In this document: positions 1-64,000 of the stretch, in pieces | Layout: each line of letters begins with the position of its first letter | How positions within the stretch are numbered: the stretch's first letter is position 1 | Position numbers and translations under genes: made by a program | IMG/VR virus record: IMGVR_UViG_3300016667_000333 | Location: 1 to 64,000 of that record | Reading direction: 5' to 3' (one strand) | Source of the DNA: a virus | Length of the DNA stretch: 64,000 nt | Notes under the pieces: generated by a model | Seen by the model: the letters and a program-made list of their open reading frames with translations, nothing else | Told to the model about the DNA's origin: nothing | The model's database searches: none

Positions 1-26
1 ACTTGCGCCACAACAACGCAACACAG

Positions 27-34
27 CAAATGTA
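27..34 (-). promoter_or_regulatory. Candidate -7 promoter box (TACATTTG on minus strand) firing leftwards out of the window
   Basis: Plus strand caaatgta; reverse complement fits the Bacteroidota sigma-A -7 consensus TAnnTTTG; target gene lies outside the window. Confidence 0.25.
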
Positions 35-56
35 TTAACAATCGCTTTTATTGGGT

Positions 57-296
57 TCATTTTCTTTTGATTACGATGACTTTTTGCTTTTTATTTCCAC
101 CGATTGGTTGCCTCTTCCATGCCATGTACTTTATGGGCAGGATGGTTGCAATCGTAAGGAAACATCCAACTGCACTTGCGTAGTTGTGTTGCACAATAGA
201 AAGTGCAAACGCAACCAAAAATGCAATCAAGAACGCTGTCAGCGTGATGTTGGGAAGCTCCAACATGTGGCGGAGAAATGATTTCTTTAGTTCCAA
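57..296 (-). CDS. Small membrane protein, function unknown
   Basis: 79-aa ORF with two hydrophobic segments (LTAFLIAFLVAFALSIV, VGCFLTIATILPI); TAnnTTTG box 61 nt upstream. Confidence 0.4.
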   Translation of the reverse strand: MELKKSFLRHMLELPNITLTAFLIAFLVAFALSIVQHNYASAVGCFLTIATILPIKYMAWKRQPIGGNKKQKVIVIKRK

Positions 297-356
297 AATA
301 TTAAATGTGTTTGTGGATTCTTTTGGTTTTTAAATATAAGCAGGGTTATCGGCACA

Positions 357-364
357 CAAATGTA
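357..364 (-). promoter_or_regulatory. Candidate -7 promoter box (TACATTTG, minus strand)
   Basis: Plus strand caaatgta upstream of the ATG at 296. Confidence 0.3.
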
Positions 365-432
365 GTGACACATCTCTATTCCAGAGCTGTTCCACTTGTA
401 ACACTCGTACTTGTATGACTCTATTATGTGCA

Positions 433-711
433 TCAAAATATAGCCTCAAACTTTAACTTGTCGTACTCGTCTAGGTCAATCCGTTTGCCGTCAAACTTGC
501 CCCGATATGTGCAGTCCAGCACCTCGCACTCCCCATGGCTGTCCCAAGCTATTGCCATGGCGCGTATGTGCCTCTTTACGGACTCTATCGTGTTGAGGAC
601 CTCTGATGTTTGAAGCACCTCGTTGTTCTCCCCGATGGTTCTCACCCGGTATGCGTTTATCTTCTTGCCGTCAACCGTTCGACGTGCGTCTTTTATTTCA
701 ATTCTTCCCAT
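433..711 (-). CDS. YegP/DUF1508-like small protein
   Basis: 92 aa; YRVRTIGENNEVLQTSEVLNTIESVKRHIRAM resembles the YegP repeat pattern FRF.LKA.NGE.IL.SE.Y.....A..GI.SV. Confidence 0.45.
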   Translation of the reverse strand: MGRIEIKDARRTVDGKKINAYRVRTIGENNEVLQTSEVLNTIESVKRHIRAMAIAWDSHGECEVLDCTYRGKFDGKRIDLDEYDKLKFEAIF

Positions 712-886
712 CTTCTATTTTTTTTAGTTCGTTAAAATGTCCACCGAGCCAAAGGTACATATCATTGCCCGTTATTTCGTATAGACGCTTGTTAATCAGC
801 CGCATGAGGCTAGAATCTCTTCTGTACTGACCCGCAGGCTTGTATACCCCCTTCTTTTTAGGGTAAACGGCGTCAGCCCTTAGCAT
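698..886 (-). CDS. Hypothetical small basic protein
   Basis: 62 aa from internal ATG 886 of track ORF 698..967; fills the gap between neighbours with 14-nt overlaps at both ends; no similarity recognised. Confidence 0.3.
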   Translation of the reverse strand: MLRADAVYPKKKGVYKPAGQYRRDSSLMRLINKRLYEITGNDMYLWLGGHFNELKKIEDGKN

Positions 887-1373
887 TTTCCGCCTTAGAC
901 TGCGCAGGTGCCTTAACTCTGTCTGGTGAGATGGAGTAGAAGGCAAGTATATCGGTGTTCCGTTCATTGAAAAAGTCTAATAATAGTTCTTGTTTAGCTG
1001 AATCTAAGTCTGCAATGTAGTGCCGGATCTTGTTGCGTCTCACGGCGTTAAACTCGTAGTCTCTCCTAACCACCTTTAGGGCGTGGCACACCGTGGCGTG
1101 GTCTTTCTCTACCGTTCGCGCAACCTCTGCAAGGGTCTTGGTGGAACACACCTTGACGGTCGTCATGTACACCTGTCTCGCCAACACCGTGTCTGCGTGT
1201 CGTCTGTCGCTCTTGATTTCACTGGTAGGGACCTTGAAGTGTTTGCTTACTAGTTCAAGTATTTCATTTTCTTGAGGGCTCTCAATCTTGTGTAGGTACT
1301 CGTAAATCTTTGAGAACTCCGCTCTTCTGTGGGTCGGGACCATATCCACTAAATCTTTGAATGTGTATCTCAT
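873..1373 (-). CDS. DnaA C-terminal domain IV-like HTH DNA-binding protein (no AAA+ domain)
   Basis: 166 aa; SDRRHADTVLARQVYMTTVKVCSTKTLAEVARTVEKDHATVCHALKVV matches the Bac_DnaA_C signature (R..v..aRQiaMyL....t..sl.eIg..f.rDHsTVlha.kk). Confidence 0.6.
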   Translation of the reverse strand: MRYTFKDLVDMVPTHRRAEFSKIYEYLHKIESPQENEILELVSKHFKVPTSEIKSDRRHADTVLARQVYMTTVKVCSTKTLAEVARTVEKDHATVCHALKVVRRDYEFNAVRRNKIRHYIADLDSAKQELLLDFFNERNTDILAFYSISPDRVKAPAQSKAENAKG

Positions 1374-1391
1374 GTTCGTTTAGGTTAAGCC

Positions 1392-1424
1392 GTGGCGGGT
1401 TTGCTTGCGTTTATCCCCCGCCAC
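1392..1424 (-). other. GC-rich hairpin between SSB-like gene and DnaA-IV-like gene
   Basis: 8-bp perfect stem GTGGCGGG/CCCGCCAC with 17-nt loop, flanked by direct GGTTAAG repeats; no U-run, so attenuator or processing site rather than a classic terminator. Confidence 0.3.
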
Positions 1425-1437
1425 AGCTTGGTTAAGA

Positions 1438-2073
1438 TTAGAATGGCAATCCGTCGTCGTCTGGATCCTCAACTAACTGCGGGGCAGCATAAGAGTCCAG
1501 CTTCTTTACAGAACTAACGGCCTTGACTTGAGGAAGGAAGATGTCTTTGAGATGCTTCTCAAAGAACTCTTGGCGCTCTGAGTCGTCCCACACAACCTGT
1601 CCCTTTACCTTGATTTGTTTCATCTCAGGCATATTGCCGGGGTTGTCCTTTGTCCAGCCCCACTTGATGTCCTCCTGTCCGTGGCGGAGATACAACATTG
1701 TGCGGGTCTTTCCGTCAATCTCCTTTGACCACGGGGTGAGGGTAATCTCCTTACCGGCGTCGATGTTTGGCATTGACAAGAAGAATCCAGACGAGTAGCG
1801 TGAACTCCATGGCATTTGGATTTGATACTCGTTGTCGCCATCCTTCAGAACGATGCACAACTGGTCTCCATACCCCTGTTCGGATACGCGCTTGAATACG
1901 TCTGTGATGTAACCAGAAAGAGATGCGTAACGCTCCTCGAACCAAACCTTGGTTCCGTCTTTACTGTTACACTTAATTGAGCCAGCTGTTCCCTCAGGAA
2001 CACGCTTGGCAATCTTACCGTTAGAAATACTAAGGTAAGTACGGTTTGATGAACCACCTTGATTTAATCCCAT
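1438..2073 (-). CDS. Single-stranded DNA-binding protein-like
   Basis: 211 aa from ATG 2073. The longer track ORF to 2367 would run through the promoter box and overlap the 3' end of the primase-helicase gene. The C-terminus EDPDDDGLPF is the acidic tip typical of SSBs. The gene lies adjacent to the primase-helicase. Confidence 0.55.
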   Translation of the reverse strand: MGLNQGGSSNRTYLSISNGKIAKRVPEGTAGSIKCNSKDGTKVWFEERYASLSGYITDVFKRVSEQGYGDQLCIVLKDGDNEYQIQMPWSSRYSSGFFLSMPNIDAGKEITLTPWSKEIDGKTRTMLYLRHGQEDIKWGWTKDNPGNMPEMKQIKVKGQVVWDDSERQEFFEKHLKDIFLPQVKAVSSVKKLDSYAAPQLVEDPDDDGLPF

Positions 2074-2105
2074 AGATTTTTTGATTAATTTATTGGTTAT
2101 ATTCG

Positions 2106-2113
2106 CAAATGTA
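2106..2113 (-). promoter_or_regulatory. Candidate -7 promoter box (TACATTTG, minus strand) for SSB-like gene
   Basis: Plus strand caaatgta, 33 nt upstream of ATG 2073. Confidence 0.4.
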
Positions 2114-2152
2114 GCATATATGTTTCTTTTATGCAAGAAAAAAATCGTTAAA

Positions 2153-4081
2153 TTACTCCCAAGCCTCCCTGTGGCCGTTCGGGTGGCCGATTTCCTCGTC
2201 CCATTCTTTGAGTTCCTTAGAGTCTGTCCAGTTACGATTTGGCTTGATTGCCGTTGGTTTTGGCTCCTCAATGGTAGCCTGTACATACTTCCCATCAATA
2301 GCCTGCTGAAGATAGTCCACCCCATCAAACGTAAACCTTCGGGTGTTCCTCTGTAGCTGAAACTCAAAGAAGCCCTTTATACCCACGATCTTTTGTCGGC
2401 GGATCTTCTTACTGTGAAACTCGCAGATAGGGCTTTCTGGGGCCGTCTGAGCGAACGGACGGTGGTATATGAGGATGTTGTCCGCCTTGTTGTTCCACAT
2501 CGCACCGTCTGCAAGGTCAAACACCTCCGGGCATGGGTAGTTGCCGTCGTCACCCTTTCTCATCTTGTGTGGGTGGACCACGATGTCAAAGTACACGTTG
2601 TTCTTCCGTGCAAAACGGGTGCAGTCAGACAAGAAGGTTTCAAGATACTTATCGCTTCGTCCTCCACCCTTTGTGTAGTCATTTGCCATCTGGTTGAACG
2701 GGTCGATGATAACCCGCTCCACTCCGTGCTTAACAATGAGGGTAAGGAATACCTCCTTAACGTATTCGGGGGTAGGGCTTACACTCTTGGGGTACACCAT
2801 GAAGATGTGTTCGCCAATCATCTTGTACACCTTCATGTACATATCGTATGGTGGACGGTTGGGGTTGTTGGGTGTGCAGTCCTTTCCAAAATAAATCTCG
2901 ACAAGGTCATGGTAGAACTGCTCAGCAGGTAATTCTTCAGGCGTGAAAATAGCTACTTTTTCTCCAAATTTCACGATTCTAAATATCATCTCCCACTTCA
3001 TGAACGAAGACTTACCATAGTTTCCTATCCCGGAAACAATTGTTAAATCACCTTTGACCCTCTTGAAGTGTTTGTCAAGCATAGGGACTCCGAGCGGTTG
3101 AGCGGCGCGATATCCGTGCAGGTAAATATCGGAAGCCTTCTCCATAACCTCCTCGGCGTAGATCACGTCCTCCTTCTCCATCTCCTCGAGGTCCTGCTCG
3201 GTAAGTTCAATTTTTACCTCTACTCGGTTACTCTTTGTAACCAACTGGTCTTTGGTAAACTCAGCGGTGTTCCACTGGTTCATATTGGCCCTGTACGCGC
3301 TACGAATAGCCTGTCTGCACTCGCGTTGGCTGAAACTTGCATCAGGCACAACGTAGGTCATCATGAGGTTATAACAGGTCTCCTCAAGCATTCCGAACCG
3401 GCAACAGCTTGCGGCCAACTTGAACACAAAGTGATTCCTCTCCCCTTCACGGAACGCGTCTCCCTTGGATGTCATCCATGTCAACAGGTTGTTAAAAATC
3501 TTATCGTCATCGTTAATCGTCTCTGTGGTTGTCTGTTTGGGCAACCTGCGGTCCTCTTTCTTTACGGGTAACTTAGAGTATACTTCAGCATTTGGGTTAT
3601 AGTACAAATCAGGATCATACGATTCAAAGCAAAGACGGGAAACATTACGGCCAGTCTTGTCAATGTCTGAGAAATCATTCATTAAGGCATCAAAATGCTC
3701 CTTATGCATGGTATTCCATTCAATTTTCACCAAAGCCTTCAGTCCCTTGCCAGATGGCGACACCCAAACAGCCGTTATGTGACTTATACGACACAATTCA
3801 TTTCTTTTTTGGGTGATATTTGGGACATTATCGAAATCAAGTACGATGTACCCAGAGTGTTCGATAAGTTCAGAGTCCTTGCGTTTGTTAAAAAGACCAC
3901 TGAAGCAAACTGCTGGAAGTTTCTTTTTTAACTCATCGGCCTCTTTCTTGGTAATTGGCTTCCCGCGCCTTTTCAACAAGCTCCTTTGATTTTCCAGTCC
4001 GAATTCGTTCAAGTGCGCCCAACACAGTAATTTGGTGTCCTTGCAGGTCATTGAAGTCTTTGTAGATTGAGATTTTACCAT
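2153..4081 (-). CDS. Primase-helicase (AEP/VirE_N-BT4734-like primase domain fused to P-loop helicase)
   Basis: 642 aa. N-terminal motifs YIVLDFDNV, VWVSPSGKGLKALVKI and SRLCFESYDPDLYYN match Bacteroidota VirE_N/BT4734-type primases. These are followed by a PriCT-like segment NHFVFKLAASCCRFG and a C-terminal Walker A GIGNYGKSSF and Walker B VERVIIDPFNQ. Confidence 0.8.
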   Translation of the reverse strand: MVKSQSTKTSMTCKDTKLLCWAHLNEFGLENQRSLLKRRGKPITKKEADELKKKLPAVCFSGLFNKRKDSELIEHSGYIVLDFDNVPNITQKRNELCRISHITAVWVSPSGKGLKALVKIEWNTMHKEHFDALMNDFSDIDKTGRNVSRLCFESYDPDLYYNPNAEVYSKLPVKKEDRRLPKQTTTETINDDDKIFNNLLTWMTSKGDAFREGERNHFVFKLAASCCRFGMLEETCYNLMMTYVVPDASFSQRECRQAIRSAYRANMNQWNTAEFTKDQLVTKSNRVEVKIELTEQDLEEMEKEDVIYAEEVMEKASDIYLHGYRAAQPLGVPMLDKHFKRVKGDLTIVSGIGNYGKSSFMKWEMIFRIVKFGEKVAIFTPEELPAEQFYHDLVEIYFGKDCTPNNPNRPPYDMYMKVYKMIGEHIFMVYPKSVSPTPEYVKEVFLTLIVKHGVERVIIDPFNQMANDYTKGGGRSDKYLETFLSDCTRFARKNNVYFDIVVHPHKMRKGDDGNYPCPEVFDLADGAMWNNKADNILIYHRPFAQTAPESPICEFHSKKIRRQKIVGIKGFFEFQLQRNTRRFTFDGVDYLQQAIDGKYVQATIEEPKPTAIKPNRNWTDSKELKEWDEEIGHPNGHREAWE

Positions 4082-4752
4082 GTGTTGTTGTCATCTTGGA
4101 TAGGTGTTTGTTTTATAGTTTTCGTTTGTGTTTCGTCTTCCCATCTCCTGTCGCGAAGATATCGTACAGGGTCTTTCCAATACTTGGGTTCGCGACCCAA
4201 TTTATGGTTACCCATGCCTTCTACCGCAAGTATGCGGTCCTCAGCAGAGAGTTTGTTCCATACAGTTAAGGTCTGTTTCTTGTCCACCTTCTTGTTGTAT
4301 GCTTGCCAAAAATCCTCGAATGCGTATTTGTATATTATTGTTTCTTTGTTGGTATTTGTTTCTTTATATATATGGAGGTTTTCCGATTCACGGAAATTCC
4401 CGATGTCGGGAAAATCCGATGTCGGGAAATCCGCATCTCGGGAAAGCTGAGGTGCATCATAAACGATGTGATTCCACCCCACCATTCTGTTCGTTGCTGT
4501 ATCTATTTGACGGCAGCTTAGGATGTACCCCTTCTCTTGCAGGGATTTAAACACCCTGTCCACTGCGTTTTTCGCATCTGGCATTTGATTGTAAAGATTC
4601 TTTTTGTAAAGAACCCAGTTCTCTGGTAGCGAAAGAAGGAAGCACAACATCCCCTTTTCTTCCATAGTCAAATCTCTTGACTGCGAGATTTCGTTTGGGA
4701 TAATAGCAAAGTCATGCTTGCGTTTCCCCTTAACAATTTGTCCTGTATTCAT
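4075..4752 (-). CDS. Replication initiator / replisome-organiser-like HTH protein
   Basis: 225 aa. N-terminal FAIIPNEISQSRDLTMEEKGMLCFLLSLPENW is a winged-helix pattern of phage/plasmid initiators. The C-terminal FEDFWQAYNKKVDKK...RYLRDRRWEDE box is common in phage replication proteins. The gene overlaps the primase-helicase gene by 7 nt. Confidence 0.5.
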   Translation of the reverse strand: MNTGQIVKGKRKHDFAIIPNEISQSRDLTMEEKGMLCFLLSLPENWVLYKKNLYNQMPDAKNAVDRVFKSLQEKGYILSCRQIDTATNRMVGWNHIVYDAPQLSRDADFPTSDFPDIGNFRESENLHIYKETNTNKETIIYKYAFEDFWQAYNKKVDKKQTLTVWNKLSAEDRILAVEGMGNHKLGREPKYWKDPVRYLRDRRWEDETQTKTIKQTPIQDDNNTW

Positions 4753-4757
4753 AAAAT

Positions 4758-4788
4758 AAAAAAAGCCCGCAAGAGCAACTTCGCGGGC
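4758..4788 (-). terminator. Intrinsic terminator (minus strand)
   Basis: Stem GCCCGC/GCGGGC (4765..4770 / 4783..4788) followed on the minus strand by T7 (plus A-run 4758..4764); a second hairpin CTAGGC-atccgaa-GCCTAG lies at 4819..4837. Confidence 0.55.
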
Positions 4789-4905
4789 CTAATTTGGTAA
4801 GTAAAAATAGTACTTAACCTAGGCATCCGAAGCCTAGTTTGCTGTTGCTCTATAACAAACTACGCTTGGAATATTTGGCAAACATAAAACAACCACGCGA
4901 GGTTG

Positions 4906-5097
4906 TCAAGGATTTTCTTCATTATTTTTTATGTGCCACGTCTCACACTCCCAACACATATACACTTGCTGGTCATAATCACAGTGTTCCTGAGCCTCTT
5001 TACGAGTCTTGTAACATCTTTTGCCACAGCCATATATGGAGTTCTTGATCATGAACGTAAGGCAGGATACAACTAATAGAATTGAAACGATAAACAT
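4906..5097 (-). CDS. Small membrane-anchored Cys-rich protein
   Basis: 63 aa; N-terminal TM FIVSILLVVSCLTFMI then CGKRC...CDYDQQVYMCWEC; promoter box 4 nt upstream of the ATG. Confidence 0.35.
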   Translation of the reverse strand: MFIVSILLVVSCLTFMIKNSIYGCGKRCYKTRKEAQEHCDYDQQVYMCWECETWHIKNNEENP

Positions 5098-5101
5098 AGC
5101 G

Positions 5102-5109
5102 CAAATTTA
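5102..5109 (-). promoter_or_regulatory. Candidate -7 promoter box (TAAATTTG, minus strand)
   Basis: Plus strand caaattta; only 4 nt from ATG 5097, implying a leaderless or near-leaderless mRNA. Confidence 0.45.
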
Positions 5110-5161
5110 CTTTGTTTAGTTCTATTTCCAAGCAAGAAGTTGACACTGTGTTGTTTTTGAG

Positions 5162-5169
5162 TATATTTG
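5162..5169 (+). promoter_or_regulatory. Candidate -7 promoter box (TATATTTG) starting the plus-strand block
   Basis: Fits TAnnTTTG; 4 nt upstream of ATG 5174; mirror image of the 5102..5109 box. Confidence 0.45.
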
Positions 5170-5173
5170 CAGC

Positions 5174-5389
5174 ATGAGTAATTTATTTCCACCCGACCAC
5201 CGGGTATTTATTGAGATAGAAAAACAGACAAGTAAGCAGATGGACGCCGTGATAACAAAGGTTGGCAACTTTTGCGACCTTAAAGTAGGGCAGCGAGTTT
5301 GCATTGTCGGAAAGGTAGACAAAGTTGAACTGCAAGACATTACGGAATACTCTGTACACGAGCGACACATAGTCCTTATATATGAATAA
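5174..5389 (+). CDS. Hypothetical protein
   Basis: 71-aa ORF, first gene of plus block; weak GroES-like pattern (KVGQRVCIVGKVDKVEL..EYSVHERHIVLIYE), insufficient for a call. Confidence 0.4.
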   Translation: MSNLFPPDHRVFIEIEKQTSKQMDAVITKVGNFCDLKVGQRVCIVGKVDKVELQDITEYSVHERHIVLIYE

Positions 5390-5684
5390 CCTACAAAACT
5401 GGAACAGGGCTATCCTACTTCTCAACACCATGATTGATGAGAAGATTGAGATATATGAGGTCATGCGGATATTTACCCCTATGGCCACCAAGTCTCGCCG
5501 CAAACTTTTGTACTGCGACCCGGCAATTACATCAGAGGATCTTGACCAGGTCGAGAAGGCGATAAGAAGATACAGAGAGACTCTTAATGAGATCTCAAAA
5601 ACAAAGGTGGAGACGCGTATTAAGCGTTCATCATTCTTCAAAACACTGCAAGAGCATTATGATCAGAACAAAGACAAAAAATAA
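5382..5684 (+). CDS. Hypothetical protein
   Basis: 100-aa ORF overlapping the upstream stop by 8 nt; helical, charged. Confidence 0.4.
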   Translation: MNNLQNWNRAILLLNTMIDEKIEIYEVMRIFTPMATKSRRKLLYCDPAITSEDLDQVEKAIRRYRETLNEISKTKVETRIKRSSFFKTLQEHYDQNKDKK

Positions 5685-5916
5685 CTACCTCAAAATCATA
5701 GAGGTATACGAATACTACATCCGCCGGGAGAAGGTTGATCCGGTAAAAGTTGAGGGCTTGATGTCTGATTGGGATGCTGTTATGGTGTTTGGAAGTTATT
5801 CATCGTTACGCAGGTGTGTGAATAAACTCAAGAAGAAGATTCCAATTGGCAAGAAAAACTTTGACAAACAGAAGCAGGTACTTGAAATTTACGAAAAAAA
5901 ATTAGCAAACAAATGA
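5659..5916 (+). CDS. Hypothetical protein
   Basis: 85 aa from ATG 5659 (track ORF begins at 5587 and would overlap the upstream gene by 98 nt). Confidence 0.35.
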   Translation: MIRTKTKNNYLKIIEVYEYYIRREKVDPVKVEGLMSDWDAVMVFGSYSSLRRCVNKLKKKIPIGKKNFDKQKQVLEIYEKKLANK

Positions 5917-6716
5917 ATCTGAGCGGGATAGACCTAAGTAAAATTCGTTTGATAAACGGCGAGTGTATTATTGAGCTTCATTCCTTGACAGAGGACGAGA
6001 TTGACTTTAATGGCGGCAAACTCAAGATTGTAAACAAGGTGAAGACATATGTTTCGGAGGTAGACCATAATTACATGTTTGACCTTGTTGACGGTATAAA
6101 AAAGTCGAGGTACAAGGACAAGAAATTAATAGCTGAATACAATAGGATTCATGCCGAGTCACAACAAGAGGCGGATCCAGACAAAGAAAACATTCAAGAC
6201 AAGCAGGCCGTTAGGCGAGGCAAGATTATAAAAATTGCAGAGATTGATCCAGGCCAGCAGGGGTGGGACTATGAGTGCGAATTTGATGGCGTTGAAGGCG
6301 ACGAGGTTTGGTTTGATGCAACTTTTACCAGAGAGATGATAACCGAGGGAGAGGGTGGGTGTATAGTAGACGGAAAAATATACTTGACAATTTCCAAAAA
6401 GTCTATTTACGCGGCCAAGCGCGGTGATGAAATAGTTAGTCTCAATGGTTACATCATAGGCAAGTTGCTTGGCAACGAAAGAAAGATAGGGTCGATACAC
6501 ATGGTAGACAACGATCTTACACTAGTCGAAGTTGTTGTCCCGCCCGCAAGAACACCTGTTTTTACAAGGCCGGATGTTTGGTCGAACAACGAGGTCAAGA
6601 AGGGTGACATTGTATGCGTAAGGAGGGCTTATGCAACAAAGCTAGACCCCACGCTTGCCAACACAACAGAATATGTTAGATTCCAGTCAAGGGTAATCCT
6701 TGCATACCAAAGATGA
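5913..6716 (+). CDS. Hypothetical protein
   Basis: 267-aa ORF, ATGA-coupled on both sides; no motif recognised. Confidence 0.5.
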   Translation: MNLSGIDLSKIRLINGECIIELHSLTEDEIDFNGGKLKIVNKVKTYVSEVDHNYMFDLVDGIKKSRYKDKKLIAEYNRIHAESQQEADPDKENIQDKQAVRRGKIIKIAEIDPGQQGWDYECEFDGVEGDEVWFDATFTREMITEGEGGCIVDGKIYLTISKKSIYAAKRGDEIVSLNGYIIGKLLGNERKIGSIHMVDNDLTLVEVVVPPARTPVFTRPDVWSNNEVKKGDIVCVRRAYATKLDPTLANTTEYVRFQSRVILAYQR

Positions 6717-7366
6717 TAAAACTAGACTTTAGTAAAATATCCTACAACATTGAAGGCATCCCGGATGACGAGGCGGTAGTATACCGGTTCTCGGACCTGG
6801 CCAGTCAAGCCCATATTCTCGACAGGTCTGACGACCTTCCAGAGGGGGTTAGCGCCGACAAGGTTGTTCGATATCTCATATATATGTTCGCTCCAGGTAC
6901 ACCCGTTAAGGATGCGTATCCGGACATCAACCAGCGCAAACGATATACTTTGAACAAGCTGAACATCATGGTTGATGACACGGATTCGGAAGATGGGTAC
7001 GCCCAGCTCTGCATGATGAATGTGGACTGGGCGGTGGAGCGTTACATCACGTTTACACGCCTACAATGCTCGGAGGACTACTCAATTATGAGTACCGCCG
7101 ACATCCGAATAGCCGCCCTGCAACGTGCGCTCTTGACCCAGCCGGTGGACAGGTCCAATGACGACAAGAACTTCCAGGCGGGTCTTGAGAGTTGGAGGCA
7201 GACCCTTGTGGATGCTCGTAGCAGGATAATGAATGATGAGGTTAGCATCACACTACAGAAAGCAATTACCTTCTCTGTACGCGCTGAGAACCTTGGCATA
7301 CAACCAGAACACTATGCGCGGGTATGGCGTGAAAAGAAAGAAATATTCCCGGAGGTTATACCATAA
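6713..7366 (+). CDS. Hypothetical protein; small terminase candidate by position only
   Basis: 217 aa, immediately upstream of the large terminase; no motif recognised. Confidence 0.3.
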   Translation: MIKLDFSKISYNIEGIPDDEAVVYRFSDLASQAHILDRSDDLPEGVSADKVVRYLIYMFAPGTPVKDAYPDINQRKRYTLNKLNIMVDDTDSEDGYAQLCMMNVDWAVERYITFTRLQCSEDYSIMSTADIRIAALQRALLTQPVDRSNDDKNFQAGLESWRQTLVDARSRIMNDEVSITLQKAITFSVRAENLGIQPEHYARVWREKKEIFPEVIP

Positions 7367-7377
7367 AGTATTATACC

Positions 7378-9840
7378 ATGAAGTACGAATACTTAGAAGA
7401 GGATGATTTTGTTTCCTTTCACGAGGATGACGATGAGTTGGATACGATCCGTATTCCACTTCCGCGCCTTGAGAAGTGGTACTCTCACCATCTAAAACGA
7501 GAGGTTACCAGGGAAGAGGCGCTTACATACGTGGACGGTTATGGTCTTGCTCCAAAGGACCAAAAGTTTCAATACCAGGAGGTTCCGGAAAAGATAAAAT
7601 TGATTTACGAGGTTGTGTTCAATAAAAAACACGCAACCAACAAGTCTAAGTACAAGGAGGTAGGAGACGTCCGTCTTGAGGACATCTACGAGGAAATTGA
7701 GTCCAATCAAAAGTACTACGCCATGGAGATTGAGTGGATAAAGCTCCAAATAAAGCGCAGATACGTAGGTTACTGGTGTTTCATTAAAGGAAAGCCGGTA
7801 TATTTAAATGGAGCCAATTATTTCTTCCTAAACTTCTGGACAGTAAAGAACTTTGGTAAGAACAACAACCGACCCGACTACAGGGACTACCAGCGCAAGA
7901 TGTTTCATCTGTTCATGTACGCATATACCACAGAGGATGCGTTCTATAAACACAAGGTGTTGTACCGGGAAGATGGAGTGGTAAAAACAAAGTACTCAAA
8001 CCAGGACGTGAAGAACGTGGTGGAGGATATGAACGAGATGGGTGTAGAGTACTTCATGGAGCCAAACGTAAACGTGACCGTTGGAAAAGGTAAGCGAACT
8101 GTTCATGGAATTAACTTTGTTTCTGGACGACGTATCGCCAAGACAGCTATTGCTTGTTGCTTCTGCACGTGGGGAACCCTCAACATGCCCGACCAGACTT
8201 TTATCATCCAGGCGATGAACGAGGACCAGGCCGTCAACAAGATATTCATCAAACAAATTCAAACACCCGTAAGCAAACTTCCCTTCTTTTTTCGTCCTCA
8301 TTATCGTGGACGAATAGAGGCAAAGGAGGGTTTGCGTTTCCAGTATGAAGGAGCAATCGCATCAGCCGCAAGGGCAGGAATCGTCCCAGAACAAATGGAG
8401 TGCTTCATCACGCCACTCCCGTCGACGGAGAAAGCGGCGGATGGAGAGGCTGAAATCGCATTTGTCTACCGTGACGAGCCAGCGAAGAAAACGGATGCGA
8501 AGGCGGCGGACCAAAACATACCGACGTGGTGGTACAACACGATGAAACCAGCGATTGAGCGAGGAGAAAACATTCGAGGGTTCTGCATTATGCCTTCTAC
8601 GGTGGGTGACATGGACACAGGGGGTGGAGCGCAGTTCTTTGACATTGCTAACGACTCTCACTTCTCTGACAGAAACGAGAACGGAACTACTCCATCAGGA
8701 CTCATCAACTTTTTCTTACCGGGTTACTACGCGGTAGAGGGATACATTGACGAGTACGGGGCAAGCATTATTGATGACCCCAAGGAACCGGTAATGTCGA
8801 ACGAGGGCAAGTGGATTACCAGAGGGGCAAAGTCATACCTGCTAAACCAAGCAGACTACTTTGAACGTAAACGCGAGTGGCAGAAGTTAATCAAGTTGCA
8901 GCAAAACTTCCCAATGAGTTGGAAGCAAGCGTTTGCTGTAATACCAAAGGACATGGGTATGCCTATTGAGAAGATGCGTGACCGTATCTCGGAACTGAAG
9001 TTTTCTCGCACACCAATTAGTACAAAGATAAATTTTAAGTGGATTGGTGACAAGTTTGGAGGAGATGTTTATGTGGACAATGACCCCAAGGGAAGCTGGA
9101 CCATGACCTATCTTCCGCCACAAGAACAAAGAAACAGACGAACGGTTGTTACGGCCGAAGAGGGTTACATCCCTCCAAAAGAAAAAGGTCCGATTTACGC
9201 TCCCGATCCGTCGGTGATGAACAAGTACTTCCTCTGCTGTGACCCGGTTAAGTTTCACAAGCGAAATACAGTTGGTAAGAAGAAGTCGAATGCGGCAGCG
9301 GCTGTTTTTTACAAAAGAGACAGCCAGGTAGACCCCGATACCAAGCCAAGGAGTGAATGGGTAAGCAACGACTGGATTCTGGTATATAACAGACAGACAG
9401 AAGACAAGTCGGAGTACCACGAGGAGTGGCTGAAGGCTGCTATATTCCTTGGTGCATACGTATACCCGGAATGGCCCGATGGAGAAGCCTTGGTGGAATA
9501 CTTTAGGGACAACGGTTTCGATGGATACCTTTTGAAAGACATTGGATCAGAGGGTAAGCAAGACCCGCGCCCGGGCGTATGGGCAGGAGAAGCCGAGAAG
9601 AACGAAATGGCTGGAGACATCATGACGTTTTTTAACAACAATGTTAAATATGTGAAAATGTGGGAGATCATTGAGGAGTGGAGTCAGATGAGGGGTCTTG
9701 ATGACTTGACTAACCATGACTTGTGTGCCGCAACAGGGTGGTGCATGAGGGCTATAAAGAGCAGAATGCCAGATCTTTACAAGGAAGTTTATCAACCGAT
9801 AGAGATACAAGGAGGCTTCGCAATGTTTGACGTAGAATGA
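7378..9840 (+). CDS. Terminase large subunit
   Basis: 820 aa; deviant Walker A VSGRRIAKTAIA, Walker B AFVYRDEP, coupling motif IMPSTVG, nuclease-domain Asp in FLCCDPVKF; precedes the portal candidate. Confidence 0.7.
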   Translation: MKYEYLEEDDFVSFHEDDDELDTIRIPLPRLEKWYSHHLKREVTREEALTYVDGYGLAPKDQKFQYQEVPEKIKLIYEVVFNKKHATNKSKYKEVGDVRLEDIYEEIESNQKYYAMEIEWIKLQIKRRYVGYWCFIKGKPVYLNGANYFFLNFWTVKNFGKNNNRPDYRDYQRKMFHLFMYAYTTEDAFYKHKVLYREDGVVKTKYSNQDVKNVVEDMNEMGVEYFMEPNVNVTVGKGKRTVHGINFVSGRRIAKTAIACCFCTWGTLNMPDQTFIIQAMNEDQAVNKIFIKQIQTPVSKLPFFFRPHYRGRIEAKEGLRFQYEGAIASAARAGIVPEQMECFITPLPSTEKAADGEAEIAFVYRDEPAKKTDAKAADQNIPTWWYNTMKPAIERGENIRGFCIMPSTVGDMDTGGGAQFFDIANDSHFSDRNENGTTPSGLINFFLPGYYAVEGYIDEYGASIIDDPKEPVMSNEGKWITRGAKSYLLNQADYFERKREWQKLIKLQQNFPMSWKQAFAVIPKDMGMPIEKMRDRISELKFSRTPISTKINFKWIGDKFGGDVYVDNDPKGSWTMTYLPPQEQRNRRTVVTAEEGYIPPKEKGPIYAPDPSVMNKYFLCCDPVKFHKRNTVGKKKSNAAAAVFYKRDSQVDPDTKPRSEWVSNDWILVYNRQTEDKSEYHEEWLKAAIFLGAYVYPEWPDGEALVEYFRDNGFDGYLLKDIGSEGKQDPRPGVWAGEAEKNEMAGDIMTFFNNNVKYVKMWEIIEEWSQMRGLDDLTNHDLCAATGWCMRAIKSRMPDLYKEVYQPIEIQGGFAMFDVE

Positions 9841-9870
9841 TTGTTTTCAACTATTTAATAAAAAATTTAC

Positions 9871-9897
9871 TACATTTGTGCTGGTAAACTAAATTTG
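9871..9897 (+). promoter_or_regulatory. Two tandem candidate -7 boxes (TACATTTG 9871..9878, TAAATTTG 9890..9897)
   Basis: Both fit TAnnTTTG in the 63-nt gap between terminase and portal genes; the second ends 6 nt before ATG 9904. Confidence 0.45.
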
Positions 9898-9903
9898 TAA
9901 GAT

Positions 9904-12300
9904 ATGATATTGCCACAGATACTTGGCAGTATGTTGTTCCCAAACGACAACATACCCGAGGCTGATAAACTAAAGCCGGAGTTTGGATTACGTTGTGCGA
10001 GAGCTTTGTACACCCGCTTTTGTGCCGGGGGGGCATATTTTACATACAGTCAACTGCCTGAGATGCAGGAGACTAGAAACTATGGTGCCGGTAATCAATC
10101 CCAAGAAAAGTATAAAAACTGGTTTACAAACGGGTCCCCTATAGGTACAAGAGGGTTTGGCCAAGGGGATGGTGCAGCAACCACGAAGGGGTTAAGTAAG
10201 GCACAGAGAAAGGCGATGGCTAACATCAGCTACGACATTTTCTCTCCAATGCGAAAACTGTCGAATGTTCTTCTATCAATTCTTGCAGATAACGATTATA
10301 AACTTGACTGTGTTTCTCTTGATAAAAATATCGTCAATAAAAAGAAACGCAAAAAGTATGACGTCTACGCTAAAGCGAACTTTACAAATCCGCTTGCAAA
10401 AAAGCTAGGCTTACCAGAATTTAAGTTACCGTTTGTGCCAAAGGACGAGACGATGCTAGAAATGGCTGATCGCCTTGGTTTCTTTAAGACCAAATACGAG
10501 GTGGCTTTGGAAAAACTTGCCGAGGCTGGTTTTCGTTCGTCTAACTGGGCTGGGCAAAGAATGGAGTTTAATCGTGACGCGATTGACTTCCATTTCCGTG
10601 CAGCCAAGATTTATAACGACCCGATGACTGGACAGGTTAAGTTTCAATACGTTGACCCTGCCCGCATGGTCATGCTTTGGAACGAAGACAACCAAGAGGA
10701 GCCTGTTGCGATAGGTCACATTGAGGCCGAGACAGTGCAATCTATTTACGACAAGCTGATAGATGCTGGTTTCAACGAGGCGCAGATCCAGGCGATGGCA
10801 AAGTCATACGTTCCGTACCAAACGAACGTCTCTACTATTCCTCAGTGGGCATTTGAACGTAAAGACTCTACCACAAACCGTTGGGTATGGATGGACTTCA
10901 AGGTTTACGTGTTGAAGTTTGAATACCTTTCTACCGACTACAAGCAGTATGTAGAACGAGTAAACAAGCAGGGATATGGTAACTACATCCGAAACAATAG
11001 GCCGGTAGACGAAAAGAAAAAGAACCCAAACGATACCTACGATGAGGTGACTTGTAACTATTGGTACGAGGGTTCGTATATCATCTCCGGCACCGGCCAG
11101 GACCGTATTTATGAATGGAAGAAGAAGCCAAACCAGATGCAAAAGGGCTTGTCTCCAATGAGTTCGTATGTAATTCATCGCATCAACGGTCAGTCGCCTA
11201 CACGTAGCGTGAAGGGACTGCTTGACGACTTGATGTTTGCTGTATTGAAACTTCGCGCAGCCGTATGGGCTGCTGCCCCAAAGGGATATAGAATTGATGT
11301 CGGCGAGGCCGCTAACATCAAGATTGGAGGTGTAGAGTACGACCTGTTCGACCTCATGCATATCCACCGTCAGAACGGTATTCAGATTGTCGCAACTAAG
11401 TTCAACGCGGCGACCGGTAAATACGTGTCGCAGCCGCTTACAGAGATGGACAACGGTTTAGGTCCACAGGGACAGGAGTGGTTGGCCCAGATTGCGAACA
11501 TCCAGATGATGATCAAGGACCTCATGGGGATCCCGGACGCAATGGCCGCAAGCCCAGACCAGTCAGCAGAACGCTTGGTTGGAGTAATGGAGCAGGATTA
11601 TATCGCAGGAAACCACGCCAACTGGCCACTTCGCGAGTCTGAGCGTCAGTTCAAGCAGAAGCTCGGTGAGAGAATTATCCACCAGGCTCGGATAGACATT
11701 GAGTACGACCCTAAGATCCGCGAGTTTTATGAAAGCATTATTGGGGAGACTATGATAAACGCCCTTGACGACATTGAGGGCTTGTCGTTGGATCAGTTAG
11801 CAATTACATGCAAGGTTCTTCCAAATGAAAAGGAGAAGAGCGCTATCCTCCAGCGTGCCATGCAGATGTCTCAGATGCCGACCAAGGACGGCGCGGTTCT
11901 CCTAAGCCCTTCAAGCGTAGAGCGTGTAGCACAGCTTTTGAAGAACGGAGACGTGGACGAGGCCCTTTGGTTTATGGCCACGCAAGAGACAGAGGCTCGT
12001 CAACGTGAGCAGCAGTACTCTCAGATGATGTTGCAGCAGACAATTGAGGGCCAGCAGCAGACAGCGGCGATGACCGAAGAGGGCAAGCGACAGACCATGA
12101 TGCAGAAGATGCAGATGGAGATAGAGATGCACAGAGAGAAGGCTAACCTAGACCTCATGAAGGAGCAGCAGATTGCTAAAATTAAGTCAGATGCTGACTA
12201 CCAGGTTCAGTTGCTCAAGGGTCAGCAGGCGTTGGAAGAGATTAGCCTTGAGGCAAACCTTGAGGCCGAGTTAGGAAGTGAAATCACAGGCAGAATATAA
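9904..12300 (+). CDS. Portal protein (by size and synteny)
   Basis: 798 aa, follows the terminase; Q/E-rich coiled-coil C-terminus; no specific motif read. Confidence 0.55.
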   Translation: MILPQILGSMLFPNDNIPEADKLKPEFGLRCARALYTRFCAGGAYFTYSQLPEMQETRNYGAGNQSQEKYKNWFTNGSPIGTRGFGQGDGAATTKGLSKAQRKAMANISYDIFSPMRKLSNVLLSILADNDYKLDCVSLDKNIVNKKKRKKYDVYAKANFTNPLAKKLGLPEFKLPFVPKDETMLEMADRLGFFKTKYEVALEKLAEAGFRSSNWAGQRMEFNRDAIDFHFRAAKIYNDPMTGQVKFQYVDPARMVMLWNEDNQEEPVAIGHIEAETVQSIYDKLIDAGFNEAQIQAMAKSYVPYQTNVSTIPQWAFERKDSTTNRWVWMDFKVYVLKFEYLSTDYKQYVERVNKQGYGNYIRNNRPVDEKKKNPNDTYDEVTCNYWYEGSYIISGTGQDRIYEWKKKPNQMQKGLSPMSSYVIHRINGQSPTRSVKGLLDDLMFAVLKLRAAVWAAAPKGYRIDVGEAANIKIGGVEYDLFDLMHIHRQNGIQIVATKFNAATGKYVSQPLTEMDNGLGPQGQEWLAQIANIQMMIKDLMGIPDAMAASPDQSAERLVGVMEQDYIAGNHANWPLRESERQFKQKLGERIIHQARIDIEYDPKIREFYESIIGETMINALDDIEGLSLDQLAITCKVLPNEKEKSAILQRAMQMSQMPTKDGAVLLSPSSVERVAQLLKNGDVDEALWFMATQETEARQREQQYSQMMLQQTIEGQQQTAAMTEEGKRQTMMQKMQMEIEMHREKANLDLMKEQQIAKIKSDADYQVQLLKGQQALEEISLEANLEAELGSEITGRI

Positions 12301-12305
12301 AACAT

Positions 12306-13367
12306 ATGGAAAACAACGAATTTGAAAATCAAAACGAACAGGTTAACGATCAAGTAACCGAACAAGTAAACGAACAAGTTAACGAGCAGGTTAACCCGGT
12401 AGATTCGCCGTGGTTTTCTGCTTACGGGTATGACAGCGAGGATTCTTTCAAGAGCGAGTTTGAACAACTGCGTTCTTATAAGAGCCTTGCCCAAGAACTA
12501 GCAGAAAAGCAAAAGGACATCGAGGAAGGTCTTGCCTTGTTGCAGGAAGCCGACGACCCGTTTGCAGGGGTAGAAGAGGCACGCACAATGGTTGCGTTTG
12601 GCAAGAAGGGTATCAACTCGTCTGTTGCCAATCAGATTGTGTCCTCTACAGCCGATAGCTTGATGGAAGACCCGGTTAAGGCGTTGGTCCTTGCGGAGGC
12701 GGTAAAGAACCCAGACAAATTCAAGCGACTTGGCCAGTCGACTATTGAGGAAGCTATTCGTGAAAAATATAACTTAGGTGATGGCGACTATTACGCTACA
12801 GCCCTTTTGAAGTCTGACGCAATCGATGCAATCGAAATCATTGAAAAGACTAAAAAAGATGTTGAAACCGTTAAAAATCCCTTTACCTTTGCAAAAGAGC
12901 TAAAGAGCCAAAGTCAAAGACAGATTGCGGAAAGACAGACTATAGCACTTGCCGAGGCAGAGTCCTACGCCAAGCAGCTAAAGGAGGTCCCCTACAAATT
13001 CGGCGATACGGAAGTTTCGTTACAAGTTTCAAACGAAGAGGTCGAATCGATTTTGAAGTCGCAGTATGCTGGTTATTTAGGTCAAGCCTTTGATACTACC
13101 ACAAAGGAAGGTAAACAAGCGGTACGTGAATGGTTAACGAACCAGGTCCTCATTCATAAGGTTCAGTCTGGGGATCTAGGGGTTCAAATAGCCAAGTCAC
13201 TTGTCGCTCAAACCGAAAAAAAGGTAGTGCGCGAGGTCTACAACGGTCAGCCTAAAACGCCGAACCGTGTAGGCAAAACGTCTGTCGACCAGAAGGGATT
13301 AAGCCCAGCTCAAAGAGATCTCATGGAGCGCGGTATTCCTTTGCCATCGCAGACGCTAAAATCATAA
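12306..13367 (+). CDS. Scaffolding protein (by composition and synteny)
   Basis: 353 aa; acidic, A/E/K-rich helical protein between portal and capsid genes. Confidence 0.5.
   Translation: MENNEFENQNEQVNDQVTEQVNEQVNEQVNPVDSPWFSAYGYDSEDSFKSEFEQLRSYKSLAQELAEKQKDIEEGLALLQEADDPFAGVEEARTMVAFGKKGINSSVANQIVSSTADSLMEDPVKALVLAEAVKNPDKFKRLGQSTIEEAIREKYNLGDGDYYATALLKSDAIDAIEIIEKTKKDVETVKNPFTFAKELKSQSQRQIAERQTIALAEAESYAKQLKEVPYKFGDTEVSLQVSNEEVESILKSQYAGYLGQAFDTTTKEGKQAVREWLTNQVLIHKVQSGDLGVQIAKSLVAQTEKKVVREVYNGQPKTPNRVGKTSVDQKGLSPAQRDLMERGIPLPSQTLKS
12336..12395 (+). repeat. Five tandem 12-nt repeats encoding (E/D)QV(N/T)
   Basis: GAACAGGTTAAC GATCAAGTAACC GAACAAGTAAAC GAACAAGTTAAC GAGCAGGTTAAC inside the scaffold N-terminus. 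Confidence 0.9.
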
Positions 13368-13392
13368 TTAACTATTAAAAAAATTTAATAAA

Positions 13393-14847
13393 ATGGCATT
13401 TGTACAAGGTACCCCCATTGCGCCCCCTATTAGTACGGGTGCAATGAACTTTGGTAACATCCAGAACAACTGGGATGCAATCATGGAAGATTTCGATGCA
13501 GTAGCATACCTTCCATTTGGTGACGAATATTTCGATGCGATGAACCAGATCATGAACGCAGTAGGTAACCGCGAAATCGCGAAGAACCCTCGTGTTCGTT
13601 GGTTTGAGATGACTCGTATGGAAGCTCCAATCACCGTAACCGCAACTGGTACTGGTCCGTATACAGTGACTTTGGATAATACCAGCATTACAACCGTTAA
13701 TGGTGTAGACTACTCTTGGCCAGCAGTTGGCGACATCTGGAGAGATGCTGCCACTGGCGCTCTATACCAGATCACAGCAAAGAATCCGTTAGATGCTGCT
13801 GAACTTACCATGGCGGCGTTGATCACAACAGGTGCAGCAGCTCCTGCTGGATTGATGTTTTACGTAGGTAACTCAGCCGGCGAAAACACTGGTGCATACG
13901 CTTCTAAGTTTACATTCGACACGGTTCACACCTCTCCTTTGCAAACTTTCCGTAACGACACCACGTCTAGCTCAGAGGCGCTTTACAACCAGCTTTGGTA
14001 CTCACAGTTGGAGAACGGGGTTCAGACTCCATACTCTAACTCACGCGACATTATCTACTTGCAGCGTGAACACCAAGTTGCCTTGGTAAACACCTTCTTT
14101 GCTGGTGTTCCTTCTACCTCTACAGGTTACAACGCTACCATCCAACCTACCTCTTTCCAAACTACACAAGGTTTGGTAAACGCTATTGAAAACAACCAGT
14201 CTGGCAGCAACGGCGGTGGTATCAATACCGTGATATCAATCGGTGGTGGCGCTGGCGCTGGAGTTGACATTGAAGACTTCTACGCAATGGAAGCCGCATT
14301 GACCTCACAGGACGGTTCTGTAAAGAACTATATGGTGTGGACAAGCGGTTACATGCAGGCACAATTGGAGCAAGCGCTTTTCCAAGCCGCTGGTCCTGGT
14401 GCCTCTGCACTGAACTACAACGTAAGCGTTAACAAAATCCAGATGGAGAAAACCTTCTGGGGCGAGGGCGCTTATGCTGACTTGATGAGCCGTACATTCT
14501 CATTCAACAACCTCGTGTTCAACAACAAGAACTTTGCGTTTGTTCGTATGGGCATCTTCGACAACCCAACCATGTTTGGTGCTGGTGCTGACGCTGCTGA
14601 AAACCCTTGGAAACAATACGCGTTCTTCATTCCGTTGAGCACCAATGGAGGTGTTGACGACGGTATGGGCAACATGGGTAAGTACATCCGCGTATGTCAC
14701 AAGCCAGGAGCGTTCATGAACATGTGGCAAACAGGTGGTCGTGCGGCAGCTAACAAGACTGACGTATGGCAGCTCGGTGTTCACATCGTATCTGAAGTAG
14801 GTTACAAGTTTGTAAACTCTAACAAGTACGGTCTGTTCACAGTCTAA
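13393..14847 (+). CDS. Major capsid protein (by synteny)
   Basis: 484 aa after the scaffold; AAAATGGCA start context; strong intrinsic terminator right after the stop. Confidence 0.6.
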   Translation: MAFVQGTPIAPPISTGAMNFGNIQNNWDAIMEDFDAVAYLPFGDEYFDAMNQIMNAVGNREIAKNPRVRWFEMTRMEAPITVTATGTGPYTVTLDNTSITTVNGVDYSWPAVGDIWRDAATGALYQITAKNPLDAAELTMAALITTGAAAPAGLMFYVGNSAGENTGAYASKFTFDTVHTSPLQTFRNDTTSSSEALYNQLWYSQLENGVQTPYSNSRDIIYLQREHQVALVNTFFAGVPSTSTGYNATIQPTSFQTTQGLVNAIENNQSGSNGGGINTVISIGGGAGAGVDIEDFYAMEAALTSQDGSVKNYMVWTSGYMQAQLEQALFQAAGPGASALNYNVSVNKIQMEKTFWGEGAYADLMSRTFSFNNLVFNNKNFAFVRMGIFDNPTMFGAGADAAENPWKQYAFFIPLSTNGGVDDGMGNMGKYIRVCHKPGAFMNMWQTGGRAAANKTDVWQLGVHIVSEVGYKFVNSNKYGLFTV

Positions 14848-14866
14848 TCTTAGTAAACTCAAAAAT

Positions 14867-14894
14867 GGGGAGGGGGCAACCTCTCCCTATTTTT
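14867..14894 (+). terminator. Intrinsic terminator after capsid gene
   Basis: Stem GGGAGGGG/CCTCTCCC (one G-U) with GCAA tetraloop, followed by TATTTTT. Confidence 0.7.
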
Positions 14895-14917
14895 CACAAA
14901 CAAAAAAATAAAACGAT

Positions 14918-15847
14918 ATGTTATTTGATCTAAGCGACAACACTCCTGTAAACATCCCAGAATGGGCAGAACAGGAAATGAAAAATGATTTCCCTTACTT
15001 TTTCAATGAAAAACGCCCAGTTGTTTTGCGTATAAAGGACCGATATAAAGTAAGGTCGTATAAGGTTCCTACAAACAACACGGATGCCGAGCCAATACTA
15101 ATGATACAGTCTCCGGGTGCATTCTCTGTAAAGACTAAAGGTAACTTTTACGACAAGGAAAGCGGTTCTGAGTACACGTTGCTTTACACAACTTCGGCGC
15201 CAAGTAACATTAACGGGTCCTATAAATATGCAAGCACCCGCCTAAACATAGGAGATGGCTTTACGGTTCAACCACATCAAAAGGACTTGTTATTTTACCT
15301 TCAGTATGTTTGCCAGATGATTGACGGCAACAAGTCGTTATATAAGTCTAATAACCAGAGGTTTATATATGAAAAGAAAGACGTAGCGGCTACGTCTAAG
15401 ATTAACTCGGCTAAGGCAGCGCGTGAGCTTGAAAACCTCATCTATTTTGATACGGACTACAAGACCATTCTGAAGGCAGTGGACGGCTTGGGCATGAAGC
15501 CTCTTTTCACTGAAGACGAAACCCGCGTAATGCTGCATGACGCAATCAAGAACGGTAGTGATACTTTCAAGAAGAATGCTTTCGAAATCATTAACTCAGC
15601 AAAGCCGGTACAGACCAAATCACCAGAGGGTGAAACCATCCACGAGCTGGTAAACAGACTTTTGAGTGAGAATTTTATCAAAAATGAGGACGGTTTGTGG
15701 TATATTCGCGACCGTAGAGGCGATGGAACAAAGTGGTTGAAGTCACCATTCTTTGAATCAACTCAGACAGGTAGCGAGGCTGCATTTGCGTTGATTGACC
15801 ACCTCAAGGTAAATGAAGAATTATTAGGTAAATTAAGAAAACTATAA
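14918..15847 (+). CDS. Hypothetical protein in the virion module
   Basis: 309-aa ORF; no motif recognised. Confidence 0.45.
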   Translation: MLFDLSDNTPVNIPEWAEQEMKNDFPYFFNEKRPVVLRIKDRYKVRSYKVPTNNTDAEPILMIQSPGAFSVKTKGNFYDKESGSEYTLLYTTSAPSNINGSYKYASTRLNIGDGFTVQPHQKDLLFYLQYVCQMIDGNKSLYKSNNQRFIYEKKDVAATSKINSAKAARELENLIYFDTDYKTILKAVDGLGMKPLFTEDETRVMLHDAIKNGSDTFKKNAFEIINSAKPVQTKSPEGETIHELVNRLLSENFIKNEDGLWYIRDRRGDGTKWLKSPFFESTQTGSEAAFALIDHLKVNEELLGKLRKL

Positions 15848-15851
15848 AAAG

Positions 15852-18224
15852 ATGATTAGCACCGTATCCCTTTCGTTTGACTTAACGTACACCAACCCAG
15901 TTACGGGTGCGTTACAGCCGCGAGGTATTGTCGTAGATTCAACCGATTATATCGGCCTTGGATTGGACCCACTTGTAGGCAGATTAAAGGGGCTTGGTGT
16001 AATCAACTTTAATGGAGACATTATTGTCGACTTGAACACTATTGGAACCCCCATGATTGACCTAGAGAACTGGGATTTTGTCAATGATGGGGTTCCTACC
16101 TATTACTTTAACTTGCCGCTTGATGCTAACGGCAACGTGGCAAATGGTATCTATACATTCACTTATTCTCTACGTGTCTTGGCTGACCCATTCTTGGGCG
16201 TGTCTCTAGGTGGTGTGGTCAGCCTTCCAGATGTGCTAACCGTTACATCTAATGAGTGGTTGTATCAGTTTTTAGAGCCTGGAAACAATATTGTGTTGAC
16301 CGATGGTGTTACACAGTATCCTTCGTTGGTTTCAACCACATCATATGTAGATCCAGATAGCATCATCACCTTAGCAACCCCTCCAGCGGACGGGCCTTAT
16401 GTGTTGACGTTTAGCTTGACTAACGTACAACTTTCTGGTGTTTATAGTTATTCGGGCTGTACTCAGACCACTGCTAATGTAAACTTTGTTTACGATTGTG
16501 AGTACGGGGATAGCGGAACTTGGGGCGTTACTAACACAACGGTTCTTGCCACAAACGAGGTTGTAGCAAGTTTGAATTGCGCGATTAATTACCCGTCTTG
16601 GGCAACACTTACGCCAACATTCCCTGGAAACATTGTTGTTACATCGCTTCCGTACCCTCCATCTGGTGTTGATACCCCTCTAGCTACCGGGACTTATTCG
16701 GTTTCTTTAACTGAGCAAATTCAACAGACTCAGACAGACGGCCTTATCCTCCTTTACACAACGTCTGTTGTTAAGGAGTTTGCGGTAAGCTGTGCTGGTA
16801 GCCTTTGTGGACTTACTCCATGCATTGAAAATCTTCGCGCAGCTCATGCGAGTGAATTGCAGCGCAATCGTATTTCTAAATACCAAGTGTTTGTAGACAA
16901 CGTGCTTTTGTACTATGCAGAGGCCCAAAATTACAGAGCTTGTGGTGATACAGCCAACTACAGAGCCACTCTTGAATTGATTAAGCAGAACCTCGACTCT
17001 TCTGGATGCGAGTGTGCTTGCTGCGATGAGAACACATACTATTGGGTGTCAAACAACTCGGCGGTATCTGTAATTGACAGCTTGATTCAGTCGTTTCAGT
17101 TTAGACTATTTGATTTAACCCCTCCTGGACCAGGTTCTCCATTAGCTACGGATGACGTAACTGAAGGTGTGCAGGTTGGTGCTTTGTGGCAAAATGTAAA
17201 TACAGGTATCATTTATCGTTGCACAAACAACGCTCCCGATGGTGCTGTTTGGGTAGAATACTATGCCCCCGGAATTATTGACGCCGCTGACGTTACTGCC
17301 GCTTCTAATCCACCGTTCTTGACCGCAACTGATGTGCAAAACCAGTTAAGCCAGGCCAACACTCAGTTTGCTGCTCAACTCTTGGCTAATGCTCAATTTG
17401 GGGCTGATATCAATGCTTTGGAGGTAACTGTAAGCGCCCTCAACGGTGTGAATGGTTTGACAAAAACAGGAAACGACTTTTTGCTTGGAGGAACTCTTGA
17501 TGCGGCAACTACGATTGATGTAGACGGAAACTCGCTTACAATTGTTGACGCCACTAATCCATTAGTTTTGTCAGTGGACGGAGCGTTTCCTAGTGTTGGT
17601 CAAAACTTAGTTTTGCAAACGTCAGTTAATGGTGGTTCGGGAGCCAACGGGATAGGAAGTTCGATAGAGTTCCAGGCCGAAACAACTGCTGGGGCAGTAA
17701 ACCGTACAGCGGTTATAAGAAGCCGTTGGACAGACGCTGCCGCACAGGATTCAGACTTTCAAATCGCAATCACCGAAGGAGGTTTACTTGATATTGGACT
17801 GACTGTTAATGCGGACAAGTCTGTCACCCTTAACGGTTACAACAGCACGACCTTTGAAGATCCCGCTCCAGCATACTTGCTCGGCGTTGACGCTGCGGGT
17901 AACGTGGTTCAGACTACAGGTTCAAGCGGGCCATTGGTTTATGTGGGAAGGGTAACAGGTAATGGCCCAACCGCTTCGATAACACAGATATTCAATAATA
18001 CTGGAGCTACGATAACTTTTGGCTACGCAACGACTGGTCAATATTATATAGGAGCATCATCAAGCATATTTACTAATGCTGCAATCTTTATAACCCCTGC
18101 TTTAGGATCTACATTTAGCGCTGCGATATTTTCTAATAGTATAGACGTATCAAATTACAATTTGACAGGTACGCTTGCCGATTTGGTTGCAAACGCTAGA
18201 ATCAAAATTGAGATTTACCCATAA
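15852..18224 (+). CDS. Fibre-like structural protein
   Basis: 790 aa; T/S/G/N/V-rich; Cys cluster SGCECACCDEN (17001..17033); motif NGLTKTGNDFLLGGTLDAATTID (17442..17519) shared with 44775..48914. Confidence 0.5.
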   Translation: MISTVSLSFDLTYTNPVTGALQPRGIVVDSTDYIGLGLDPLVGRLKGLGVINFNGDIIVDLNTIGTPMIDLENWDFVNDGVPTYYFNLPLDANGNVANGIYTFTYSLRVLADPFLGVSLGGVVSLPDVLTVTSNEWLYQFLEPGNNIVLTDGVTQYPSLVSTTSYVDPDSIITLATPPADGPYVLTFSLTNVQLSGVYSYSGCTQTTANVNFVYDCEYGDSGTWGVTNTTVLATNEVVASLNCAINYPSWATLTPTFPGNIVVTSLPYPPSGVDTPLATGTYSVSLTEQIQQTQTDGLILLYTTSVVKEFAVSCAGSLCGLTPCIENLRAAHASELQRNRISKYQVFVDNVLLYYAEAQNYRACGDTANYRATLELIKQNLDSSGCECACCDENTYYWVSNNSAVSVIDSLIQSFQFRLFDLTPPGPGSPLATDDVTEGVQVGALWQNVNTGIIYRCTNNAPDGAVWVEYYAPGIIDAADVTAASNPPFLTATDVQNQLSQANTQFAAQLLANAQFGADINALEVTVSALNGVNGLTKTGNDFLLGGTLDAATTIDVDGNSLTIVDATNPLVLSVDGAFPSVGQNLVLQTSVNGGSGANGIGSSIEFQAETTAGAVNRTAVIRSRWTDAAAQDSDFQIAITEGGLLDIGLTVNADKSVTLNGYNSTTFEDPAPAYLLGVDAAGNVVQTTGSSGPLVYVGRVTGNGPTASITQIFNNTGATITFGYATTGQYYIGASSSIFTNAAIFITPALGSTFSAAIFSNSIDVSNYNLTGTLADLVANARIKIEIYP

Positions 18225-18979
18225 TGACTACTAACCTCGGACAGATATATGATGAGCTTCTCTTCAGAGCCGGAAAGGATCTGAGGGGTGGCTACATCAC
18301 GCCCGATGACTTTAACCGGGCTATCAAGATTGTTAATCAGCGTTATCTCAATACGCTTGTAGACAACTTTGAAAATAGCCGAGAGATTACTAGTGACTTT
18401 CAGACATTTATAAAGACTTTGGGTTCTCCTCAGTACCCCGCCATGTCGTTCACACCTGTGTTGCAGGGACGACCAGAACGCGGTGGGTACGCGGATATTC
18501 CTGCCGATATTTGGTATCAAGCAACTGCTAGTTTCCTTGAGCAGCTAAACAACAATTGCTCGTATGATACAAACTATCGGAGCATTGAGTTTGTGAGCCA
18601 ACACGAATTTGACGCTAAGATGCGTAACTCAATCACAAGCCCGGTTGACAACCCGCAGGAGAACGACCCAATCCTAGTCACGCGAAACGACAAATATTTT
18701 ATCTATCCGTACATGCCACGGATAACCTTTACTTACATACGAGAGCCGATTCAACCTGTATTTGACTACGACATTATTAACGGAATTCCCGTATATTTAC
18801 CACCGGGAGAGGTTCACGTTAACGGTTCCGTACAGGATGCTGGCACTCCGAGTTTGAGTGTTGAATTTGAGTATCCAGAAAGCTGTGTAGACCACTTGAC
18901 CGATTTGATCAAGACCTACATCGGAATTGGTAATGAGAACCAGTGGAACATTCAGACTCAAATGCCAAGTAAAGTATGA
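18224..18979 (+). CDS. Connector/tail-associated protein (position only)
   Basis: 251 aa; TAATG overlap with upstream gene, ATGA overlap downstream. Confidence 0.4.
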   Translation: MTTNLGQIYDELLFRAGKDLRGGYITPDDFNRAIKIVNQRYLNTLVDNFENSREITSDFQTFIKTLGSPQYPAMSFTPVLQGRPERGGYADIPADIWYQATASFLEQLNNNCSYDTNYRSIEFVSQHEFDAKMRNSITSPVDNPQENDPILVTRNDKYFIYPYMPRITFTYIREPIQPVFDYDIINGIPVYLPPGEVHVNGSVQDAGTPSLSVEFEYPESCVDHLTDLIKTYIGIGNENQWNIQTQMPSKV

Positions 18980-19575
18980 TAACCAAGCGCCAAGCCATAG
19001 AACTAATACAGCACAGGTTGACTGGCGGGGACACCCCGGAAGACTTGCGCCGCTTGTATCCACGTTCAATCATCTCTCGGATATTGAACCTAGCCCTTGC
19101 CGACATTGTATCACGCGACCCTTACGAGGCAAGCGACATGGCGGTTCCCTACACGTTTACTCCTGCTACTGACGCCAACGGTTACTATGTGACCCTTCTC
19201 CCACAGCCAATCGCGGGGACAATGGCAATCTTTAGCGTAGAGGATGAGTCGTCGGGGTTTAACTCATACTCGGTTCAGACCAAGGCAGAGTCAACCGCAC
19301 TCAACGTGCTTCGTGGGGGAAACACCTCAGCGGCAGTTCTTTTTAAGGACAAGCTGCGTTTTAACAAACGCCCAGAAGGGAACGTGACAGTGACTATGGT
19401 CCCTAACGTGTACCAGATGGAAGACGACGACGTCTTGATTATCCCAAGCGATGAGACGGGTAAGGGCGAGACAATGCTGTTCCAGGCTTGTATGCAACTA
19501 CTCTCGACGCAAGGGTTCCAGGACGACTTGAATAACGATGCGATTGACGCTCAAAACATGGGGGCTAGACAATGA
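18976..19575 (+). CDS. Connector/tail-associated protein (position only)
   Basis: 199 aa; ATGA-coupled on both sides. Confidence 0.4.
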   Translation: MITKRQAIELIQHRLTGGDTPEDLRRLYPRSIISRILNLALADIVSRDPYEASDMAVPYTFTPATDANGYYVTLLPQPIAGTMAIFSVEDESSGFNSYSVQTKAESTALNVLRGGNTSAAVLFKDKLRFNKRPEGNVTVTMVPNVYQMEDDDVLIIPSDETGKGETMLFQACMQLLSTQGFQDDLNNDAIDAQNMGARQ

Positions 19576-20303
19576 CCATTAAGAACATAAAATACATCGC
19601 CACATCGGCTCTGTACCGCCTGGGTAAGAACCCGGCAGGTCGTGAGTTGACCTGGATGACGCAGGTGGCTATTGACTACTTGAGCGAGAAGTCTCCACTC
19701 GATGGCAACGTGTCCCTCAAGACAGTCTACGCAAAGATTGATACGGGCGCACGGGTGTTTACCATGCCCGGGGACTGCATGAGGATATCTAAGGTTGGCT
19801 TGAAGTCAGGACGTCGTATTTGGACGTTGACTCCAGACACCTCACTTACCTACCCGGAGGAGTTCTTCCAGTGCGAGAGCGATCAAAATGATGGGGTGGT
19901 GCTGGACGGATACTTCCCGACGGGGTACTTTGGATACTTTTACAACTACCCGAACTATACAGTGGGTGGTGGCCGAAACGAAAACTACTACCGCATAGAC
20001 GGTAACAACATCATTTTCAGCCACAACATCCCCGACGGCCAGCTCGTGATCGAGTACTTCTCAAACGGGTCATCTGTTGATGAGAACACTCTGATTGATG
20101 CCGGATATGCTGAGCCTTTCCGCTTGTACTTAATGAGCGAGTACTGCTTCCACAAAGGAAACAGCGAGGACAGGGCAAAGTACAAGGAACTACAGATGCA
20201 ATACGAGGCTGCCCAGTGGAGCGCAAACCTTTTGATTAAGGCTCCGCGACTCAGTGAAATGATTGACGCTCTTGCACAGAGCTCAGAATTTAATCTTGGA
20301 TAA
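19572..20303 (+). CDS. Connector/tail-associated protein (position only)
   Basis: 243 aa; ATGA-coupled upstream, TAATG overlap downstream. Confidence 0.4.
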   Translation: MTIKNIKYIATSALYRLGKNPAGRELTWMTQVAIDYLSEKSPLDGNVSLKTVYAKIDTGARVFTMPGDCMRISKVGLKSGRRIWTLTPDTSLTYPEEFFQCESDQNDGVVLDGYFPTGYFGYFYNYPNYTVGGGRNENYYRIDGNNIIFSHNIPDGQLVIEYFSNGSSVDENTLIDAGYAEPFRLYLMSEYCFHKGNSEDRAKYKELQMQYEAAQWSANLLIKAPRLSEMIDALAQSSEFNLG

Positions 20304-23300
20304 TGGAGTTTAACGAGACCATAGTTTTTGCCGGAGGTATAAACACCGACGACACCCCCCAGGGCATGCCCAAGGGAGACTACCGCGACTTTTCATATTG
20401 CCGACTGGGTTACAATTCTGGTAACGCGTTTGCTGTAGAGACGTCAGACGGGACATTGGTCATCCCTAATCCAGACATAGAAATCCAAGACCAGATAATA
20501 GGTGCTACCCAATGGCTTAAACAGAACTCAATTGTATACTTCGTATTCAAGGCTAATCTTGTCCATGAGATATGGGTTTACAACATTGATAATCAAACTC
20601 ATACTGTTGCTGTACAAAGCAGCGAGCTTAATTTTAGCCGTGACTGGCCCGTTTTCCACGCTAATGTCGTAGACGACATCCTCAAGTGGACGGACGGCCG
20701 GTGGGACGCACAGATGTACGACGCGGACGGCAACAGGCTGTTCAACCCTCCCTACCAGATAAACATCCAAAGGGCGCTTGACAACTACTACCCTTCGATA
20801 ACACTCCAGACCCTTGACGCCATCAAGTGGCCAATGGAACCGCCTCGTGTTGAGTACATAACCGACCCTACAAGGAACGACAACAAGTTGCGTAAGAAGC
20901 TGTTTAAGTTTATAATACAGCCCATATACGAGAACAACGAGCCAGGCGTGTGGTCCATGTACTCTTCGCTAGAGTTGCCCACCGAGTCGGAGCTTGTTAC
21001 AGGTACAAACTTTATGTACCTAAACAACGACAACGGGATTAGGATCACGTTCAATACCGGCCCTAGCATAATAAGAAAGTTTAACGTTGCCGTACAGCAG
21101 TTTGACCAGACCACGTTCAACGCCGAGCCACAGTTCGGTATATTCTTGGAATTAGATAAGGAAACGGATGCTATTGCAGACAACGTAACGTACAGCTTTA
21201 ATTATTACGGGAACGTGGCTACCAAGCCAATACCCAATATATTCTTTAACTACGACCGCCTCCCGATAACGGCTAACTGCCAGGAGTACTTGCCGACCAA
21301 CCAGTTGGTGTACGCAAACTTTAGGGAGGGATACGACAAGATAGAGCTGGACGTGCAGCTTGGTTACAATCTAACAGAGATTGAAAACAATCCACACGGG
21401 GCGTTAAGTTTTAACATGAACTATCCGAGCAGCCCAGGAGCTGCAAGTTTTAACACGTATAATGATGAGTTTGACGCATTAACCCTTTTCCCGTTTGATG
21501 TTGGTATAGTCTTTTTTGGACCCTCTCCTGCTGAGGCGGGATATGGCCAGTTAACCTACCAGATCAGCTACGAAGATATACAACAGGCGTTGCTTGAAAC
21601 AACGATTATAGACCAGAACATAGCCATGGTCCAAATAATTGGCGACGCGTTTATGGCCCAGTTAGGATACGCTCCAGGGACCGCCTTCCAGGCAGGCACA
21701 GCTGTTCAGTACAACTTTACTACACTTGACGGAAACATTGGGGGACAGTTTGACCCCAGGATAAGGGCTACAAGGCAGACCAATCCAAGGCCTTCCCTCA
21801 AGGTAGGTGCTACACATAGCTTTGGTATTGTTTACGGAGACCGGGCTTATAGAGACGGCACCGTCTTGACAAACGACTCAATGGAGCTCTTTGTTCCGTG
21901 GTTTTATGACATAGATAGGTCCGGATTTAACAACATACAGAACCCGTTCACGGTGTTGCCCGAACTGACCATCAACCACCAGCCACCTGTGTGGGCTACC
22001 AAGTATTGGATTGTGGCACAGCCGGCTACTGAGATATTGAGCTTTGGTCAGTATACCGTAACTAATGCCGAGGCATATGAGTCAGCCATAACCCTTGAAC
22101 AGGAAACAAACAACAGGTACAAGATAGAGATTGATAACTACTATGAGACCCAGAACAAGGGCGCGAAAATAGCACACCAGATAAAGCAGGGGGACAGGGT
22201 AAGGTTTATACGCCAGAGACCAGAGGGTGACGACAGCAACATGACCACTCTTGAGTACTTGCCCTACATAGAGTTAGAAGTGCTTGAGTATAATCCTGTC
22301 GGCGGATCTATTAGCAGCGGCGTGCCAAGGCAGGTCATATACGTGACCCTTTTTGACACGGGGGCTATTGAAGACAGCCTCAACCTAACTAACGGAAACC
22401 TGTTTGGTCAGCTCATAGAGATATACACACCAAAGCCCGCAGTTGACGACAACGGAGGCTTGTTTATATCCGCATACAAGGACGTGTACGGGCCTATTGA
22501 TATAGTAAACCCGCACACAGACGACAGGTCTCACGGGATATCCTACCAGTACCTTGTCAACGTAGACCGCACAAACCCTTTGTCTCCGTTCTTTTTCATA
22601 AACGGGGACGTGACCAACTTGATTAACACGGGTTGGACTGCTTACATTTACAATCCAGTTGGAGGCCTTATAGACACGCAAAACGTGATACTTGACTTTG
22701 TTAGGTATAACGCCACTAACAACTGGACGGCGGTTGAGTTCCTTGGCATACCAAGCATTCTGCCTACGTATGGATATGTAACCCTGACCCGAGACACCCC
22801 GCAGCAGTATGTTGACGGCACGTTTGTACAGGCTGCCGTGTTAAATATAAACTACGGGGACGTTTACCTAAGGACCAGAAACTATTTCACGGGATTGAAC
22901 ACCGACAGCGCGATGTATTACTACATCGTAGAGGACCCGCATTATTCCGACTACTGGCTGAGTGACATACACCAGACTGGAAGGATTCGGATCCAGGACC
23001 CCAACGGCAAGATGGTAAACCGAATAGCTGCCGCGATACATTCCGGATCCTATATCATCGGGACCCAGATAAACGGGCTGTCTACGTTCACGTTTGACAG
23101 CAACAACCTGGAAGACATGAACCCGTTGTATGGCGAGATTACACGCACCTACATGTCTGGCCGAGAGGGTAAGACGCTGAAGTGTTTGCAAGAGAAGAAG
23201 GAGAACTCGATATATATCCAGTACTACCCCAACGAGGTGGGTTCCGACTCTAGCGTTAGGGTTTCAAACAAGACTTTTGCTTCTTGGTTTGACTACAGGA

Positions 23301-24607
23301 GCCTGTTTGGTTGCTCAGACGCGGGAGCTACGGCCCTGTTGCCAGACGGCAGCACCATATACTTTGACAACAACGCGGGGGTGTTTATCTACTCTACCGG
23401 CAATGGACAGGTGGTGGTGAGCGAAATAGACCCCACGACAAAGACTGACTTTAAGTTTAGGACCAAGACCAAGCAGCTTGCCGCTTCATACAACGCCAGT
23501 ACAGCTCCCGTGGTTCGCACCTATGTGAACGAGACGGTCGGCGAGGTAGGCTTTGCTTTCCGTTTTGATGTCCCCTATTCTGGAGAGGCCCAGGGCATAT
23601 TTAACCCTGCCGTTGGTCAACTAGTTGAAGGGTTCATACTGTTTGGAGGCAATTTTGAATACCTGTACGGGTATGACATGGTACTTTATTTTACCGGAAC
23701 CAATAACGCGTATTCTGGCACGGTAAACTCTGTTGCGTACCAGCCGCTGTCTAACAGCACCATAATCACCCTTAACGGGGTAGAGCCAGACGTGGCCGAC
23801 TATCTCCAGCCCGGATACTACTACACGACTAGCGGACTGTCTTACGACCACGTGGTTTTTGACTACGTCAACATGCGTTGGAGGTCAACCTACGACTACA
23901 ACTTCCAGCAGTTCTGTAACCTAGGCCAGACGTTGGTTGGGTGGGGCACAGACAACCAGTTGTACCTACACAACCAGTACGGAAACTGGACGTTCCACGG
24001 GGAACCGTTTACTCAAAAGGTGACGTTTGTGTCAAACGAGCAACCGTTGCAGCTGAAGAGATACCAAGACATCGTGCTTGTTTCAGACGACCTGTTCTCT
24101 ATCGAGGCGCAGTCTGAGCCGAACAGGAGCTATCCTATGGGCATGAAAACAACGATGCCTACTAACCTAATCAGCACATACGAGGGGTACGGAAAGGTCG
24201 CCTACAGAAAGAACCTGTATGACGCTAAGTTCTTTAACGACAACAACACGAGCTCGTCGTTTTACGCACCGCCGCTACAGCCCGTAAACGGGTGGGTGTT
24301 TGACTTCGACCAGAGCACTCTGCTTGGGGATGTTGTGACCATCATGCAGAGCGACGGAAACATATTTACAGGCATCGTGACGCTTGCCAACTACGACACG
24401 GTAAACGACTGGACGTTGATTACCTTACAGGACCAAGCGCCGGGTACTAACAACGTCCCTGGCACATGGTACTTGAGCGAGCGCGCACTGTTAAACGGTC
24501 AGGACATTAGGGCAAACGCCTTGACCCATACGCTTGAATACGATCCAACCGTAAGCGGCGACAGTTCTATTCTTTTCACAGTTGGAATTAAGGGTGTTTT
24601 ATCTTAA
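20303..24607 (+). CDS. Giant tail/nozzle-type structural protein
   Basis: 1434 aa, N/T/Y/G-rich beta-type composition, no TM or coiled coil; call by position. Confidence 0.45.
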   Translation: MEFNETIVFAGGINTDDTPQGMPKGDYRDFSYCRLGYNSGNAFAVETSDGTLVIPNPDIEIQDQIIGATQWLKQNSIVYFVFKANLVHEIWVYNIDNQTHTVAVQSSELNFSRDWPVFHANVVDDILKWTDGRWDAQMYDADGNRLFNPPYQINIQRALDNYYPSITLQTLDAIKWPMEPPRVEYITDPTRNDNKLRKKLFKFIIQPIYENNEPGVWSMYSSLELPTESELVTGTNFMYLNNDNGIRITFNTGPSIIRKFNVAVQQFDQTTFNAEPQFGIFLELDKETDAIADNVTYSFNYYGNVATKPIPNIFFNYDRLPITANCQEYLPTNQLVYANFREGYDKIELDVQLGYNLTEIENNPHGALSFNMNYPSSPGAASFNTYNDEFDALTLFPFDVGIVFFGPSPAEAGYGQLTYQISYEDIQQALLETTIIDQNIAMVQIIGDAFMAQLGYAPGTAFQAGTAVQYNFTTLDGNIGGQFDPRIRATRQTNPRPSLKVGATHSFGIVYGDRAYRDGTVLTNDSMELFVPWFYDIDRSGFNNIQNPFTVLPELTINHQPPVWATKYWIVAQPATEILSFGQYTVTNAEAYESAITLEQETNNRYKIEIDNYYETQNKGAKIAHQIKQGDRVRFIRQRPEGDDSNMTTLEYLPYIELEVLEYNPVGGSISSGVPRQVIYVTLFDTGAIEDSLNLTNGNLFGQLIEIYTPKPAVDDNGGLFISAYKDVYGPIDIVNPHTDDRSHGISYQYLVNVDRTNPLSPFFFINGDVTNLINTGWTAYIYNPVGGLIDTQNVILDFVRYNATNNWTAVEFLGIPSILPTYGYVTLTRDTPQQYVDGTFVQAAVLNINYGDVYLRTRNYFTGLNTDSAMYYYIVEDPHYSDYWLSDIHQTGRIRIQDPNGKMVNRIAAAIHSGSYIIGTQINGLSTFTFDSNNLEDMNPLYGEITRTYMSGREGKTLKCLQEKKENSIYIQYYPNEVGSDSSVRVSNKTFASWFDYRSLFGCSDAGATALLPDGSTIYFDNNAGVFIYSTGNGQVVVSEIDPTTKTDFKFRTKTKQLAASYNASTAPVVRTYVNETVGEVGFAFRFDVPYSGEAQGIFNPAVGQLVEGFILFGGNFEYLYGYDMVLYFTGTNNAYSGTVNSVAYQPLSNSTIITLNGVEPDVADYLQPGYYYTTSGLSYDHVVFDYVNMRWRSTYDYNFQQFCNLGQTLVGWGTDNQLYLHNQYGNWTFHGEPFTQKVTFVSNEQPLQLKRYQDIVLVSDDLFSIEAQSEPNRSYPMGMKTTMPTNLISTYEGYGKVAYRKNLYDAKFFNDNNTSSSFYAPPLQPVNGWVFDFDQSTLLGDVVTIMQSDGNIFTGIVTLANYDTVNDWTLITLQDQAPGTNNVPGTWYLSERALLNGQDIRANALTHTLEYDPTVSGDSSILFTVGIKGVLS

Positions 24608-24618
24608 ATTTGCGAGCT

Positions 24619-25965
24619 ATGGCAGAAACAGCGAATTCTAGTTTTATGAGCCCCGAGCTTGTGTCGCTCATGGTACAGATGGGTCCCACCATATACCAGG
24701 GCTTGCTAGGACGCAAGCAGGCAAAGGAGGCTGAGAAGCTCCGTAACTCCCTTGTTAGGCCAGAGATGCCTATACAGCCAAGCTATCAGAAAGCACTTGG
24801 CATGGCGGAACAAGCAGCTGGTTCTCGTTACATGAGCAACCAGCGTGCAATCGAGCAGGGCATAGAGCAGAGTGGGGCAGACCTACTCGGCACTGCAAGC
24901 CAGAGCGCTACCAGCACACAGGACTTGCAGAACGTGTTGAAGAAGGTTTCTGAGGACATCACCAAGGCCAAGGGTAACCTCGGCATGCAGGCCGCCTCAG
25001 ACTATGAAAGGAGACAGCTGGCATTGCAGCAGATGTACCAGACCATGGGCGGCCTTGAGCAAACCCAGTGGGACTACAACACCAAACAGAAGTTTGACGA
25101 TGACGCTGCTGCTGCTGCTGCCCTTGAGACGGCGGCTATTACAAACAAGTCCCGAGCCCTACAAGGCCTTGGACAGGCGACAGGCCAGTTCTTGACTACG
25201 GACGCTGCCCGGAACATGCTAAACAGCATTGGATCTGGCAGAAGGTCTAGCCAGAACGTGAGAAACCAGATAGATGCCATGAATGGTATTAGTGGAAGTG
25301 TTGATGACCAAAGCATTAATCCGGTTGGCTACGTTGAACCGCCTAACTTAACGGACGCCCAGATGCTTGATATCACTGGCATGCGTTCTACAGACTTGAT
25401 TACGCAGCAGGCTGCTGCGGATGCGGCTAGAAGAGACCTTATGGCCAGACAGGCTCAGTTTGCACTCGAACAGAGACGCAGACAGGCAGCTACTCCATCT
25501 TCAACATACCAACAAAAGATGGGACTGGCTAACAACCCGGCTACCCCATACACGCCGCCCGCATATACTCCAGGCACTGGCACCGCGATGCCTAGTTCTA
25601 CTCCAGGAATGAGTTCTAAGTTAGGAATGGACGCGGATTACTTTGATGACCGTGACATGGCGGCCTATTCTATGGGCAACAGTTATGGAATACAACCTAT
25701 TCCGACTGTTGGATTTCCGCCATATCAGTCAATGCAACCGAACATACAATACGGTGCAAGGAATATTGGCGCAACAAATACGGCAAGCCCTGCATATGGA
25801 CAACAGATGATGACAAATCTTATGAACATGGGTATACAGCCCGGTATTTACACGAGTCCATCAGCAATCAATGCTCAAAATCAAGCAGCTTCTGGCCAGG
25901 TGCCGTCATCTGTTAACGACATGTTGAATTTAATGATGTTCAATCGAGGAATAAATCCATACTAA
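24619..25965 (+). CDS. Q/A/M/P-rich internal virion protein candidate
   Basis: 448 aa from ATG 24619 (track ORF starts at TTG 24610); low-complexity composition; position like ejected core proteins of podophages. Confidence 0.4.
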   Translation: MAETANSSFMSPELVSLMVQMGPTIYQGLLGRKQAKEAEKLRNSLVRPEMPIQPSYQKALGMAEQAAGSRYMSNQRAIEQGIEQSGADLLGTASQSATSTQDLQNVLKKVSEDITKAKGNLGMQAASDYERRQLALQQMYQTMGGLEQTQWDYNTKQKFDDDAAAAAALETAAITNKSRALQGLGQATGQFLTTDAARNMLNSIGSGRRSSQNVRNQIDAMNGISGSVDDQSINPVGYVEPPNLTDAQMLDITGMRSTDLITQQAAADAARRDLMARQAQFALEQRRRQAATPSSTYQQKMGLANNPATPYTPPAYTPGTGTAMPSSTPGMSSKLGMDADYFDDRDMAAYSMGNSYGIQPIPTVGFPPYQSMQPNIQYGARNIGATNTASPAYGQQMMTNLMNMGIQPGIYTSPSAINAQNQAASGQVPSSVNDMLNLMMFNRGINPY

Positions 25966-25966
25966 A

Positions 25967-27838
25967 ATGGCAGTACCAAGCGCAGCGAGAGTAAACGACA
26001 AGTATACAGGCGAGGCTACTGTAATAGATAATAGCGCCTTTTACAACACGATGTACAACATCCAGAAGGATATTGTAGCCCAGAAAAAGGCAAAGGAGCT
26101 TGAGCTAAAGAAACAGAACCAGGCATGGAACACTCTATTAGAGGAGATGCCCGACGTTTGGCAGGCAGACTCTGAGTACGTAAACAAGGCCCTCAACGAG
26201 TACAACGACTTCATCATAGACCTAAAGTCAAAGGGTTTGGACCCTAACGACCTGGACATCGCCACGATGAAGAAGATGCGTGAACTTGAAAACAACGTGG
26301 CCAAGGCCGCTTCTTACGCTAAGGACAACGAGACCTATTACAACCAGACCTTTGCCGAACTTAACAGGGACCGTGAGGGTAAGTACAACAAGCAGCACGC
26401 CACGGACTGGTTTAAGGCTTACGCAGACCCCAAACTTTCTCCACAGGAGCGATATAAGCTGAGGACAGAGGGTAACCCGTTCAAAGTAAACCACTCGCTC
26501 ATTGACTTCATAGACTACACTATTCCCAAGGAGGGATCGACAGATACTGGAAAGAAGAAGATTATTTCACGCGACGAGGCGCAGCACAAGGCTGTGGTGT
26601 TAGACTACATCATGAACGACCCTGTCGGCAAGGAAAAGTACGACTCACTCAAGAAGGATGGCGAGGACGAGGTGGCCTTTGCGGAGCGTATTGCTAAAGA
26701 GGGCCAGGCAAGATATCCGATAAAAGAGGACTTGCAGACCGGTTCAACAGGCCGCTCAAGGTCTGGTACGGGTTCGGGCTATGGCTCTGGCACCAAGACA
26801 AAGAAGCCGTCAATCAAGGTGTCTACCAAGGACCCCGATCCAAAGTACGACCAGGGGATAGGCATAAACAAGATATTGTACGACAACACTAAGCCTGTAT
26901 ACGTTAAAGATGTTGAAGGAAATGTTGTGGATAATTTTGAGCCAACTGGTGGGTTTAAAATAAGCCCAGATGGCAACGTGTATGCGGTAGGTACAGGCAA
27001 GAACAAGCAAGGTGGTCAGATAGAGGTCATAGTCAATTATGGCCAGAACAAGGACCAGTTTGACGTTGCTGGGTACACCGACGTGTTCCAGGACTTCTAC
27101 AACAAGAACAACCAAAAGGCTAGTGGTACAGGCGCAAGCGCTTCTGGAAGCGGCAGTTTGGCTGACCAGATGAGGGCGAATGCCGGTGTTGCTACCGGTC
27201 AAAAAAAAAAAGTAGCTAGTACTACAGCAGCGCAAACAGGTACTACAACCGCAACCGCTTCACAGGCAGCTGCACCAGCAGCTCAGACATCTTCTAAAAC
27301 CAGTACAGGCACAACGAAGGGTGGATGGAAGGATGAGTGGACAATAAGGATGTTGGAACACGAGCAGGCTTATGGGGCCCCAGGCGGAAATAAGTTTGAT
27401 CCAAAGGGTAAATACGCCTTTGAGAACTGGACTGGTAAGAATGCCCAGCGCATGGAAGACGAGTACATCAAGCCAGTAAGGTCTCAAGTTCCAGGCTTTG
27501 ATTCGTTGCCAGACCAGACAAAGGTTAGGCTTGTTGACTACCGATTCAATACAGGTAGAAGCACAAAGGATTTGATTTTGCTTGCCGCTGGACTCATAGA
27601 CATTGACCAGATAAATGCCGATGAAAAAACACGACCTGGCGTAGGCAAGGAGTTGAAGGATGCGTGGGCGAAATTTGATCAAAATGAACTAAAAGATCCT
27701 AACTTTGCTAAAAAGATTGACGCCGCTAAAAAGGAGGTCTACAAGACAACAAAGTCCGCAAACCCAGACCTAGACCCAGACAACTTAGCGAAAAACTGGC
27801 TGGTAAGGACGGACATGTGGAACGACTTTTCTTTTTGA
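25967..27838 (+). CDS. Virion-associated protein with C-terminal lysozyme-like domain
   Basis: 623 aa. A charged N-terminal part is joined by a G/S/T/A linker to a C-terminal ~170 aa (27320..27835). That part contains MLEHEQAYGAPGGNKFDPKG, which resembles the GH108/GH24 catalytic EGG region, and LPDQTKVRLVDYRFNTGRST, which resembles the T4 lysozyme segment LDAVRRAAIINMVFQMGETG. Confidence 0.45.
   Translation: MAVPSAARVNDKYTGEATVIDNSAFYNTMYNIQKDIVAQKKAKELELKKQNQAWNTLLEEMPDVWQADSEYVNKALNEYNDFIIDLKSKGLDPNDLDIATMKKMRELENNVAKAASYAKDNETYYNQTFAELNRDREGKYNKQHATDWFKAYADPKLSPQERYKLRTEGNPFKVNHSLIDFIDYTIPKEGSTDTGKKKIISRDEAQHKAVVLDYIMNDPVGKEKYDSLKKDGEDEVAFAERIAKEGQARYPIKEDLQTGSTGRSRSGTGSGYGSGTKTKKPSIKVSTKDPDPKYDQGIGINKILYDNTKPVYVKDVEGNVVDNFEPTGGFKISPDGNVYAVGTGKNKQGGQIEVIVNYGQNKDQFDVAGYTDVFQDFYNKNNQKASGTGASASGSGSLADQMRANAGVATGQKKKVASTTAAQTGTTTATASQAAAPAAQTSSKTSTGTTKGGWKDEWTIRMLEHEQAYGAPGGNKFDPKGKYAFENWTGKNAQRMEDEYIKPVRSQVPGFDSLPDQTKVRLVDYRFNTGRSTKDLILLAAGLIDIDQINADEKTRPGVGKELKDAWAKFDQNELKDPNFAKKIDAAKKEVYKTTKSANPDLDPDNLAKNWLVRTDMWNDFSF
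27201..27211 (+). other. A11 homopolymer inside the linker of 25967..27838
   Basis: caa aaa aaa aaa gta gct agt; loss of one A gives AAG TAG, gain of one A gives AGT AGC TAG. Confidence 0.9.
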
Positions 27839-27856
27839 GCATAAAAAAGTACTTAA

Positions 27857-30800
27857 ATGAACGAGAATCAATTAAAGTTTTTATACGACAACTACGGCAA
27901 GGACCAGGGTTTTTCTGACTACAACGAGTTCAAGGGACTCATGGAGAACGACGCCAATCGTAAGCTGTTTTTTGATGCCTCAAACAAAGACTTAGGCTTT
28001 ACAGATTATAATGAGTTTGAAGGTCTCCTAGGTGTAAAAAAAAAAGGGGATACTACACAAGGTTCAAACGAGCCTGGGCAGCCTTCTGCGCAGAGTGGCA
28101 CGGTTGACCAGGCGTCGATAGACCGCCAGAAGACGCTACTTTACGAGGCCAAGAAGGCCCACAAGGACTTCATCAAGGAATCGGAGCAGGCGCTCAACGA
28201 CGGCTGGGACGTTGACTACACCACCAAGTACTTTACAGACAAGCAGAACTATCTTGCGGGTATACTGGACGAGCTCGACAACTTGGGCGGCGACCAGGTA
28301 CGCCAGTGGACTGCCGGTATGCGTTCGGCTGTGGACAACAGCAAAAAGAATGTCATCGCCCAGCGCGACTCGATGACGAGCTATTTCAGCGACCCAGAGA
28401 ACCTATACGAGGCAGACAGGGGCAACCAGGAGTGGTTCAACTTGAACACAAAGGAGATCGAGGGCATACTGAGCGGCCGTCAAGTGAACCGACCTAAGGA
28501 CGGAATGCCGGACATAAATGTTCCCCAAAAGCAGGCGCTTTCTCGTGGGGTTCCAGCCCTAAGAGACATTGTGCAGAAGCCACAGGAGGAGATGTTCAAG
28601 CCAGAGAAGGACGACTACAACGCAGACAGGTTGAAGCTCGCGGTACACCAAGAGGCAAAGGACAAGTACAAGGACCTGCAAAGGTTTGCTAAAAACATAG
28701 ACCTGTCCATCGACCAGAACGGTGACGTGACATACAACGGCGCTGTCGTTGACTACGAGCTGTTGTCTCAGAACGAGGCGTTGTGGAAGAAGTACGTAGG
28801 AGAAGACTTGCCGTGGCCAGGTGGTGTGTATGAGCCAAACCCACAGAAGAGGGCTGACATAAAGAAGGAGGCCGAGAAGAGGATTAAGGATAAGTTGGCG
28901 GCAGCAAATGACCTGGTGGAACAGTCGATAGACAGCAAGGTCATCCAGGACATAATCAACAGGAACTTTAACGAAAAGACTTACGCCCACTTCATAACAA
29001 CGTCCGGGGACCGTATTGGTTATGGCGTAACCCAGCCGGTAGTTGACGCCAACAAGATTAGCGAGCAGGTAGACAAGATCGTTGCCCATTACGGCCTAGA
29101 CCCCAAGGGCTCTGTTGCGATTGACCTTTACGACAAGGCTGTCGCCACTGTTCAGCGCGAGTCTGACTTTTATCGCATAGAGGAGAAGTTTAAGGAGGAG
29201 TCTCCCGAGGAGTATACCCTCAGAGAGAAGTACAAGTCTGGCAAGTTCCAGGAGGAGATAAACGCCAAATTTTTGTCGGAGCTTGAGACCACGTATGACC
29301 TGTATGAAAATCAGGCAAACGACGAGGTGGGTGCAATCGTAGGTGCGGCCAAGAAACAAGCTGACACCCTTTCTGAACAATACAACCAACAGGTAGAGGC
29401 CTTGAAACAGCAGGCAACCGAGTTGACGCAGGCTTACCAGAACGGGGACATAGACCAGCTCACGTACCAGGACGGTTTTAACAAGATAAACGAGCAGTTG
29501 TCCACCATGGGCGACGTCTTTAAAAGCATGCTCCCCGACCAGGGCAAGCTGATGGAGGAGGCTAACAAGGTTTACTCAAGGTACAACACAGAGTTTGAGC
29601 GGAAAAAGGCGGCCATAATGAAGATCGCTGACGAGGAACTAAAGTCGGTGGCTAACATCCCGGCTGCTGACCTCGAGAAGATAAACAAGGCGTACCAGGC
29701 TGCTTATGACGGGGCCTATTCAGAGAAAAACAGTGAACTGTTTCGTGAAATAAAGTTAGCGGGTCAACAGAGCGCTATCCCGTTCTATATGGCCCGCCGC
29801 TCTTTAATGAACGGTGTAGGAAGCTGGATCAAGGACATGGGCGCATATACCGACAACTACGGGATGAAGGTGTTTGGCGAGTCTATGAAGAACAACTGGA
29901 GTTCTGCCGCACCGGACCTTGATAGGATGGGCTTTAACACGGACACCTACTACGAGTTCCAGAACATACTAGGAAACATGTTTGGATACATGGCCCCCGC
30001 CGTGGCTACCACCGCTGCTGTTACGGCAGCCACAAGAGGTGCCGCTACGCCAGAAGCCATCAGCTTCATGTCTGGATGGCTAACAAACTGGGTGTCAGAG
30101 ACGGCAGCAGGCGCCGGAGCCAATGGACAGGCTAAGTATGCAGAGACTGGGGACATACGCCTTGCCCAACAGGCCGTCAACAGGACCATAGAGCGCCAGC
30201 AGGACATGTTTGTTACATACGCGCTTGACGGGTTTGGATTTACCGGGAAGGCACAGAAGCTGGTTTCTGGCTTCACTAAGGGTGCAATGGCCGGTCTTAG
30301 AGGCAAACTAGCCCGTGCAGGCGCAGGATTTGCCGGGGAGGTTGTTATCGAGGCGTTTACACAGGAGATACCGCAGGCGATATCAGACGAGAACATCTTG
30401 GAGCACAACCGCGACCCGTGGACAGACTTCGGTGAAATGTATTCCGGCGCAAGGATTTCAGAGACCCTCAAGGGCGTTGCGCCCATCGGGGTCCTTGGCG
30501 CTATTGGCGGGTTTAGGACAAAGTCTCTGGCCCAGCAGAGGGCAGACGAGGCAAAGGCGTTTGAGGACAAGGCCACCCTGTACGGAGGCTTTGAAGACCA
30601 GCGCAGGCAATACTTACAAAACCTTGTTTTTGACAAGGACGAGAACTACGCAAGGGCCGTGGTTTCAGCCATGTTTACAAGCGGCAACGTGACAGACATT
30701 GAGGCGGCTGAGATGCAGAAGCAGATCACCCACGCCAACGAGTTAAAGAACACGGCAGACAGAGAGGGCTTGAATCGCTCGCAGAGGAACGTGTACGGAT

Positions 30801-33397
30801 TCTTTGCTGCCCGTGCCGACGAGGCTAGGAGAAACGCTGACAAGAACAGCCAGGACCCTATCCTCATGAAGATGTATAAGCAGCAGCAGTCTGACTACGA
30901 GCGCATGGGGGCGGACTACTTGCAGGGCAAGTCTCCGGACCTTATGACTCTTACGTATAAAGACGGCACCACCATGATGATGACGCCAGAGGACGCAAAG
31001 GGCTTGTCTGACAACAAGGACTTCTTAAACGCTCTGGCAAAAAAGCGTGTGACGGTTACCGGGTACGGCAACACCAAGCCCATTCTTGACGAGTTGCAGA
31101 CCAAGGTCAACGACCACAAGACTGCCAGCATATGGAACAGCCGGGTTGAACTGTCTTTAGGCTTTGCCAAGGGGTTGTTTGAGCCAGCCTTGGTAGACAT
31201 CGAGGACAAGAAACAGGCCGATCAGAAGGTGACGGCGCAGCAGAGAGAGGCGCAAACCGTCTACAACAACACCAACGACTTAAAAGAGGCGATAAAGTCG
31301 GCTGACGACTTCTTGTCTACGGTCGTTACCAACCCGCTGTGGTCTAAACTAACGGACGACGGAAGGAACGCCATCAAGTCCATTGCAGGGCAGATGAGGG
31401 CTGACCGTCAGCTCATGGAGAACAGTGACCAGGAGTCGAACCAGTACAAGGATGCAAAGGAAAGGATTGCCGCCAATCAAAAGGCGGTCTATGAAATACT
31501 AAACGGAAAAGAAGATGATACGCAAAACATCCAAGGGATATCAAGTCAAGTCGGAGTCGGGCAAAAACCTGTCGAAACCCAACCTGTCGAAACAACAGGC
31601 ACAGAAACGACTCCAGCAGGTGGAGTACTTCAAGCACAAGAAGAAGAAGTAGCCGATCCTCGCCAGAGGGTTCTGAACTCTATTACGGAGCAGGACTTCA
31701 TCGACAACGCCCCGGCAATAACCACCGCCGACATTGAGCGAATTGGTGCCAACGAACAGAACAAACAGCAGGCTATAGAAAAGGCTCGTAAAGAGGCCGA
31801 GTCTGCGTATGCCTATCTGGACGGACAGAAGACCGCCAAGGAGTTCCTAGCCGACAACGGCTACGACGTGGAGGGCATGAGCGACGCTGAGGCGAAGAAG
31901 TTTGCCGACTCTGACGCAGAGTACTGGAAGAACAAGTTGTCTGCCGAAGAGGCCAAGGGTGGCAAGAAGCCGTCTAAGGGCAAGAAGCCAGCCCGCACCA
32001 ACGAGGCAAAGATGGCCCAGAAGGAGCAGGAGGCACTAGAGCTGTTGGACAAGGGCGTGCAGGAAAGCGCACCTAGAGTTAAACAGTTGATAGCCAGCGG
32101 TATGACTCCGGACCAGGCTTATGAGGTTACCCGCAAGGAGTGGCTCGAGACTGAGGACGGTAAGAAATATACCGCCATACAGGAGGAGATCGGCAAGATG
32201 GGCCAGGAGAAGCCTACGGCACCGTCTCGTAAGAAGAAGAAGCAAGAGGCGCCAAAGATGCCCGAGGTTCCTACAACGGGTCAGCAGCGTATCGCCACCA
32301 TAAACGCGCTAGAGCAGATGCTCTACGACAGCGCTGTTGGCAAGAGCGACATGTCACTCGAGGAACTTTCACAGGTAAAGGCACGACTGGCCGAGCTCAA
32401 GAAGCAGGGCAAGGAGGGCGGACTCACCGAGGTAGAGCTGTTGATAAAGAAGGCGCTTGGTGAAAAGGTTGTGACCATGAGGGACGTGGACAAGATGGTG
32501 AAGGAAGACAAGGTAGAGGTCAAGTGTCCGCCCGCACCCAAGAAGGCCCAATACGGCATGGCTATGGGCTTTGTTCCGGGTGGCAAGTGGGACGTGGTCA
32601 AGGAGTTCAAGGGCAAGAGCCACGCAAACGGCGGTATAGACGTAGAGATTACCGGAGGTAAAATAAAATATACCGGCAAGGATCCAAAGTTCAAGGCTAA
32701 GAATGGAGCCTTTTGGAGGACGCTTGGAGACATCGGTTACACGGGAGTCGACGCGTTGCTTGGCACCGTCGGTAGCGTAGCCGGTATCAAGTCTATGCAG
32801 GACATCATTGACGAGGACCAGTACAGGAACGACAAGTTTGACGAGGCTGGAAACCTTGCGGGCAAACTTGCGGGCACGGCCTTAAAGGTTATCCCAGTCA
32901 CTGCGCCAGTGGCGTCCGCTGTAGGTGCAGTGGGTGGTATTGTGAACAACGTGGCCGGTATTGATGAAAAGAACTACGACCCGTCCAAGCACACTAGCAA
33001 GCTGGACAAGGCAGGAGACATAATAAACACTGTAGGAACTGTTGCCGGAATGGCTGTAACAGCAGGGGTTGCAAGCAATGCAGCCAAGACGTTTGAGGCG
33101 GGAGACAAGTTGAGCGCTGCACATAAGATGTCGATGCGATTGGCTCCTGTGAACAGGAACCTTGGGATGGCCTCTAAGGCGGCCAAGCAGATTGGTGGGG
33201 CCAACAATGCAATGAACGCGCCTCAGCAGCAGATAGCGACGCCACAGGCACAGCCAATGCAGCAGCCAATGCAGCAGATGCAACAACCAATGCAGCCCAT
33301 GATGCAAGGAAATTACAACCAACAGCAGCAGGTTGTAATGATAAATGGCGTAAATTACGCTCCGGATCAGTACGGGAACCTAATCCCTCTAATGTAA
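27857..33397 (+). CDS. Giant internal/ejection protein candidate
   Basis: 1846 aa. It has long coiled-coil stretches, two G/A-rich hydrophobic regions (APAVATTAAVTAATRGAA, and VIPVTAPVASAVGAVGGIV plus GTVAGMAVTAGVA) and a Q/P/M-rich C-terminal tail. Confidence 0.45.
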   Translation: MNENQLKFLYDNYGKDQGFSDYNEFKGLMENDANRKLFFDASNKDLGFTDYNEFEGLLGVKKKGDTTQGSNEPGQPSAQSGTVDQASIDRQKTLLYEAKKAHKDFIKESEQALNDGWDVDYTTKYFTDKQNYLAGILDELDNLGGDQVRQWTAGMRSAVDNSKKNVIAQRDSMTSYFSDPENLYEADRGNQEWFNLNTKEIEGILSGRQVNRPKDGMPDINVPQKQALSRGVPALRDIVQKPQEEMFKPEKDDYNADRLKLAVHQEAKDKYKDLQRFAKNIDLSIDQNGDVTYNGAVVDYELLSQNEALWKKYVGEDLPWPGGVYEPNPQKRADIKKEAEKRIKDKLAAANDLVEQSIDSKVIQDIINRNFNEKTYAHFITTSGDRIGYGVTQPVVDANKISEQVDKIVAHYGLDPKGSVAIDLYDKAVATVQRESDFYRIEEKFKEESPEEYTLREKYKSGKFQEEINAKFLSELETTYDLYENQANDEVGAIVGAAKKQADTLSEQYNQQVEALKQQATELTQAYQNGDIDQLTYQDGFNKINEQLSTMGDVFKSMLPDQGKLMEEANKVYSRYNTEFERKKAAIMKIADEELKSVANIPAADLEKINKAYQAAYDGAYSEKNSELFREIKLAGQQSAIPFYMARRSLMNGVGSWIKDMGAYTDNYGMKVFGESMKNNWSSAAPDLDRMGFNTDTYYEFQNILGNMFGYMAPAVATTAAVTAATRGAATPEAISFMSGWLTNWVSETAAGAGANGQAKYAETGDIRLAQQAVNRTIERQQDMFVTYALDGFGFTGKAQKLVSGFTKGAMAGLRGKLARAGAGFAGEVVIEAFTQEIPQAISDENILEHNRDPWTDFGEMYSGARISETLKGVAPIGVLGAIGGFRTKSLAQQRADEAKAFEDKATLYGGFEDQRRQYLQNLVFDKDENYARAVVSAMFTSGNVTDIEAAEMQKQITHANELKNTADREGLNRSQRNVYGFFAARADEARRNADKNSQDPILMKMYKQQQSDYERMGADYLQGKSPDLMTLTYKDGTTMMMTPEDAKGLSDNKDFLNALAKKRVTVTGYGNTKPILDELQTKVNDHKTASIWNSRVELSLGFAKGLFEPALVDIEDKKQADQKVTAQQREAQTVYNNTNDLKEAIKSADDFLSTVVTNPLWSKLTDDGRNAIKSIAGQMRADRQLMENSDQESNQYKDAKERIAANQKAVYEILNGKEDDTQNIQGISSQVGVGQKPVETQPVETTGTETTPAGGVLQAQEEEVADPRQRVLNSITEQDFIDNAPAITTADIERIGANEQNKQQAIEKARKEAESAYAYLDGQKTAKEFLADNGYDVEGMSDAEAKKFADSDAEYWKNKLSAEEAKGGKKPSKGKKPARTNEAKMAQKEQEALELLDKGVQESAPRVKQLIASGMTPDQAYEVTRKEWLETEDGKKYTAIQEEIGKMGQEKPTAPSRKKKKQEAPKMPEVPTTGQQRIATINALEQMLYDSAVGKSDMSLEELSQVKARLAELKKQGKEGGLTEVELLIKKALGEKVVTMRDVDKMVKEDKVEVKCPPAPKKAQYGMAMGFVPGGKWDVVKEFKGKSHANGGIDVEITGGKIKYTGKDPKFKAKNGAFWRTLGDIGYTGVDALLGTVGSVAGIKSMQDIIDEDQYRNDKFDEAGNLAGKLAGTALKVIPVTAPVASAVGAVGGIVNNVAGIDEKNYDPSKHTSKLDKAGDIINTVGTVAGMAVTAGVASNAAKTFEAGDKLSAAHKMSMRLAPVNRNLGMASKAAKQIGGANNAMNAPQQQIATPQAQPMQQPMQQMQQPMQPMMQGNYNQQQQVVMINGVNYAPDQYGNLIPLM

Positions 33398-34824
33398 TGG
33401 AAAAGAAGCTATTAGAAGTAGAAGGCGACGAGATGGCTATATTCTCTACCAAGGGGGTCATGGCTATTATTCCTAAAAACAAGGTAAACTGGGTAAAGAA
33501 AAAACTCAACGAGGGCTGCCACGAGTGTATCGACTCGTTGGTAGAGACGCTCCCAAACTTTGACGGCGACGGACAGAAGGCAGAGGACGGTGTGATGCTT
33601 GACACTGATCCACCCAAGCGCCGTGACCCAAACCAAAAGTTTTACGAGTCGGAGACTGAACCGGAAACGTACCAGGCGCAGTACCTGTTGCCGGAGGTTG
33701 GCGTCACCGCAGAAAAGCAGAGCGCGTTCCGTAAGGCCATAGCAAACCTAAACCCAAAGAACTGGTTTGTAGACGACTACAGCCAATACAACACAAGGGA
33801 TGAGGCGTATGCTGCCGCTAGACAAAACGGGCAGACCGAGTTTATGTACAACGGCGAAAGGTTTAACACCAAGATGGCCGGCACCCCGCAGCAGCAGTTA
33901 CAGTGGTCGGGCATAACCGACGAACAGATGCACAGGGGTATAAGACAGGGTCCTTTAAAAGAGGAGTTGGAAGACAGGATGGAGCAGAACCTGTACCCAA
34001 TAGGCTACGACAATTTCATAGAGCGTGGGTATAAGGCAGCCATAAAAAATGAAATGGACCCCCGACTGTTTGTACTAGAGCAGGACATTGTGGAGGGTAA
34101 CCTGTCTCCAGAGATGAAGAAAAGGTATGACGCGTACAGGTTCTACATAGGCAAGCCACAAAAGTACGACACGTTTAGCGTGTCAAAATACAAGCCGGGC
34201 AGGGCAAGTAATCCAGACGAGGTTTATTACTCCATGAACGACAACCAGTACGCGTCCGAAATGGTTGACAGGTACAACCGGTTCCGTGACCAATACACGG
34301 ACATTTCTAGTAGGCTGAACATAACAGACGAGCAGGCGGACAAACTGAAGCAGAAGTATCACTTGTACTATGAAGACGATTACGACACCCCGAGTGGGAA
34401 ACCTACAACCAAAAGAAATGCCGTAGCGGAGGGACTGTTTTATGCCGTGGACACAAAGAAGTCTGGTCAAGACCTAGACATATACAGCTTCCTTGAGGAG
34501 ATGGGGGACAAGGACCTGGCAAAGAAGTTTGGTCGTGGCGCTAAAGGGTCTGACTTGACCGAGTCTGATCTAAATAAGCTGAATGACTACTATCAGTTAG
34601 CAGACGTCTTGAACTATTATGAGCCTAAGACAGGGTCAGTGTACGACACCGACCCCAACTTTATTATGGGTAGATACAACCTAAGCAAGGGAAAGGACCC
34701 AGACACCGGCAGGGAATATATTTCGTACAGCGACCTCTGGGACATAGCCAAGCACGACTTTGGCAAGAAGTACAACGTGTACGACAGGATTTATCTCGAC
34801 GAACTTAAAAAAGATAAGAAGTAA
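33397..34824 (+). CDS. Hypothetical virion-module protein
   Basis: 475-aa ORF, TAATG overlap with the upstream giant gene; no motif accepted. Confidence 0.45.
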   Translation: MEKKLLEVEGDEMAIFSTKGVMAIIPKNKVNWVKKKLNEGCHECIDSLVETLPNFDGDGQKAEDGVMLDTDPPKRRDPNQKFYESETEPETYQAQYLLPEVGVTAEKQSAFRKAIANLNPKNWFVDDYSQYNTRDEAYAAARQNGQTEFMYNGERFNTKMAGTPQQQLQWSGITDEQMHRGIRQGPLKEELEDRMEQNLYPIGYDNFIERGYKAAIKNEMDPRLFVLEQDIVEGNLSPEMKKRYDAYRFYIGKPQKYDTFSVSKYKPGRASNPDEVYYSMNDNQYASEMVDRYNRFRDQYTDISSRLNITDEQADKLKQKYHLYYEDDYDTPSGKPTTKRNAVAEGLFYAVDTKKSGQDLDIYSFLEEMGDKDLAKKFGRGAKGSDLTESDLNKLNDYYQLADVLNYYEPKTGSVYDTDPNFIMGRYNLSKGKDPDTGREYISYSDLWDIAKHDFGKKYNVYDRIYLDELKKDKK

Positions 34825-34826
34825 AA

Positions 34827-37800
34827 ATGGCAAAAGGCTGCGTATATATACCCAAGACCGGCAAGGATGCTGGCAAGGTGTTCGGATCTAAGGAGACACT
34901 TGCTGCGCATATGAACTACACCCCGGCGATGGCCGACGTTATGGCTAAGTATCAGCAGACAGGCGGTGCCATGGACGTGGGCAGTGTGACCAAGTGGCTC
35001 ACAGACAATGGGTATTTGAAGACTGAGGGTAAGGCCGCAAAGGCTGGAAAGCCTCAGACCGGCAAGACCAGCGAGAATGATGGCCAGAGACTTAGTAGCT
35101 TTAAGAAGGGCGACGTGGTCTACCGTAACTATAACGGCAGGTATGAGGAGTACACCATTGCGGACACTAGCAAGGATGTTTGGAAGCTGGTGTCACCCGA
35201 CGGAAGGGAAAGCACCTGGAACGCGGCCAATAACGGAGGTTTCATACTGAAGGAGACCAAGGCTGAGACCAAGCCAACAACAGCAGCTAAAGAAACTACT
35301 CTCGTTGATAAATGGGAAAAAGCAGGACTAGAAATTCTAAACAAGTATGGTGTAGAGAGGTTTACTGATTGGCTAAGTAATCAGCCATTGCTTAGTGAAG
35401 ATGGATTTTATGGAATTAGAGACATTGCCAACAAGTATGGAATCAAGTTTCCTCAAACTAAAAGAGAGTTTGATGCAGAGGTAAAGAAAAATGGAGGCAT
35501 TGACAATTACATGGGTTCAATGGCCGACACCTTCATGTCAAAGATGAAGCAGGCTCCGGTTGAAAAGAAACCAACTGTCAAGAAAGAGTTCCCAAAGGCC
35601 CCTGTCACAGACGCGGTAAAGGCAGCGCTCAAGAGCGTGGACAATACCACGGCGGCCATCATGAACCTGGCAAAGGTTCTCCCGACGGTATACGAGTCTA
35701 TTACCAAGCAGGTCAAGATAACCCTTGGCAAGCCTGTCTCACAGCAGGTGGCCGAGGCGTACCACAACGCGGTAGAGAACGGCGTGGAGCCAGAACTTGT
35801 AGCGGCGGTAGAGAACGCTGTAGCGTTACAGGAGCAGATGAAGTCCAAGCCAAGCCTTGCAGACAACATTGAGACCGCAGAGACCCTGGAAGTAGCGGGT
35901 GTTCCTAACGGAGTTCGGGTGAGTAACAAGTCGTCTCTGGCTGACCTGGAGCGCAAGCATGCAGGCAACGCCACTAAGAAGGCGACCATTGCCATGGCCC
36001 GTGCGGCAGCCAAGACTCTCAAGTCTGTGTTCCCGATGATGGACATCCACCTGCACGAGAACACTGCGGACTACAACAACGCCATGGCGAACCTAGGCGC
36101 ACAGCAGAACAGCGCGGGTAACTTTACATACAGCACCTCTTCCGATGGGACGGTGGTTGGTCGTATCGACATCAACCTAAACAGGGCCACCCCACGCACC
36201 GTTGTACACGAGGTGACACACGCCGTGTTGCTGAAGACCTTTGGCGACAGTTCGCCTGCCTTCCTTGAGTTCCGCAACAACCTCGAGAAGATAATATCAA
36301 AGTCCGGAAACAAGAGACTTTCAGACTTTGCTGACAAGTACAAAGACATTGCGGACGACATAGGCCAGGCTGAGGAATACCTTGCCGAGCTTGGCGGTAT
36401 ACTGTCCGACAAGGAAACTCCATTAGATTATGGACTGGTACGCCGCATTGCTGAGATGATCAACAAGGTCGTGTCTACCATAACCTTTGGTCGTCTCAAG
36501 CCATTTGAGGACTTGCAGAACCAGAAGGACACGCTTGAGTTCTTCAATACGATTGCACAAAGCATCAAGGCAGGTACCTCGCTTGAAAACCTTATGGTTG
36601 CCGAGCCATATAGCTCGTCAATAGCTTTTGAAGTTGATCCGGATGGAACCTTTACGAAGTCAAAAATCAAGACCAAAGCAGCAATAGGTGATTACATCAT
36701 ACCAAAGGGCAAGAAGGATTTGGCAATTGCTACCGTGCCCACAAAATCGCTTGCAGAAGTTATTAAGGAATACAACGGTCGTGTAGTAATTATTACTAGC
36801 GACGCTACTGGATACGGAGTGGACAGCAAAGGCCGTGAGATTTATGGTGGACCTGGGTTTGCAAACAACAAGAAAAATGTTGATGATAAAATAGGATTTG
36901 CAAGTTTGAATGTTGGAACGGTAAAATCCGTTTACACTTCTGCTGACAAGGCTTACGGCAAAGGCAAGACCCTTGTTTTAATTATGGTTCAACCACCGCA
37001 CACTACCATAAACAACTCGTATGGAACCCAATATTTCATGGAATCGCTTATTGACATTTCAAAAAATGCAAATTGGAATGAAATCAAGGCGGACATAGAG
37101 AGATTATTGAAAGAAAGCAAGGGTATAAGAAATAAATATCCAGAGAAGACAAGAGCTAGTGACGTTGATCGATTAGTGAAATTCTTTAAGAAAATTACTC
37201 CTAACTCAAATCCGGACGCTCTTACTAAAGAGTATCTTGACATAACAGGATTCCAGTCAAGATCTGCAATAGCTAAAACTTTTATACTTGATCAACCCAA
37301 CACCCGTATAAATGTGAAAAGCGCAAAAACCAAAAAAGCGTTTTTGGATAATGGGGTTACGATTTATGATTTTTTGAAGGAGTATGGTGATGACACCATA
37401 TTGACTGATGAAATGATGCGTAATAACGAGGGTGGATATGTTGTTGCTGGTTTCGAAATAGACGTTACAAGCAAGGCAGAAAGAGAGGCTTTAGTCGAGG
37501 AAATACAAGGAAAAGGAATTGAACACCCTTTGTTTAATGCTAAACTTCCAGGCACAAATCACTTCGTGCTTGATGGTTTGTATGACGTGAATGAGAATTT
37601 TGCTCAGTACGCAAAACCAAACATGGAAATTACTCTTCCCGACGAAGAGTTGAATCAAATCGTAAGAGAACAGTATCCAAGCGTTGATGACTATAAGGCT
37701 GAGGTTCGTAAAGAAGCCGATAAAATAAATAAAGACAAAACCCTAAGCGAAGAGGAAAAGCAAAAAGCGATTGAGGCATTGAAGATATACAAGTCATTGC

Positions 37801-39617
37801 CTGCTGCTAAAAAGATATCGCTTAAAGAAAACTATCTGTCAAAAATAGAAGGTGCTTTAGTTCCTGTTCAAGCCGACGTGGCAACAAGTGTAGCTGGAGG
37901 TAAAGGATTTGTTCCAATAAAAGGTGCTGCTAAAAAATTAAAAGAAGCCGAATATAAAAAATCCAGAGAACTTCCACCATCAAAAATTAAATCGAAGGCT
38001 CAGATATTCGGCGAGACAGGAGCTGCGAGGATGGAGAATGCTGAAAAGACACTCAACAACCTACAGGTGGCAAGGGACATGGAGGCCAAGTTTGAGAAAG
38101 AGGAGCGCACAATGACGTTCGTCGGCCCATCAAAGGCTACTGAAAACGCTCAGAAGATTAGGCTGGCCACTGGATGGGAGAGGGGTGCAGACGGTATGTG
38201 GAGATTGGAGATCCCAGACGGTCAGCTCAAGCCGATTGACCTTGACAACATGCTCAAGTATAACGATGAGATACCCTTTGCGTACCTTGACGAGATATAT
38301 GACTCCAAAGAGCTTTATGATGCATACCCGCTATCAAGGGATATACAAGTGATGTTTGTTGAGTCTGATGATTTCCGAGGATCTTACAACCACCAAGAAA
38401 AACGGATACAGCTTTCTATCAACCATTTTGACGAGCCGATAGACATGTTGTCTACCCTGCTGCATGAGGTTCAGCACTACATACAGTACGTAGAGGGTTT
38501 TGCCACAGGCGCAAACACGTCAACAATTGTAGACCAAATCAAGTTTGATTTATATCTAATAGATAAGCAGATAAAGGCGGTTAGGGAAAAAAGGGAAGAG
38601 CCTGGTGCGGATATTAGTGAGCTGCAAAAGGAACAGGAAACCCTTGAGTTTAAAAGCAGAAAGCTCAACCAGCAGGTGTCGAACCTCCTCAAGGATGCGC
38701 AAACCAAGATGAACGTCGAACTCAAAGGGCCTGATGAACAAAAGGCCTTTGTAGACATGGCACTAAAGGACAGTGATATAAGGAGGAGCCTGTACAAGAG
38801 GGCGGCTGGAGAGGTAGAGGCTAGGAACGTACAAAAGCGTATGGGCCTTAGTGAAGAGGAGCGCATGAATAAACTCCTGTCTTCAACAGAAGATGTCCTC
38901 AGAGGTGACCAATTGGTTTTGGGGGCCGCATTAAAAGGAGAGACACCAACGCTCAAGACTAAGGCTCAGATTGTTACGGTTGAACCTATTGATTTTGAAA
39001 ACGAATCAGAAAACATTGACGTATACGAGGCGTTTGAACAAGCAAGTAAAATAGCAAAAGATAATGGCGTAAACATTTTAAGGGGCAAGGAATTAAAAAG
39101 CGTTGCTTTAGATGATAACGGTAATGTTGTAGGTGGTTTATGGACTGAGATTAGTGGGGATGAGTTTTCATTTGATGTAGCGGTTGATAAATCAATGCAG
39201 GGCAAGGGCGTAGGTGAAAAACTAGTTAATGAAGCCATTTCGGAATTTAACGCTCAGAATTTTGAAGATCAATTAAAGTACAAGGTGGACGTCACTAATC
39301 CTGTAATGGAAAAGTTGTTGTCAAAGTATGGTTTTGAGGTTACAGAAAGGATTGACGGTCACACGATGATGGAACATCCTACCAACAATCCTAAACTAAT
39401 TCTCAAGACCAAGGCCCAGATGGTCGACAACAACGCCAAGCAGGTAGCCGACCTTTACGCCGAGATGCGTGAGGGTGGCGGATGGGCTGAGCGCCAAAAA
39501 ATAAACGCTATTTTGGACCAAGACCCCAAACTATCGTACATTTACAACAACTTTAAGGCTATCACTCAGATGCTTGAGGATGCCAAACTTTTAACGAAAT
39601 CCGGTAACTGTCCATGA
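34827..39617 (+). CDS. Polyvalent protein: two zincin (HExxH) modules, unknown central module, GNAT acetyltransferase module
   Basis: 1596 aa. First zincin motif VVHEVTHAVL at aa 461-465 (36207..36221). Second zincin motif LLHEVQHYIQYVEG at aa 1213-1217 (38463..38477), with downstream AGEVEARNVQKR. GNAT acetyl-CoA motif MQGKGVGEKL at aa 1457-1466 (39195..39224). The motif [IL]K[TS]KA[QA][IM] is repeated four times. Confidence 0.65.
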   Translation: MAKGCVYIPKTGKDAGKVFGSKETLAAHMNYTPAMADVMAKYQQTGGAMDVGSVTKWLTDNGYLKTEGKAAKAGKPQTGKTSENDGQRLSSFKKGDVVYRNYNGRYEEYTIADTSKDVWKLVSPDGRESTWNAANNGGFILKETKAETKPTTAAKETTLVDKWEKAGLEILNKYGVERFTDWLSNQPLLSEDGFYGIRDIANKYGIKFPQTKREFDAEVKKNGGIDNYMGSMADTFMSKMKQAPVEKKPTVKKEFPKAPVTDAVKAALKSVDNTTAAIMNLAKVLPTVYESITKQVKITLGKPVSQQVAEAYHNAVENGVEPELVAAVENAVALQEQMKSKPSLADNIETAETLEVAGVPNGVRVSNKSSLADLERKHAGNATKKATIAMARAAAKTLKSVFPMMDIHLHENTADYNNAMANLGAQQNSAGNFTYSTSSDGTVVGRIDINLNRATPRTVVHEVTHAVLLKTFGDSSPAFLEFRNNLEKIISKSGNKRLSDFADKYKDIADDIGQAEEYLAELGGILSDKETPLDYGLVRRIAEMINKVVSTITFGRLKPFEDLQNQKDTLEFFNTIAQSIKAGTSLENLMVAEPYSSSIAFEVDPDGTFTKSKIKTKAAIGDYIIPKGKKDLAIATVPTKSLAEVIKEYNGRVVIITSDATGYGVDSKGREIYGGPGFANNKKNVDDKIGFASLNVGTVKSVYTSADKAYGKGKTLVLIMVQPPHTTINNSYGTQYFMESLIDISKNANWNEIKADIERLLKESKGIRNKYPEKTRASDVDRLVKFFKKITPNSNPDALTKEYLDITGFQSRSAIAKTFILDQPNTRINVKSAKTKKAFLDNGVTIYDFLKEYGDDTILTDEMMRNNEGGYVVAGFEIDVTSKAEREALVEEIQGKGIEHPLFNAKLPGTNHFVLDGLYDVNENFAQYAKPNMEITLPDEELNQIVREQYPSVDDYKAEVRKEADKINKDKTLSEEEKQKAIEALKIYKSLPAAKKISLKENYLSKIEGALVPVQADVATSVAGGKGFVPIKGAAKKLKEAEYKKSRELPPSKIKSKAQIFGETGAARMENAEKTLNNLQVARDMEAKFEKEERTMTFVGPSKATENAQKIRLATGWERGADGMWRLEIPDGQLKPIDLDNMLKYNDEIPFAYLDEIYDSKELYDAYPLSRDIQVMFVESDDFRGSYNHQEKRIQLSINHFDEPIDMLSTLLHEVQHYIQYVEGFATGANTSTIVDQIKFDLYLIDKQIKAVREKREEPGADISELQKEQETLEFKSRKLNQQVSNLLKDAQTKMNVELKGPDEQKAFVDMALKDSDIRRSLYKRAAGEVEARNVQKRMGLSEEERMNKLLSSTEDVLRGDQLVLGAALKGETPTLKTKAQIVTVEPIDFENESENIDVYEAFEQASKIAKDNGVNILRGKELKSVALDDNGNVVGGLWTEISGDEFSFDVAVDKSMQGKGVGEKLVNEAISEFNAQNFEDQLKYKVDVTNPVMEKLLSKYGFEVTERIDGHTMMEHPTNNPKLILKTKAQMVDNNAKQVADLYAEMREGGGWAERQKINAILDQDPKLSYIYNNFKAITQMLEDAKLLTKSGNCP

Positions 39618-40105
39618 CACCAAACAAGTTAGATAAAGACGTAGTAGACCTACTGTTGCCTCGCCTCAAGGACGAGTACAACGCATTTTATTTTTACCGC
39701 GCAGCCAGCAACTGGTGCCAGGGCGTGGGTTACTTCAAGGCCGCAGAGTTCTTCGCAAAGGAGTCCGAGGATGAACTCGGTCACGCAAAGAAGATCGAGC
39801 AGTACCTCGTGGACTGGAACGTAGACCCAGAACTTCCCACCGTGGAGCGTCCACAGATTGTCTTCTCTGGCCTTATGGAGGTCATTGAGAACGCCTACAC
39901 GATTGAGTACGCGCTGTACGAAGACTACGAGGGAACCTCAAAGGAGATGTTCAAAAAAGACCTGTGCGTGTTTGACTTCCTACAGGAGTTCCGCATGCTA
40001 CAGAAGCAGTCAGTCGCCGAGTATAGCGACAAGCTCAACATGCTCGAGGGCGTGGACGGCAAGGACAAGTTCAAGTTACTTTTGCTAGAGAAAAAGTTAT
40101 TCTAA
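39614..40105 (+). CDS. Ferritin-like protein
   Basis: 163 aa. It aligns by eye with E. coli FtnA: KDEYNAF (E17 equivalent), ESEDELGHAKK (ExxH, E50/H53), TIEYALY (E94) and FLQEFRMLQKQSVAE (Q127 kept, E126/E129/E130 not clearly kept). It overlaps the polyvalent gene by ATGA. Confidence 0.75.
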   Translation: MTPNKLDKDVVDLLLPRLKDEYNAFYFYRAASNWCQGVGYFKAAEFFAKESEDELGHAKKIEQYLVDWNVDPELPTVERPQIVFSGLMEVIENAYTIEYALYEDYEGTSKEMFKKDLCVFDFLQEFRMLQKQSVAEYSDKLNMLEGVDGKDKFKLLLLEKKLF

Positions 40106-40109
40106 TTGA

Positions 40110-43100
40110 ATGGCAAAAAATCCCTGTAAGATATTCTTTAAGGACAAGCCAGGCGGCACCGCCACTGAGTATACCTATGACGAGTTCATGACGATGCTCA
40201 AGGACGAAGGCAAGCTCATGGACTTTATAAACCAGGGCCTACTGGACGAGGGGCGTATGCGCGGTGAGAACCCGTTCATCGCGGCCGAGCCACAGCCGGT
40301 AAGGCGTGTGGACCTCAAGACAATGGTCGGCAAGGGAAAGGCGCTCAAGACGTTGCTTGCCCGTGGGTTTATGGGCACAGACAGCGAGAGGCTGGCTACA
40401 GCTCTTCGTGAGACCGGGCTTGACAGGGACATTCAGAAGTTGACAGATGCCCGCGCCAGGGCGGAGCAGTTTGTGGAGAAGGTTGGCTTTGAGGCCGCCT
40501 ACCAGGCCGTTTCAGACCGGGCGATGAACGACGGTGTTGCCGCATACGTGTACGCAAACCTTATCGACAGGCTTGAGATGGCCCGCATGACCTCGCAGGA
40601 TGACAGCGGCATGAGCCCCGAAGAGTTTGTGGAGGCCCAGAACGAGCTGTACGAATTGCAGGCTAAGATGATGAACGAGTTCTCTGGCGTCGCAACCAGC
40701 TACGGCCAGTTCATAAACGCGCTCAGAGACATCTACCGCAACTCGCTGTTTAACTACAGTGTTGATAATCAGATAAATGAGTACAAGAAGGCGAACTTTG
40801 GCTACATCCCGAAGGAGGTAGAGGAGAAGTATCGCAGGCTCGACGAGGAGATTAAGGCGCTGAACGAGCGGATCACCGAGATGGAGAAGCGCACCAAGGA
40901 GGCAGAAGACGCAAGGAACCTGGCCGAGATAGAGCGTGCAGTTGCAGAGGACAAGATAGCAAACATTGACCTCAAGGACAGCACAAACGACGCTGCCGCA
41001 GAGGTGTTGAAGTTTAAGGCCAAGTCCGTGTCGTTCAAGGACGCAAGCGGCAAGCCGATAAACGTGCCCAAGCAGTCTTGGGAGAAGATAGTAGAGGCCG
41101 CAGCTAACGCGGTAAGGAACCTAAAGACCAAGCCGTCGCTTATCAGCAAGGCAAGCCTGTCCGGCTCCGCTTCTAACACGGCATTAAACGCGGCACTGGC
41201 CGCTGTACGTAACGAGCCATGGTTCCAGGCGCTAAGCAGCGCGGACAAGAGGGCTGTAGAGGACCAGATACGCGCACAGTTCCAGAGCACAACCCCCGGA
41301 AAAATATCGATACCGTCAAGCCTTATTCGCGAGATAGTAGAGAGCGGCGTGTTCAGCATGGATGACCTTGTGCGCAGGGTGAAGGAGGAGGTTGCTAAGA
41401 AGTACCCAAACGCTACAGACCGCCAGATACGTGACGCTATTAGCGGATACGGTCGTGAGCGTTCCATGACCCAGTCCGATATACAGAAGGAGATTGCAAG
41501 GCTTCGCAACATAGCCCGCATGGTGTCAAGGCTTGAGGACATCCAGGCCGGGAAGATTAAGGCCAAGACTCCGCAGGAGAGGTTTAGACTGACCGAGAAA
41601 GAGGCCCAGCTGAAGATGGACATACAGGACGCATACGAGGCGGCCGGCATTGGCGACGCACAGCGTCTGATCAACGCCAAGGAGAACGCCAAGAAGCGTA
41701 TCGCAGAACTAGAACGCAGGCTTGACGAGAAGGACTTTAGCAAGCAGGAGCGCAAGAAGGTTAAGGAGGACGAAGAGTTGGCTCAGCTACGTGCCGAGCG
41801 ACAGACCCTACAGAACCAGTTTGACAAAGAGCTCGACAAGATTAAGAAGCAGAACAGCCCTACCAAGTTTTGGGACGGCCTTGGAGGCTTCTGGGAGATA
41901 GCCCGTCTGTTACAGGCCACCTTTGACTTGTCTATGGTGCTCGTGCAGGGATTGAAGTTGACCGTTTCTCACCCGGTGTATTCAGCCAGGGCTTTTTATA
42001 AAACATTCCAGCACTTTACAAGCGAGAGTAAGGCGCGTAAGTGGGGGGAGTATATCAAGGCCCAAGATTATTACGAAGAGATGATGAAGGCGGGCTTGTC
42101 TTTGTCTGAGTATGACGCGTCGCTTTCTGAAAAAGAGGAAGGGTTCTTAGGTGGAGTGGGTAACATAATGTGGGACTACCTCGTGTTGCCCTTCAAGATG
42201 TTTGGCGACAAGGGCTACACCCGGGCCGCCCAGGCAAACCCGTTCAAGGCTTTTGAACGTGCGGGTATTGCATACCTAAACACCATGCGTGTGCTTCGAT
42301 ACCTGGACGGGAAGACCATGCTTGAGAGTAAGAAGCGCGGGATGTCGTTTGAAACCGATCCAGACTCTTACAAGGCCGTTGCCAACATGGTGAACAGCTT
42401 CACGGGCCGTTCGTCACTTGGCCCACTGGAAAAGAATGCCGGGCTGCTTTCAAAGATATTTTACTCGCCAAAGAACTGGGCGTCTCAGTTAAAGACGTCA
42501 ACCATCGGCTTCCCTATATTTCTTTTGACGTTAAAGGACAAGGGCACATGGGAGCCTTCTGTAGCACAGAAGATGGCTGTACGCGACTGGATTGTGTGGT
42601 TTGCAGTCACAGCAGGAATTGTAAGGATGATTGCGGAAAAGGCCAACGAGGACGACGAGGACGAGATCGAGGTTGACATGAACCCGCTCAGCTCCAGGTT
42701 TGGAAAGATCCGCATAGGCAACGTGTACGTAGACCCGTGGGGCGGATTTATCCAGCACATCGTTTTACAGGCCCGTCTTTACAATGAGGCCATGGTGCGT
42801 GGTGGAGAAGAGAAAAAGCTAGGAGATTATAACACTCCTACACGCGGCGGGTTGATTGCAGAGTTTGCTAAAAACAAGCTGCACCCGACCGCTAGTCTTA
42901 TGGTTGGATACCTTACCACGCATGAGGAGGATGGCAAGCGCGTAGACGCGTATGGTAACGACTTTATCTGGAGGGACGAGATACAGGAGCGTGTTGTTCC
43001 TATGATCGGTAGTACTCTTGTTGAAATATTCAAAGAGGAGCCCAACCTCAAGGGGGCGTTCCTTGGCGCATATGCGTTCCTTGGTGCCGGTGTTAACGTG

Positions 43101-43616
43101 TACAAGAACGAGAAGGTGGCTCCTAAGTTCGACAGCCCAGAGACTGCGGGCATGATGAAGGAGTTCAAGCCTAAGGGCTTACCAGACATCAAGAAGGACA
43201 CGTTCGCGGTACCGCTCTCAGACGAGGAGTTGATACAGCTGAACGTAAACTACCGCAAGAAGGCCACGGCACTGCTCGACATGTATTCGGCCACCAAGCC
43301 AGCAGAGGACGAGTATATGCAGACAGACAAGTTCAAGAGGCTCACCGACAATCAGTTAGAAGAGGCTCGGGCAGAGGCCGTCAAGAAGGGTGTACCGGAA
43401 GCAGAGCTCGACAAGGAGTCTGAACGCATTGCACTTGAGAAGAAAAAGAAGGAAAGAATATCTGATAACATAAGCGAGCTGACCACATTGGCTAAGAACG
43501 CTGCTGCTTACGAGTACTTCAAGGCACTCGGGAAGCGCATCCCGCCTACGATTGAAGAATCGGTCAAGGAATACGAAAAAAAGATGGCCGATTTACAAAA
43601 AGAATTGAACCAATAA
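40110..43616 (+). CDS. Giant coiled-coil / membrane-segment protein, ejection-protein candidate
   Basis: 1168 aa; long K/E-rich coiled coils; hydrophobic segments (FWEIARLLQATFDLSMVLVQGL, WIVWFAVTAGIVRMIA, AFLGAYAFLGAGV). Confidence 0.45.
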   Translation: MAKNPCKIFFKDKPGGTATEYTYDEFMTMLKDEGKLMDFINQGLLDEGRMRGENPFIAAEPQPVRRVDLKTMVGKGKALKTLLARGFMGTDSERLATALRETGLDRDIQKLTDARARAEQFVEKVGFEAAYQAVSDRAMNDGVAAYVYANLIDRLEMARMTSQDDSGMSPEEFVEAQNELYELQAKMMNEFSGVATSYGQFINALRDIYRNSLFNYSVDNQINEYKKANFGYIPKEVEEKYRRLDEEIKALNERITEMEKRTKEAEDARNLAEIERAVAEDKIANIDLKDSTNDAAAEVLKFKAKSVSFKDASGKPINVPKQSWEKIVEAAANAVRNLKTKPSLISKASLSGSASNTALNAALAAVRNEPWFQALSSADKRAVEDQIRAQFQSTTPGKISIPSSLIREIVESGVFSMDDLVRRVKEEVAKKYPNATDRQIRDAISGYGRERSMTQSDIQKEIARLRNIARMVSRLEDIQAGKIKAKTPQERFRLTEKEAQLKMDIQDAYEAAGIGDAQRLINAKENAKKRIAELERRLDEKDFSKQERKKVKEDEELAQLRAERQTLQNQFDKELDKIKKQNSPTKFWDGLGGFWEIARLLQATFDLSMVLVQGLKLTVSHPVYSARAFYKTFQHFTSESKARKWGEYIKAQDYYEEMMKAGLSLSEYDASLSEKEEGFLGGVGNIMWDYLVLPFKMFGDKGYTRAAQANPFKAFERAGIAYLNTMRVLRYLDGKTMLESKKRGMSFETDPDSYKAVANMVNSFTGRSSLGPLEKNAGLLSKIFYSPKNWASQLKTSTIGFPIFLLTLKDKGTWEPSVAQKMAVRDWIVWFAVTAGIVRMIAEKANEDDEDEIEVDMNPLSSRFGKIRIGNVYVDPWGGFIQHIVLQARLYNEAMVRGGEEKKLGDYNTPTRGGLIAEFAKNKLHPTASLMVGYLTTHEEDGKRVDAYGNDFIWRDEIQERVVPMIGSTLVEIFKEEPNLKGAFLGAYAFLGAGVNVYKNEKVAPKFDSPETAGMMKEFKPKGLPDIKKDTFAVPLSDEELIQLNVNYRKKATALLDMYSATKPAEDEYMQTDKFKRLTDNQLEEARAEAVKKGVPEAELDKESERIALEKKKKERISDNISELTTLAKNAAAYEYFKALGKRIPPTIEESVKEYEKKMADLQKELNQ

Positions 43617-43618
43617 AC

Positions 43619-43626
43619 TATATTTG
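43619..43626 (+). promoter_or_regulatory. Candidate -7 promoter box (TATATTTG)
   Basis: Fits TAnnTTTG, 8 nt upstream of ATG 43635. Confidence 0.4.
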
Positions 43627-43634
43627 TGAGCGCT

Positions 43635-43844
43635 ATGCAGCATGATATTAATCATTCAGAGATGACAGGACAGGGATACGTAGATGGGTTGGCGTCGATT
43701 TTGTTAACGACTTTCGCGGCCGTAGTTTCATGGCAAGAACAAGCCGAATGGCTGTTCCGAATCTCGTCCCTAATGCTTGCTAGTACTGTGTCTATTGTAG
43801 TCCTCTATGGCCACTATAAGAAGGCCAAGAAAAAGAAAGTCTAG
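43635..43844 (+). CDS. Small two-TM protein (holin-like or membrane anchor)
   Basis: 69 aa from ATG 43635 (GTG 43626 lies in the promoter box); TMs LASILLTTFAAVVSW and ISSLMLASTVSIVVLYG; basic tail KKAKKKKV. Confidence 0.45.
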   Translation: MQHDINHSEMTGQGYVDGLASILLTTFAAVVSWQEQAEWLFRISSLMLASTVSIVVLYGHYKKAKKKKV

Positions 43845-43885
43845 TCCTTACGACATCTTCCCGATTGTACCTTCTATAAAACACA

Positions 43886-43909
43886 GAGGGCGGTGATCAG
43901 CCCGCCCTC
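43886..43909. other. GC-rich hairpin after the small TM gene
   Basis: 8-bp stem GAGGGCGG/CCGCCCTC with 8-nt loop; no U-run on the plus strand. Confidence 0.4.
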
Positions 43910-43980
43910 AAAGTTCTCGTCTCCCGACTGCACGTTTGTGCGCGAACTTGCGATGCAAATATATGACAAATATTAATTAA

Positions 43981-44016
43981 TGCAAAATAATTTTGCAATA
44001 TGCAGGTCTTGCATAT
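43981..44016. promoter_or_regulatory. Adjacent AT-rich palindromes, operator-like
   Basis: TGCAAAAT-a-ATTTTGCA (43981..43997), immediately followed by ATATGCA-ggtct-TGCATAT (43998..44016); a further ATGCAAATAT half-site lies near 43953. Confidence 0.45.
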
Positions 44017-44071
44017 AACTTCGGCGCCTGGTTTAGTGGTTTAATTTATAGTTTAGTGTGTTATTGTTTAC

Positions 44072-44102
44072 AACCCCAGGCAGCGGCTTGGGGTTTGTTT
44101 TG
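44072..44102 (+). terminator. Intrinsic terminator
   Basis: Stem AACCCCA/TGGGGTT with 10-nt loop followed by TGTTTTG. Confidence 0.55.
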
Positions 44103-44110
44103 TATATTTG
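44103..44110 (+). promoter_or_regulatory. Candidate -7 promoter box (TATATTTG) for the fibre cassette
   Basis: Directly after the terminator, 17 nt upstream of ATG 44128. Confidence 0.45.
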
Positions 44111-44127
44111 TGGGCTAACGAAATGAC

Positions 44128-44778
44128 ATGATAGAATTGATGATCGCGGACCCTACCCCGCACGAATTAGGAGAATATAGAGAACTAATTAAGGAGCTAA
44201 AAGACAAGTTCCCCGATGCGTATGTGAGCGTTGACAGAGGTCATGGCGACTACGCCCTAAGCACCGTATCAATTTGGATAGACGATGAACGCAAGACTGA
44301 CTGGCACTCCGCCATCTACCCCTCAGTTCCCAACCGGGGAACCGCGCAAATCAAGGCGGACCTTCTCGCCCTTACCTTCGCTATGCGCGAACTTGGGTTT
44401 GATATTAGGTTTTTGGACAGCGATCCGCCGGTTCGTGAGAAGGTTTCAATAACCCGTGGTAGACTTGATGGCTGTGTTTCCCTACGCCAACTGGTTGAAC
44501 TGCTCGAAGATGCCAACCACGAGAAGCTGGCAGACGTAAAGGTGATGATAGAGAACAAGCGCAAGGAGGGCGGTCGTCCAAGCAAGAAGTCGGTCATTGA
44601 TTTGATATTCTCTGGAGCGCGTGAAGAGAAGTCAAGGCAGCCTGTACGGACAGGTCCAGAGTGGGCGCGTGTCAAGATGGAATGGCGTGAGAAGTTCCCT
44701 TCTTCTAAGTATGCGAAAATGTACAAAAGTCTCGACGAATTTTGTACCTTCGCGACAGAAGAAGAGTGTAAACAATGA
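44128..44778 (+). CDS. Hypothetical protein, first gene of the fibre cassette
   Basis: 216-aa ORF, ATGA-coupled to the fibre gene; no motif recognised. Confidence 0.5.
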   Translation: MIELMIADPTPHELGEYRELIKELKDKFPDAYVSVDRGHGDYALSTVSIWIDDERKTDWHSAIYPSVPNRGTAQIKADLLALTFAMRELGFDIRFLDSDPPVREKVSITRGRLDGCVSLRQLVELLEDANHEKLADVKVMIENKRKEGGRPSKKSVIDLIFSGAREEKSRQPVRTGPEWARVKMEWREKFPSSKYAKMYKSLDEFCTFATEEECKQ

Positions 44779-47700
44779 TTTCAATAATTACCCGGATACA
44801 GGTTGAAGGAAACGACACCGTATCGTTCCTAAACGGAACTACCCCACCGTACCAATACGTGCAGGGCATGAGCCAAATCATGCCGCAGGTTCCTACCTAT
44901 ATCTCTTATGGGTACGACTCTATCAGCATAACGCAGGATGGCTCCAAGACGTTCCAGTTCTCCGTGTACACGGTGACGGACGTTGGTGGTAATACGTTTC
45001 CTGCACTCACCTTCCAGGACCCTTCTACTACCGTACAGGAGAAGACTATTGAAATCTATCGTCTTCTTGTTACTTCTGTATTCAAAGGTTGCTGCGAGTG
45101 CGGTAATACAGAACCGGAGTGTTCTATCCAGTACACGGCGGGTACTGACGCGTCAGTGCTAGGGGTCTTTTACGACGGGGGAAGCGCGGTTAGGTTAAAC
45201 TATTTTACAGCAAACAACCAAGACTTCACGGGCTTCTGGCCCATAATACAGGACGGCTCTTGGCTGTTCATATTCAGCAAGACTGACCCTACTGTTTATG
45301 GTGTTTATCAACTTTCTAACTATTCAGACGGTGGTACATTTGCTCAATTTGACGCGTCTCTTATTGCTGGCCCTGCTGGATTTCCAGATGGCACATCTCT
45401 TTGTGTTGACGTAACAAGCGTGGGTGGCTCTCTCGTACAGGGATGGCAGGACACGTTGGATATCAACTCAACCCTTGACAAGGACAACACCGTAGACGGT
45501 GGAGGCTTTGACTTTGTGTTTGACAACAACAACTCGTTTACCATTAACTCGGCAAACGGTTCTGTTGAGACAGACATCCTGGGCGCTTCGTTAAACGGGG
45601 GCACCAACCAGGTCCTCGTGACACCTACTTACGTCAACGTGGTAACCCCCGGCTACGCAGCGGCAGGGACAGGATGGGTGCTTGCCAAAGACGCCTCTGG
45701 ACACGTAGAGTATGTGGAGGCGGGTACAGGGACTATCAGTTCCATCGGCCTCAATATGCCACCTGCCTTCACGGTCAGCACACCGAACCCTCTCACGAGT
45801 AATGGGGAGTTCACGGTGGACGGGGCTGGTACTGAGCTACAATACATCAACGGACTTGGGGAACTTGCCACGGTTCCGGTGTACACGGTGGCTAACGGCT
45901 TACACACCCAGGAAACTCCTGCCGATCCTAACGTGTTCCACCTGGGCGGACAGCTCATCGAGGACACCGTTATAACTACTACAGACGGGACTACGGAGTA
46001 CGTGCTTGGTGTTTCGGGTACTGTTAATCAAAATTCACGACGCCCCTTGTCTGTGTCTAACCTTGGGCAGGCCGGCGCTGCCGTTTTCTCTGACTACTCT
46101 TCTGGGTTCAGAGCCAACGCGTCTGTTCAGATGCTGACGGACAACGACCTCTTCCAACCGATCCTGGACCTAACCATGCAGGGAGACCTCCCGGCAGGTG
46201 GTATCCTCAACGACCGCACGACAATGCTCCGTTTGAAGTACGACGGAACACCTGCCATTGGTGCTAGGACGTCTATCGACTACCAGTTCAAGAGCGACGC
46301 AGTTTCACCAGCTAATCCATACTTCATAGCTGGACGTTTGACCACAGAAATCACCAACTTTACTGTTGATGAGATGGAGTCAAACTTTGAGTTGCAATTA
46401 TTTAGCGTTGGATCACGCGGCAACAAGCTCGTGATGGAGGGCAAGGGTCAGCTCGAACTTACCAACTATGCCACGAGTCAGTTTTGGAACGGCGACACGA
46501 ACATCAACAACTCTCTTACCTACGTCCTTGCAGTAGACGGCGACGGCAAGGTGTGGAAGAAGTTTGCTGAAGGCGGGGGAACAGTTCAGTCTGTAAGCGT
46601 CAATCCATTGACAGGAATATCCGCTAGTGTTAGCGATCCTACTGTAAACCCTGTAATTACAATAGAAAACACGGCTCCAGACCAAATCGTAATCCTCAAC
46701 GCGGGGGACAACATAACAATTACGGGTACATACCCAGAGTTCACGATTAATGCTGACGGCGGAACAGGCACGGTTGAGCAGGTAAACACCGCAGGACTTA
46801 TTACAGGCGGACCAATTACCACTACTGGGACTATTACCACAAGCGTTAACGAGAACAGGCTTGTTGGTCGTTGGGACGCGGCGGGTACAGGCATTATGCA
46901 GGAGATTACAATTGGAACCAACCTTGATTTAACTGCGGCGGGTGTACTTAACGCTACTGGAGGAGGCGAAACTTACACTGTCAATAATGGTTTGAGTCCA
47001 GATCCTCTTGACGCTAATAATTTTCAGCTAGGCGGTCCACTTGTTCAAGATACCACGATTACTGGAGGCACAGTTCCGTTCACCAATTACCTACACATTG
47101 ATAACCTAAGCGGGTTTAGTCTCGATGTAAACGGAAAAGGGTATTTGATAGCGGAAAATGGCGATGATAAAACACAATTTACCTTTACAAATAAATATGC
47201 ATCATCGAAATACGATAACAATTTAACAGGAGAAACAGCAGAAGTATTAGTTGGTGGAGATTCTTCAATATCTGATGTAAAGGCATATTTAAGAGCTTCT
47301 ACTGTTTTTGGAGAGACTGGAATTTATGCTGGGGTTATTCCTGGTTTTTTGCCATACACGGCAAATATGCTAGGAATTAAAACTCCTAAGGTAGCAAATG
47401 GAACAGCAACTGTAGGTCAAGTCCTTACTTTAAAGAGCATGACTGGATCAGAGGCTGGCCGCGTAGAGTTTGAGGATGCGGGAGGCTCATCCCCCCTCAC
47501 AACCAAGGGCGACATCTACACCTACGACACGGCAGATGCTCGTCTTCCTGTGGGGACAGATGGTCAGATGCTTTACGCAGACAGCACCACGGCTACGGGC
47601 TTGAAGTGGGACGATGCCCCAACTGGCGGCATTCCATTCGGTATAGCCACAGGCACGGACACCTATGCAGTAAGCGCAGGTACGGCTTCTACTTATACAG

Positions 47701-48914
47701 ACGGTGACGCGTACCTTGTTCGATTTACAAACGGAAACACGGGCGCTTCAACTCTGAACGTCAACGGCATAGGAGATGCTGATATGTACAGCAACAGCGA
47801 CGGGCTGTTGATTGGCGGAGACATTTGGGCTGAGTCACAGATGCTGTGTGTATACGACTCATCGCTCCCAGGATTCAAGTGCATCGGAACCTCTACCAAT
47901 AGTTTGTTTGCGTATGTAACCAATGCGGAGGCTACCACGATTACAAAGGGTACAGCCGTTTATGCTGCGGGTGGTACAGGTGACCGAATGACCGTCATGA
48001 AGGCTCTCGCTACAGGAGACTCTACATCGGCTCAGACCGTGGGTATTGTGTTTGCCGACATAGCAGCGGGTCAAAAGGGTATTATTCTCATCCAAGGGGA
48101 ATTGACTGGTCTTAACCTGTTCCCTACATCGGGACAACCCGTTGGTCAAAACTGGTCAGACGGAGATCCTATTTACCTCAGCTCTGCAACTGCCGGGGCT
48201 TTGACGAAGACTAAGCAATACGCCCCCAACCACCTTGTATACCTTGGCGTTTGTGTCAAGGCAAGCAACGGGTCGGCTGGTCGTATGTACGTCCGCATTC
48301 AGAACGGATACGAGTTGGATGAACTTCACAACGTACAGGCGCAGAGTCCTGCCGATAAAGACACGCTGTGGTATGACAACTCGGTTAATCCTAAGCAGTG
48401 GAAGACTGCGTCTATCCCTACGATATTGGGGTATACTCCTGTTCCAAACACAAGGACCCTAACTATTAATAGTACGACATACGATTTGTCTGCTGATAGA
48501 ACGTGGACCATAGCAAACAATGCAACAAGTCTTTTATACCAATCGCAAAATGCAACTAACACACCCGCATCTTCAACTTATTATGGTTGTTTGTTTGGCG
48601 GAGCTTTGTCAATAGTAAGCGCACCTACATTGCGTAGAACACCCATAGCGACAGCGGGTACGATTACAAAACTATATGTGCAGACCTCAACAGCTCAACC
48701 TGCAACAGGATCGTTAGTATGCACAGTACAAAAGAACAGTGTTGACCAGGCATTGACGTTAACCATTGCAGCAGGTAGTGCAGCAGGTGTGTTCACTGAC
48801 CTAGTGAACTCAGTTAGCGTTGTCGCTGGTGATTTGCTAGGAATGAAGTTCGTGAATAACGCCACCACGGTAAGCGCCAACGTTTTAAGTAATCAAGTAA
48901 TACTTACGATATGA
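44775..48914 (+). CDS. Tail fibre / receptor-binding protein
   Basis: 1379 aa; G/T/S/N/V-rich. There is an internal duplication: YTVANGLHTQETPADPNVFHLGGQLIEDTVITT (45882..45980) versus YTVNNGLSPDPLDANNFQLGGPLVQDTTITG (46974..47069). There is also a Cys cluster FKGCCECGNTEPEC (45081..45122). Confidence 0.6.
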   Translation: MISIITRIQVEGNDTVSFLNGTTPPYQYVQGMSQIMPQVPTYISYGYDSISITQDGSKTFQFSVYTVTDVGGNTFPALTFQDPSTTVQEKTIEIYRLLVTSVFKGCCECGNTEPECSIQYTAGTDASVLGVFYDGGSAVRLNYFTANNQDFTGFWPIIQDGSWLFIFSKTDPTVYGVYQLSNYSDGGTFAQFDASLIAGPAGFPDGTSLCVDVTSVGGSLVQGWQDTLDINSTLDKDNTVDGGGFDFVFDNNNSFTINSANGSVETDILGASLNGGTNQVLVTPTYVNVVTPGYAAAGTGWVLAKDASGHVEYVEAGTGTISSIGLNMPPAFTVSTPNPLTSNGEFTVDGAGTELQYINGLGELATVPVYTVANGLHTQETPADPNVFHLGGQLIEDTVITTTDGTTEYVLGVSGTVNQNSRRPLSVSNLGQAGAAVFSDYSSGFRANASVQMLTDNDLFQPILDLTMQGDLPAGGILNDRTTMLRLKYDGTPAIGARTSIDYQFKSDAVSPANPYFIAGRLTTEITNFTVDEMESNFELQLFSVGSRGNKLVMEGKGQLELTNYATSQFWNGDTNINNSLTYVLAVDGDGKVWKKFAEGGGTVQSVSVNPLTGISASVSDPTVNPVITIENTAPDQIVILNAGDNITITGTYPEFTINADGGTGTVEQVNTAGLITGGPITTTGTITTSVNENRLVGRWDAAGTGIMQEITIGTNLDLTAAGVLNATGGGETYTVNNGLSPDPLDANNFQLGGPLVQDTTITGGTVPFTNYLHIDNLSGFSLDVNGKGYLIAENGDDKTQFTFTNKYASSKYDNNLTGETAEVLVGGDSSISDVKAYLRASTVFGETGIYAGVIPGFLPYTANMLGIKTPKVANGTATVGQVLTLKSMTGSEAGRVEFEDAGGSSPLTTKGDIYTYDTADARLPVGTDGQMLYADSTTATGLKWDDAPTGGIPFGIATGTDTYAVSAGTASTYTDGDAYLVRFTNGNTGASTLNVNGIGDADMYSNSDGLLIGGDIWAESQMLCVYDSSLPGFKCIGTSTNSLFAYVTNAEATTITKGTAVYAAGGTGDRMTVMKALATGDSTSAQTVGIVFADIAAGQKGIILIQGELTGLNLFPTSGQPVGQNWSDGDPIYLSSATAGALTKTKQYAPNHLVYLGVCVKASNGSAGRMYVRIQNGYELDELHNVQAQSPADKDTLWYDNSVNPKQWKTASIPTILGYTPVPNTRTLTINSTTYDLSADRTWTIANNATSLLYQSQNATNTPASSTYYGCLFGGALSIVSAPTLRRTPIATAGTITKLYVQTSTAQPATGSLVCTVQKNSVDQALTLTIAAGSAAGVFTDLVNSVSVVAGDLLGMKFVNNATTVSANVLSNQVILTI

Positions 48915-49171
48915 TAACAAGTTTTGATGGTAAAAATTTTACGGTTGAAAACAATGGGCAGGTAATAATATTCAAATGCGGATCAGATTACCTAGACCCT
49001 ATTGAAAATGAGGATGGATCTTTAACATGGTCTACAGTTGGAGATGCTGTTCAAGCTAACCGAAACCTAGTAAGCCAGGCTCTCATTGATCCGATTAAAG
49101 CTAATCGTTTTGCTACTCTTCTCATAGACAATCCATCAACCGCATTTACTATTTTTTTAAGTGAAATATGA
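48911..49171 (+). CDS. Hypothetical protein (fibre chaperone candidate by position only)
   Basis: 86-aa ORF, ATGA-coupled on both sides. Confidence 0.35.
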   Translation: MITSFDGKNFTVENNGQVIIFKCGSDYLDPIENEDGSLTWSTVGDAVQANRNLVSQALIDPIKANRFATLLIDNPSTAFTIFLSEI

Positions 49172-49566
49172 AAAAGATTCTTCGCAAACTTCAACTCTTC
49201 GACGGCATCTGGACTATTCCGCTTGCCTTCTTTGTATTCCTCCTTGCCGGGTCCTACAGCGCTGAGTATTTCGGCGACGGACTCATCTCTACGGAGTACA
49301 TACAGCAGGTAATCCTTGCCGCACTTGTCATGGTTTTTGCTAACTTTGTGGTGTTCCTTGGCGGGTTCTTTAACTTCAGAGGTCTACAGAACTACTTCTA
49401 TAGTAAGGAAGCCAAGCATGAACTAGAATACTCCTCATCACCATGGCAAAGAATCGTTTTATATCTCTGTGTCTACTTTGGACTCTTCTTGTCCTTCCTG
49501 TTTATTCTGTGGCTGATAATGACGGCTACTGCGTCCGCGCCACTGCCGCTTCCTTTGTCGGAGTAA
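49168..49566 (+). CDS. Holin-like three-TM membrane protein
   Basis: 132 aa; TMs IWTIPLAFFVFLLAGSY, VILAALVMVFANFVVFLGGFF and IVLYLCVYFGLFLSFLFILWLIM; immediately upstream of the endolysin. Confidence 0.45.
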   Translation: MKKILRKLQLFDGIWTIPLAFFVFLLAGSYSAEYFGDGLISTEYIQQVILAALVMVFANFVVFLGGFFNFRGLQNYFYSKEAKHELEYSSSPWQRIVLYLCVYFGLFLSFLFILWLIMTATASAPLPLPLSE

Positions 49567-50027
49567 GGGAGAAGGGAGGCAACAACCAAGCCTTCGGGGA
49601 CAAGGAGCTACAGAAGATGATGTACAACGTGGGCTGGAGACCTGGCTACGCGTGGTGCGCGTTCTTTGTCCGTGCGATCCTGGACGAGTGCGGGATACCC
49701 AACACCATTACAGGCTGGAGTCCTTCCGCCTACAACAGAAACGATGTAATCTATACCGATGGGAGATTTTATAAGAGCTTTCGTGATGGCGATGTCCTTG
49801 TTGCCACATACACATACTCAAACTTCAAGAAGTCAAGGTACAAAGGGATCGGTCACACGGGTATCGTAGACCGCGTAGGAGAGCATTCTATTCGTGTAAT
49901 AGAGGGTAACACCAACGAGCAGGGGATGCGCGACTCACGGTCACGGGATGGCGTCTACGTGAAGATCCGTCCACTCTCTAAGAACACCCACATCACCCGG
50001 TGGAAGAGGACAGATAAGTTTCGATAA
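49443..50027 (+). CDS. CHAP-domain endolysin with N-terminal signal-like segment
   Basis: 194 aa; CHAP triad context YAWCAFFV (Cys), GIGHTGIV (His), IEGNTN; N-terminus MAKNRFISLCLLWTLLVLPVYSVA resembles a signal peptide or SAR segment; 124-nt out-of-frame overlap with 49168..49566. Confidence 0.75.
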   Translation: MAKNRFISLCLLWTLLVLPVYSVADNDGYCVRATAASFVGVREKGGNNQAFGDKELQKMMYNVGWRPGYAWCAFFVRAILDECGIPNTITGWSPSAYNRNDVIYTDGRFYKSFRDGDVLVATYTYSNFKKSRYKGIGHTGIVDRVGEHSIRVIEGNTNEQGMRDSRSRDGVYVKIRPLSKNTHITRWKRTDKFR

Positions 50028-50033
50028 ACAAAA

Positions 50034-50054
50034 ATGGGGACGATGTGTCCCCAT
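50034..50054. terminator. Bidirectional hairpin terminator between convergent blocks
   Basis: Perfect 8-bp stem ATGGGGAC/GTCCCCAT with 5-nt loop, A-run upstream and AATT downstream; lies between stops at 50027 (+) and 50082 (-). Confidence 0.6.
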
Positions 50055-50081
50055 AATTGCAATCAATCTATAACATACACA

Positions 50082-51146
50082 CTAGAACAAAAACTCAGTG
50101 TTCTTTTCGAGGTTGTAGCTACGTCCCACGTTCTCGTTCTTACCCTGTGCAGGGAGGAACTCCATGTAGGCGATAACTTCAGCCTCGTATGAAAGGTCGG
50201 GGTTGTAGATAAGCGTTCTGTTTGCCGCGTCCCAAGTGTTGGTTGTACCAGAGGTAACTCGGATTGTAGAGTCAGCCTGTGGGTTGATGCCGATGTTCAG
50301 CGTGCTTCCGTACACGTTGTCCACGGTAATCGCGCCCGGTCCGTTCATCAGTCGGTAGTGCCACATATACCCGCTGTAGGTCTTGTCAAACGAGTTGATA
50401 AGCGTCTTGTAGTCAAATGTCTGTGCGTCCTTTCCGTTGATGTAGAACACGCTCTTGATTTGGTCTGTACCAATCTGCTCGATGTCCATCGCGATGTTGT
50501 TGATGTGGGTGTCTGGGCTTGTTGCCACGCGGTTCCAAGTCCAACGGGTCTTGTACATGAACTCCTCTAGCGGCATACCAATCATCTGTAGGAACTCAGC
50601 CCGGCGGATACGACGTTTGGGGTTGATGGCGTATTTAGACGTCCACTTCACGGCTGGCTTGCCGTCTGGACCCTTGGTCACAAGACGAGCCTTGTAGCCG
50701 ATGCGGATCATAGGGTCTTTCATGTCGTCTGCTACACCCTTCCAGGTCGTCTCGTATGGCTCGTACATGAGGTCGATGCCGTGGTCGCCACACTTAATCT
50801 GCTGCCACACATAGTACACGGTCTGACCTGCAAGGCCACTTGGCTGCTCGTGCTTGACGAACATAGCCGGGCGTGTAAGGGTTGCGATGTTTTCCTCGTC
50901 AATCCCTTCGTACACGAACTTGCCGTGGTGGATTGAGTTGGCTAAGTAGTTCAGAGGGTACATACCGAACAGGTCTGTCTTGTCCTCGTCGAATCCAATC
51001 GTGTAGTATACACGGGTTGGTGAGGACGACACGTCGGTCACTTCGTAAATCCAAGCCTTGCGCTCGGTTCTTGTCTTGATCTGTCCATCGTATTGGGCAA
51101 ACTCCTCTGGGAGTTCCAACACCTCTAGTGCTTTCTGTACTGACAT
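50082..51146 (-). CDS. Hypothetical protein
   Basis: 354-aa ORF with clean coding appearance; no motif recognised; bounded by terminators on both sides. Confidence 0.55.
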   Translation of the reverse strand: MSVQKALEVLELPEEFAQYDGQIKTRTERKAWIYEVTDVSSSPTRVYYTIGFDEDKTDLFGMYPLNYLANSIHHGKFVYEGIDEENIATLTRPAMFVKHEQPSGLAGQTVYYVWQQIKCGDHGIDLMYEPYETTWKGVADDMKDPMIRIGYKARLVTKGPDGKPAVKWTSKYAINPKRRIRRAEFLQMIGMPLEEFMYKTRWTWNRVATSPDTHINNIAMDIEQIGTDQIKSVFYINGKDAQTFDYKTLINSFDKTYSGYMWHYRLMNGPGAITVDNVYGSTLNIGINPQADSTIRVTSGTTNTWDAANRTLIYNPDLSYEAEVIAYMEFLPAQGKNENVGRSYNLEKNTEFLF

Positions 51147-51177
51147 TTGTATTTATTTTAATTAATTTTCATTTGGT

Positions 51178-51209
51178 AAAAAAAGCGGCAGCCACGCTAG
51201 GCCACCGCT
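51178..51209 (-). terminator. Intrinsic terminator (minus strand)
   Basis: Interrupted stem AGCGG..GCC / GGC..CCGCT (51184..51209) followed on the minus strand by T7 (plus A-run 51178..51184). Confidence 0.55.
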
Positions 51210-51224
51210 TCCAACAATAAACAA

Positions 51225-51638
51225 CTATAACAACAATGAATACAGCGACAAGCCGAGAAGGGCTGCCGATGTACATTTCCAAAATATCTTTCTCCTGCGC
51301 TCCTTCTTCATCTCAGCCTTCATGTCGTTGTATGAGGACTTGAGGAAGCGTATCTCAGCGAGTTGGTTCTGTCTCACCTCTTCACAGAGGTCTCCGTTCT
51401 TAATAGCTAGGTCAAGGGCTACCTGTGCGGCCTCGATTTGGTCGCGCATCATCTGAATACGCTGCGAACGGGACTCGATCGTCATCTTGTCTTGACGTAT
51501 GGTCTCGGCAGCGGCAGATATGACCTCCTGAGCCTCCCTAGGAAGCTGTGGACTAGTTGGCTGGGCGTAAGCGCCCGGTACGATACTCGTTGAGAAGATA
51601 ATTCCAAGAGTTAACGTATAAAGTTTTAAGCGAGTCAT
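51225..51638 (-). CDS. Envelope protein: signal peptide, coiled coil, C-terminal TM
   Basis: 137 aa from ATG 51638; MTRLKLYTLTLGIIFSTSIVPGAYAQ signal-like; central heptad region; C-terminal IFWKCTSAALLGLSLYSLLL. Confidence 0.45.
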   Translation of the reverse strand: MTRLKLYTLTLGIIFSTSIVPGAYAQPTSPQLPREAQEVISAAAETIRQDKMTIESRSQRIQMMRDQIEAAQVALDLAIKNGDLCEEVRQNQLAEIRFLKSSYNDMKAEMKKERRRKIFWKCTSAALLGLSLYSLLL

Positions 51639-51951
51639 TGGACATTTTTGGTATTCGTGAAACAATTTTTTGTGCTTTGTCTATGCGTTCCTGTTCTGCA
51701 AGGAACTGCTGTTGGTCTTGTACCATGAACGAGTCGATGGCGGCCTTGGTTGCCGTGATGATGACAGTGTTGGAGTCCATCTGTGCCTGATATTTTTGGG
51801 AAATTTCATGCAGCCTGTCGATGGCTATGGAGTCATGCTCGGAACTCTTCTCGATAACCCCCATGTGGAATACCATGAAGAATACTCCGACAAGTATTAC
51901 AACGGACAGCGCCAGTCCGATGAGCGTGTAGATGTTTTTAGTCTTATCCAT
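51553..51951 (-). CDS. Type-II membrane coiled-coil protein (i-spanin-like architecture)
   Basis: 132 aa; N-terminal TM IYTLIGLALSVVILVGVFFMVF then a helical Q/E-rich region; its 3' end overlaps the next gene by 86 nt out of frame. Confidence 0.45.
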   Translation of the reverse strand: MDKTKNIYTLIGLALSVVILVGVFFMVFHMGVIEKSSEHDSIAIDRLHEISQKYQAQMDSNTVIITATKAAIDSFMVQDQQQFLAEQERIDKAQKIVSRIPKMSNDSLKTLYVNSWNYLLNEYRTGRLRPAN

Positions 51952-51997
51952 TATTCAAAATTAGCGTAACCTAGGTCTTCCCAGGTGGGTGATTCAA

Positions 51998-52612
51998 TCA
52001 TTTTATTCTTTTTGTTAGTTTTCTAGCGGGAGTATGTATCGCTTTATGTGGATCCCAACCCCTTTTTATTCTATGGTATATCGTAGTAAAGTCAGTTTCA
52101 ATCCGCAACCTGTCAATAATCATTCTCAGCGATTCTTTTTTCCCCTCGTACTCTACGTATATGGTGTTTCTTCTGTTATTGCAGTTGGTTTTGCTGTCTA
52201 CAAATCTACAATTTTCTGGGGAATATCCCAAGTAATTATCTATTCGATCTATCTGCAAGCCGTGCTTGTATCCGTTTGCAATAGCCCATGACTTAAACGC
52301 TTGAAATGATTCTAGCCATTCCTTGCATACAGCAATCCCCCTGTCGTAGTAGATATGCTTTTCATGGTGGTTAGGCTTACACCTGGTCCGTATTGAGTTC
52401 CACACAGTGTATAGCTTCGTGTTACTCTCGCCATGCACATCCTTCCCCAGGCATCCGCAAGATTTTATTCTTCCCCTAAACAGATGCAGCTTTCTTATTA
52501 CCTTTTCCCTCCCGCAATCGCATCGGCATAAAAAGGCTTTGTTCTTTTGACCACAGGGCAGTACAATATCTGGAACCTTTTCGATTATAGTCAACATTCC
52601 GTATTTATCCAT
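51998..52612 (-). CDS. HNH/AP2-type free-standing endonuclease-like DNA-binding protein
   Basis: 204 aa. N-terminal Cys cluster CRCDCG..SCGC. This is followed by YTVWNSIRTRCKPNHHEKHIYYDRGIAVCKEWLESFQAFKSW and GLQIDRIDNYLGYSPENCRFVDSKTNCNNRR, the pattern of a phage family usually annotated as HNH endonuclease or AP2-like. Confidence 0.55.
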   Translation of the reverse strand: MDKYGMLTIIEKVPDIVLPCGQKNKAFLCRCDCGREKVIRKLHLFRGRIKSCGCLGKDVHGESNTKLYTVWNSIRTRCKPNHHEKHIYYDRGIAVCKEWLESFQAFKSWAIANGYKHGLQIDRIDNYLGYSPENCRFVDSKTNCNNRRNTIYVEYEGKKESLRMIIDRLRIETDFTTIYHRIKRGWDPHKAIHTPARKLTKRIK

Positions 52613-52629
52613 ATTGCAATTAGTTTTTG

Positions 52630-52637
52630 CAAAGATA
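52630..52637 (-). promoter_or_regulatory. Candidate -7 promoter box (TATCTTTG, minus strand)
   Basis: Plus strand caaagata, 17 nt upstream of ATG 52612. Confidence 0.4.
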
Positions 52638-52693
52638 ACAAAACTTGTTGATTCAAACTACATGAGGTCGTTATTTTTAATAACAAGTTGCGC

Positions 52694-52701
52694 TACCTTT
52701 G
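52694..52701 (+). promoter_or_regulatory. Candidate -7 promoter box (TACCTTTG)
   Basis: Fits TAnnTTTG, 17 nt upstream of ATG 52719; divergent from the 52630..52637 box. Confidence 0.4.
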
Positions 52702-52718
52702 ACATAAGATAGATTAAT

Positions 52719-53234
52719 ATGCCAAGACGAAACGCAAGAACTAGATTCGATACAGTCAGAAAGGCTGGACCAAAGAAGGGGAGCAGGGGTAAGATAAAGG
52801 CCACGCAGAAGATGGTTGATGGGATACAATTCAAGTCCATGCTCGAAGTGTTTACGTACCGCAAACTGATTGAGTTCGAGCTTCGTTTCGAGTATGAAGA
52901 GAAAAAGTTTGTCATCATGCAGGGGTTTGAATATCCAGAGTGTTCTTGGCAAGATACACCGAGCAAGGGGTACGAAGACAAGGGGCATAGCAAGGTCAGA
53001 GACATTACATACACCCCAGACTTCGTTGGGTACGACTCAAGGGGTAACATTAAGTGGGTGATTGAGTGCAAAGGATTTGCTAACGATCGCTTCCCAAACA
53101 CGTGGAAGCTATTCAAAAAAACTTTGGTCGAACAAGGAATTGCTGTTCCGCTGTACCTTCCTAAGAATCAGAAGCAAGTGCTAGAATCTATCGAGAAGAT
53201 ACTTATGTTAGGCGAGCCACCCCTTCTCTCTTGA
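52719..53234 (+). CDS. PD-(D/E)xK nuclease, DUF1064-like
   Basis: 171 aa; DGIQFKSMLEVFTYRKL, ITYTPDF (Asp) and WVIECKG (E-x-K) arranged as in DUF1064-type phage nucleases; the only plus-strand gene inside the minus-strand early block. Confidence 0.55.
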   Translation: MPRRNARTRFDTVRKAGPKKGSRGKIKATQKMVDGIQFKSMLEVFTYRKLIEFELRFEYEEKKFVIMQGFEYPECSWQDTPSKGYEDKGHSKVRDITYTPDFVGYDSRGNIKWVIECKGFANDRFPNTWKLFKKTLVEQGIAVPLYLPKNQKQVLESIEKILMLGEPPLLS

Positions 53235-53582
53235 TTCCTTCGGATGCGTTTCAACATACTGATGGCAATTTCTACATAGAGCCATCCACGTTTTGACGTT
53301 CAGGTAATTTTCTCCGCGCCTGTGGACATGATGAACGTCAGTTGCTCGTATAAAACACCCTGGAAGATTCAATTTGCAGTGGGGATGGTTGTTGAGGAAT
53401 ACGTCTCGAAGTGCGTAGTAGGCCTTGTCGTCTTTCTTTTTCTTCTCGCTTACCTTATTGATCTTGTTCTTTACCCCGTACTCAATCTTACACTCAATGT
53501 TCTCGCACGTTGCTTGCATTGTGCTGTATTTAGGGATAAACTCCTGCCTACAGATTCTGCACTTCTTATTCCTCGCCTTCAT
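53208..53582 (-). CDS. NinG/Rap-like recombination endonuclease
   Basis: 124 aa; N-terminal zinc-ribbon CRICRQEF..TCENIEC; C-terminal HNH-like DVHHVHRRGENY..LCRNCH. Confidence 0.55.
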   Translation of the reverse strand: MKARNKKCRICRQEFIPKYSTMQATCENIECKIEYGVKNKINKVSEKKKKDDKAYYALRDVFLNNHPHCKLNLPGCFIRATDVHHVHRRGENYLNVKTWMALCRNCHQYVETHPKESREKGWLA

Positions 53583-53590
53583 AAGCTATC

Positions 53591-53866
53591 TTATTTTGCC
53601 GCTGGCTTCCAGTCAGCCTGTTCTTTAGCCAAGTTCGCCTTGACGGTCGCCTCCAACAACGTCCCGAAGTACGTGGCTTCTCCAACGTCTTTGATGTGTT
53701 CATGGATTTGATCATAGTCTGCCTCTACTGCAAAGGTAGTGACTCCGTTGGTGCTACGCAAGACCGTGAAGTTCCAAGTTGTGTTGTCGCAATCAGGAAG
53801 CGCCATTGTGATTGTGCCACTAAAGTGTTCCACACGTTTAGATGGCTTGTCTGAAATAGTTATCAT
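53591..53866 (-). CDS. Hypothetical protein
   Basis: 91 aa from ATG 53866, which forms an ATGA overlap with the upstream stop. Confidence 0.45.
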   Translation of the reverse strand: MITISDKPSKRVEHFSGTITMALPDCDNTTWNFTVLRSTNGVTTFAVEADYDQIHEHIKDVGEATYFGTLLEATVKANLAKEQADWKPAAK

Positions 53867-54078
53867 AGCTTGATGTTGTTTTGTTCTAGTAGTCTGTAAA
53901 ATTCTTGGTATATCTCGTCGCACAGCTCCCACTTGTCGGCTGGCATCTCCTCGTACTTGACCTTGCGTCTTAGGTATTCCTTCACGTCATTGAGTGCGTG
54001 AAACATCTCCTGCGCTTTGTTGCACAGGTCATACTCGGCTTGGTCATCGGGCAGGTTGAATTCGATCGTTGCTTTCAT
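53863..54078 (-). CDS. Hypothetical protein
   Basis: 71-aa helical ORF. Confidence 0.45.
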   Translation of the reverse strand: MKATIEFNLPDDQAEYDLCNKAQEMFHALNDVKEYLRRKVKYEEMPADKWELCDEIYQEFYRLLEQNNIKL

Positions 54079-54325
54079 AGGTGTAAACTATTTTAGGTGG
54101 TGTATTTACAATCTCCCTCTTTGTTTCTGTCCCGTCGTACCAACAAAGGTTTTCTTTGGCTTCTTCCAAGGTGTCGTACAAAGTCCTCAGGCATTCATCA
54201 CCATAAAGACTTGCCTCCTTCCACTTATACCCGCCAAAGAATCGTTTCTTCTTCTGTTCGATGGTATAGAACTCACGGCCATTGGGCAGCGTGGTCTTAA
54301 TGATGCGGCATTCTATCTTACTCAT
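54044..54325 (-). CDS. Hypothetical protein (last gene of the junction-linked chain)
   Basis: 93 aa; start lies in the conserved GGAGGTGAGCAATGAGTAA junction. Confidence 0.45.
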   Translation of the reverse strand: MSKIECRIIKTTLPNGREFYTIEQKKKRFFGGYKWKEASLYGDECLRTLYDTLEEAKENLCWYDGTETKREIVNTPPKIVYTYESNDRIQPAR

Positions 54326-54555
54326 TGCTCACCTCCTTTGTATGTTTTTAAATAGTATTGTTCACCAGTAACTGTTTCTTCATTGAGGTCATAATATTTG
54401 AGTCCATGAGCATCAATAATCTGTTCACGCTCCATTGCTTTGGCTTGATGTTGCAAATGGTCAAGATTGGTTATAGACAATGGTTTATTACCATCAAAAT
54501 AACCTTGTTTGAACATTTGGTCTACCAACCAATCAACCGCTGTTTGTTTACTCAT
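54322..54555 (-). CDS. Hypothetical protein, paralog of 54707..54934
   Basis: 77 aa; shares MSKQTAV(D/E)WLV, QAKAMEREQIIDA and the C-terminal TYKGGEQ with its paralog. Confidence 0.55.
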   Translation of the reverse strand: MSKQTAVDWLVDQMFKQGYFDGNKPLSITNLDHLQHQAKAMEREQIIDAHGLKYYDLNEETVTGEQYYLKTYKGGEQ

Positions 54556-54732
54556 TGCTCACCTCCTACTTGATTCTCCCAGTACACTCCCAAGCAAACT
54601 TTCATAAAAAACCTGTGGATAAAATTAGGTTTATAGTTTAACCCTATTTTTATTGTCCTAGTTTTAGATTTTCCAAGTCTATACCATCCAACAATTGTTT
54701 CTGTTGTCATTGCTCACCTCCTTTGTATGTTT
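54323..54732 (-). repeat. Three copies of the gene-junction sequence GGAGGTGAGCAATGA
   Basis: Plus-strand cattgctcacctcct occurs at 54323..54337, 54553..54567 and 54708..54722. The first and third copies extend to an identical 25-mer, cattgctcacctcctttgtatgttt. Confidence 0.9.
54552..54710 (-). CDS. Small ORF (52 aa) below the track threshold
   Basis: Hand translation MTTETIVGWYRLGKSKTRTIKIGLNYKPNFIHRFFMKVCLGVYWENQVGGEQ. It starts and ends in ATGA overlaps within the conserved junction. It ends in GGEQ like its neighbours. Confidence 0.4.
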   Translation of the reverse strand: MTTETIVGWYRLGKSKTRTIKIGLNYKPNFIHRFFMKVCLGVYWENQVGGEQ

Positions 54733-54934
54733 GGTTGTAGTAAGTTACTGCATCAAGTTTTGTCTCGGCATTAACGTGGTATTGATATTCGGATTCTTCA
54801 CCGTCAATAAAAGCATCAATAATCTGCTCGCGCTCCATTGCTTTGGCTTGGTCAACCAATTCATCAGTATTGTTGATGAACTCACCTTTCATTAGTTTTT
54901 CTACTAACCATTCAACTGCTGTTTGTTTACTCAT
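54707..54934 (-). CDS. Hypothetical protein, paralog of 54322..54555
   Basis: 75 aa; see paralog; promoter box 15 nt upstream. Confidence 0.55.
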   Translation of the reverse strand: MSKQTAVEWLVEKLMKGEFINNTDELVDQAKAMEREQIIDAFIDGEESEYQYHVNAETKLDAVTYYNQTYKGGEQ

Positions 54935-54949
54935 TGCTGTTTGTTTTTA

Positions 54950-54957
54950 CAAATATA
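54950..54957 (-). promoter_or_regulatory. Candidate -7 promoter box (TATATTTG, minus strand) for the paralog chain
   Basis: Plus strand caaatata, 15 nt upstream of ATG 54934. Confidence 0.45.
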
Positions 54958-55023
54958 ACTTATGTGTTGTTTTAGTGCAATTATTTTTTTTGACTTCGGA
55001 GTTGTGGTCTCCATACATTTGTC

Positions 55024-55031
55024 CTGTTCTC
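55024..55031 (+). promoter_or_regulatory. Candidate -7 promoter box (TACATTTG) on the plus strand inside the early block
   Basis: Fits TAnnTTTG; no credible plus-strand ORF follows; a plus-strand terminator lies about 60 nt downstream. Confidence 0.4.
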
Positions 55032-55036
55032 ACATT

Positions 55037-55122
55037 GCAGTGGCTGGCACCAGTGCAATGGGAGAATTGGGAAATCTAATTCTCATAAAATGCCCTCGGT
55101 GCCAGACGGGGGCTTTTTTTTT
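55037..55122 (+). ncRNA. Candidate small RNA (~85 nt) bounded by promoter box and intrinsic terminator
   Basis: The predicted start lies a few nt after the 55024..55031 box. The 5' hairpin is CATTGCA(55043..55049)...TGCAATG(55064..55070) with an inner TGG/CCA. The 3' hairpin is GCCCTCG/CGGGGGC followed by T9. Confidence 0.4.
55092..55122. terminator. Intrinsic terminator, strong on plus strand, usable on minus strand
   Basis: 7-bp stem (one G-U) 55092..55098 / 55107..55113, 8-nt loop, T9 at 55114..55122. On the minus strand the same hairpin is followed by ATTTTAT and lies downstream of 55265..55666. Confidence 0.65.
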
Positions 55123-55264
55123 ACCCTTTCCTCTCCCATCCGAATCAGCCCTGTCGGTGCAATAGGCCAAACTTCATGCGAGAGTATGTTGGATCAGACA
55201 CCTGCCCCTATGTGGGGCGGAGATGTTTGTTTTTCACGGGGGGAGGCTTTTTCTTTTCTTCTCT

Positions 55265-55666
55265 TTAGGTTTCTTCTTGACTTGTTTCTTTTCTCTGTCT
55301 TTTCTTTTGGGTGAACCCCACAAGCCAGATGTGAAACGCAATCGGTACGACTACACAGAAGATTACCGAAGCCGTCGTGTAGTCTATCCCTATTGGATAG
55401 AACGCGCACAGGAGCAGTTGGCATAAGAGAAACAAGCCGTTGCAGTTGTTTTCAAACGTGCCGGCTATTCCAAACGCCAGCAGCAGGAAGACTAGGTGTG
55501 CCGCCTTGAGGTAGTGGAAGTTAAACGCCTTGTCTATCATGTATGCCCACACCATGGGTATGGCGATGATGTACACGATTATGTTCATCTCCTTGTATGT
55601 AACCCCGAAAATTTCTGCCCAGTCTCGCAGGGTTGTTGCCACAAATTCAAATGTTGTATGTATCAT
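55265..55666 (-). CDS. Multi-pass membrane protein
   Basis: 133 aa with about 4 hydrophobic segments and a basic tail QKKRQRKETSQEET. Confidence 0.5.
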   Translation of the reverse strand: MIHTTFEFVATTLRDWAEIFGVTYKEMNIIVYIIAIPMVWAYMIDKAFNFHYLKAAHLVFLLLAFGIAGTFENNCNGLFLLCQLLLCAFYPIGIDYTTASVIFCVVVPIAFHIWLVGFTQKKRQRKETSQEET

Positions 55667-56097
55667 GTTATTTCTAGTTGTTCGTTTGGGTCTGGTATGT
55701 AAATGTCTAGCGTCTCGGCAGCGAACTGCTTGACGTGTTCTAGGTACTCTATAAACTCGCCCGTGGCCAGCTCAGAAGTCTTGCGCGGTATGCGCATCAC
55801 CTCTCCGGTGCTCGGGTCTGTCAGCTCAGAGAAAAGGAAACGTCCCTTTAGGAACTCGTGTGTCAAGTCCCTGTCCACGTCGTGCCCTAGCTCTTTTAGC
55901 CTGTCTGCAATCATGGCCACGACCACGCCCCAGTAGTACGCGTTCTGCACGTCTGACCGGAAGCGTTTCTTTGGCTTGACCTCGATGGTCACGGCCAAGT
56001 CCTTGTCACGGGACATGGCTCTGACCTCCTCTTCAAAGAGGGGGCGGTTGTATATCCGCAACGCCCCCTGTGGTGTGATTACTGCATTGTGTTTCAT
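55663..56097 (-). CDS. NinB/Orf-like recombination-associated protein (weak)
   Basis: 144 aa from ATG 56097 (ATGA overlap). RSDVQNAYYWGVVVAMIADRLKELG ... KTSELATGEFIEYLEHVKQFAAETLDIYIPDP follows the RS..QN..yW pattern of NinB-type phage proteins. Confidence 0.4.
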   Translation of the reverse strand: MKHNAVITPQGALRIYNRPLFEEEVRAMSRDKDLAVTIEVKPKKRFRSDVQNAYYWGVVVAMIADRLKELGHDVDRDLTHEFLKGRFLFSELTDPSTGEVMRIPRKTSELATGEFIEYLEHVKQFAAETLDIYIPDPNEQLEIT

Positions 56098-56321
56098 TCT
56101 ACCCTCCATACCCGTACGCCTGTGACATACGTCTTGGTGTAAAAGTTATACTTCTTGTGCTTCTTCTTGAAGTACCAAGCGGCGCTCACTATCGTAGCCC
56201 GCGTACGTTTGGGGTCCTTCAAGTCTTTTACGAAGAATGAGTCTCCGACATCCATGGCCTTGAACGGATAGATGCCTCTGTGCGATTTAGGGATCGGCAC
56301 ACCCTTTTCTACTTTAATCAT
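56094..56321 (-). CDS. Hypothetical protein
   Basis: 75 aa; GVPIPKSHRGIYPFKAMDVGDSFFV is a motif recurrent in small phage proteins of unknown function. Confidence 0.45.
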   Translation of the reverse strand: MIKVEKGVPIPKSHRGIYPFKAMDVGDSFFVKDLKDPKRTRATIVSAAWYFKKKHKKYNFYTKTYVTGVRVWRVE

Positions 56322-56629
56322 AGCTTTGATGTTATTATCTGCTGTGTCTTGTTAAACATCTCTCTGAACTCTTGCTCGGTTGTGTCTTCTACATCCTTGT
56401 TGTTGTAGAAACTCTCGATAAACTCTCCAACCTCTTCTGCCGACTCAAGCCGTTTGATGTAGATGCTGATGTAGTTGCCGTCGGTGCAGTAAGGGTGGAT
56501 GACCGTGAAGTCCTCCATTATTGCGTAGTAGTGGTCAAAGGAATAGCGCTTCTCTTTGAAGTAGTAAGGGAGCTTAACCTCAGTTGTCTCGACCGTTACA
56601 GGGATTCTGTGTTGTACTTGGATAATCAT
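56318..56629 (-). CDS. Hypothetical protein
   Basis: 103-aa ORF, ATGA-coupled. Confidence 0.45.
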   Translation of the reverse strand: MIIQVQHRIPVTVETTEVKLPYYFKEKRYSFDHYYAIMEDFTVIHPYCTDGNYISIYIKRLESAEEVGEFIESFYNNKDVEDTTEQEFREMFNKTQQIITSKL

Positions 56630-56943
56630 TTGGTTGGTGTATTAAAATAATTGTTTGTTACTAAATAATCGTACAGGTCATCAAGTGTCTGGCATATTTC
56701 CTTGCCGTTGTCGTGAGCCTTCATGTAGTCTCTCAGTTCGTATAGGTACGCTTTCTCGTACATAAACCAAGAGAACCAGTCGTATCCTTCCTTGGTTAGG
56801 ATGACGTTCCATAGGTGTTGGATTACCCACGCATCGTCGTCCATGAATTCGGTCAGGTCTATGTTGAGCTTGTATACTGCCTGTATCCTGTCGGTTGATA
56901 TCTTCATTCGCTCGCAGGTCTCTATGAATGCGTCTCGTGTCAT
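56626..56943 (-). CDS. Hypothetical protein
   Basis: 105-aa ORF, ATGA-coupled. Confidence 0.45.
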   Translation of the reverse strand: MTRDAFIETCERMKISTDRIQAVYKLNIDLTEFMDDDAWVIQHLWNVILTKEGYDWFSWFMYEKAYLYELRDYMKAHDNGKEICQTLDDLYDYLVTNNYFNTPTK

Positions 56944-57935
56944 GCTTCTTCCTCCTCTTCGGTTACGCCAAACTTCTTGGCCTGTTCTACTATCTGATTG
57001 AAGTTGTAGCCAGCGTCCTCAATCTCTTTGCGCACCTCCTCGTTCTTCTTGGTGATGTTCTCACCCTTGGCATAGCGTGCAATCACACGGGTCCAACGTG
57101 CGACCTGTGACTTGACCGAATCGGCGTAGTCGCGTGGCTCGTCGAAGTCGTACAGGAACTTGAGGTAGTTGCTGTACTCGATGCCGAAGTTCTTCTTGAA
57201 CTTGCCGTCCTCAACCACGATATGCTTCTCAAGCGGCGGGCGTGTGTTGGACGAGAAGTAGTGCGTGATGCCTGCAAGGTCAGCGAGGTACTCCTGTTCG
57301 AGGTCAGCCGACGGCTCGTACTGGAAGCACATCATGCGCAGGTCGTCCTTGCATATATACACGAGCTCACCATTCAGTCCGAGTCCCTTCATGTAGTGGA
57401 ATAGCTGAAGTCTGTGGTGCTTGATAGGCTTCTCGGTCTTCTCCATCATGTCCATGACGAACGATGAGCATGACTTAATCTCTAGGACTTTCTTCTCTAG
57501 TTCCTTGTCACCGAACTTCTCGTACAACTTCTCTGCAATGTACAGGGAGGATGCTTGGATAGACTCCGGAAGATGAGACGAGGTGATGTCCTGCTTTGCC
57601 CGCTCGATGTCAATCTTGCCGCCCGCTAGGAAGTCAAGACGTCCCGACACCTTGAGCATGTTTGGGTACTCGACCATTACCCTCTCTTGGGTATTGTTAA
57701 TGAGTCCTGCACGTTCGAGAACGTAGCGCACTACCCACTCGACAAGGTTACCTGCCTCGAACTTGCGCAGGCTTCTCATGTTAGGGGGGTTGGTAGGCGT
57801 GACCGCCTTCATCTTCAGATACCGGTCAACGAGTGGCTGACCGATTTCTGACGCGTAACAATAGTCGCGTGGCTCGAGGGCACGCTGTTGGGAATAAACG
57901 CATTCATTCCATAGCTGTTGGAGGTTCCAATTCAT
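56940..57935 (-). CDS. PD-(D/E)xK exonuclease (RecB/Cas4/YqaJ-like)
   Basis: 331 aa; SGRLDFLAGG (Asp), VLEIKSCS (E-x-K), HHRLQLFHYM (Q..Y); acidic C-terminal tail. Confidence 0.6.
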   Translation of the reverse strand: MNWNLQQLWNECVYSQQRALEPRDYCYASEIGQPLVDRYLKMKAVTPTNPPNMRSLRKFEAGNLVEWVVRYVLERAGLINNTQERVMVEYPNMLKVSGRLDFLAGGKIDIERAKQDITSSHLPESIQASSLYIAEKLYEKFGDKELEKKVLEIKSCSSFVMDMMEKTEKPIKHHRLQLFHYMKGLGLNGELVYICKDDLRMMCFQYEPSADLEQEYLADLAGITHYFSSNTRPPLEKHIVVEDGKFKKNFGIEYSNYLKFLYDFDEPRDYADSVKSQVARWTRVIARYAKGENITKKNEEVRKEIEDAGYNFNQIVEQAKKFGVTEEEEEA

Positions 57936-57948
57936 GTTGCTTGTTGTA

Positions 57949-58155
57949 TTAGATTTCTGATTTGTGGCGTTGGATGTCGAAGAATGTCTGTCTGATTTGG
58001 GGCGGGATGTTGCTCAGTTTCTTACCGCGCGACTTGTAGTCTGCCGTGCCCCTGCCGATGTACTTAATAGTCTTACCGGTGTCGCTGATTGCATAAATGT
58101 CACGCGATGTGGTGACCATTTCGTAGCCGTCTTTTAGTTTAAATAGTGTTGTCAT
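57949..58155 (-). CDS. Hypothetical protein
   Basis: 68-aa ORF with a promoter box 8 nt upstream. Confidence 0.45.
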   Translation of the reverse strand: MTTLFKLKDGYEMVTTSRDIYAISDTGKTIKYIGRGTADYKSRGKKLSNIPPQIRQTFFDIQRHKSEI

Positions 58156-58163
58156 TGCTTTTA

Positions 58164-58171
58164 CAAATATA
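58164..58171 (-). promoter_or_regulatory. Candidate -7 promoter box (TATATTTG, minus strand)
   Basis: Plus strand caaatata, 8 nt upstream of ATG 58155. Confidence 0.4.
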
Positions 58172-58203
58172 GTGCAACGCGTTGACTGCGCTGCTGTTTC
58201 TTG

Positions 58204-58524
58204 TTAATTAAGATTAATTAGTTCTTCTTGTAGCACCTCGGCGAGCACTTCCCGCAGGTCTTCCTCCTGCGATCGTGAGAGCAGCCTCCGGAACAGGCGG
58301 GCGTCTACCCACCATATCTTGTCGGTCTTCTCGTCGCTCATTAGGCACACAGGACACTTGGTGAATGGCCTGTCGGATGTCAAACCTATGTCAACAAGGA
58401 TGATGCATCCACAGCCGTTCCTTTGCAGGCTTACGGCCGTGAACACGTCTCCCTTCTTGAACACGCCCTGTGAGTGGTCTCTTATAGCGACGATGTCGTC
58501 GCCTGCCCTGTAGTCTAGTATCAT
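58204..58524 (-). CDS. Hypothetical protein with CxxC pairs
   Basis: 106 aa from ATG 58524 (track ORF starts at GTG 58548); NGCGC and CPVC motifs. Confidence 0.4.
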   Translation of the reverse strand: MILDYRAGDDIVAIRDHSQGVFKKGDVFTAVSLQRNGCGCIILVDIGLTSDRPFTKCPVCLMSDEKTDKIWWVDARLFRRLLSRSQEEDLREVLAEVLQEELINLN

Positions 58525-58572
58525 TTGCTTACGTCTTTTAAGAGCCACATCATGAGGTTAAACACTAGGTTG

Positions 58573-58941
58573 TCAATTGCCCTTTTCATCTTCCATGATT
58601 TTGTCTAGTAGTTGACGGGCTGACTCGTACTGCTGCATGAACTCCTCGCGGCTGATGTATTCGAACCTTGTGTAGTTCTCGCGAACCCTGTGTATGGTGT
58701 CGTCGAACTCGTGCTGTGTGGCCTCGAACTCGTCCACGTTTATGCTCGGCAGTTGCAGCCAATTGTCCACGCGTATGTCGTAGCCGCCCTTGGTGAGCAT
58801 GCCGTAGCTCCAAAACTTGCCCCCGATACCGGAGTACTTGAAGTAGGCGTTCTCTTTGATTTCGTCCGTGGGCTGCTCGGTGTAGTGCCCGTCGTCGTCG
58901 GGGTTTGATAGCTTCCAGCTGTCGTAGTTATGGTAAATCAT
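58573..58941 (-). CDS. Hypothetical protein
   Basis: 122-aa ORF. Confidence 0.45.
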   Translation of the reverse strand: MIYHNYDSWKLSNPDDDGHYTEQPTDEIKENAYFKYSGIGGKFWSYGMLTKGGYDIRVDNWLQLPSINVDEFEATQHEFDDTIHRVRENYTRFEYISREEFMQQYESARQLLDKIMEDEKGN

Positions 58942-59182
58942 TGTCGTTGTTGTTTTCGGTTGGGAATAGCTTGTCTAGTACCTGTGTGAGGATTTGAATC
59001 TTGAACTTCTCGTCGGAAATCAGTTGGTGCAGGGCCTCTTCGCTCGCCTCGTACACGTTGCTGTTGCGTAGCTGCTCTTCGTACAGCATCACGGCCCTCC
59101 ATGCGAGCATGATGTCGTTCTGAATGTCGTTGACTGCCTTCTCTAGGTTTACTAGCATTGGGTGTTGCTTAATCGTTGTCAT
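58928..59182 (-). CDS. Hypothetical protein
   Basis: 84-aa helical ORF. Confidence 0.45.
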   Translation of the reverse strand: MTTIKQHPMLVNLEKAVNDIQNDIMLAWRAVMLYEEQLRNSNVYEASEEALHQLISDEKFKIQILTQVLDKLFPTENNNDNDLP

Positions 59183-59194
59183 CTTTGTATGGAT

Positions 59195-59440
59195 TTAAAA
59201 GGGTTGGTATTGCGTGTCGTCGCTGTCGTCATCGTCGACTGACAGCTCTATCATGAAGTCGTAGCCGTGGCCGCCTCCGTAATATGTGCCCTCCATGGGG
59301 TCTTCCTTTACCTCGTACGAGCGCTCGTCGCACATCTCGTTAAACAGGGTGTAGGCTCGCGTGTAGCCGCTGATTTCCTTGTCGTAGACCACCTCTCCCG
59401 ATGTCATACGTGTCATCTTGATTCTATACATTGTGTTCAT
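59195..59440 (-). CDS. Small acidic protein ending in an SSB-tip-like tail
   Basis: 81 aa from ATG 59440 (CA-rich leader); C-terminus VDDDDSDDTQYQPF. Confidence 0.45.
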   Translation of the reverse strand: MNTMYRIKMTRMTSGEVVYDKEISGYTRAYTLFNEMCDERSYEVKEDPMEGTYYGGGHGYDFMIELSVDDDDSDDTQYQPF

Positions 59441-59457
59441 GTTGTCGTTGTTTAAAT

Positions 59458-59492
59458 GCGGGGGCAATATACATGCCGCACGTTGCCCCCGC
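59458..59492 (-). other. Perfect 10-bp hairpin between early genes
   Basis: GCGGGGGCAA / TTGCCCCCGC with 15-nt loop; weak U-tract (ATTTAAA) on the minus strand. Confidence 0.45.
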
Positions 59493-59505
59493 TTGTTAAT
59501 GGGTG

Positions 59506-59691
59506 TTAATATGCCCAACCGCATTGACGGCTCGGGGCGTTGGTCCAATTCTCCGGTGTCTTGATTGGCGCTCGGCTTTTGTATGAGCCGCGATGAGTTG
59601 TGCATGAGGTGAGCATCATTACAGCCACCGCGATTACGACGAGCACCGCCATGATGTTGTCGTACCTTCTGAGTTTTTCTTGTCTGTCCAT
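59506..59691 (-). CDS. Small lipoprotein candidate
   Basis: 61 aa; hydrophobic AVLVVIAVAVMMLTSC with lipobox-like LTSC (Cys30); short P/K-rich mature part with a second Cys. Confidence 0.4.
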   Translation of the reverse strand: MDRQEKLRRYDNIMAVLVVIAVAVMMLTSCTTHRGSYKSRAPIKTPENWTNAPSRQCGWAY

Positions 59692-59700
59692 GTTGTTGTG

Positions 59701-59934
59701 TTATTGTGCTAGTTCATATTGAGTGCTGCGATTACCCTTGGGCTTGTACACGGGTAGCTTTGTGTTGAAGAATTCTTGGATGTTATACACGCTCATCCAT
59801 TGAACTCTTTCGTAATAGCCCCGTGTGCTCTTTACGTGTAGCGTCCACATGTTTTCGCTTGACCAATCGCTTGTGTCCTTTACTGCCTTGAGGTTGCCTT
59901 CGATAACCTCGAATGGTTTGATTCCGTTGTTCAT
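59701..59934 (-). CDS. Hypothetical protein
   Basis: 77-aa ORF with CA-rich leader. Confidence 0.45.
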   Translation of the reverse strand: MNNGIKPFEVIEGNLKAVKDTSDWSSENMWTLHVKSTRGYYERVQWMSVYNIQEFFNTKLPVYKPKGNRSTQYELAQ

Positions 59935-59946
59935 GTTGTTGTGTTG

Positions 59947-60177
59947 TTATTTTAAGAAGTCGTTGTATTGAAATGTTCCCGTCTTGATATACTGCATGGC
60001 CTCGGCCTCGTATGCGTACTCGATTGTTGTGTCGGGCAGGAAGATAGTGTACATGGCCCTGCCCGTGTCCTCGTCTTCACCCTCGTAAACGATTGTGCCG
60101 TCGTCCTGCATCTCTTTGAAGCGCGTCTCGGCGCAGTGCTGTGCGACTAGAGCAGCCGCGAAGAATAGTACTTTCAT
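59947..60177 (-). CDS. Hypothetical protein, possible signal peptide
   Basis: 76 aa; MKVLFFAAALVAQHCAE; long CA-repeat leader. Confidence 0.45.
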   Translation of the reverse strand: MKVLFFAAALVAQHCAETRFKEMQDDGTIVYEGEDEDTGRAMYTIFLPDTTIEYAYEAEAMQYIKTGTFQYNDFLK

Positions 60178-60201
60178 GTTGTTGTGTGTGTTGTGTTGTG
60201 T

Positions 60202-60378
60202 TTAGATATTATTTTCGATGTCGGTAACGATTGATTTCAGATCGGTGTCGTCCATCCATTGCTCGATTTGGTGCAGCAGCCCCTCCGCTCCTAGCTGCTG
60301 AAGCAGGGCGTTGTACCGCTTGGCTAATTCTGGGTCATGGCTAACCTTGCCTGTGATGCCCATGTACTCTTGGTTCAT
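60202..60378 (-). CDS. Small ORF (58 aa) below the track threshold
   Basis: Hand translation MNQEYMGITGKVSHDPELAKRYNALLQQLGAEGLLHQIEQWMDDTDLKSIVTDIENNI; fills an otherwise empty gap; TAACATG junction with the upstream ORF. Confidence 0.35.
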   Translation of the reverse strand: MNQEYMGITGKVSHDPELAKRYNALLQQLGAEGLLHQIEQWMDDTDLKSIVTDIENNI

Positions 60379-60379
60379 G

Positions 60380-60529
60380 TTAGTATTCGTTGTTAAGGTG
60401 TTTGATTTCGTCCTCGCTTAGGTAGATGCGAAGGCCGTTGTTTAGTTGAATGAAGTCGTTGCCTACTGATGCAATCGTGCGGCCTGTCAGTTCTTTTGCC
60501 GTGGACGCGTTGAGGTGTGTGCTTGTCAT
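60380..60529 (-). CDS. Small ORF (49 aa) below the track threshold
   Basis: Hand translation MTSTHLNASTAKELTGRTIASVGNDFIQLNNGLRIYLSEDEIKHLNNEY; ATG 6 nt after the upstream stop. Confidence 0.35.
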   Translation of the reverse strand: MTSTHLNASTAKELTGRTIASVGNDFIQLNNGLRIYLSEDEIKHLNNEY

Positions 60530-60535
60530 GGTGTG

Positions 60536-60769
60536 TTACTTGTTTAGGAATTTGCGTGTGTTTGCTTCTATGGTTGCTGTGCTGTAGCCGTGCGAGTCGA
60601 CGGCCGTCTTGCCTAGCTCGCTTGTTAGTGTGTTGATGAATCGCTCGATGTTGTGCTCGCCGTACTCGTCGACTAGCGTGCGGGCAACTGCCATGGCGAA
60701 CTCGTGTACGCTGAAGCCCGCAGGCACAGCGGCCTTGATACTCTCTGTGGTTTCTTCTATGTGTTTCAT
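60536..60769 (-). CDS. Hypothetical protein
   Basis: 77-aa ORF. Confidence 0.45.
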   Translation of the reverse strand: MKHIEETTESIKAAVPAGFSVHEFAMAVARTLVDEYGEHNIERFINTLTSELGKTAVDSHGYSTATIEANTRKFLNK

Positions 60770-60779
60770 ACCGGTTATT

Positions 60780-60947
60780 TTAATGGGTTGGATATTCTCC
60801 GTAGATGATGTAGTAGCAGCTGTCGCACGCGAGGTCGCTGCCGTCGGTCTGCTGTGCGCACTCGTGCAGCAGTACTTCCTTGTCTAGGGAAGAGCCGAGC
60901 CACAGCATTGCTGCGGCCACGGCCAATAGGGTGATTGCTTTTTTCAT
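60780..60947 (-). CDS. Small secreted Cys-rich protein candidate
   Basis: 55 aa from ATG 60947; MKKAITLLAVAAAMLWLGSS signal-like; four Cys in the mature part. Confidence 0.4.
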   Translation of the reverse strand: MKKAITLLAVAAAMLWLGSSLDKEVLLHECAQQTDGSDLACDSCYYIIYGEYPTH

Positions 60948-60954
60948 TGCTGTG

Positions 60955-61122
60955 TTAATAGGTTGGTGTTTGGTATACCTCTTCCATGAAGTTCTGAAGG
61001 ACTCGATACATCCTGTCGCGCTCGTCATCGTCAGAGCTCCAATACTCGATGAAGTTGTTGATTTCGTCAGCGACCAATTGGTCGATTTGTTCCTTTGATA
61101 AGGTTTGCTGCTGTGTTGTCAT
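60955..61122 (-). CDS. Small ORF (55 aa) below the track threshold
   Basis: Hand translation MTTQQQTLSKEQIDQLVADEINNFIEYWSSDDDERDRMYRVLQNFMEEVYQTPTY; fills the gap between neighbours. Confidence 0.35.
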   Translation of the reverse strand: MTTQQQTLSKEQIDQLVADEINNFIEYWSSDDDERDRMYRVLQNFMEEVYQTPTY

Positions 61123-61128
61123 GGCTTG

Positions 61129-61272
61129 TTATTTTAGGTGGGTTTGTAGTCCTGCGAGCAGTTTATCTACTGCCGCGTATTCGATTCTAATGCCCGCGTT
61201 TTCTAGCTTGAAGATGTGCTCGCGGTAGGCTTGGATGACGTTCACTAGGACGTCTCTTTTTTGTTTGTTCAT
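61129..61272 (-). CDS. Small ORF (47 aa)
   Basis: From ATG 61272 (MNKQKRDVLVNVIQAYREHIFKLENAGIRIEYAAVDKLLAGLQTHLK); the longer track ORF would overlap the upstream gene. Confidence 0.35.
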   Translation of the reverse strand: MNKQKRDVLVNVIQAYREHIFKLENAGIRIEYAAVDKLLAGLQTHLK

Positions 61273-61283
61273 GGCTGTTGTGT

Positions 61284-61586
61284 TTATTGTTTCCAAAATA
61301 GATTGCTGTTCATGTTGACGGCTACCTTGCCGGCATTGGTACACTCGTACCATACGCCTTCATGCTTCTCGTACCATTCACCCTCGTCTTCGTAGTCCCA
61401 TTCGGTGTAGCAGTACGCACCCTCGTCGTATGCCTCGTCGAGGTCAGCGTAGCCCTGCTCTAGGGCGAAGCGCTCAGCGTCTTCCTTGTTGATGAAATAC
61501 ATGAGGTTCTCTTCGAACAGGTAGCCCTCGTTCATGCCCTCGTTTGTTGCGCTGCATATGCGAGCGAATTTCTCAGTTGTTTCCAT
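61284..61586 (-). CDS. Highly acidic small protein
   Basis: 100 aa from ATG 61586; D/E/Y/W-rich (YTEWDYEDEGEWYEKHEG). Confidence 0.45.
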   Translation of the reverse strand: METTEKFARICSATNEGMNEGYLFEENLMYFINKEDAERFALEQGYADLDEAYDEGAYCYTEWDYEDEGEWYEKHEGVWYECTNAGKVAVNMNSNLFWKQ

Positions 61587-61833
61587 TGTGCTGTCGTGTT
61601 GATTGTTGGTATTGATATGAATTGATGAGCGTTTGTAGCGGGGCAACTTCGACCCCTATGTCTTCCCCGTTCTCTAGGGCTGCGTTGATGTCATCGTAGC
61701 TTTCGATACGGGCTTCCGTGCCGTCATCGTATAGGCGGTAGATTGTAAGTGCGCCCGATGACCATAGTTCCTTGGCTGAGTCGGTGACGATGAGCCACAC
61801 GAAGCCGTCTGCTGTGATTTTGATGTTGTCCAT
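61573..61833 (-). CDS. Hypothetical protein
   Basis: 86-aa ORF; CA-rich leader directly after element E1. Confidence 0.45.
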   Translation of the reverse strand: MDNIKITADGFVWLIVTDSAKELWSSGALTIYRLYDDGTEARIESYDDINAALENGEDIGVEVAPLQTLINSYQYQQSTRQHNGNN

Positions 61834-61855
61834 GTTGTTGTGTTGTATTGATTAG

Positions 61856-61899
61856 AGACAGGGGCGGGAGTCGAACCCGCCCTAGCACCATGCCTGCCT
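61856..61899 (-). ncRNA. tRNA-minihelix-like structured element E1
   Basis: Minus-sense AGGCAGG-CATGGTGCTAG-GGCGGG-TTCGACT-CCCGCC-CCTGTCT, then CTAA. The outer stem is 7 bp (one G-U), the inner stem 6 bp, and the loop is T-loop-like. It lies 8 nt after the stop of 61908..62831. Confidence 0.5.
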
Positions 61900-61907
61900 G
61901 CGTGCCG

Positions 61908-62831
61908 TTAGGCTACGATTTTCGCTAGGATGTCGAAGGCCTGCGCGTCCATTGCGCCTGCCTGTCCTGTCATCTTAGCCTCGATACGGCCGTTCTCGCG
62001 GTTAGGAGCGGAGGCCTTGTGGGTGGTGTAGTGTGTAACCCCACTCATCAGTCCCCACAGCGAGCCGCCCTTGTATGAGGTCTCGCGGCGTATGCTGTCG
62101 AGCAGTTCGCTTGCAATATTGAACTTGCGTGCGCTGTGGTCGGCGCGTATCGACTTCTCGGTCTTGGTGATGTCGACGTCGGTCAACTGCTGCACCACGC
62201 TGCGCACAATCTCGGGCGTCATCGGGGCGTTGGCCATCTTGAAGAAGGTGTCGTAGAGGCTCTCGTCGGCCTTCACTATGCCGAGAATTTGCTGCTTAGC
62301 TGCCTCGATACGTTCGCGCATGCTAGAGGTGTGTCGCACGCGGCTCATGGCCTTGTCACGGGCTGCGCGGTAGAAGGTGTTCTGACAGCTAATGGTGTAG
62401 CCTAGCGACCCGAAGCAAACGCTGCTGCTGCCGTCGAATGAGTTGAGGGCGGTCACGTACTTTTCTACGCGGTCGTTGTTGTCACCGATACCGGTAACGC
62501 TGCCCGCTGACAATTGCAGGTATACCTTCTTGCCGCCGTTCAGAGCGCCGCCCTTGTGTATGCGGTAGCCAAACTCGCCTGCAATGGCCTCGCATAGCTC
62601 AGCGAGCTCTTCATTCTGAAAGACCGCGTACTGCTCAGACATTACGCCTAGGATAGCGCCGTTGTCGGCCCGTTGGTTGGCCCATGCGCTGTCGACAGGC
62701 GTGCCGTCGGGTGTGTAGAGTTGTACCTTGTTTACGTGCCAATCGAGGCCTGTAGCTTGGAGGGTTTCGATTGTCTTAGCACCTGTGGTGATGTTTGACA
62801 GCATGCTGTCGAGGTTGAAATTGTTGTTCAT
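61908..62831 (-). CDS. DUF932 / TIGR03299-type phage-plasmid protein
   Basis: 307 aa; GLDWHVNKVQLY, QRADNGAILGVMSEQYAVFQNEE, GGKKVYLQL, ALNSFDGSSSVCFGSLGYTISCQNTF and RVRHTS follow the DUF932 family pattern. Confidence 0.7.
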   Translation of the reverse strand: MNNNFNLDSMLSNITTGAKTIETLQATGLDWHVNKVQLYTPDGTPVDSAWANQRADNGAILGVMSEQYAVFQNEELAELCEAIAGEFGYRIHKGGALNGGKKVYLQLSAGSVTGIGDNNDRVEKYVTALNSFDGSSSVCFGSLGYTISCQNTFYRAARDKAMSRVRHTSSMRERIEAAKQQILGIVKADESLYDTFFKMANAPMTPEIVRSVVQQLTDVDITKTEKSIRADHSARKFNIASELLDSIRRETSYKGGSLWGLMSGVTHYTTHKASAPNRENGRIEAKMTGQAGAMDAQAFDILAKIVA

Positions 62832-62862
62832 AATGTGTTGAAATAAATTGTTATAAAATTAG

Positions 62863-62906
62863 AGACAGGGAGGGGAAACGAGCCCCTCCGAGCACCATGC
62901 CTGTCT
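62863..62906 (-). ncRNA. tRNA-minihelix-like structured element E2
   Basis: Minus-sense AGACAGG-CATGGTGCTCG-GAGGGG-CTCGTTT-CCCCTC-CCTGTCT, then CTAA. It has the same 44-nt architecture as E1, with two compensated stem changes. It starts 1 nt after the stop of 62908..63231. Confidence 0.5.
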
Positions 62907-62907
62907 A

Positions 62908-63231
62908 TTATAGCCCCTTCATGAGTAAGCGGTAGCCTTCCTGCCCTTCGTCTTGCTTACGTGTAGAAGCGGCCTCCATTGCCCTTCTTTCTAGCGTGCG
63001 CCACATATGTGCTAGCTGCCCATTGTCCTGTTCAGTCTCAGCGCCCCATGTCATTACATACGAGCCCCTGTTGCCCACTATTACAATCATTTGCAGGGGC
63101 AAATCACCTTGCCACTCGGCCAACTTCACGTTGTAGCTTATTTCCAAGCCGTTCGCGAAGTAGATTGTCTTGTTTTTGAAGTCTGAAACAGGCATTTTTG
63201 CTAGCTGTTGGATGAACTCTTGTGTTGTCAT
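62908..63231 (-). CDS. Hypothetical protein, first ORF of the early block
   Basis: 107 aa from ATG 63231 (CA-rich leader); the longer track ORF to 63345 would read through element E3. Confidence 0.45.
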   Translation of the reverse strand: MTTQEFIQQLAKMPVSDFKNKTIYFANGLEISYNVKLAEWQGDLPLQMIVIVGNRGSYVMTWGAETEQDNGQLAHMWRTLERRAMEAASTRKQDEGQEGYRLLMKGL

Positions 63232-63254
63232 GTTGTGTTGTGTATTAAGTTTAG

Positions 63255-63313
63255 AACAACGCGGGGACTCGAACCCCGTACACACCTTGCGGAGTGTAGC
63301 GCCTGCCGTTGCT
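63255..63313 (-). ncRNA. tRNA-like three-way-junction element E3
   Basis: Minus-sense AGCAACG-GCAGGCGC-[TACACTCC GCAA GGTGTGTA]-[CGGGG TTCGAGT CCCCG]-CGTTGTT, then CTAA. It has a T-arm with a canonical T-loop, a GNRA-capped hairpin and a 7-bp acceptor-like stem. There is no D-arm or 7-nt anticodon loop. Confidence 0.5.
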
Positions 63314-63721
63314 ATAGTTGCCATTCTACCCACATGCACCTTCACATGCGGTAGAAATCGGTTGCAGTAAACAAAGAACTAGTGTTGTTAACGAGCCGCG
63401 ACTCGAGTCCTATTGACCCTAGACACCCTTGCACTCAGTAGGCTTGCGCTTACCTTCTCAGTTAGTCTAGAGCGCGGATATGAGAACCACCACCCGCTTA
63501 ACCTCATTCCTGTTGTGGGTGCTTTTCACACCCCTCAAACGCTGTAGAACCATTGTCCCTGTTTGATGGCACAAAGATGGGGGTCGTTTGGTGGTGACAT
63601 GCCCGACATTAACATTTCAGCAACACTTTTTATGTCATAACACAATGTTTTTAAGCTAACTTGTTGAAACTCAGTGTACAAAAAAGTTAAGGGTTTATTT
63701 GGATATGGGGCTGTTATACCC

Positions 63722-63729
63722 TATATTTG
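63722..63729 (+). promoter_or_regulatory. Candidate -7 promoter box (TATATTTG) pointing rightwards
   Basis: Fits TAnnTTTG; followed by near-palindrome GGGGAA-a-TTCCCC (63729..63741); no convincing ORF downstream. Confidence 0.35.
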
Positions 63730-64000
63730 GGGAAATTCCCCACAACTTATTGGTTTTCATCGTGTTACATGGGCTCAGCGCCGGAATACCTCGCTGCCTC
63801 TATAGATCCACATAGAACACTAGGTAAGGGACACACAGCGCCAATAGGTACAGGAGCACATAAGACACTCGTGCACGCCCGCACATTAGGCCTCCAAACC
63901 TTGGGTTGCCCCTACCAAAAGAAACCCGCCCTCTGAACCCCGCGAAAACACACGGAAATTGCTTTAAATCGACTTTCTCGCCTGTGGTGGTATCTACATA

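Follow-up and report, generated by a model that had tools for sequence, protein, structure and literature searches.

The early transcript of an uncultured virus carries three short RNA elements, E1, E2 and E3, for which sequence and covariation strongly support mimicry of the acceptor-stem/T-arm top half of a tRNA. These tRNA-like elements (TLEs) probably act as signals in the early polycistronic transcript at which host tRNA-end nucleases cut. We also lean, somewhat less firmly, towards a broader reading in which such virus-specific minimal tRNA mimics serve as host-nuclease-dependent punctuation of phage early operons and are interchangeable with hammerhead ribozymes. The window is the whole stretch of DNA that was analyzed, 64,000 nucleotides of IMG/VR record IMGVR_UViG_3300016667_000333. 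Its source phage is of the Flavobacteriia type, and the host, likewise uncultured, probably belongs to the Bacteroidota. The features of the early region are listed here in the direction of transcription.

63572..63579, minus strand: putative, tentative -7 promoter box CATCTTTG, a conserved column block with family consensus yATnTTTG
63314..63565, minus strand: conserved leader of ~250 nt, apparently non-coding, ending in E3
63251..63313, minus strand: E3, a longer TLE, 5' of the first early gene
62908..63231, minus strand: early gene 1, 107 amino acids, no Pfam family; stop codon 1 nt before E2
62859..62906, minus strand: E2, TLE; 44-nt element at 62863-62906 plus a CUAA tail
61908..62831, minus strand: early gene 2, DUF932 protein of 307 amino acids (Pfam PF06067, E = 4.7e-30)
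61852..61899, minus strand: E1, TLE; 44-nt element at 61856-61899 plus a CUAA tail
61573..61833, minus strand: early gene 3, 86 amino acids; ATG 22 nt past the acceptor stem of E1

Read on the minus strand, E1 (61899 to 61852) consists of AGGCAGG, CAUGGUGCUAG, GGCGGG, UUCGACU, CCCGCC and CCUGUCU plus CUAA, and E2 (62906 to 62859) of AGACAGG, CAUGGUGCUCG, GAGGGG, CUCGUUU, CCCCUC and CCUGUCU plus CUAA. Both follow a common plan, in which a 7-bp acceptor-like stem encloses an 11-nt linker (CAUGGUGCUNG) and a T-like arm of 6 bp and is followed by the CUAA tail. The original prediction had assigned the two a single architecture in the sense of the minus-strand genes, which is borne out by the sequence and by ViennaRNA, with a nested two-helix structure predicted for each (-20 to -22 kcal/mol). 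The inner stems differ at two positions, both compensated as had been claimed (G-C to A-U and C-G to G-C), and in the outer stem they differ once, with G3·U in E1 and A3-U in E2. Within the 64 kb, exact copies of the 13-mer CAGGCATGGTGCT and of the 11-mer CCTGTCTCTAA are found at the E1 and E2 sites only; the remaining matches need two to three mismatches, which is chance level. The elements had been noted as a pair, which holds for E1 and E2, but a third copy, E3, lies upstream of gene 1. Its acceptor stem (AGCAACG/CGUUGUU) is followed by a 9-nt spacer, a spacer hairpin (ACAC-UCCGCAAG-GUGU), a canonical 5-bp T-arm (CGGGG-UUCGAGU-CCCCG) and the tail C-UAA. The three look-alikes in the window measure 45 to 60 nt. 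A covariance model (R1) scores E1 at 67.8 bits and E2 at 72 bits. Single-sequence folding z-scores are modest (E1, -0.97; E2, -2.02), so the significance of the fold rests on covariation in relatives rather than on energy.

The pooled TLE family comprises 64 distinct sequences, and its matches are confined to viral and metagenomic DNA. About 98 to 100% of its stem positions are paired, with compensatory changes in up to 11 of 13 pairs. Among 26 distinct relatives, 99.7% of the cells are paired and 9 of the 13 pairs show double changes; none of 500 shuffles was as good, and slid controls were 53 to 61% paired. The 48 distinct metagenomic copies are 98.0% paired, with 11/13 pairs compensated and a covariation score of 0.805 versus 0.189 after shuffling. 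The covariance-model check proposed at the outset has thus yielded covarying relatives, and the suggested likeness to an acceptor/T-arm minihelix is upheld. In addition, G·U pairs outnumber A·C mismatches 16 to 3 across the pooled 64 sequences. This indicates selection for the fold in the mRNA sense, in agreement with the earlier proposal.

At the level of individual loci, covarying E2 orthologues occupy the same slot in contigs L003 to L011. In the E3 orthologues, the T stems vary with compensation (CUAGG/CCUAG, GGAGG/CCUCC, GGGGG/CCCCC), and the spacer hairpins covary. One contig holds seven TLE copies among ~25 small ORFs. TLEs of subclass b are followed by a module of 70 nt. The first acceptor pair is open in ~11 of the 64 family members, which, together with the 13-bp stack of E1 and E2, leaves the helix register ambiguous. 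Two further pairings were considered and rejected: a conserved third helix in the linker (GCA-UGG-UGC or CAUGG-UGG-CCAUG) is contradicted by mismatches in the CCACG and CCUUG variants, and a long-range pairing between the E3 3' arm and the 5' region of the leader, proposed by alifold, is conserved poorly compared to the local acceptor stem.

Across 185,579 species genomes of bacteria and archaea, a pattern scan gave 40 matches, about the calculated chance number; all of them fail the covariance model, and no matched position holds a tRNA. One viral pattern match (L052) was discarded as a genuine tRNA array. The 2.5-kb region matched no GenBank phage at the nucleotide level. BLAST of a TLE detected none in cultured phages, the matches being restricted to the 3' halves of phage tRNA genes, and model R1 found no TLE in the early region of phage elemoA.

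The resemblance to tRNA extends to specific residues. The T-loop reads UUCGAnU in 71 of 84 unique genomic contexts, the loop-closing G-C pairs are invariant across the family, and UGG is conserved in the linker. A 7-bp acceptor on a T-arm with a 7-nt UUCRANY loop is found in full in E1 and E3, and in the helices only in E2. The E1 loop UUCGACU is the canonical T-loop that it had been taken for, and the E2 loop CUCGUUU lacks the U54 and A58 equivalents. The stacked helices span 12 to 13 bp across the family. In E3 they add up to 12 bp (7 + 5), a tRNA-like number; in E1 and E2 the coaxial stack has 13 bp (7 + 6) versus the canonical 12. We count the 13-bp stack and the non-canonical E2 loop against processing as tRNA mimics. 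In E1 and E2, the 11-nt linker alone stands where the D and anticodon arms would sit.

As anticipated, ARAGORN called no canonical tRNA gene in the window, and the tRNA model RF00005 gave no window match at gathering and none at E ≤ 10 in 61500-64000. Rfam at gathering thresholds assigned no family in the window or in 11 relatives, and a permissive search returned sub-threshold partial matches only. In the E1 T-arm, 17 nt (GCGGGUUCGAcUCCCGC) align to tmRNA (RF00023) at 16.6 bits, versus a gathering threshold of 47, and ARAGORN found no tmRNA in the window. The mascRNA-menRNA family (RF01684) scores 18.2 bits for E3 and 30.7 bits for the L011 orthologue; both fall below the gathering threshold of 42.5, so the TLE is not a mascRNA homologue. 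Ocean-VII (RF03092) scored 14.8 bits on the antisense strand of E2 (E = 0.56), below the gathering threshold of 53.5. Neither window strand contains a hammerhead core with stem II, and no Rfam hammerhead match was found there. The statement that no phage element of this layout had been described agrees with these Rfam searches and with our literature search on phage tRNA-like elements, ribozymes and tRNA punctuation, in which no description of this arrangement was found.

The elements also share their genomic placement. As the original prediction stated, E2 and E1 follow stop codons on either side of the DUF932 gene, E2 at 1 nt and E1 at 8 nt past the respective codon. DUF932 orthologues with 86 to 98% identity are present in 11 viral contigs. 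Across the family, TLEs are always intergenic and co-directional with small early genes. An upstream ORF (at least 40 amino acids) ends within -26 to +7 nt of the element start in 69 of 73 evaluable copies, its stop codon overlapping the 5' arm in 46 of the 69, and a downstream ORF start is present in 71/73, at a median distance of 29 nt to the ATG. TLEs are thus tRNA-shaped structures between co-directional ORFs of one transcript, as expected of a punctuation-type signal. The base before the element is U in 40/73 copies. Past the stem, C-U is found in 50/73 and C-A in 14/73, with C-UAA in all three window copies. No element encodes CCA, and genuine tRNAs of these phages lack it as well (L020 tRNA, elemoA tRNA-Ala).

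From gene 3 onwards, the early genes are tightly packed and the window contains no further TLE. Upstream, the start of the leader was inferred from the putative Bacteroidetes-type -7 box, the consensus of which we take to resemble the Bacteroidetes promoter motif TAnnTTTG. An alignment of the leader from seven relatives shows hairpin-sized indels, and the region has no Rfam match. Among 16 mid-size and giant window ORFs searched against Pfam and PHROGs, no RNase, ligase, CCA-adding enzyme or RNA polymerase was recognized, and no phage-encoded processing enzyme was found among the mid-size ORFs tested.

In close relatives, a TLE is exchanged for a hammerhead ribozyme between orthologous genes. 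The slot between the DUF932 gene and an 81-amino-acid gene (70% identity) holds a hammerhead in L005 and L006 and a TLE in L007, L008 and L011, and the flanks align cleanly. Similarly, E3 lies in front of the orthologous 'MKKRF' gene in L003, where L004 and L005 have a hammerhead. This hammerhead, one example of which spans 3924-3983 in L005, is of type I, with an invariant catalytic core, 98.6% paired positions and seven compensated pairs in a hand-curated alignment. It matches RAGATH-1-hammerhead at E = 3e-4 and 34.1 bits (gathering, 56.3), and another Rfam hammerhead match reaches 36.3 bits, below the gathering threshold of 48.5. The predicted cleavage site of the type I hammerhead, GUC^UUUACC, lies at its 3' end. 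Cultured Flavobacterium elemo phages carry hammerheads in an equivalent early operon context; in vB_FspP_elemoA (L215), which has a gp67/gp69 hammerhead, examples span 7210-7266 and 9005-9062. As the window itself has no hammerhead, the equivalence of the two elements rests entirely on the relatives. Hammerheads in phage and prophage operons have been suggested, but not proven, to process polycistronic mRNAs, and what the many hammerheads and other self-cleaving ribozymes close to phage genes do biologically is a recognized open problem (PMC6765202). Because a self-cleaving RNA takes the same slots, we argue that the TLEs are likewise cut sites that divide the early transcript. Of the functions first put forward, this intergenic, co-oriented and hammerhead-replaceable arrangement favors punctuation.

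From these observations we infer cleavage at the TLEs, the enzyme responsible and the effects on mRNA stability and translation. The UGG-containing short linker would replace the D-loop, with the anticodon arm absent, and host tRNA end-processing endonucleases would be recruited to cut the early transcript at each element. RNase Z is the most likely cutter, just past the unpaired C after the acceptor stem, with predicted cuts at 61855/61854 in E1 and 62862/62861 in E2. The upstream mRNA would keep its stop codon and end in a stable tRNA-like cap, and the downstream mRNA would begin with a short unstructured CA-rich leader. In related phages, the type I hammerhead would do the same job autonomously, cutting at its own 3' edge.

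Several features bear on the side of the cut. Since the stop codon often overlaps the 5' arm, a 5' cut would yield non-stop mRNAs, which argues for a 3' cut; the 3'-end cleavage of the hammerhead counts in the same direction. RNase P may additionally cut the 5' border, in E1 between 61900 and 61899. U is the preferred -1 base of bacterial RNase P, and its frequency before the elements suggests that 5' cuts may also occur. RNase Z enzymes generally prefer 5'-matured substrates, and the 5' extension of a TLE would be a whole mRNA, which counts against RNase Z. The lack of encoded CCA in the elements and the frequent C-U past the stem count towards a 3' cut, but the C-U motif is not universal. 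In B. subtilis, a U no more than 2 nt from the discriminator stimulates RNase Z ~200-fold (PMC10100781), a rule known for that species and not for Bacteroidota. The CCA-less pre-tRNA-Ser of T4 has UAA in the CCA position (PMC11143913), and the lack of encoded CCA in the phages' own tRNAs implies that they already use a CCA-less pathway. As a bolder extension, released or retained mini-tRNAs would receive a CCA tag or interact in some other way with the tRNA machinery of the host.

Alternatively, the TLEs could be passive stability elements, with a fold that blocks 3'-to-5' exonucleases or protects a 5' end while unrelated nucleases cut, and that tRNA-processing enzymes would not recognize. Two stable G+C-rich stacked helices directly 3' of stop codons fit such a role, and cleavage of a hammerhead too would give the upstream fragment a structured 3' end. 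However, a plain hairpin would suffice for this. The conserved sequence of the T-loop, the UGG in the linker, the constant geometry of 7 + 5/6 bp and the unpaired C(U) kept after the stem would stay unexplained, as would the replacement by an element that is defined by cleavage. We therefore consider passive stability unlikely as the whole explanation. The 3'-end stabilizer role proposed earlier is nonetheless compatible with the data and probably part of the same mechanism as punctuation.

It is improbable that the product is an excised RNA of ~45 nt with a function in trans, serving some tRNA-binding factor of the host as decoy, inhibitor or substrate. Such a factor could be the CCA-adding enzyme, a synthetase, a modification enzyme, or a toxin or defence nuclease directed at acceptor stems. 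Several copies per genome in the earliest transcript and the mimicry of tRNA elbow and acceptor would suit a trans-acting RNA, as would G3·U70 in E1, the identity pair of AlaRS. Yet G3·U occurs in just 4 of 62 family members, the stem sequences vary freely and so point to no evident sequence-specific target, and a hammerhead in the same slot gives no tRNA-like RNA. As E1 and E2 lack an anticodon arm, they would be no decoy for anticodon nucleases either. The decoy option of the original prediction hence finds no support.

A function at the DNA level is also quite improbable, be it as N4-like hairpin promoters for a phage or virion RNA polymerase or as recombination or integration sites derived from tRNA genes. 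Each copy does lie 13 to 36 nt upstream of an early-gene ATG, several giant ORFs of no recognized function could hide a divergent RNA polymerase, and the 3' halves resemble tRNA 3' halves as in attP sites. Against this, PHROGs detected no RNA polymerase, and the G·U bias is a mark of sense-strand selection. The precise mimicry of T-loop and elbow, the overlap with stop codons inside a co-directional operon and the exchange with an RNA-only ribozyme do not fit a DNA site. An attP or integration site was rejected, as both acceptor arms are present and covary, unlike in att sites.

Finally, unusual or factor-independent terminators or attenuators are hardly credible: the G+C-rich hairpins do lie past stop codons, and UUUU occurs 4 nt after the E2 stem, so that the earlier claim of no U-run fails for E2, but this run is not conserved in orthologues, an intrinsic terminator scan flagged neither E1 nor E2 (in line with the second half of that claim), the nested outer helix and tRNA features stay unexplained, and a stop after genes 1 and 2 would silence the rest of a ~30-gene operon.

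With cleavage as the preferred reading, a TLE in the exact place of a hammerhead between the same genes amounts to a natural swap experiment pointing to mRNA segmentation. If correct, it would offer the first evidence from genome comparison that the purpose of phage hammerheads is to cut polycistronic mRNAs. It would also provide the first bacterial-virus counterpart of mitochondrial tRNA punctuation, including the overlap of stop codons with the element's 5' edge, and extend to bacteriophages a principle known from organelles and from a few eukaryotic lncRNAs and viruses. The compact element of 44 to 48 nt could find use as a portable signal for RNA processing in Bacteroidota, where translation that does not depend on Shine-Dalgarno sequences may give weight to mRNA 5'-end architecture. 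The cultured elemo phages are an immediate test bed, and mis-annotations in cultured phage genomes are flagged, such as the CDS called over a hammerhead in elemoA.

The closest organizational parallel is tRNA punctuation in mitochondria, where tRNAs are excised by RNase P and RNase Z/ELAC2. In both systems, tRNA-shaped structures lie directly between the ORFs of one long transcript, often without a spacer, the 5' end of the structure can share nucleotides with the stop codon, and general tRNA-end nucleases are the presumed cutters. In contrast to mitochondrial tRNAs, TLEs are not functional tRNAs, having neither anticodon arm nor D stem and no ARAGORN call; they reside in a phage early operon, are interchangeable with hammerheads, and are cleaved by prediction only. 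The mascRNA/MEN-beta elements of MALAT1/NEAT1 (RF01684), the best Rfam match for E3-type elements, are likewise non-decoding tRNA mimics embedded in a longer RNA. They recruit RNase P and RNase Z to define RNA ends, which is the role proposed for TLEs, but they belong to eukaryotic nuclear lncRNAs and keep an anticodon-like arm that E1 and E2 lack.

The tRNA-like domain of tmRNA and synthetic minihelices share with TLEs an acceptor on a T-arm, a stem-less D-loop analogue and the absence of an anticodon arm. Synthetic acceptor/T-arm minihelices are substrates of RNase P, RNase Z, the CCA-adding enzyme and AlaRS. The E1 T-arm is identical to that of the tmRNA model; E1 and E2 differ from tmRNA in being one contiguous 44-nt unit instead of the two ends of a 360-nt RNA, and in having no encoded CCA, conserved G3·U70, tag ORF or pseudoknots. 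Among viruses, the tRNA-like TMER transcripts of herpesvirus MHV68 are cut by tRNase Z. The T4 tRNA-Pro/Ser precursor is CCA-less, carries a 3' UAA as in the C-UAA of the window, and needs RNase BN/Z (PMC11143913). Both are viral tRNA-shaped RNAs that encode no CCA and depend on 3' cleavage by a host enzyme of the RNase Z type, as proposed for TLEs. They differ from TLEs in being genuine tRNAs, or complete tRNA-like units at the start of a transcript, not minimal elements between protein genes. Phage hammerheads (RAGATH-1-hammerhead, Hammerhead_3) have no sequence or structural homology to TLEs and cleave themselves, whereas TLEs would need host enzymes. Within this phage lineage they are nevertheless found in the intergenic slots of TLEs, and appear to be a functional alternative to the TLE.

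E1, E2 and E3, three tRNA-like elements (TLEs), lie on the minus strand of the window in the order promoter region, conserved non-coding leader, E3, gene 1, E2, DUF932 gene and E1. Past E1, about 30 tightly packed small genes follow with no further TLE in the window.

63572-63579, minus: putative -7 box, a candidate promoter box of Bacteroidetes type
63314-63565, minus: conserved leader of ~250 nt, apparently non-coding, between the putative promoter box and E3
63313->63251, minus: E3; acceptor AGCAACG/CGUUGUU, 28-nt insert with a small hairpin, 5-bp T-arm CGGGG-UUCGAGU-CCCCG, then CUAA
62908-63231, minus: gene 1; stop codon 1 nt before E2
62906->62863, minus: E2; AGACAGG-CAUGGUGCUCG-GAGGGG-CUCGUUU-CCCCUC-CCUGUCU, then CUAA (sequence reading)
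61908-62831, minus: DUF932 gene (Pfam E = 4.7e-30); stop codon 8 nt before E1
61899->61856, minus: E1; AGGCAGG-CAUGGUGCUAG-GGCGGG-UUCGACU-CCCGCC-CCUGUCU, then CUAA (sequence reading)

As originally predicted, E1 and E2 are the same two-helix element in the minus sense, confirmed by sequence and by ViennaRNA, which predicts the nested fold for both (single-sequence z = -0.97 and -2.02, modest). Both inner-stem differences are indeed compensated, and the single outer-stem difference is G·U versus A-U. Across the whole window, the 13-mer and 11-mer common to E1 and E2 match exactly at these two sites only, and looser matches are at chance level. The E2 loop is a non-canonical T-loop. E3, 23 nt upstream of the gene 1 ATG, is a third, longer relative with a canonical T-arm. 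ARAGORN called no tRNA or tmRNA in the window, as expected, and the check for a known unrelated family returned no Rfam match there at gathering thresholds; the nearest models all scored sub-threshold: E1 matched the tmRNA T-arm at 16.6 bits, and E3 matched mascRNA-menRNA at 18.2 bits, a score that rises to 30.7 bits in the related contig L011.

The ~250-nt leader is kept in six relatives with hairpin-sized indels (MFE z = -1.84) and matches no Rfam family; it may be a non-coding RNA made early, with E3 defining its 3' end. Pair 3 of E1 (window 61897/61858) is a G·U and corresponds to acceptor position 3:70, where alanyl-tRNA synthetase reads its identity pair; the G·U is probably incidental, since only 4/62 family members have it. 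The ATG in the conserved linker CAUGG (window 61891, minus strand, and equivalent positions) opens spurious ORFs, such as one of 55 aa at 61724-61891, and could mislead gene callers.

Eleven IMG/VR contigs found via the DUF932 protein (86-98% identity, genomes of ~70 kb) carry stem variants with compensated changes in the same intergenic slots, for example AGCUAGG/CCUAGCU, AAGCAGG/CCUGCUU and AAGCGGG/CCCGCUU. A covariance model (CM) built from seven copies recovered homologues with strong covariation. In the window and viral contigs it gave 44 matches (26 distinct), with 99.7% of cells paired and double changes at 9/13 pairs; 0/500 shuffles were as good as this alignment, and slid controls were 53-61% paired. 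Further viral contigs gave 16 matches, and at least 80 metagenome loci gave at least 62 (at least 48 distinct), with 98.0% of cells paired, double changes at 11/13 pairs and, among the matches listed, covariation of 0.805 versus 0.189 for shuffles. Pooled, at least 64 distinct sequences hold 775 Watson-Crick cells, 16 G·U and 3 A·C. Because G·U so outnumbers A·C, the fold is selected on the mRNA-sense strand, which bears out the original prediction.

The TLE corresponds to one half of a tRNA, the acceptor/T-arm half. Its outer helix has 7 bp, the first pair mostly A-U and unpaired in ~11/64 of the matches listed. The linker, Y-W-U-G-G-W-G-C-A-W-G (11-13 nt), has a nearly invariant UGG, whose GG appears to be placed like D-loop G18-G19, which builds the tRNA elbow. 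The inner helix (5-6 bp) ends in two invariant G-C pairs. Among the matches listed, the 7-nt loop reads UUCGAnU in 71/84 unique contexts, and the unpaired C after the stem is followed by U in 50/73 copies. Subclass a is the window type (7+6 bp, tail CUAA); subclass b is AACAGGA-CUUGGAGCAAG-GCGGG-UUCGAUU-CCCGC-UCCUGUU (7+5 = 12 bp, tail CUCU); and subclass c, the E3 type, has an additional covarying spacer hairpin and always precedes the first gene. Between subclass-b TLEs and the next gene there is always a conserved ~70-nt three-hairpin module (CUGC-UCAC-GCAG, CUCG-UAAUGCAA-CGAG, GGGAGGGG...CCCUCCC; related contigs L020 8832-8905, L034 reverse complement ~4174-4250, L036 4473-4550, L033 1331-1345 and following, and other relatives), which matches no Rfam model and is a candidate for a further structured RNA or ribozyme.

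When one genome was searched for each of 185,579 bacterial and archaeal species, the exact pattern matched 40 times, about the calculated chance number, and none of these matches fits the CM. In cultured phages, BLAST found no TLE; its matches there were confined to the 3' halves (T-arm and acceptor) of phage tRNA genes. By these searches, the family is virus-restricted. A Bacteroidota host is plausible because the terminase and portal match only Flavobacteriia podophages (Cellulophaga, Flavobacterium 'elemo', Tenacibaculum, Maribacter; 21-24% identity). Separately, an unannotated stretch of Acinetobacter phage ZZ1 (NC_018087.3, 72405-72436) and related T4-like phages (database matches H64-H67) has 87.5% identity to the TLE T-arm, acceptor 3' strand and tail, and may be an unannotated tRNA-like element of T4-like phages.

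Placement was scored for 73 evaluable unique copies among the matches listed (upstream ORFs of >=40 aa). An upstream ORF ends -26 to +7 nt from the element start in 69/73, its stop codon overlapping the 5' arm in 46 of these 69 (typically U|AA-ACAGG), and in 71/73 an ORF follows, at a median distance of 29 nt. TLEs are co-oriented with the genes in all copies. Contig L007 reads ORF-TLE-ORF-TLE-ORFs-TLE-DUF932-TLE, and the 78-kb metagenomic contig L138 (Ga0209835_1000051, reverse complement 1075-7179) holds seven TLEs among ~25 small co-directional ORFs in 6 kb; their stems are very diverse and their tails are CAAA, CAAU or ACAA, not CUAA.

In four relatives (L001, L005, L006, L009), the slot after DUF932 instead holds a hammerhead, GGUAAA-CUGAUGAG-(stem II)-CGAAAC-(stem III)-GUC^UUUACC. 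All catalytic-core nucleotides are kept in the eight variants, with 98.6% pairing over three helices and seven compensated pairs; the Rfam RAGATH-1-hammerhead score (34.1 bits, E = 3e-4) is sub-gathering because the 5' accessory hairpin is absent. In a comparison of L005 (hammerhead) with L007/L011 (TLE), the alignment is clean as far as the DUF932 stop codon and resumes at the CA-rich leader of an orthologous 81-aa gene (70% identity); the element between these flanks is the sole difference. At a second slot, in front of the orthologous 'MKKRF...' gene, L003 carries E3 and L004/L005 carry a hammerhead, and many contigs carry both elements. These alignments show TLEs to be interchangeable with a self-cleaving RNA. 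The window itself has no hammerhead. The nearest cultured relatives, the Flavobacterium elemo phages, have two hammerheads and no TLE in the early operon. In vB_FspP_elemoA_7-9A (L215, NC_055852.1), both are unannotated:

7210-7266: type III-like hammerhead (Hammerhead_3, 36.3 bits), 14 nt upstream of the first early gene
~9005-9062: type I hammerhead between gp67 and gp69, beneath the antisense gp68 CDS

The 35-aa 'hypothetical protein' gp68 is probably a mis-annotation. Pelagibacter phages (e.g., MT375528.1 38222-38248, match H100) have a 27-nt exact match to the hammerhead core and stem II, AAACUGAUGAGGCUUCAAUAGCCGAAA, within an annotated hypothetical protein, and thus the same hammerhead type in unrelated marine phages.

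The TLE is shown as an RNA-sense tRNA-half mimic with intergenic, punctuation-like placement that interchanges with a self-cleaving RNA. This comparative evidence supports punctuation of the early polycistron, the leading interpretation in the original prediction; we infer that host tRNA-end nucleases recognise TLEs as sites to cut. A 3'-side cut by a host RNase Z-type nuclease is favoured, because a canonical RNase P cut would take the stop codon off two thirds of upstream ORFs and because the slot-replacing hammerhead likewise cuts at its own 3' edge, so that the upstream mRNA would keep its stop codon and end in a structure, and the downstream mRNA would begin with a short CA-rich leader. 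RNase Z usually prefers 5'-matured substrates, a caveat to this reading, and U at -1 in 40/73 copies among the matches listed would suit RNase P. The RNase Z-type cut is also favoured because no TLE encodes CCA and C-U(AA) follows the stem in the window clade: B. subtilis RNase Z is stimulated ~200-fold by U within 2 nt of the discriminator (PMC10100781), and the CCA-less T4 pre-tRNA-Ser ends in UAA (PMC11143913). Genuine tRNAs of the lineage (L020 4120-4194 and L215 15779-15855; ARAGORN, tRNA-Cys(aca) and tRNA-Ala(ggc)) are CCA-less too and so must rely on the host for 3' endonucleolytic trimming and CCA addition. None of the window ORFs tested was recognised as a phage-encoded RNA-processing enzyme. 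The C-U tail is not universal in the family, and neither the 13-bp stack of E1/E2 nor the unusual E2 loop fits a perfect tRNA mimic.

Purely protective hairpins would need no conservation of T-loop, UGG or tail. If the TLE were a trans-acting mini-tRNA decoy, its freely varying stems, missing anticodon arm and substitution by hammerheads would be difficult to explain. The genome may hide a phage RNA polymerase, as would suit an N4-like hairpin promoter, but the G·U asymmetry, the overlap with stop codons and the swap with a ribozyme all contradict a DNA-level role, whether of this kind or as an att site. Terminators fail: the scan was negative for E1/E2 and no U-run is conserved. UUUU does follow E2, four nt after the stem, which calls for a minor correction to the original prediction.

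Reviews describe polycistronic processing by bacterial and phage ribozymes as a suggestion only (PMC6765202). The literature searched, with incomplete coverage, mentioned neither tRNA-like punctuation in phages nor exchange between TLEs and hammerheads, in line with the original view that no such phage layout had been described. The TLE family appears to be undescribed; its proposed function is like that of mitochondrial tRNA punctuation and the mascRNA module, and its shape like that of the tmRNA tRNA-like domain and synthetic minihelices, but the TLE is a member of none of these.

Follow-up and report, generated by a model that had tools for sequence, protein, structure and literature searches.

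A minimal tRNA-like element ahead of an early phage operon, probably a processing module that related phages exchange for hammerhead ribozymes or a true tRNA

The element designated here E3 is a real, non-chance member of a conserved family of stripped-down tRNA look-alikes located upstream of early phage genes. It lies on the minus strand of the window, i.e. the whole 64,000-nt stretch of viral DNA that was analysed, ahead of the first early ORF (ORF1). Two smaller members of the family, E2 and E1, precede the next two genes. The host of this phage is apparently a member of the Bacteroidota. On the basis of sequence comparisons, E3 is probably a minimal tRNA mimic whose role is played by the RNA: it would serve as a processing ('punctuation') module in the early transcript, cut by the host RNase P and/or RNase Z.

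E3 corresponds to the minus strand of positions 63313..63255 and reads AGCAACG-GCAGGCGC-TACACTCC-GCAA-GGTGTGTA-CGGGG-TTCGAGT-CCCCG-CGTTGTT, followed by CTAA, ACTTAATACACAACACAAC and the ATG at 63231 (Table 1). The initial annotation had described a perfect T-arm, a GCAA (GNRA) hairpin with one T.T mismatch, a closing 7-bp acceptor-like stem with one G-U pair, and a CTAA plus CA-rich leader with the ATG about 20 nt downstream; all of these are present. The T loop fits the tRNA consensus U54 U55 C56 R57 A58 N59 Y60, with a G53-C61 closing pair, the 8 pairs of the hairpin are formed by TACACTCC and GGTGTGTA, the G-U among the 7 acceptor pairs is G2.U71, and the distance from acceptor to ATG is 23 nt. 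The 7-bp acceptor sits on the 5-bp T stem, and their 12-nt 3' strand is contiguous. The lack of a 7-nt anticodon loop was also correctly noted, the arm at this place being 8 pairs capped by the 4-nt GCAA loop. The statement that E3 has no D-arm needs correction, as the 8 nt GCAGGCGC fold as a vestigial D-like hairpin. The minimum-energy and centroid structures given by RNAfold are both the fold described here, at -23.4 kcal/mol. This energy by itself is only weakly unusual (z = -1.85), as 7 of 200 shuffled sequences fold equally well.

Table 1. Positions of E3, its parts and the neighbouring features of the early operon in the window.
Feature	Position	Strand	Basis or remark
Candidate -7 promoter element CATCTTTG	63572..63579	-	266 nt upstream of E3; predicted promoter
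Conserved, ORF-free, hairpin-rich leader	63314..63571	-	between promoter motif and E3; no Rfam match
E3 acceptor-like stem, 5' strand AGCAACG	63307..63313	-	pairs with 63261..63255; nearly invariant in 15 orthologues
E3 vestigial D-like hairpin GC-AGGC-GC, GG loop	63299..63306	-	RNAfold pairing; counterpart hairpins in relatives
E3 anticodon-arm substitute TACACTCC-GCAA-GGTGTGTA	63279..63298	-	8 pairs, one U.U mismatch, GNRA loop
E3 T-arm CGGGG-TTCGAGT-CCCCG	63262..63278	-	perfect stem; both-sided stem changes in relatives
E3 acceptor-like stem, 3' strand CGTTGTT	63255..63261	-	partner of 63307..63313
Discriminator-like C + UAA (replaces CCA)	63251..63254	-	CTAA 3' of nearly all family members; predicted RNase Z side
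G-free, CA-rich leader ACTTAATACACAACACAAC	63232..63250	-	sequence; runs to ATG 63231
ORF1, first early ORF, 107 aa, no family match	62908..63231	-	L007 orthologue has mini element upstream
E2, mini tRNA-like element AGACAGG-CATGGTGCTCG-GAGGGG-CTCGTTT-CCCCTC-CCTGTCT-CTAA	62859..62906	-	R1 68.3 bits; covariation on A1
Second early ORF, DUF932 protein, 307 aa	61908..62831	-	Pfam PF06067, 4.7e-30; phrog_1221
E1, mini tRNA-like element AGGCAGG-CATGGTGCTAG-GGCGGG-TTCGACT-CCCGCC-CCTGTCT-CTAA	61852..61899	-	R1 70.9 bits
ORF3, third early ORF, 86 aa	61573..61833	-	ORF call

Fifteen distinct orthologues of E3 are found in uncultured phage contigs. They retain its fold, the T stem changing in a compensatory manner and the middle hairpin being replaced. 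These E3-type sequences are 98.3% paired, three of the five T-stem pairs are changed on both sides, and the covariation score is 0.184 versus 0.073 for shuffled and at most 0.086 for slid controls. T stems altered on both sides in relatives are CTAGG/CCTAG, AAGGG/CCCTT, GGAGG/CCTCC and GGGGG/CCCCC. The middle arm is TGCAC-CTA-GTGCA in the related locus L003, is long and tipped with UGAG, CGAG or UGCG loops in L015, L016, L026, L027 and L041, and is missing in L005 and L047. From eight whole leaders, RNAalifold returned exactly the three helices of E3. Hardly any variation is seen in the acceptor or in the sequences on either side of it (ACAACTAT upstream, CTAAACTTAATACACAAC downstream), so its helix shows little covariation, and DNA-level or protein-specific constraints are possible there.

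E3, E2 and E1 are built alike. An acceptor stem encloses a very small D-like hairpin whose loop contains GG, then in some members a further arm, and the T-arm; C-UAA, a G-poor leader of about 21 nt and the ATG follow. Together with a weak covariance-model match, this shared architecture, tail and leader support the earlier proposal that E3 is the larger member of the E1/E2 family. The model, R1, was built from mini elements only, with E3 left out. On both strands of the whole window, E3 ranks third (19.2 bits, E=0.008), a weak match whose alignment is out of register because E3 has an extra arm, the hairpin loop GCAAGGUG being set against the mini-element linker GCAUGGUG. The three significant R1 matches all fall on the coding strand, in a 1.46-kb stretch at the operon's 5' end. 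The mini elements stack 13 bp and not 12, and their 22-sequence alignment (A1) is 98.3% paired with both-sided changes in 8 of the 13 pairs, for a covariation score of 0.642 versus 0.196 shuffled and at most 0.18 slid. The T loop of E2 departs from the consensus, without the U54-A58 pair. At the place of the D-like hairpin, relatives have stems of 2-5 bp with differing sequence and (A/U)GG-containing loops; the stems are unrelated across the family (TGCA/TGCA, CGTG/CACG, CGCA/TGCG, ATCA/TGAT, CACC/GGTG, CATGG/CCATG), and the GG-containing loop is common to all of it. A scanner for a T-arm plus adjacent acceptor gave 32 matches in the window and related loci, versus 0-5 per shuffle (20 shuffles).

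As the initial annotation stated, E3 is not a functional tRNA gene. ARAGORN reported 0 tRNA genes over the 64,000-nt window and the Rfam tRNA model had no match in 61500..64000 even at E<=10. No overlooked complete cloverleaf was thus called by either program, and ordinary tRNAs were rejected for E1-E3. An alanine identity was also considered for E1, but its G3.U70 pair is not conserved in relatives and is treated as a coincidence. The sole Rfam family touched by E3 is mascRNA-menRNA (RF01684), at 18.2 bits (24.8 bits in L002), below the gathering score of 42.5. A custom scanner and Rfam found no hammerhead ribozyme (CUGANGA...GAAA core, three helices, UH site) in the window. That E3 is a decaying tRNA pseudogene, or an attP-type host tRNA fragment, with no present function, appears extremely improbable. 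Its acceptor and T-arm are tRNA-like and come without an anticodon, and a true tRNA and insert-bearing tRNA-like elements are found nearby in relatives. However, the retention of the fold with compensatory changes in 15 distinct sequences led us to reject the degenerate tRNA put forward in the initial annotation, and three paralogues occupy equivalent positions. The host fragment was rejected as well: the 21-mer 3' half GGGTTCGAGTCCCCGCGTTGT has 0 exact matches in the 185,579 species genomes of the GTDB representatives (an exact-match test only), and no integrase was found in a PHROGs and Pfam scan of 34 ORFs, with about 6 kb of the genome outside the window. Moreover, both acceptor strands are present and E3 is thus not a 3' half.

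The Bacteroidota sigma-A -7 consensus is TAnnTTTG, and we take CATCTTTG at 63572..63579 to be a candidate for this element. In 13/13 loci with enough upstream sequence, a (T/C)AnnTTTG motif precedes the E3-type element by 198-409 nt and coincides with the 5' border of the conserved region. The position of this motif in the window supports the earlier suggestion that E3 is located in a 5' UTR, more precisely as the last part of a leader that is conserved and structured. The leader at 63314..63571 is possibly a separate early ncRNA. Known large RNAs (GOLLD, ROOL, RNase P RNA, tmRNA) were considered for it and discarded, as Rfam gave no match. E3 lies between this promoter-proximal leader and ORF1, and E2 and E1 each follow a stop codon and precede the next ATG. 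Contig ends were also considered as a stand-in for RNA ends. This was abandoned, since the contigs carrying ORF1 begin upstream of the promoter motif and so look like DNA assemblies.

In front of genes that are orthologous across relatives, four kinds of module occur: E3-type elements, mini elements, type I hammerheads and a true tRNA. For cluster 1, that of the window's ORF1, the element is of the E3 type in the window, L002 and L005 and a mini element in L007. For cluster 2, a hammerhead is found in L004 and L005, an E3-type element in L003, a mini element in L016 and another long variant in L194-196. Hammerheads and mini elements likewise alternate for cluster 4 (hammerhead in L005, mini in L007 and L011) and cluster 13 (a hammerhead in L041 and a mini element in L027), and the site syntenic to E1 is a hammerhead in L001, L005, L006 and L009. 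The hammerheads of the relatives have a full catalytic core and covarying stems II and III, and look functional from their sequences; they score 29-34 bits against Rfam RF03152, below the gathering cut-off of 56.3. The true tRNA is in L018, 9 nt upstream of an ORF (Rfam 47.5 bits). A search for other ribozyme classes at the module slots (Rfam at E<=1, seven related loci) returned only hammerheads and one tRNA. The layout is fixed, i.e. stop codon, module, C-UAA, leader and ATG, and the modules are always on the coding strand. After the predicted 3' cut, the leader would measure 16-23 nt for hammerheads (median 20), 5-36 nt for mini elements (median 22) and 8-40 nt for E3-type elements (median 21), and family-wide the leaders contain 2-6% G. 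A point against cleavage by RNase P is the AAACAGG subtype, where the preceding stop codon reads U(-1)A(+1)A(+2) and would be lost through such a cut. Given the hammerheads at the same positions in relatives, E3 most likely marks a host tRNA-processing cut site in the early transcript. Of the options listed in the initial annotation, a processing module is the best supported.

Alternatively, E3 could be an uncleaved structural element of a polycistronic mRNA, either stabilizing it against exonucleases, a role also raised in the initial annotation, or insulating neighbouring cistrons by uncoupling their folding and translation. The fold is compact and stable, and it sits exactly where one cistron's stop codon gives way to the next leader, which would suit such a role. 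We consider this role unlikely, as a plain hairpin would suffice for it, yet the T-loop consensus, the GG loop and the contiguous 12-13-nt 3' strand are conserved, and the modules found in its stead at these positions, namely self-cleaving ribozymes and a true tRNA, are both cut. Another view is that the released tRNA-like RNA is itself the product, a decoy or mimic that binds a host tRNA-binding factor (the enzyme that adds CCA, one that modifies T loops, or a defence protein directed at tRNAs), and that cleavage serves only to release it. The highly conserved acceptor and T-arm sequence of the E3 type, the position of E3 as the first RNA made after the leader, and the precedent of mascRNA for a freed tRNA-like RNA (a weak Rfam resemblance) speak for this view. 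It is nevertheless rather improbable: hammerheads devoid of tRNA likeness stand in at orthologous positions, each genome carries three to four divergent copies with differing acceptor and T-stem sequences, and there is no anticodon loop to draw anticodon nucleases.

Between relatives, homology stops at the ends of modules and the genes are arranged as a mosaic, which could indicate that E3 acts at the DNA level, as a repeated boundary for recombinational shuffling of early gene cassettes, or as a promoter or terminator. The conserved flanks would agree with this, as would Logan contig L181, which ends exactly at ...CTGTCTCTAA of E1; this end fits a strain-mosaic breakpoint rather than RNA cleavage. 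A terminator scan also flags the E3 T-arm with the tail CGTTGTTCTA, but this tail is not a U run, no convincing U tract is seen, and the 21 terminator-like sites of the region are no excess over shuffles (15.9 +/- 3.7). Between the modules and their ATGs, no (T/C)AnnTTTG was seen by eye. The compensatory changes preserve RNA helices, and at acceptor position 2-71 the E3 type has G2.U71 in 12/15 sequences and A-U in 3/15. Such G.U pairs would be C.A mismatches on the opposite strand and are therefore strand-specific, and the modules always lie on the coding strand. As the hammerhead swap also implies equivalence at the RNA level, a DNA-level role seems quite improbable, and the shuffling is more likely a side effect of repeated modules.

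We can propose the following scheme for E3 as a processing module, in which we infer the cleavage itself, its enzyme and its side from the sequences. The parts retained would be those recognized by tRNA-maturation endonucleases, i.e. a 7-bp acceptor stacked on a 5-bp T stem, a canonical T loop and a small D-like loop whose GG could form the elbow, the anticodon having been lost. The host RNA polymerase would initiate about 250 nt upstream of E3 and transcribe, in this order, the structured leader, E3, ORF1, E2, the DUF932 gene, E1 and ORF3. Host RNase P would then cut at the 5' border of each element, or RNase Z between the discriminator C and UAA, or both enzymes would act. The leader RNA and single cistrons would thereby be separated, and each downstream message would keep a short (about 21 nt), G-poor, unstructured leader. 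In related phages, a self-cleaving type I hammerhead would give an equal outcome at the same positions. Several observations speak against the scheme: the folding z-score of E3 is modest, its acceptor helix barely covaries, its R1 match is weak and out of register, the mini elements stack 13 bp, and the T loop of E2 lacks the U54-A58 pair. A broader and more tentative idea is that Bacteroidota phages may punctuate their early operons with a swappable RNA-cutting kit, comprising true tRNAs, two grades of minimal tRNA mimics dependent on host RNase P/RNase Z, and host-independent type I hammerheads, which recombination would swap at module borders; E3 would then release a structured RNA of about 250-400 nt, the first transcript on infection.

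Relatives were also sought more widely. The mini-element pattern has at least 120 matches in bacterial genomes, almost all without the helices and thus chance matches. Among the matches listed, only four are structured: one in a Parabacteroides MAG (L066), two in a Streptomyces sp. genome (L108) and one in L138, and they point to no particular host. Blastn of the region and of the consensus mini element against 50,697 GenBank phages gave generic T-arm matches only, and R1 had no match in bases 1-45,000 of Cellulophaga phage phi18:3. For the portal protein, the only matches, at about 22% identity, are podoviruses of Flavobacteriia (Pachyviridae and Flavobacterium 'elemo' phages), and the crAss-like label was therefore dropped. 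No description of such elements was found in Rfam 15 or in the searchable literature.

Several known systems are close to the E3 family. Non-tRNA transcripts with acceptor/T-arm-like helices that are matured by RNase P are exemplified by the P1/P7 C4 antisense RNA precursor and by E. coli polycistronic mRNAs. To our knowledge these are single cases, with neither a T-loop consensus nor a repeated modular family nor ribozyme alternates. In synthetic tRNA-gRNA arrays and ribozyme-flanked gRNAs, tRNAs and hammerheads are interchangeable as transcript-cutting modules; these phages appear to do likewise naturally, although the analogy is with engineered constructs only. E3 mimics a cloverleaf in the manner of MALAT1 mascRNA and MEN-beta (RF01684), with acceptor and T-arm well formed, the D region reduced and the anticodon arm replaced by a short substitute. 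RNase P and RNase Z excise mascRNA, a 3'-end device of vertebrate nuclear lncRNAs with no evolutionary link to E3, which, in contrast, sits 5' of an ORF. In plant mitochondria, non-decoding acceptor/T-arm structures between coding regions, the t-elements, set mRNA 5' and 3' ends via RNase P and RNase Z, a case of tRNA punctuation (PMC1920247). The E3 family resembles them as a non-decoding acceptor/T-arm mimic at a transcript or cistron boundary, and resembles animal mitochondria in that the stop codon abuts or overlaps the element. Unlike t-elements, the phage elements belong to a bacteriophage operon, are far smaller (44-59 nt), have a conserved GG mini-hairpin and are swapped with hammerheads, and their cleavage is a prediction. 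The theta (HDV-like) ribozymes beside gut-phage tRNAs trim a functional suppressor tRNA (PMC10879173). They likewise tie gut-phage ribozymes to tRNA-type processing, whereas in the present phages a protein gene is preceded by either the ribozyme or the tRNA-like element.

RAGATH-1/type I hammerheads (RF03152; PMC6765202) occupy the same slot before orthologous genes in sister phages. Unlike them, E3 has no hammerhead core and no self-cleavage by that mechanism, and it would need host enzymes. The role of self-cleaving ribozymes in bacteria and phages, hammerheads included, is still described as unknown, with polycistronic processing as a suggestion (PMC6765202). As a tRNA, a tRNA mimic and a hammerhead, whose only common property is to be cut, interchange before the same genes, this suggestion becomes a testable prediction. 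If these phages do carry a swappable cutting kit, this would be the first natural, genetic argument for phage hammerheads cutting polycistronic mRNAs before genes, and a mitochondrion-like 'tRNA punctuation' logic would operate in a bacteriophage. A natural tRNA mimic as small as 44-48 nt may also represent a minimal RNase P/Z substrate, or a processing part for synthetic biology in Bacteroidota. Finally, the data indicate an unclassified structured early RNA upstream of E3.

On the minus strand, E3, the tRNA-like element upstream of the first early ORF (ORF1, ATG 63231), reads AGCAACG GCAGGCGC TACACTCC GCAA GGTGTGTA CGGGG TTCGAGT CCCCG CGTTGTT, followed by CTAA and a G-free leader, ACTTAATACACAACACAAC, up to the ATG. 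The sequence and RNAfold confirm the T-arm, the GCAA hairpin with one mismatch and the 7-bp acceptor with one G.U pair described in the initial annotation. The T loop matches the tRNA consensus, its closing pair being G-C, and the middle hairpin, which ends in a GNRA loop, has 8 pairs and a single U.U mismatch. This fold is both the minimum-energy and the centroid structure (-23.4 kcal/mol); with a folding z of -1.85 and 7 of 200 shuffles equally good, the energy by itself would not carry the case. E3 is not a tRNA. The same annotation had held that it is not a functional tRNA gene, and the tRNA-finder check agrees: ARAGORN called no tRNA gene in the window, and Rfam gave no match at gathering thresholds and no tRNA match at E<=10. 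At E<=10, E3 matched only mascRNA-menRNA, with a score below threshold, and is no member of that family (RF01684); a tmRNA 3'-arm match fell on a second element of the window. The absence of a D-arm, also annotated, holds for a full arm, but a mini hairpin directly follows the acceptor.

Coordinates of the elements and neighbouring features in the window and in related contigs
Feature	Sequence	Position	Strand
E3	window	63313..63255	-
E2, mini element downstream of E3	window	62906..62859	-
E1, mini element downstream of E3	window	61899..61852	-
(T/C)AnnTTTG motif	window	63579..63572	-
Leader upstream of E3	window	63314-63571	-
Non-coding region	window	63580-64000	-
Intergenic hairpin	window	59453-59493	-
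1596-aa protein	window	34827-39617	+
Third mini subtype	L015	8402-8450	-
Third mini subtype	L018	8786-8831	
Third mini subtype	L027	5311-5356	-
Third mini subtype	L040	1285-1330	
Third mini subtype	L041	8490-8538	-
True tRNA	L018	4120-4193	
tRNA-like element	L002	about 449-575	
tRNA match	L002	203-308	

Such a mini hairpin lies directly 3' of the acceptor 5' strand in nearly every member of the family, here including related loci from IMG/VR and metagenomes (L numbers). The stems differ and the loop contains (A/U)GG: GC-AGGC-GC in E3, (G)CA-UGG-UG(C) in E1 and E2, CAUGG-UGG-CCAUG in L004, UGCA-AGG-UGCA in L015, CGUG-AGG-CACG in L027, CGCA-UGG-UGCG in L041, AUCA-AGG-UGAU in L194 and CACC-GACGG-GGUG in L005. 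We read it as a putative vestigial D arm, whose GG could pair with the T loop like G18-G19 of tRNA. The members form a series that starts with a true tRNA in L018 (Rfam 47.5 bits; ARAGORN Cys, anticodon ACA; ORF 9 nt downstream), continues with long and then short E3-type elements and ends with mini elements of 44 nt. In each, a discriminator-like base is followed by UAA, not CCA. Before the orthologue of the L018 ORF, L002 carries a tRNA-like element with the same acceptor as the L018 tRNA (AGTCAGG/CCTGACT), a ~45-nt insert and an ACTAA tail. A further L002 element matches tRNA at 38.8 bits, with a 43-nt insert and no ARAGORN call. These L018 and L002 elements lie in ~6 kb of genome beyond the window.

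E2 and E1, with a DUF932 gene between them, are laid out as acceptor (7) - CATGGTGCTNG - T stem (6) - 7-nt loop - T stem - acceptor - CTAA. A covariance model built on 22 mini elements, E3 left out, scored E1 at 70.9 and E2 at 68.3 bits. Its third best match on both strands of the whole window was E3 (19.2 bits, E=0.008, with a mis-registered alignment), the remaining matches having E>=0.58. The family membership of E3 proposed earlier is supported by the common layout, the match to the model being weak. All three elements fall inside 1.46 kb where a long series of small minus-strand ORFs begins, every one of these ORFs having a CA-rich leader. The E1 acceptor (AGGCAGG/CCTGTCT) includes G3.U70, the alanine identity pair, which is probably a coincidence since other members do not keep it. 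The T loop of the mini element before the DUF932 gene (E2; L002-L011, L169) is always deviant (CTCGTTT, CTCGCTT, TTCGCTT, CTCGATT); three of these four variants lack A58 and so the U54-A58 pair, and this may be a deliberately weaker module. A third mini subtype has the linker ACUUGGAGCAAGG or CUAUGGAGCAAGC and then a conserved hairpin, CTCTGCTCACAGCAGGCTCGTAATGCAAC, not CUAA. Mini elements that share the linker CAUGGUGCA but have other acceptors and tails occur in L017, L025 and L028 (99-105 kb), L022, L033 and L066. The motif is wider than this phage group, because the first five are unrelated, larger viral contigs and L066 is a Parabacteroides MAG.

Relatives, all uncultured contigs, were gathered via the DUF932 protein, IMG/VR DNA patterns, a metagenome pattern and two other early proteins; genome and metagenome scans used exact patterns. 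None of the GenBank isolate phages has such an element. Among 15 distinct E3-type sequences, acceptor and T stem are 98.3% paired, and three of five T-stem pairs are altered on both sides (CGGGG/CCCCG, CTAGG/CCTAG, AAGGG/CCCTT, GGAGG/CCTCC, GGGGG/CCCCC). Covariation is 0.184 versus 0.073 in shuffled and <=0.086 in slid-partner controls, which leave some phylogenetic signal. The acceptor contributes little because its sequence is almost invariant; in L194-L196, a long variant that is more distant, it is GCAGCA/TGCTGC. The middle arm is swapped freely: TGCAC-CTA-GTGCA in L003, long with UGAG, CGAG or UGCG tips in L015, L016, L026, L027 and L041, and absent in L005 and L047. From eight whole leader-plus-E3 stretches and no prior, RNAalifold returned the acceptor, middle hairpin, T-arm and little besides. 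The 22 distinct mini elements (from contigs of 7-70 kb, with further matches to the DNA pattern in contigs as large as 105 kb) are likewise 98.3% paired, with 8 of 13 pairs altered on both sides and covariation of 0.642 versus 0.196 shuffled and <=0.18 slid, controls that again leave some phylogenetic signal. A structure scanner gave 32 matches in real sequence and 0-5 in each of 20 shuffles. That E3 is a pseudogene or an attP, the latter named in the initial annotation as what could refute its reading, is extremely improbable and was rejected: its 3' half has no exact match in 185,579 species genomes, no integrase occurs among the ORFs scanned, the fold shows compensatory changes in 15 distinct sequences, and the window has three paralogues at equivalent positions.

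At the E1-syntenic site, L001, L005, L006 and L009 carry GGUAAA-CUGAYGA-stem II-GAA-stem III-C|UUUACC, a type I hammerhead that lacks no core nucleotide and whose stems II and III covary (7 distinct copies). The nearest Rfam family is RAGATH-1-hammerhead (29-34 bits, under the 56.3 cut-off). When the proteins encoded directly downstream of all modules were clustered, the same gene was found behind differing module types across phages.

Modules preceding the same early gene, by protein cluster
Cluster	E3-type	Mini	Hammerhead	Long variant	None
1 (window ORF1)	window, L002, L005	L007			
2	L003	L016	L004, L005	L194-196	L190, L193
4		L007, L011	L005		
6	L169	L002			
8	L011	L040			
13		L027	L041		

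The distance from predicted 3' cut to ATG is similar across types (hammerhead 16-23 nt, median 20; mini 5-36, median 22; E3-type 8-40, median 21), and the leaders after it contain 2-6% G. An uncleaved stabiliser or insulator is unlikely, as it leaves both the tRNA-specific features and the ribozyme swap unexplained. A functional small decoy RNA would agree with the sequence conservation of E3 but is at odds with replacement by hammerheads, and we regard it as quite unlikely. The modules also coincide with recombination junctions between gene cassettes. A cassette boundary, promoter or terminator acting at the DNA level would fit the break of related-phage homology at module 3' ends, the mosaic early gene order (L001-L011) and the 3' end of Logan contig L181 exactly at ...CTGTCTCTAA of E1 (CTAA; window 61852). 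The compensatory changes, the strand-specific G.U pairs and the constant module orientation make this very unlikely, and cassette shuffling is probably a by-product of the repeated modules.

We consider it fairly probable that E3 is a processing module, which host RNase P and/or RNase Z would treat as a pre-tRNA. Cutting is proposed because being cut is what the interchangeable modules have in common; fold, conservation, position and interchange are what is shown, and the cleavage is predicted. RNase P would cut on the 5' side of E3; instead or in addition, RNase Z would cut behind the discriminator C, at which point UAA stands in place of CCA, an anti-determinant for B. subtilis RNase Z. This would part the structured leader from the first message, and cuts at E2 and E1 would likewise part cistrons. 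The upstream stop codon adjoins or overlaps the module: in the AAACAGG subtype UAA is U(-1)A(+1)A(+2), and at hammerhead sites stem I starts with the G of TAG. Type I hammerhead cleavage keeps the ribozyme with the upstream fragment, and the RNA downstream of the cut begins 6 nt before the leader. An RNase Z cut would be the nearest equivalent: the upstream RNA would be capped at its 3' end by the mimic, and overlapping stop codons would stay whole. If RNase P cut an element of the AAACAGG subtype, the stop codon would be lost, as in mitochondria. The P1/P7 C4 RNA is a phage precedent for an RNase P substrate, although its layout is unlike that of E3. The same difference applies to theta ribozymes, a phage precedent for ribozyme-tRNA coupling (PMC10879173). 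The proposed role functionally resembles the t-elements of plant mitochondria and tRNA punctuation (PMC1920247), and also the mascRNA/MEN-beta device. A 2019 review left open what self-cleaving ribozymes do in bacteria and phages, polycistronic processing being a suggestion (PMC6765202), and we found no report in the literature of phage operons in which tRNA mimics and hammerheads alternate.

E3-type elements always come first, and the internal modules are mini elements and hammerheads. All 13 loci whose upstream sequence is long enough have a (T/C)AnnTTTG motif 198-409 nt before the E3-type element; it lies at the 5' border of a conserved stretch that is rich in hairpins and has no ORF. In the window this is CATCTTTG, a candidate promoter element that resembles the Bacteroidota sigma-A -7 element. 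Because of this motif, E3 is placed in the 5' UTR, ~250 nt into the predicted primary transcript. The ~250-nt leader between motif and E3 has equivalents of 200-400 nt before every E3-type element in relatives, with a conserved core, UAACUGA(R)AAGG...CUGA(R)UG(M)AAGGGUG, and a surrounding helix that covaries (CTAGAC/GTCTAG, GTAC/GTAC, CTCAC/GTGAG, GGC/GCC). It has no Rfam match and may be an unclassified early phage ncRNA with its 3' end set by E3. Upstream of the motif lies a non-coding region 76-84% conserved in relatives (e.g. GTAGATACCACC...GTCGATTTAAAGCAATTTCCG); candidate readings are a genome end, an origin and a divergent control region. A strong hairpin, GCGGGGGCAA-N-TTGCCCCCGC, lies between two early ORFs of this operon and is an intergenic structure of another kind.

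Terminase and portal match PHROG families. The portal is ~22% identical only to those of Flavobacterium, Cellulophaga, Tenacibaculum and Maribacter phages (86 records), for which reason a crAss-like identity was dropped. Related IMG/VR contigs are about 70 kb long. A Bacteroidota (Flavobacteriia-like) host is indicated by these features together with the promoter motif and a lack of Shine-Dalgarno sequences. The 1596-aa protein, which lies among several giant ORFs that match no family, is a large polyvalent protein with LPD23, SprT-like metallopeptidase and GNAT acetyltransferase domains.
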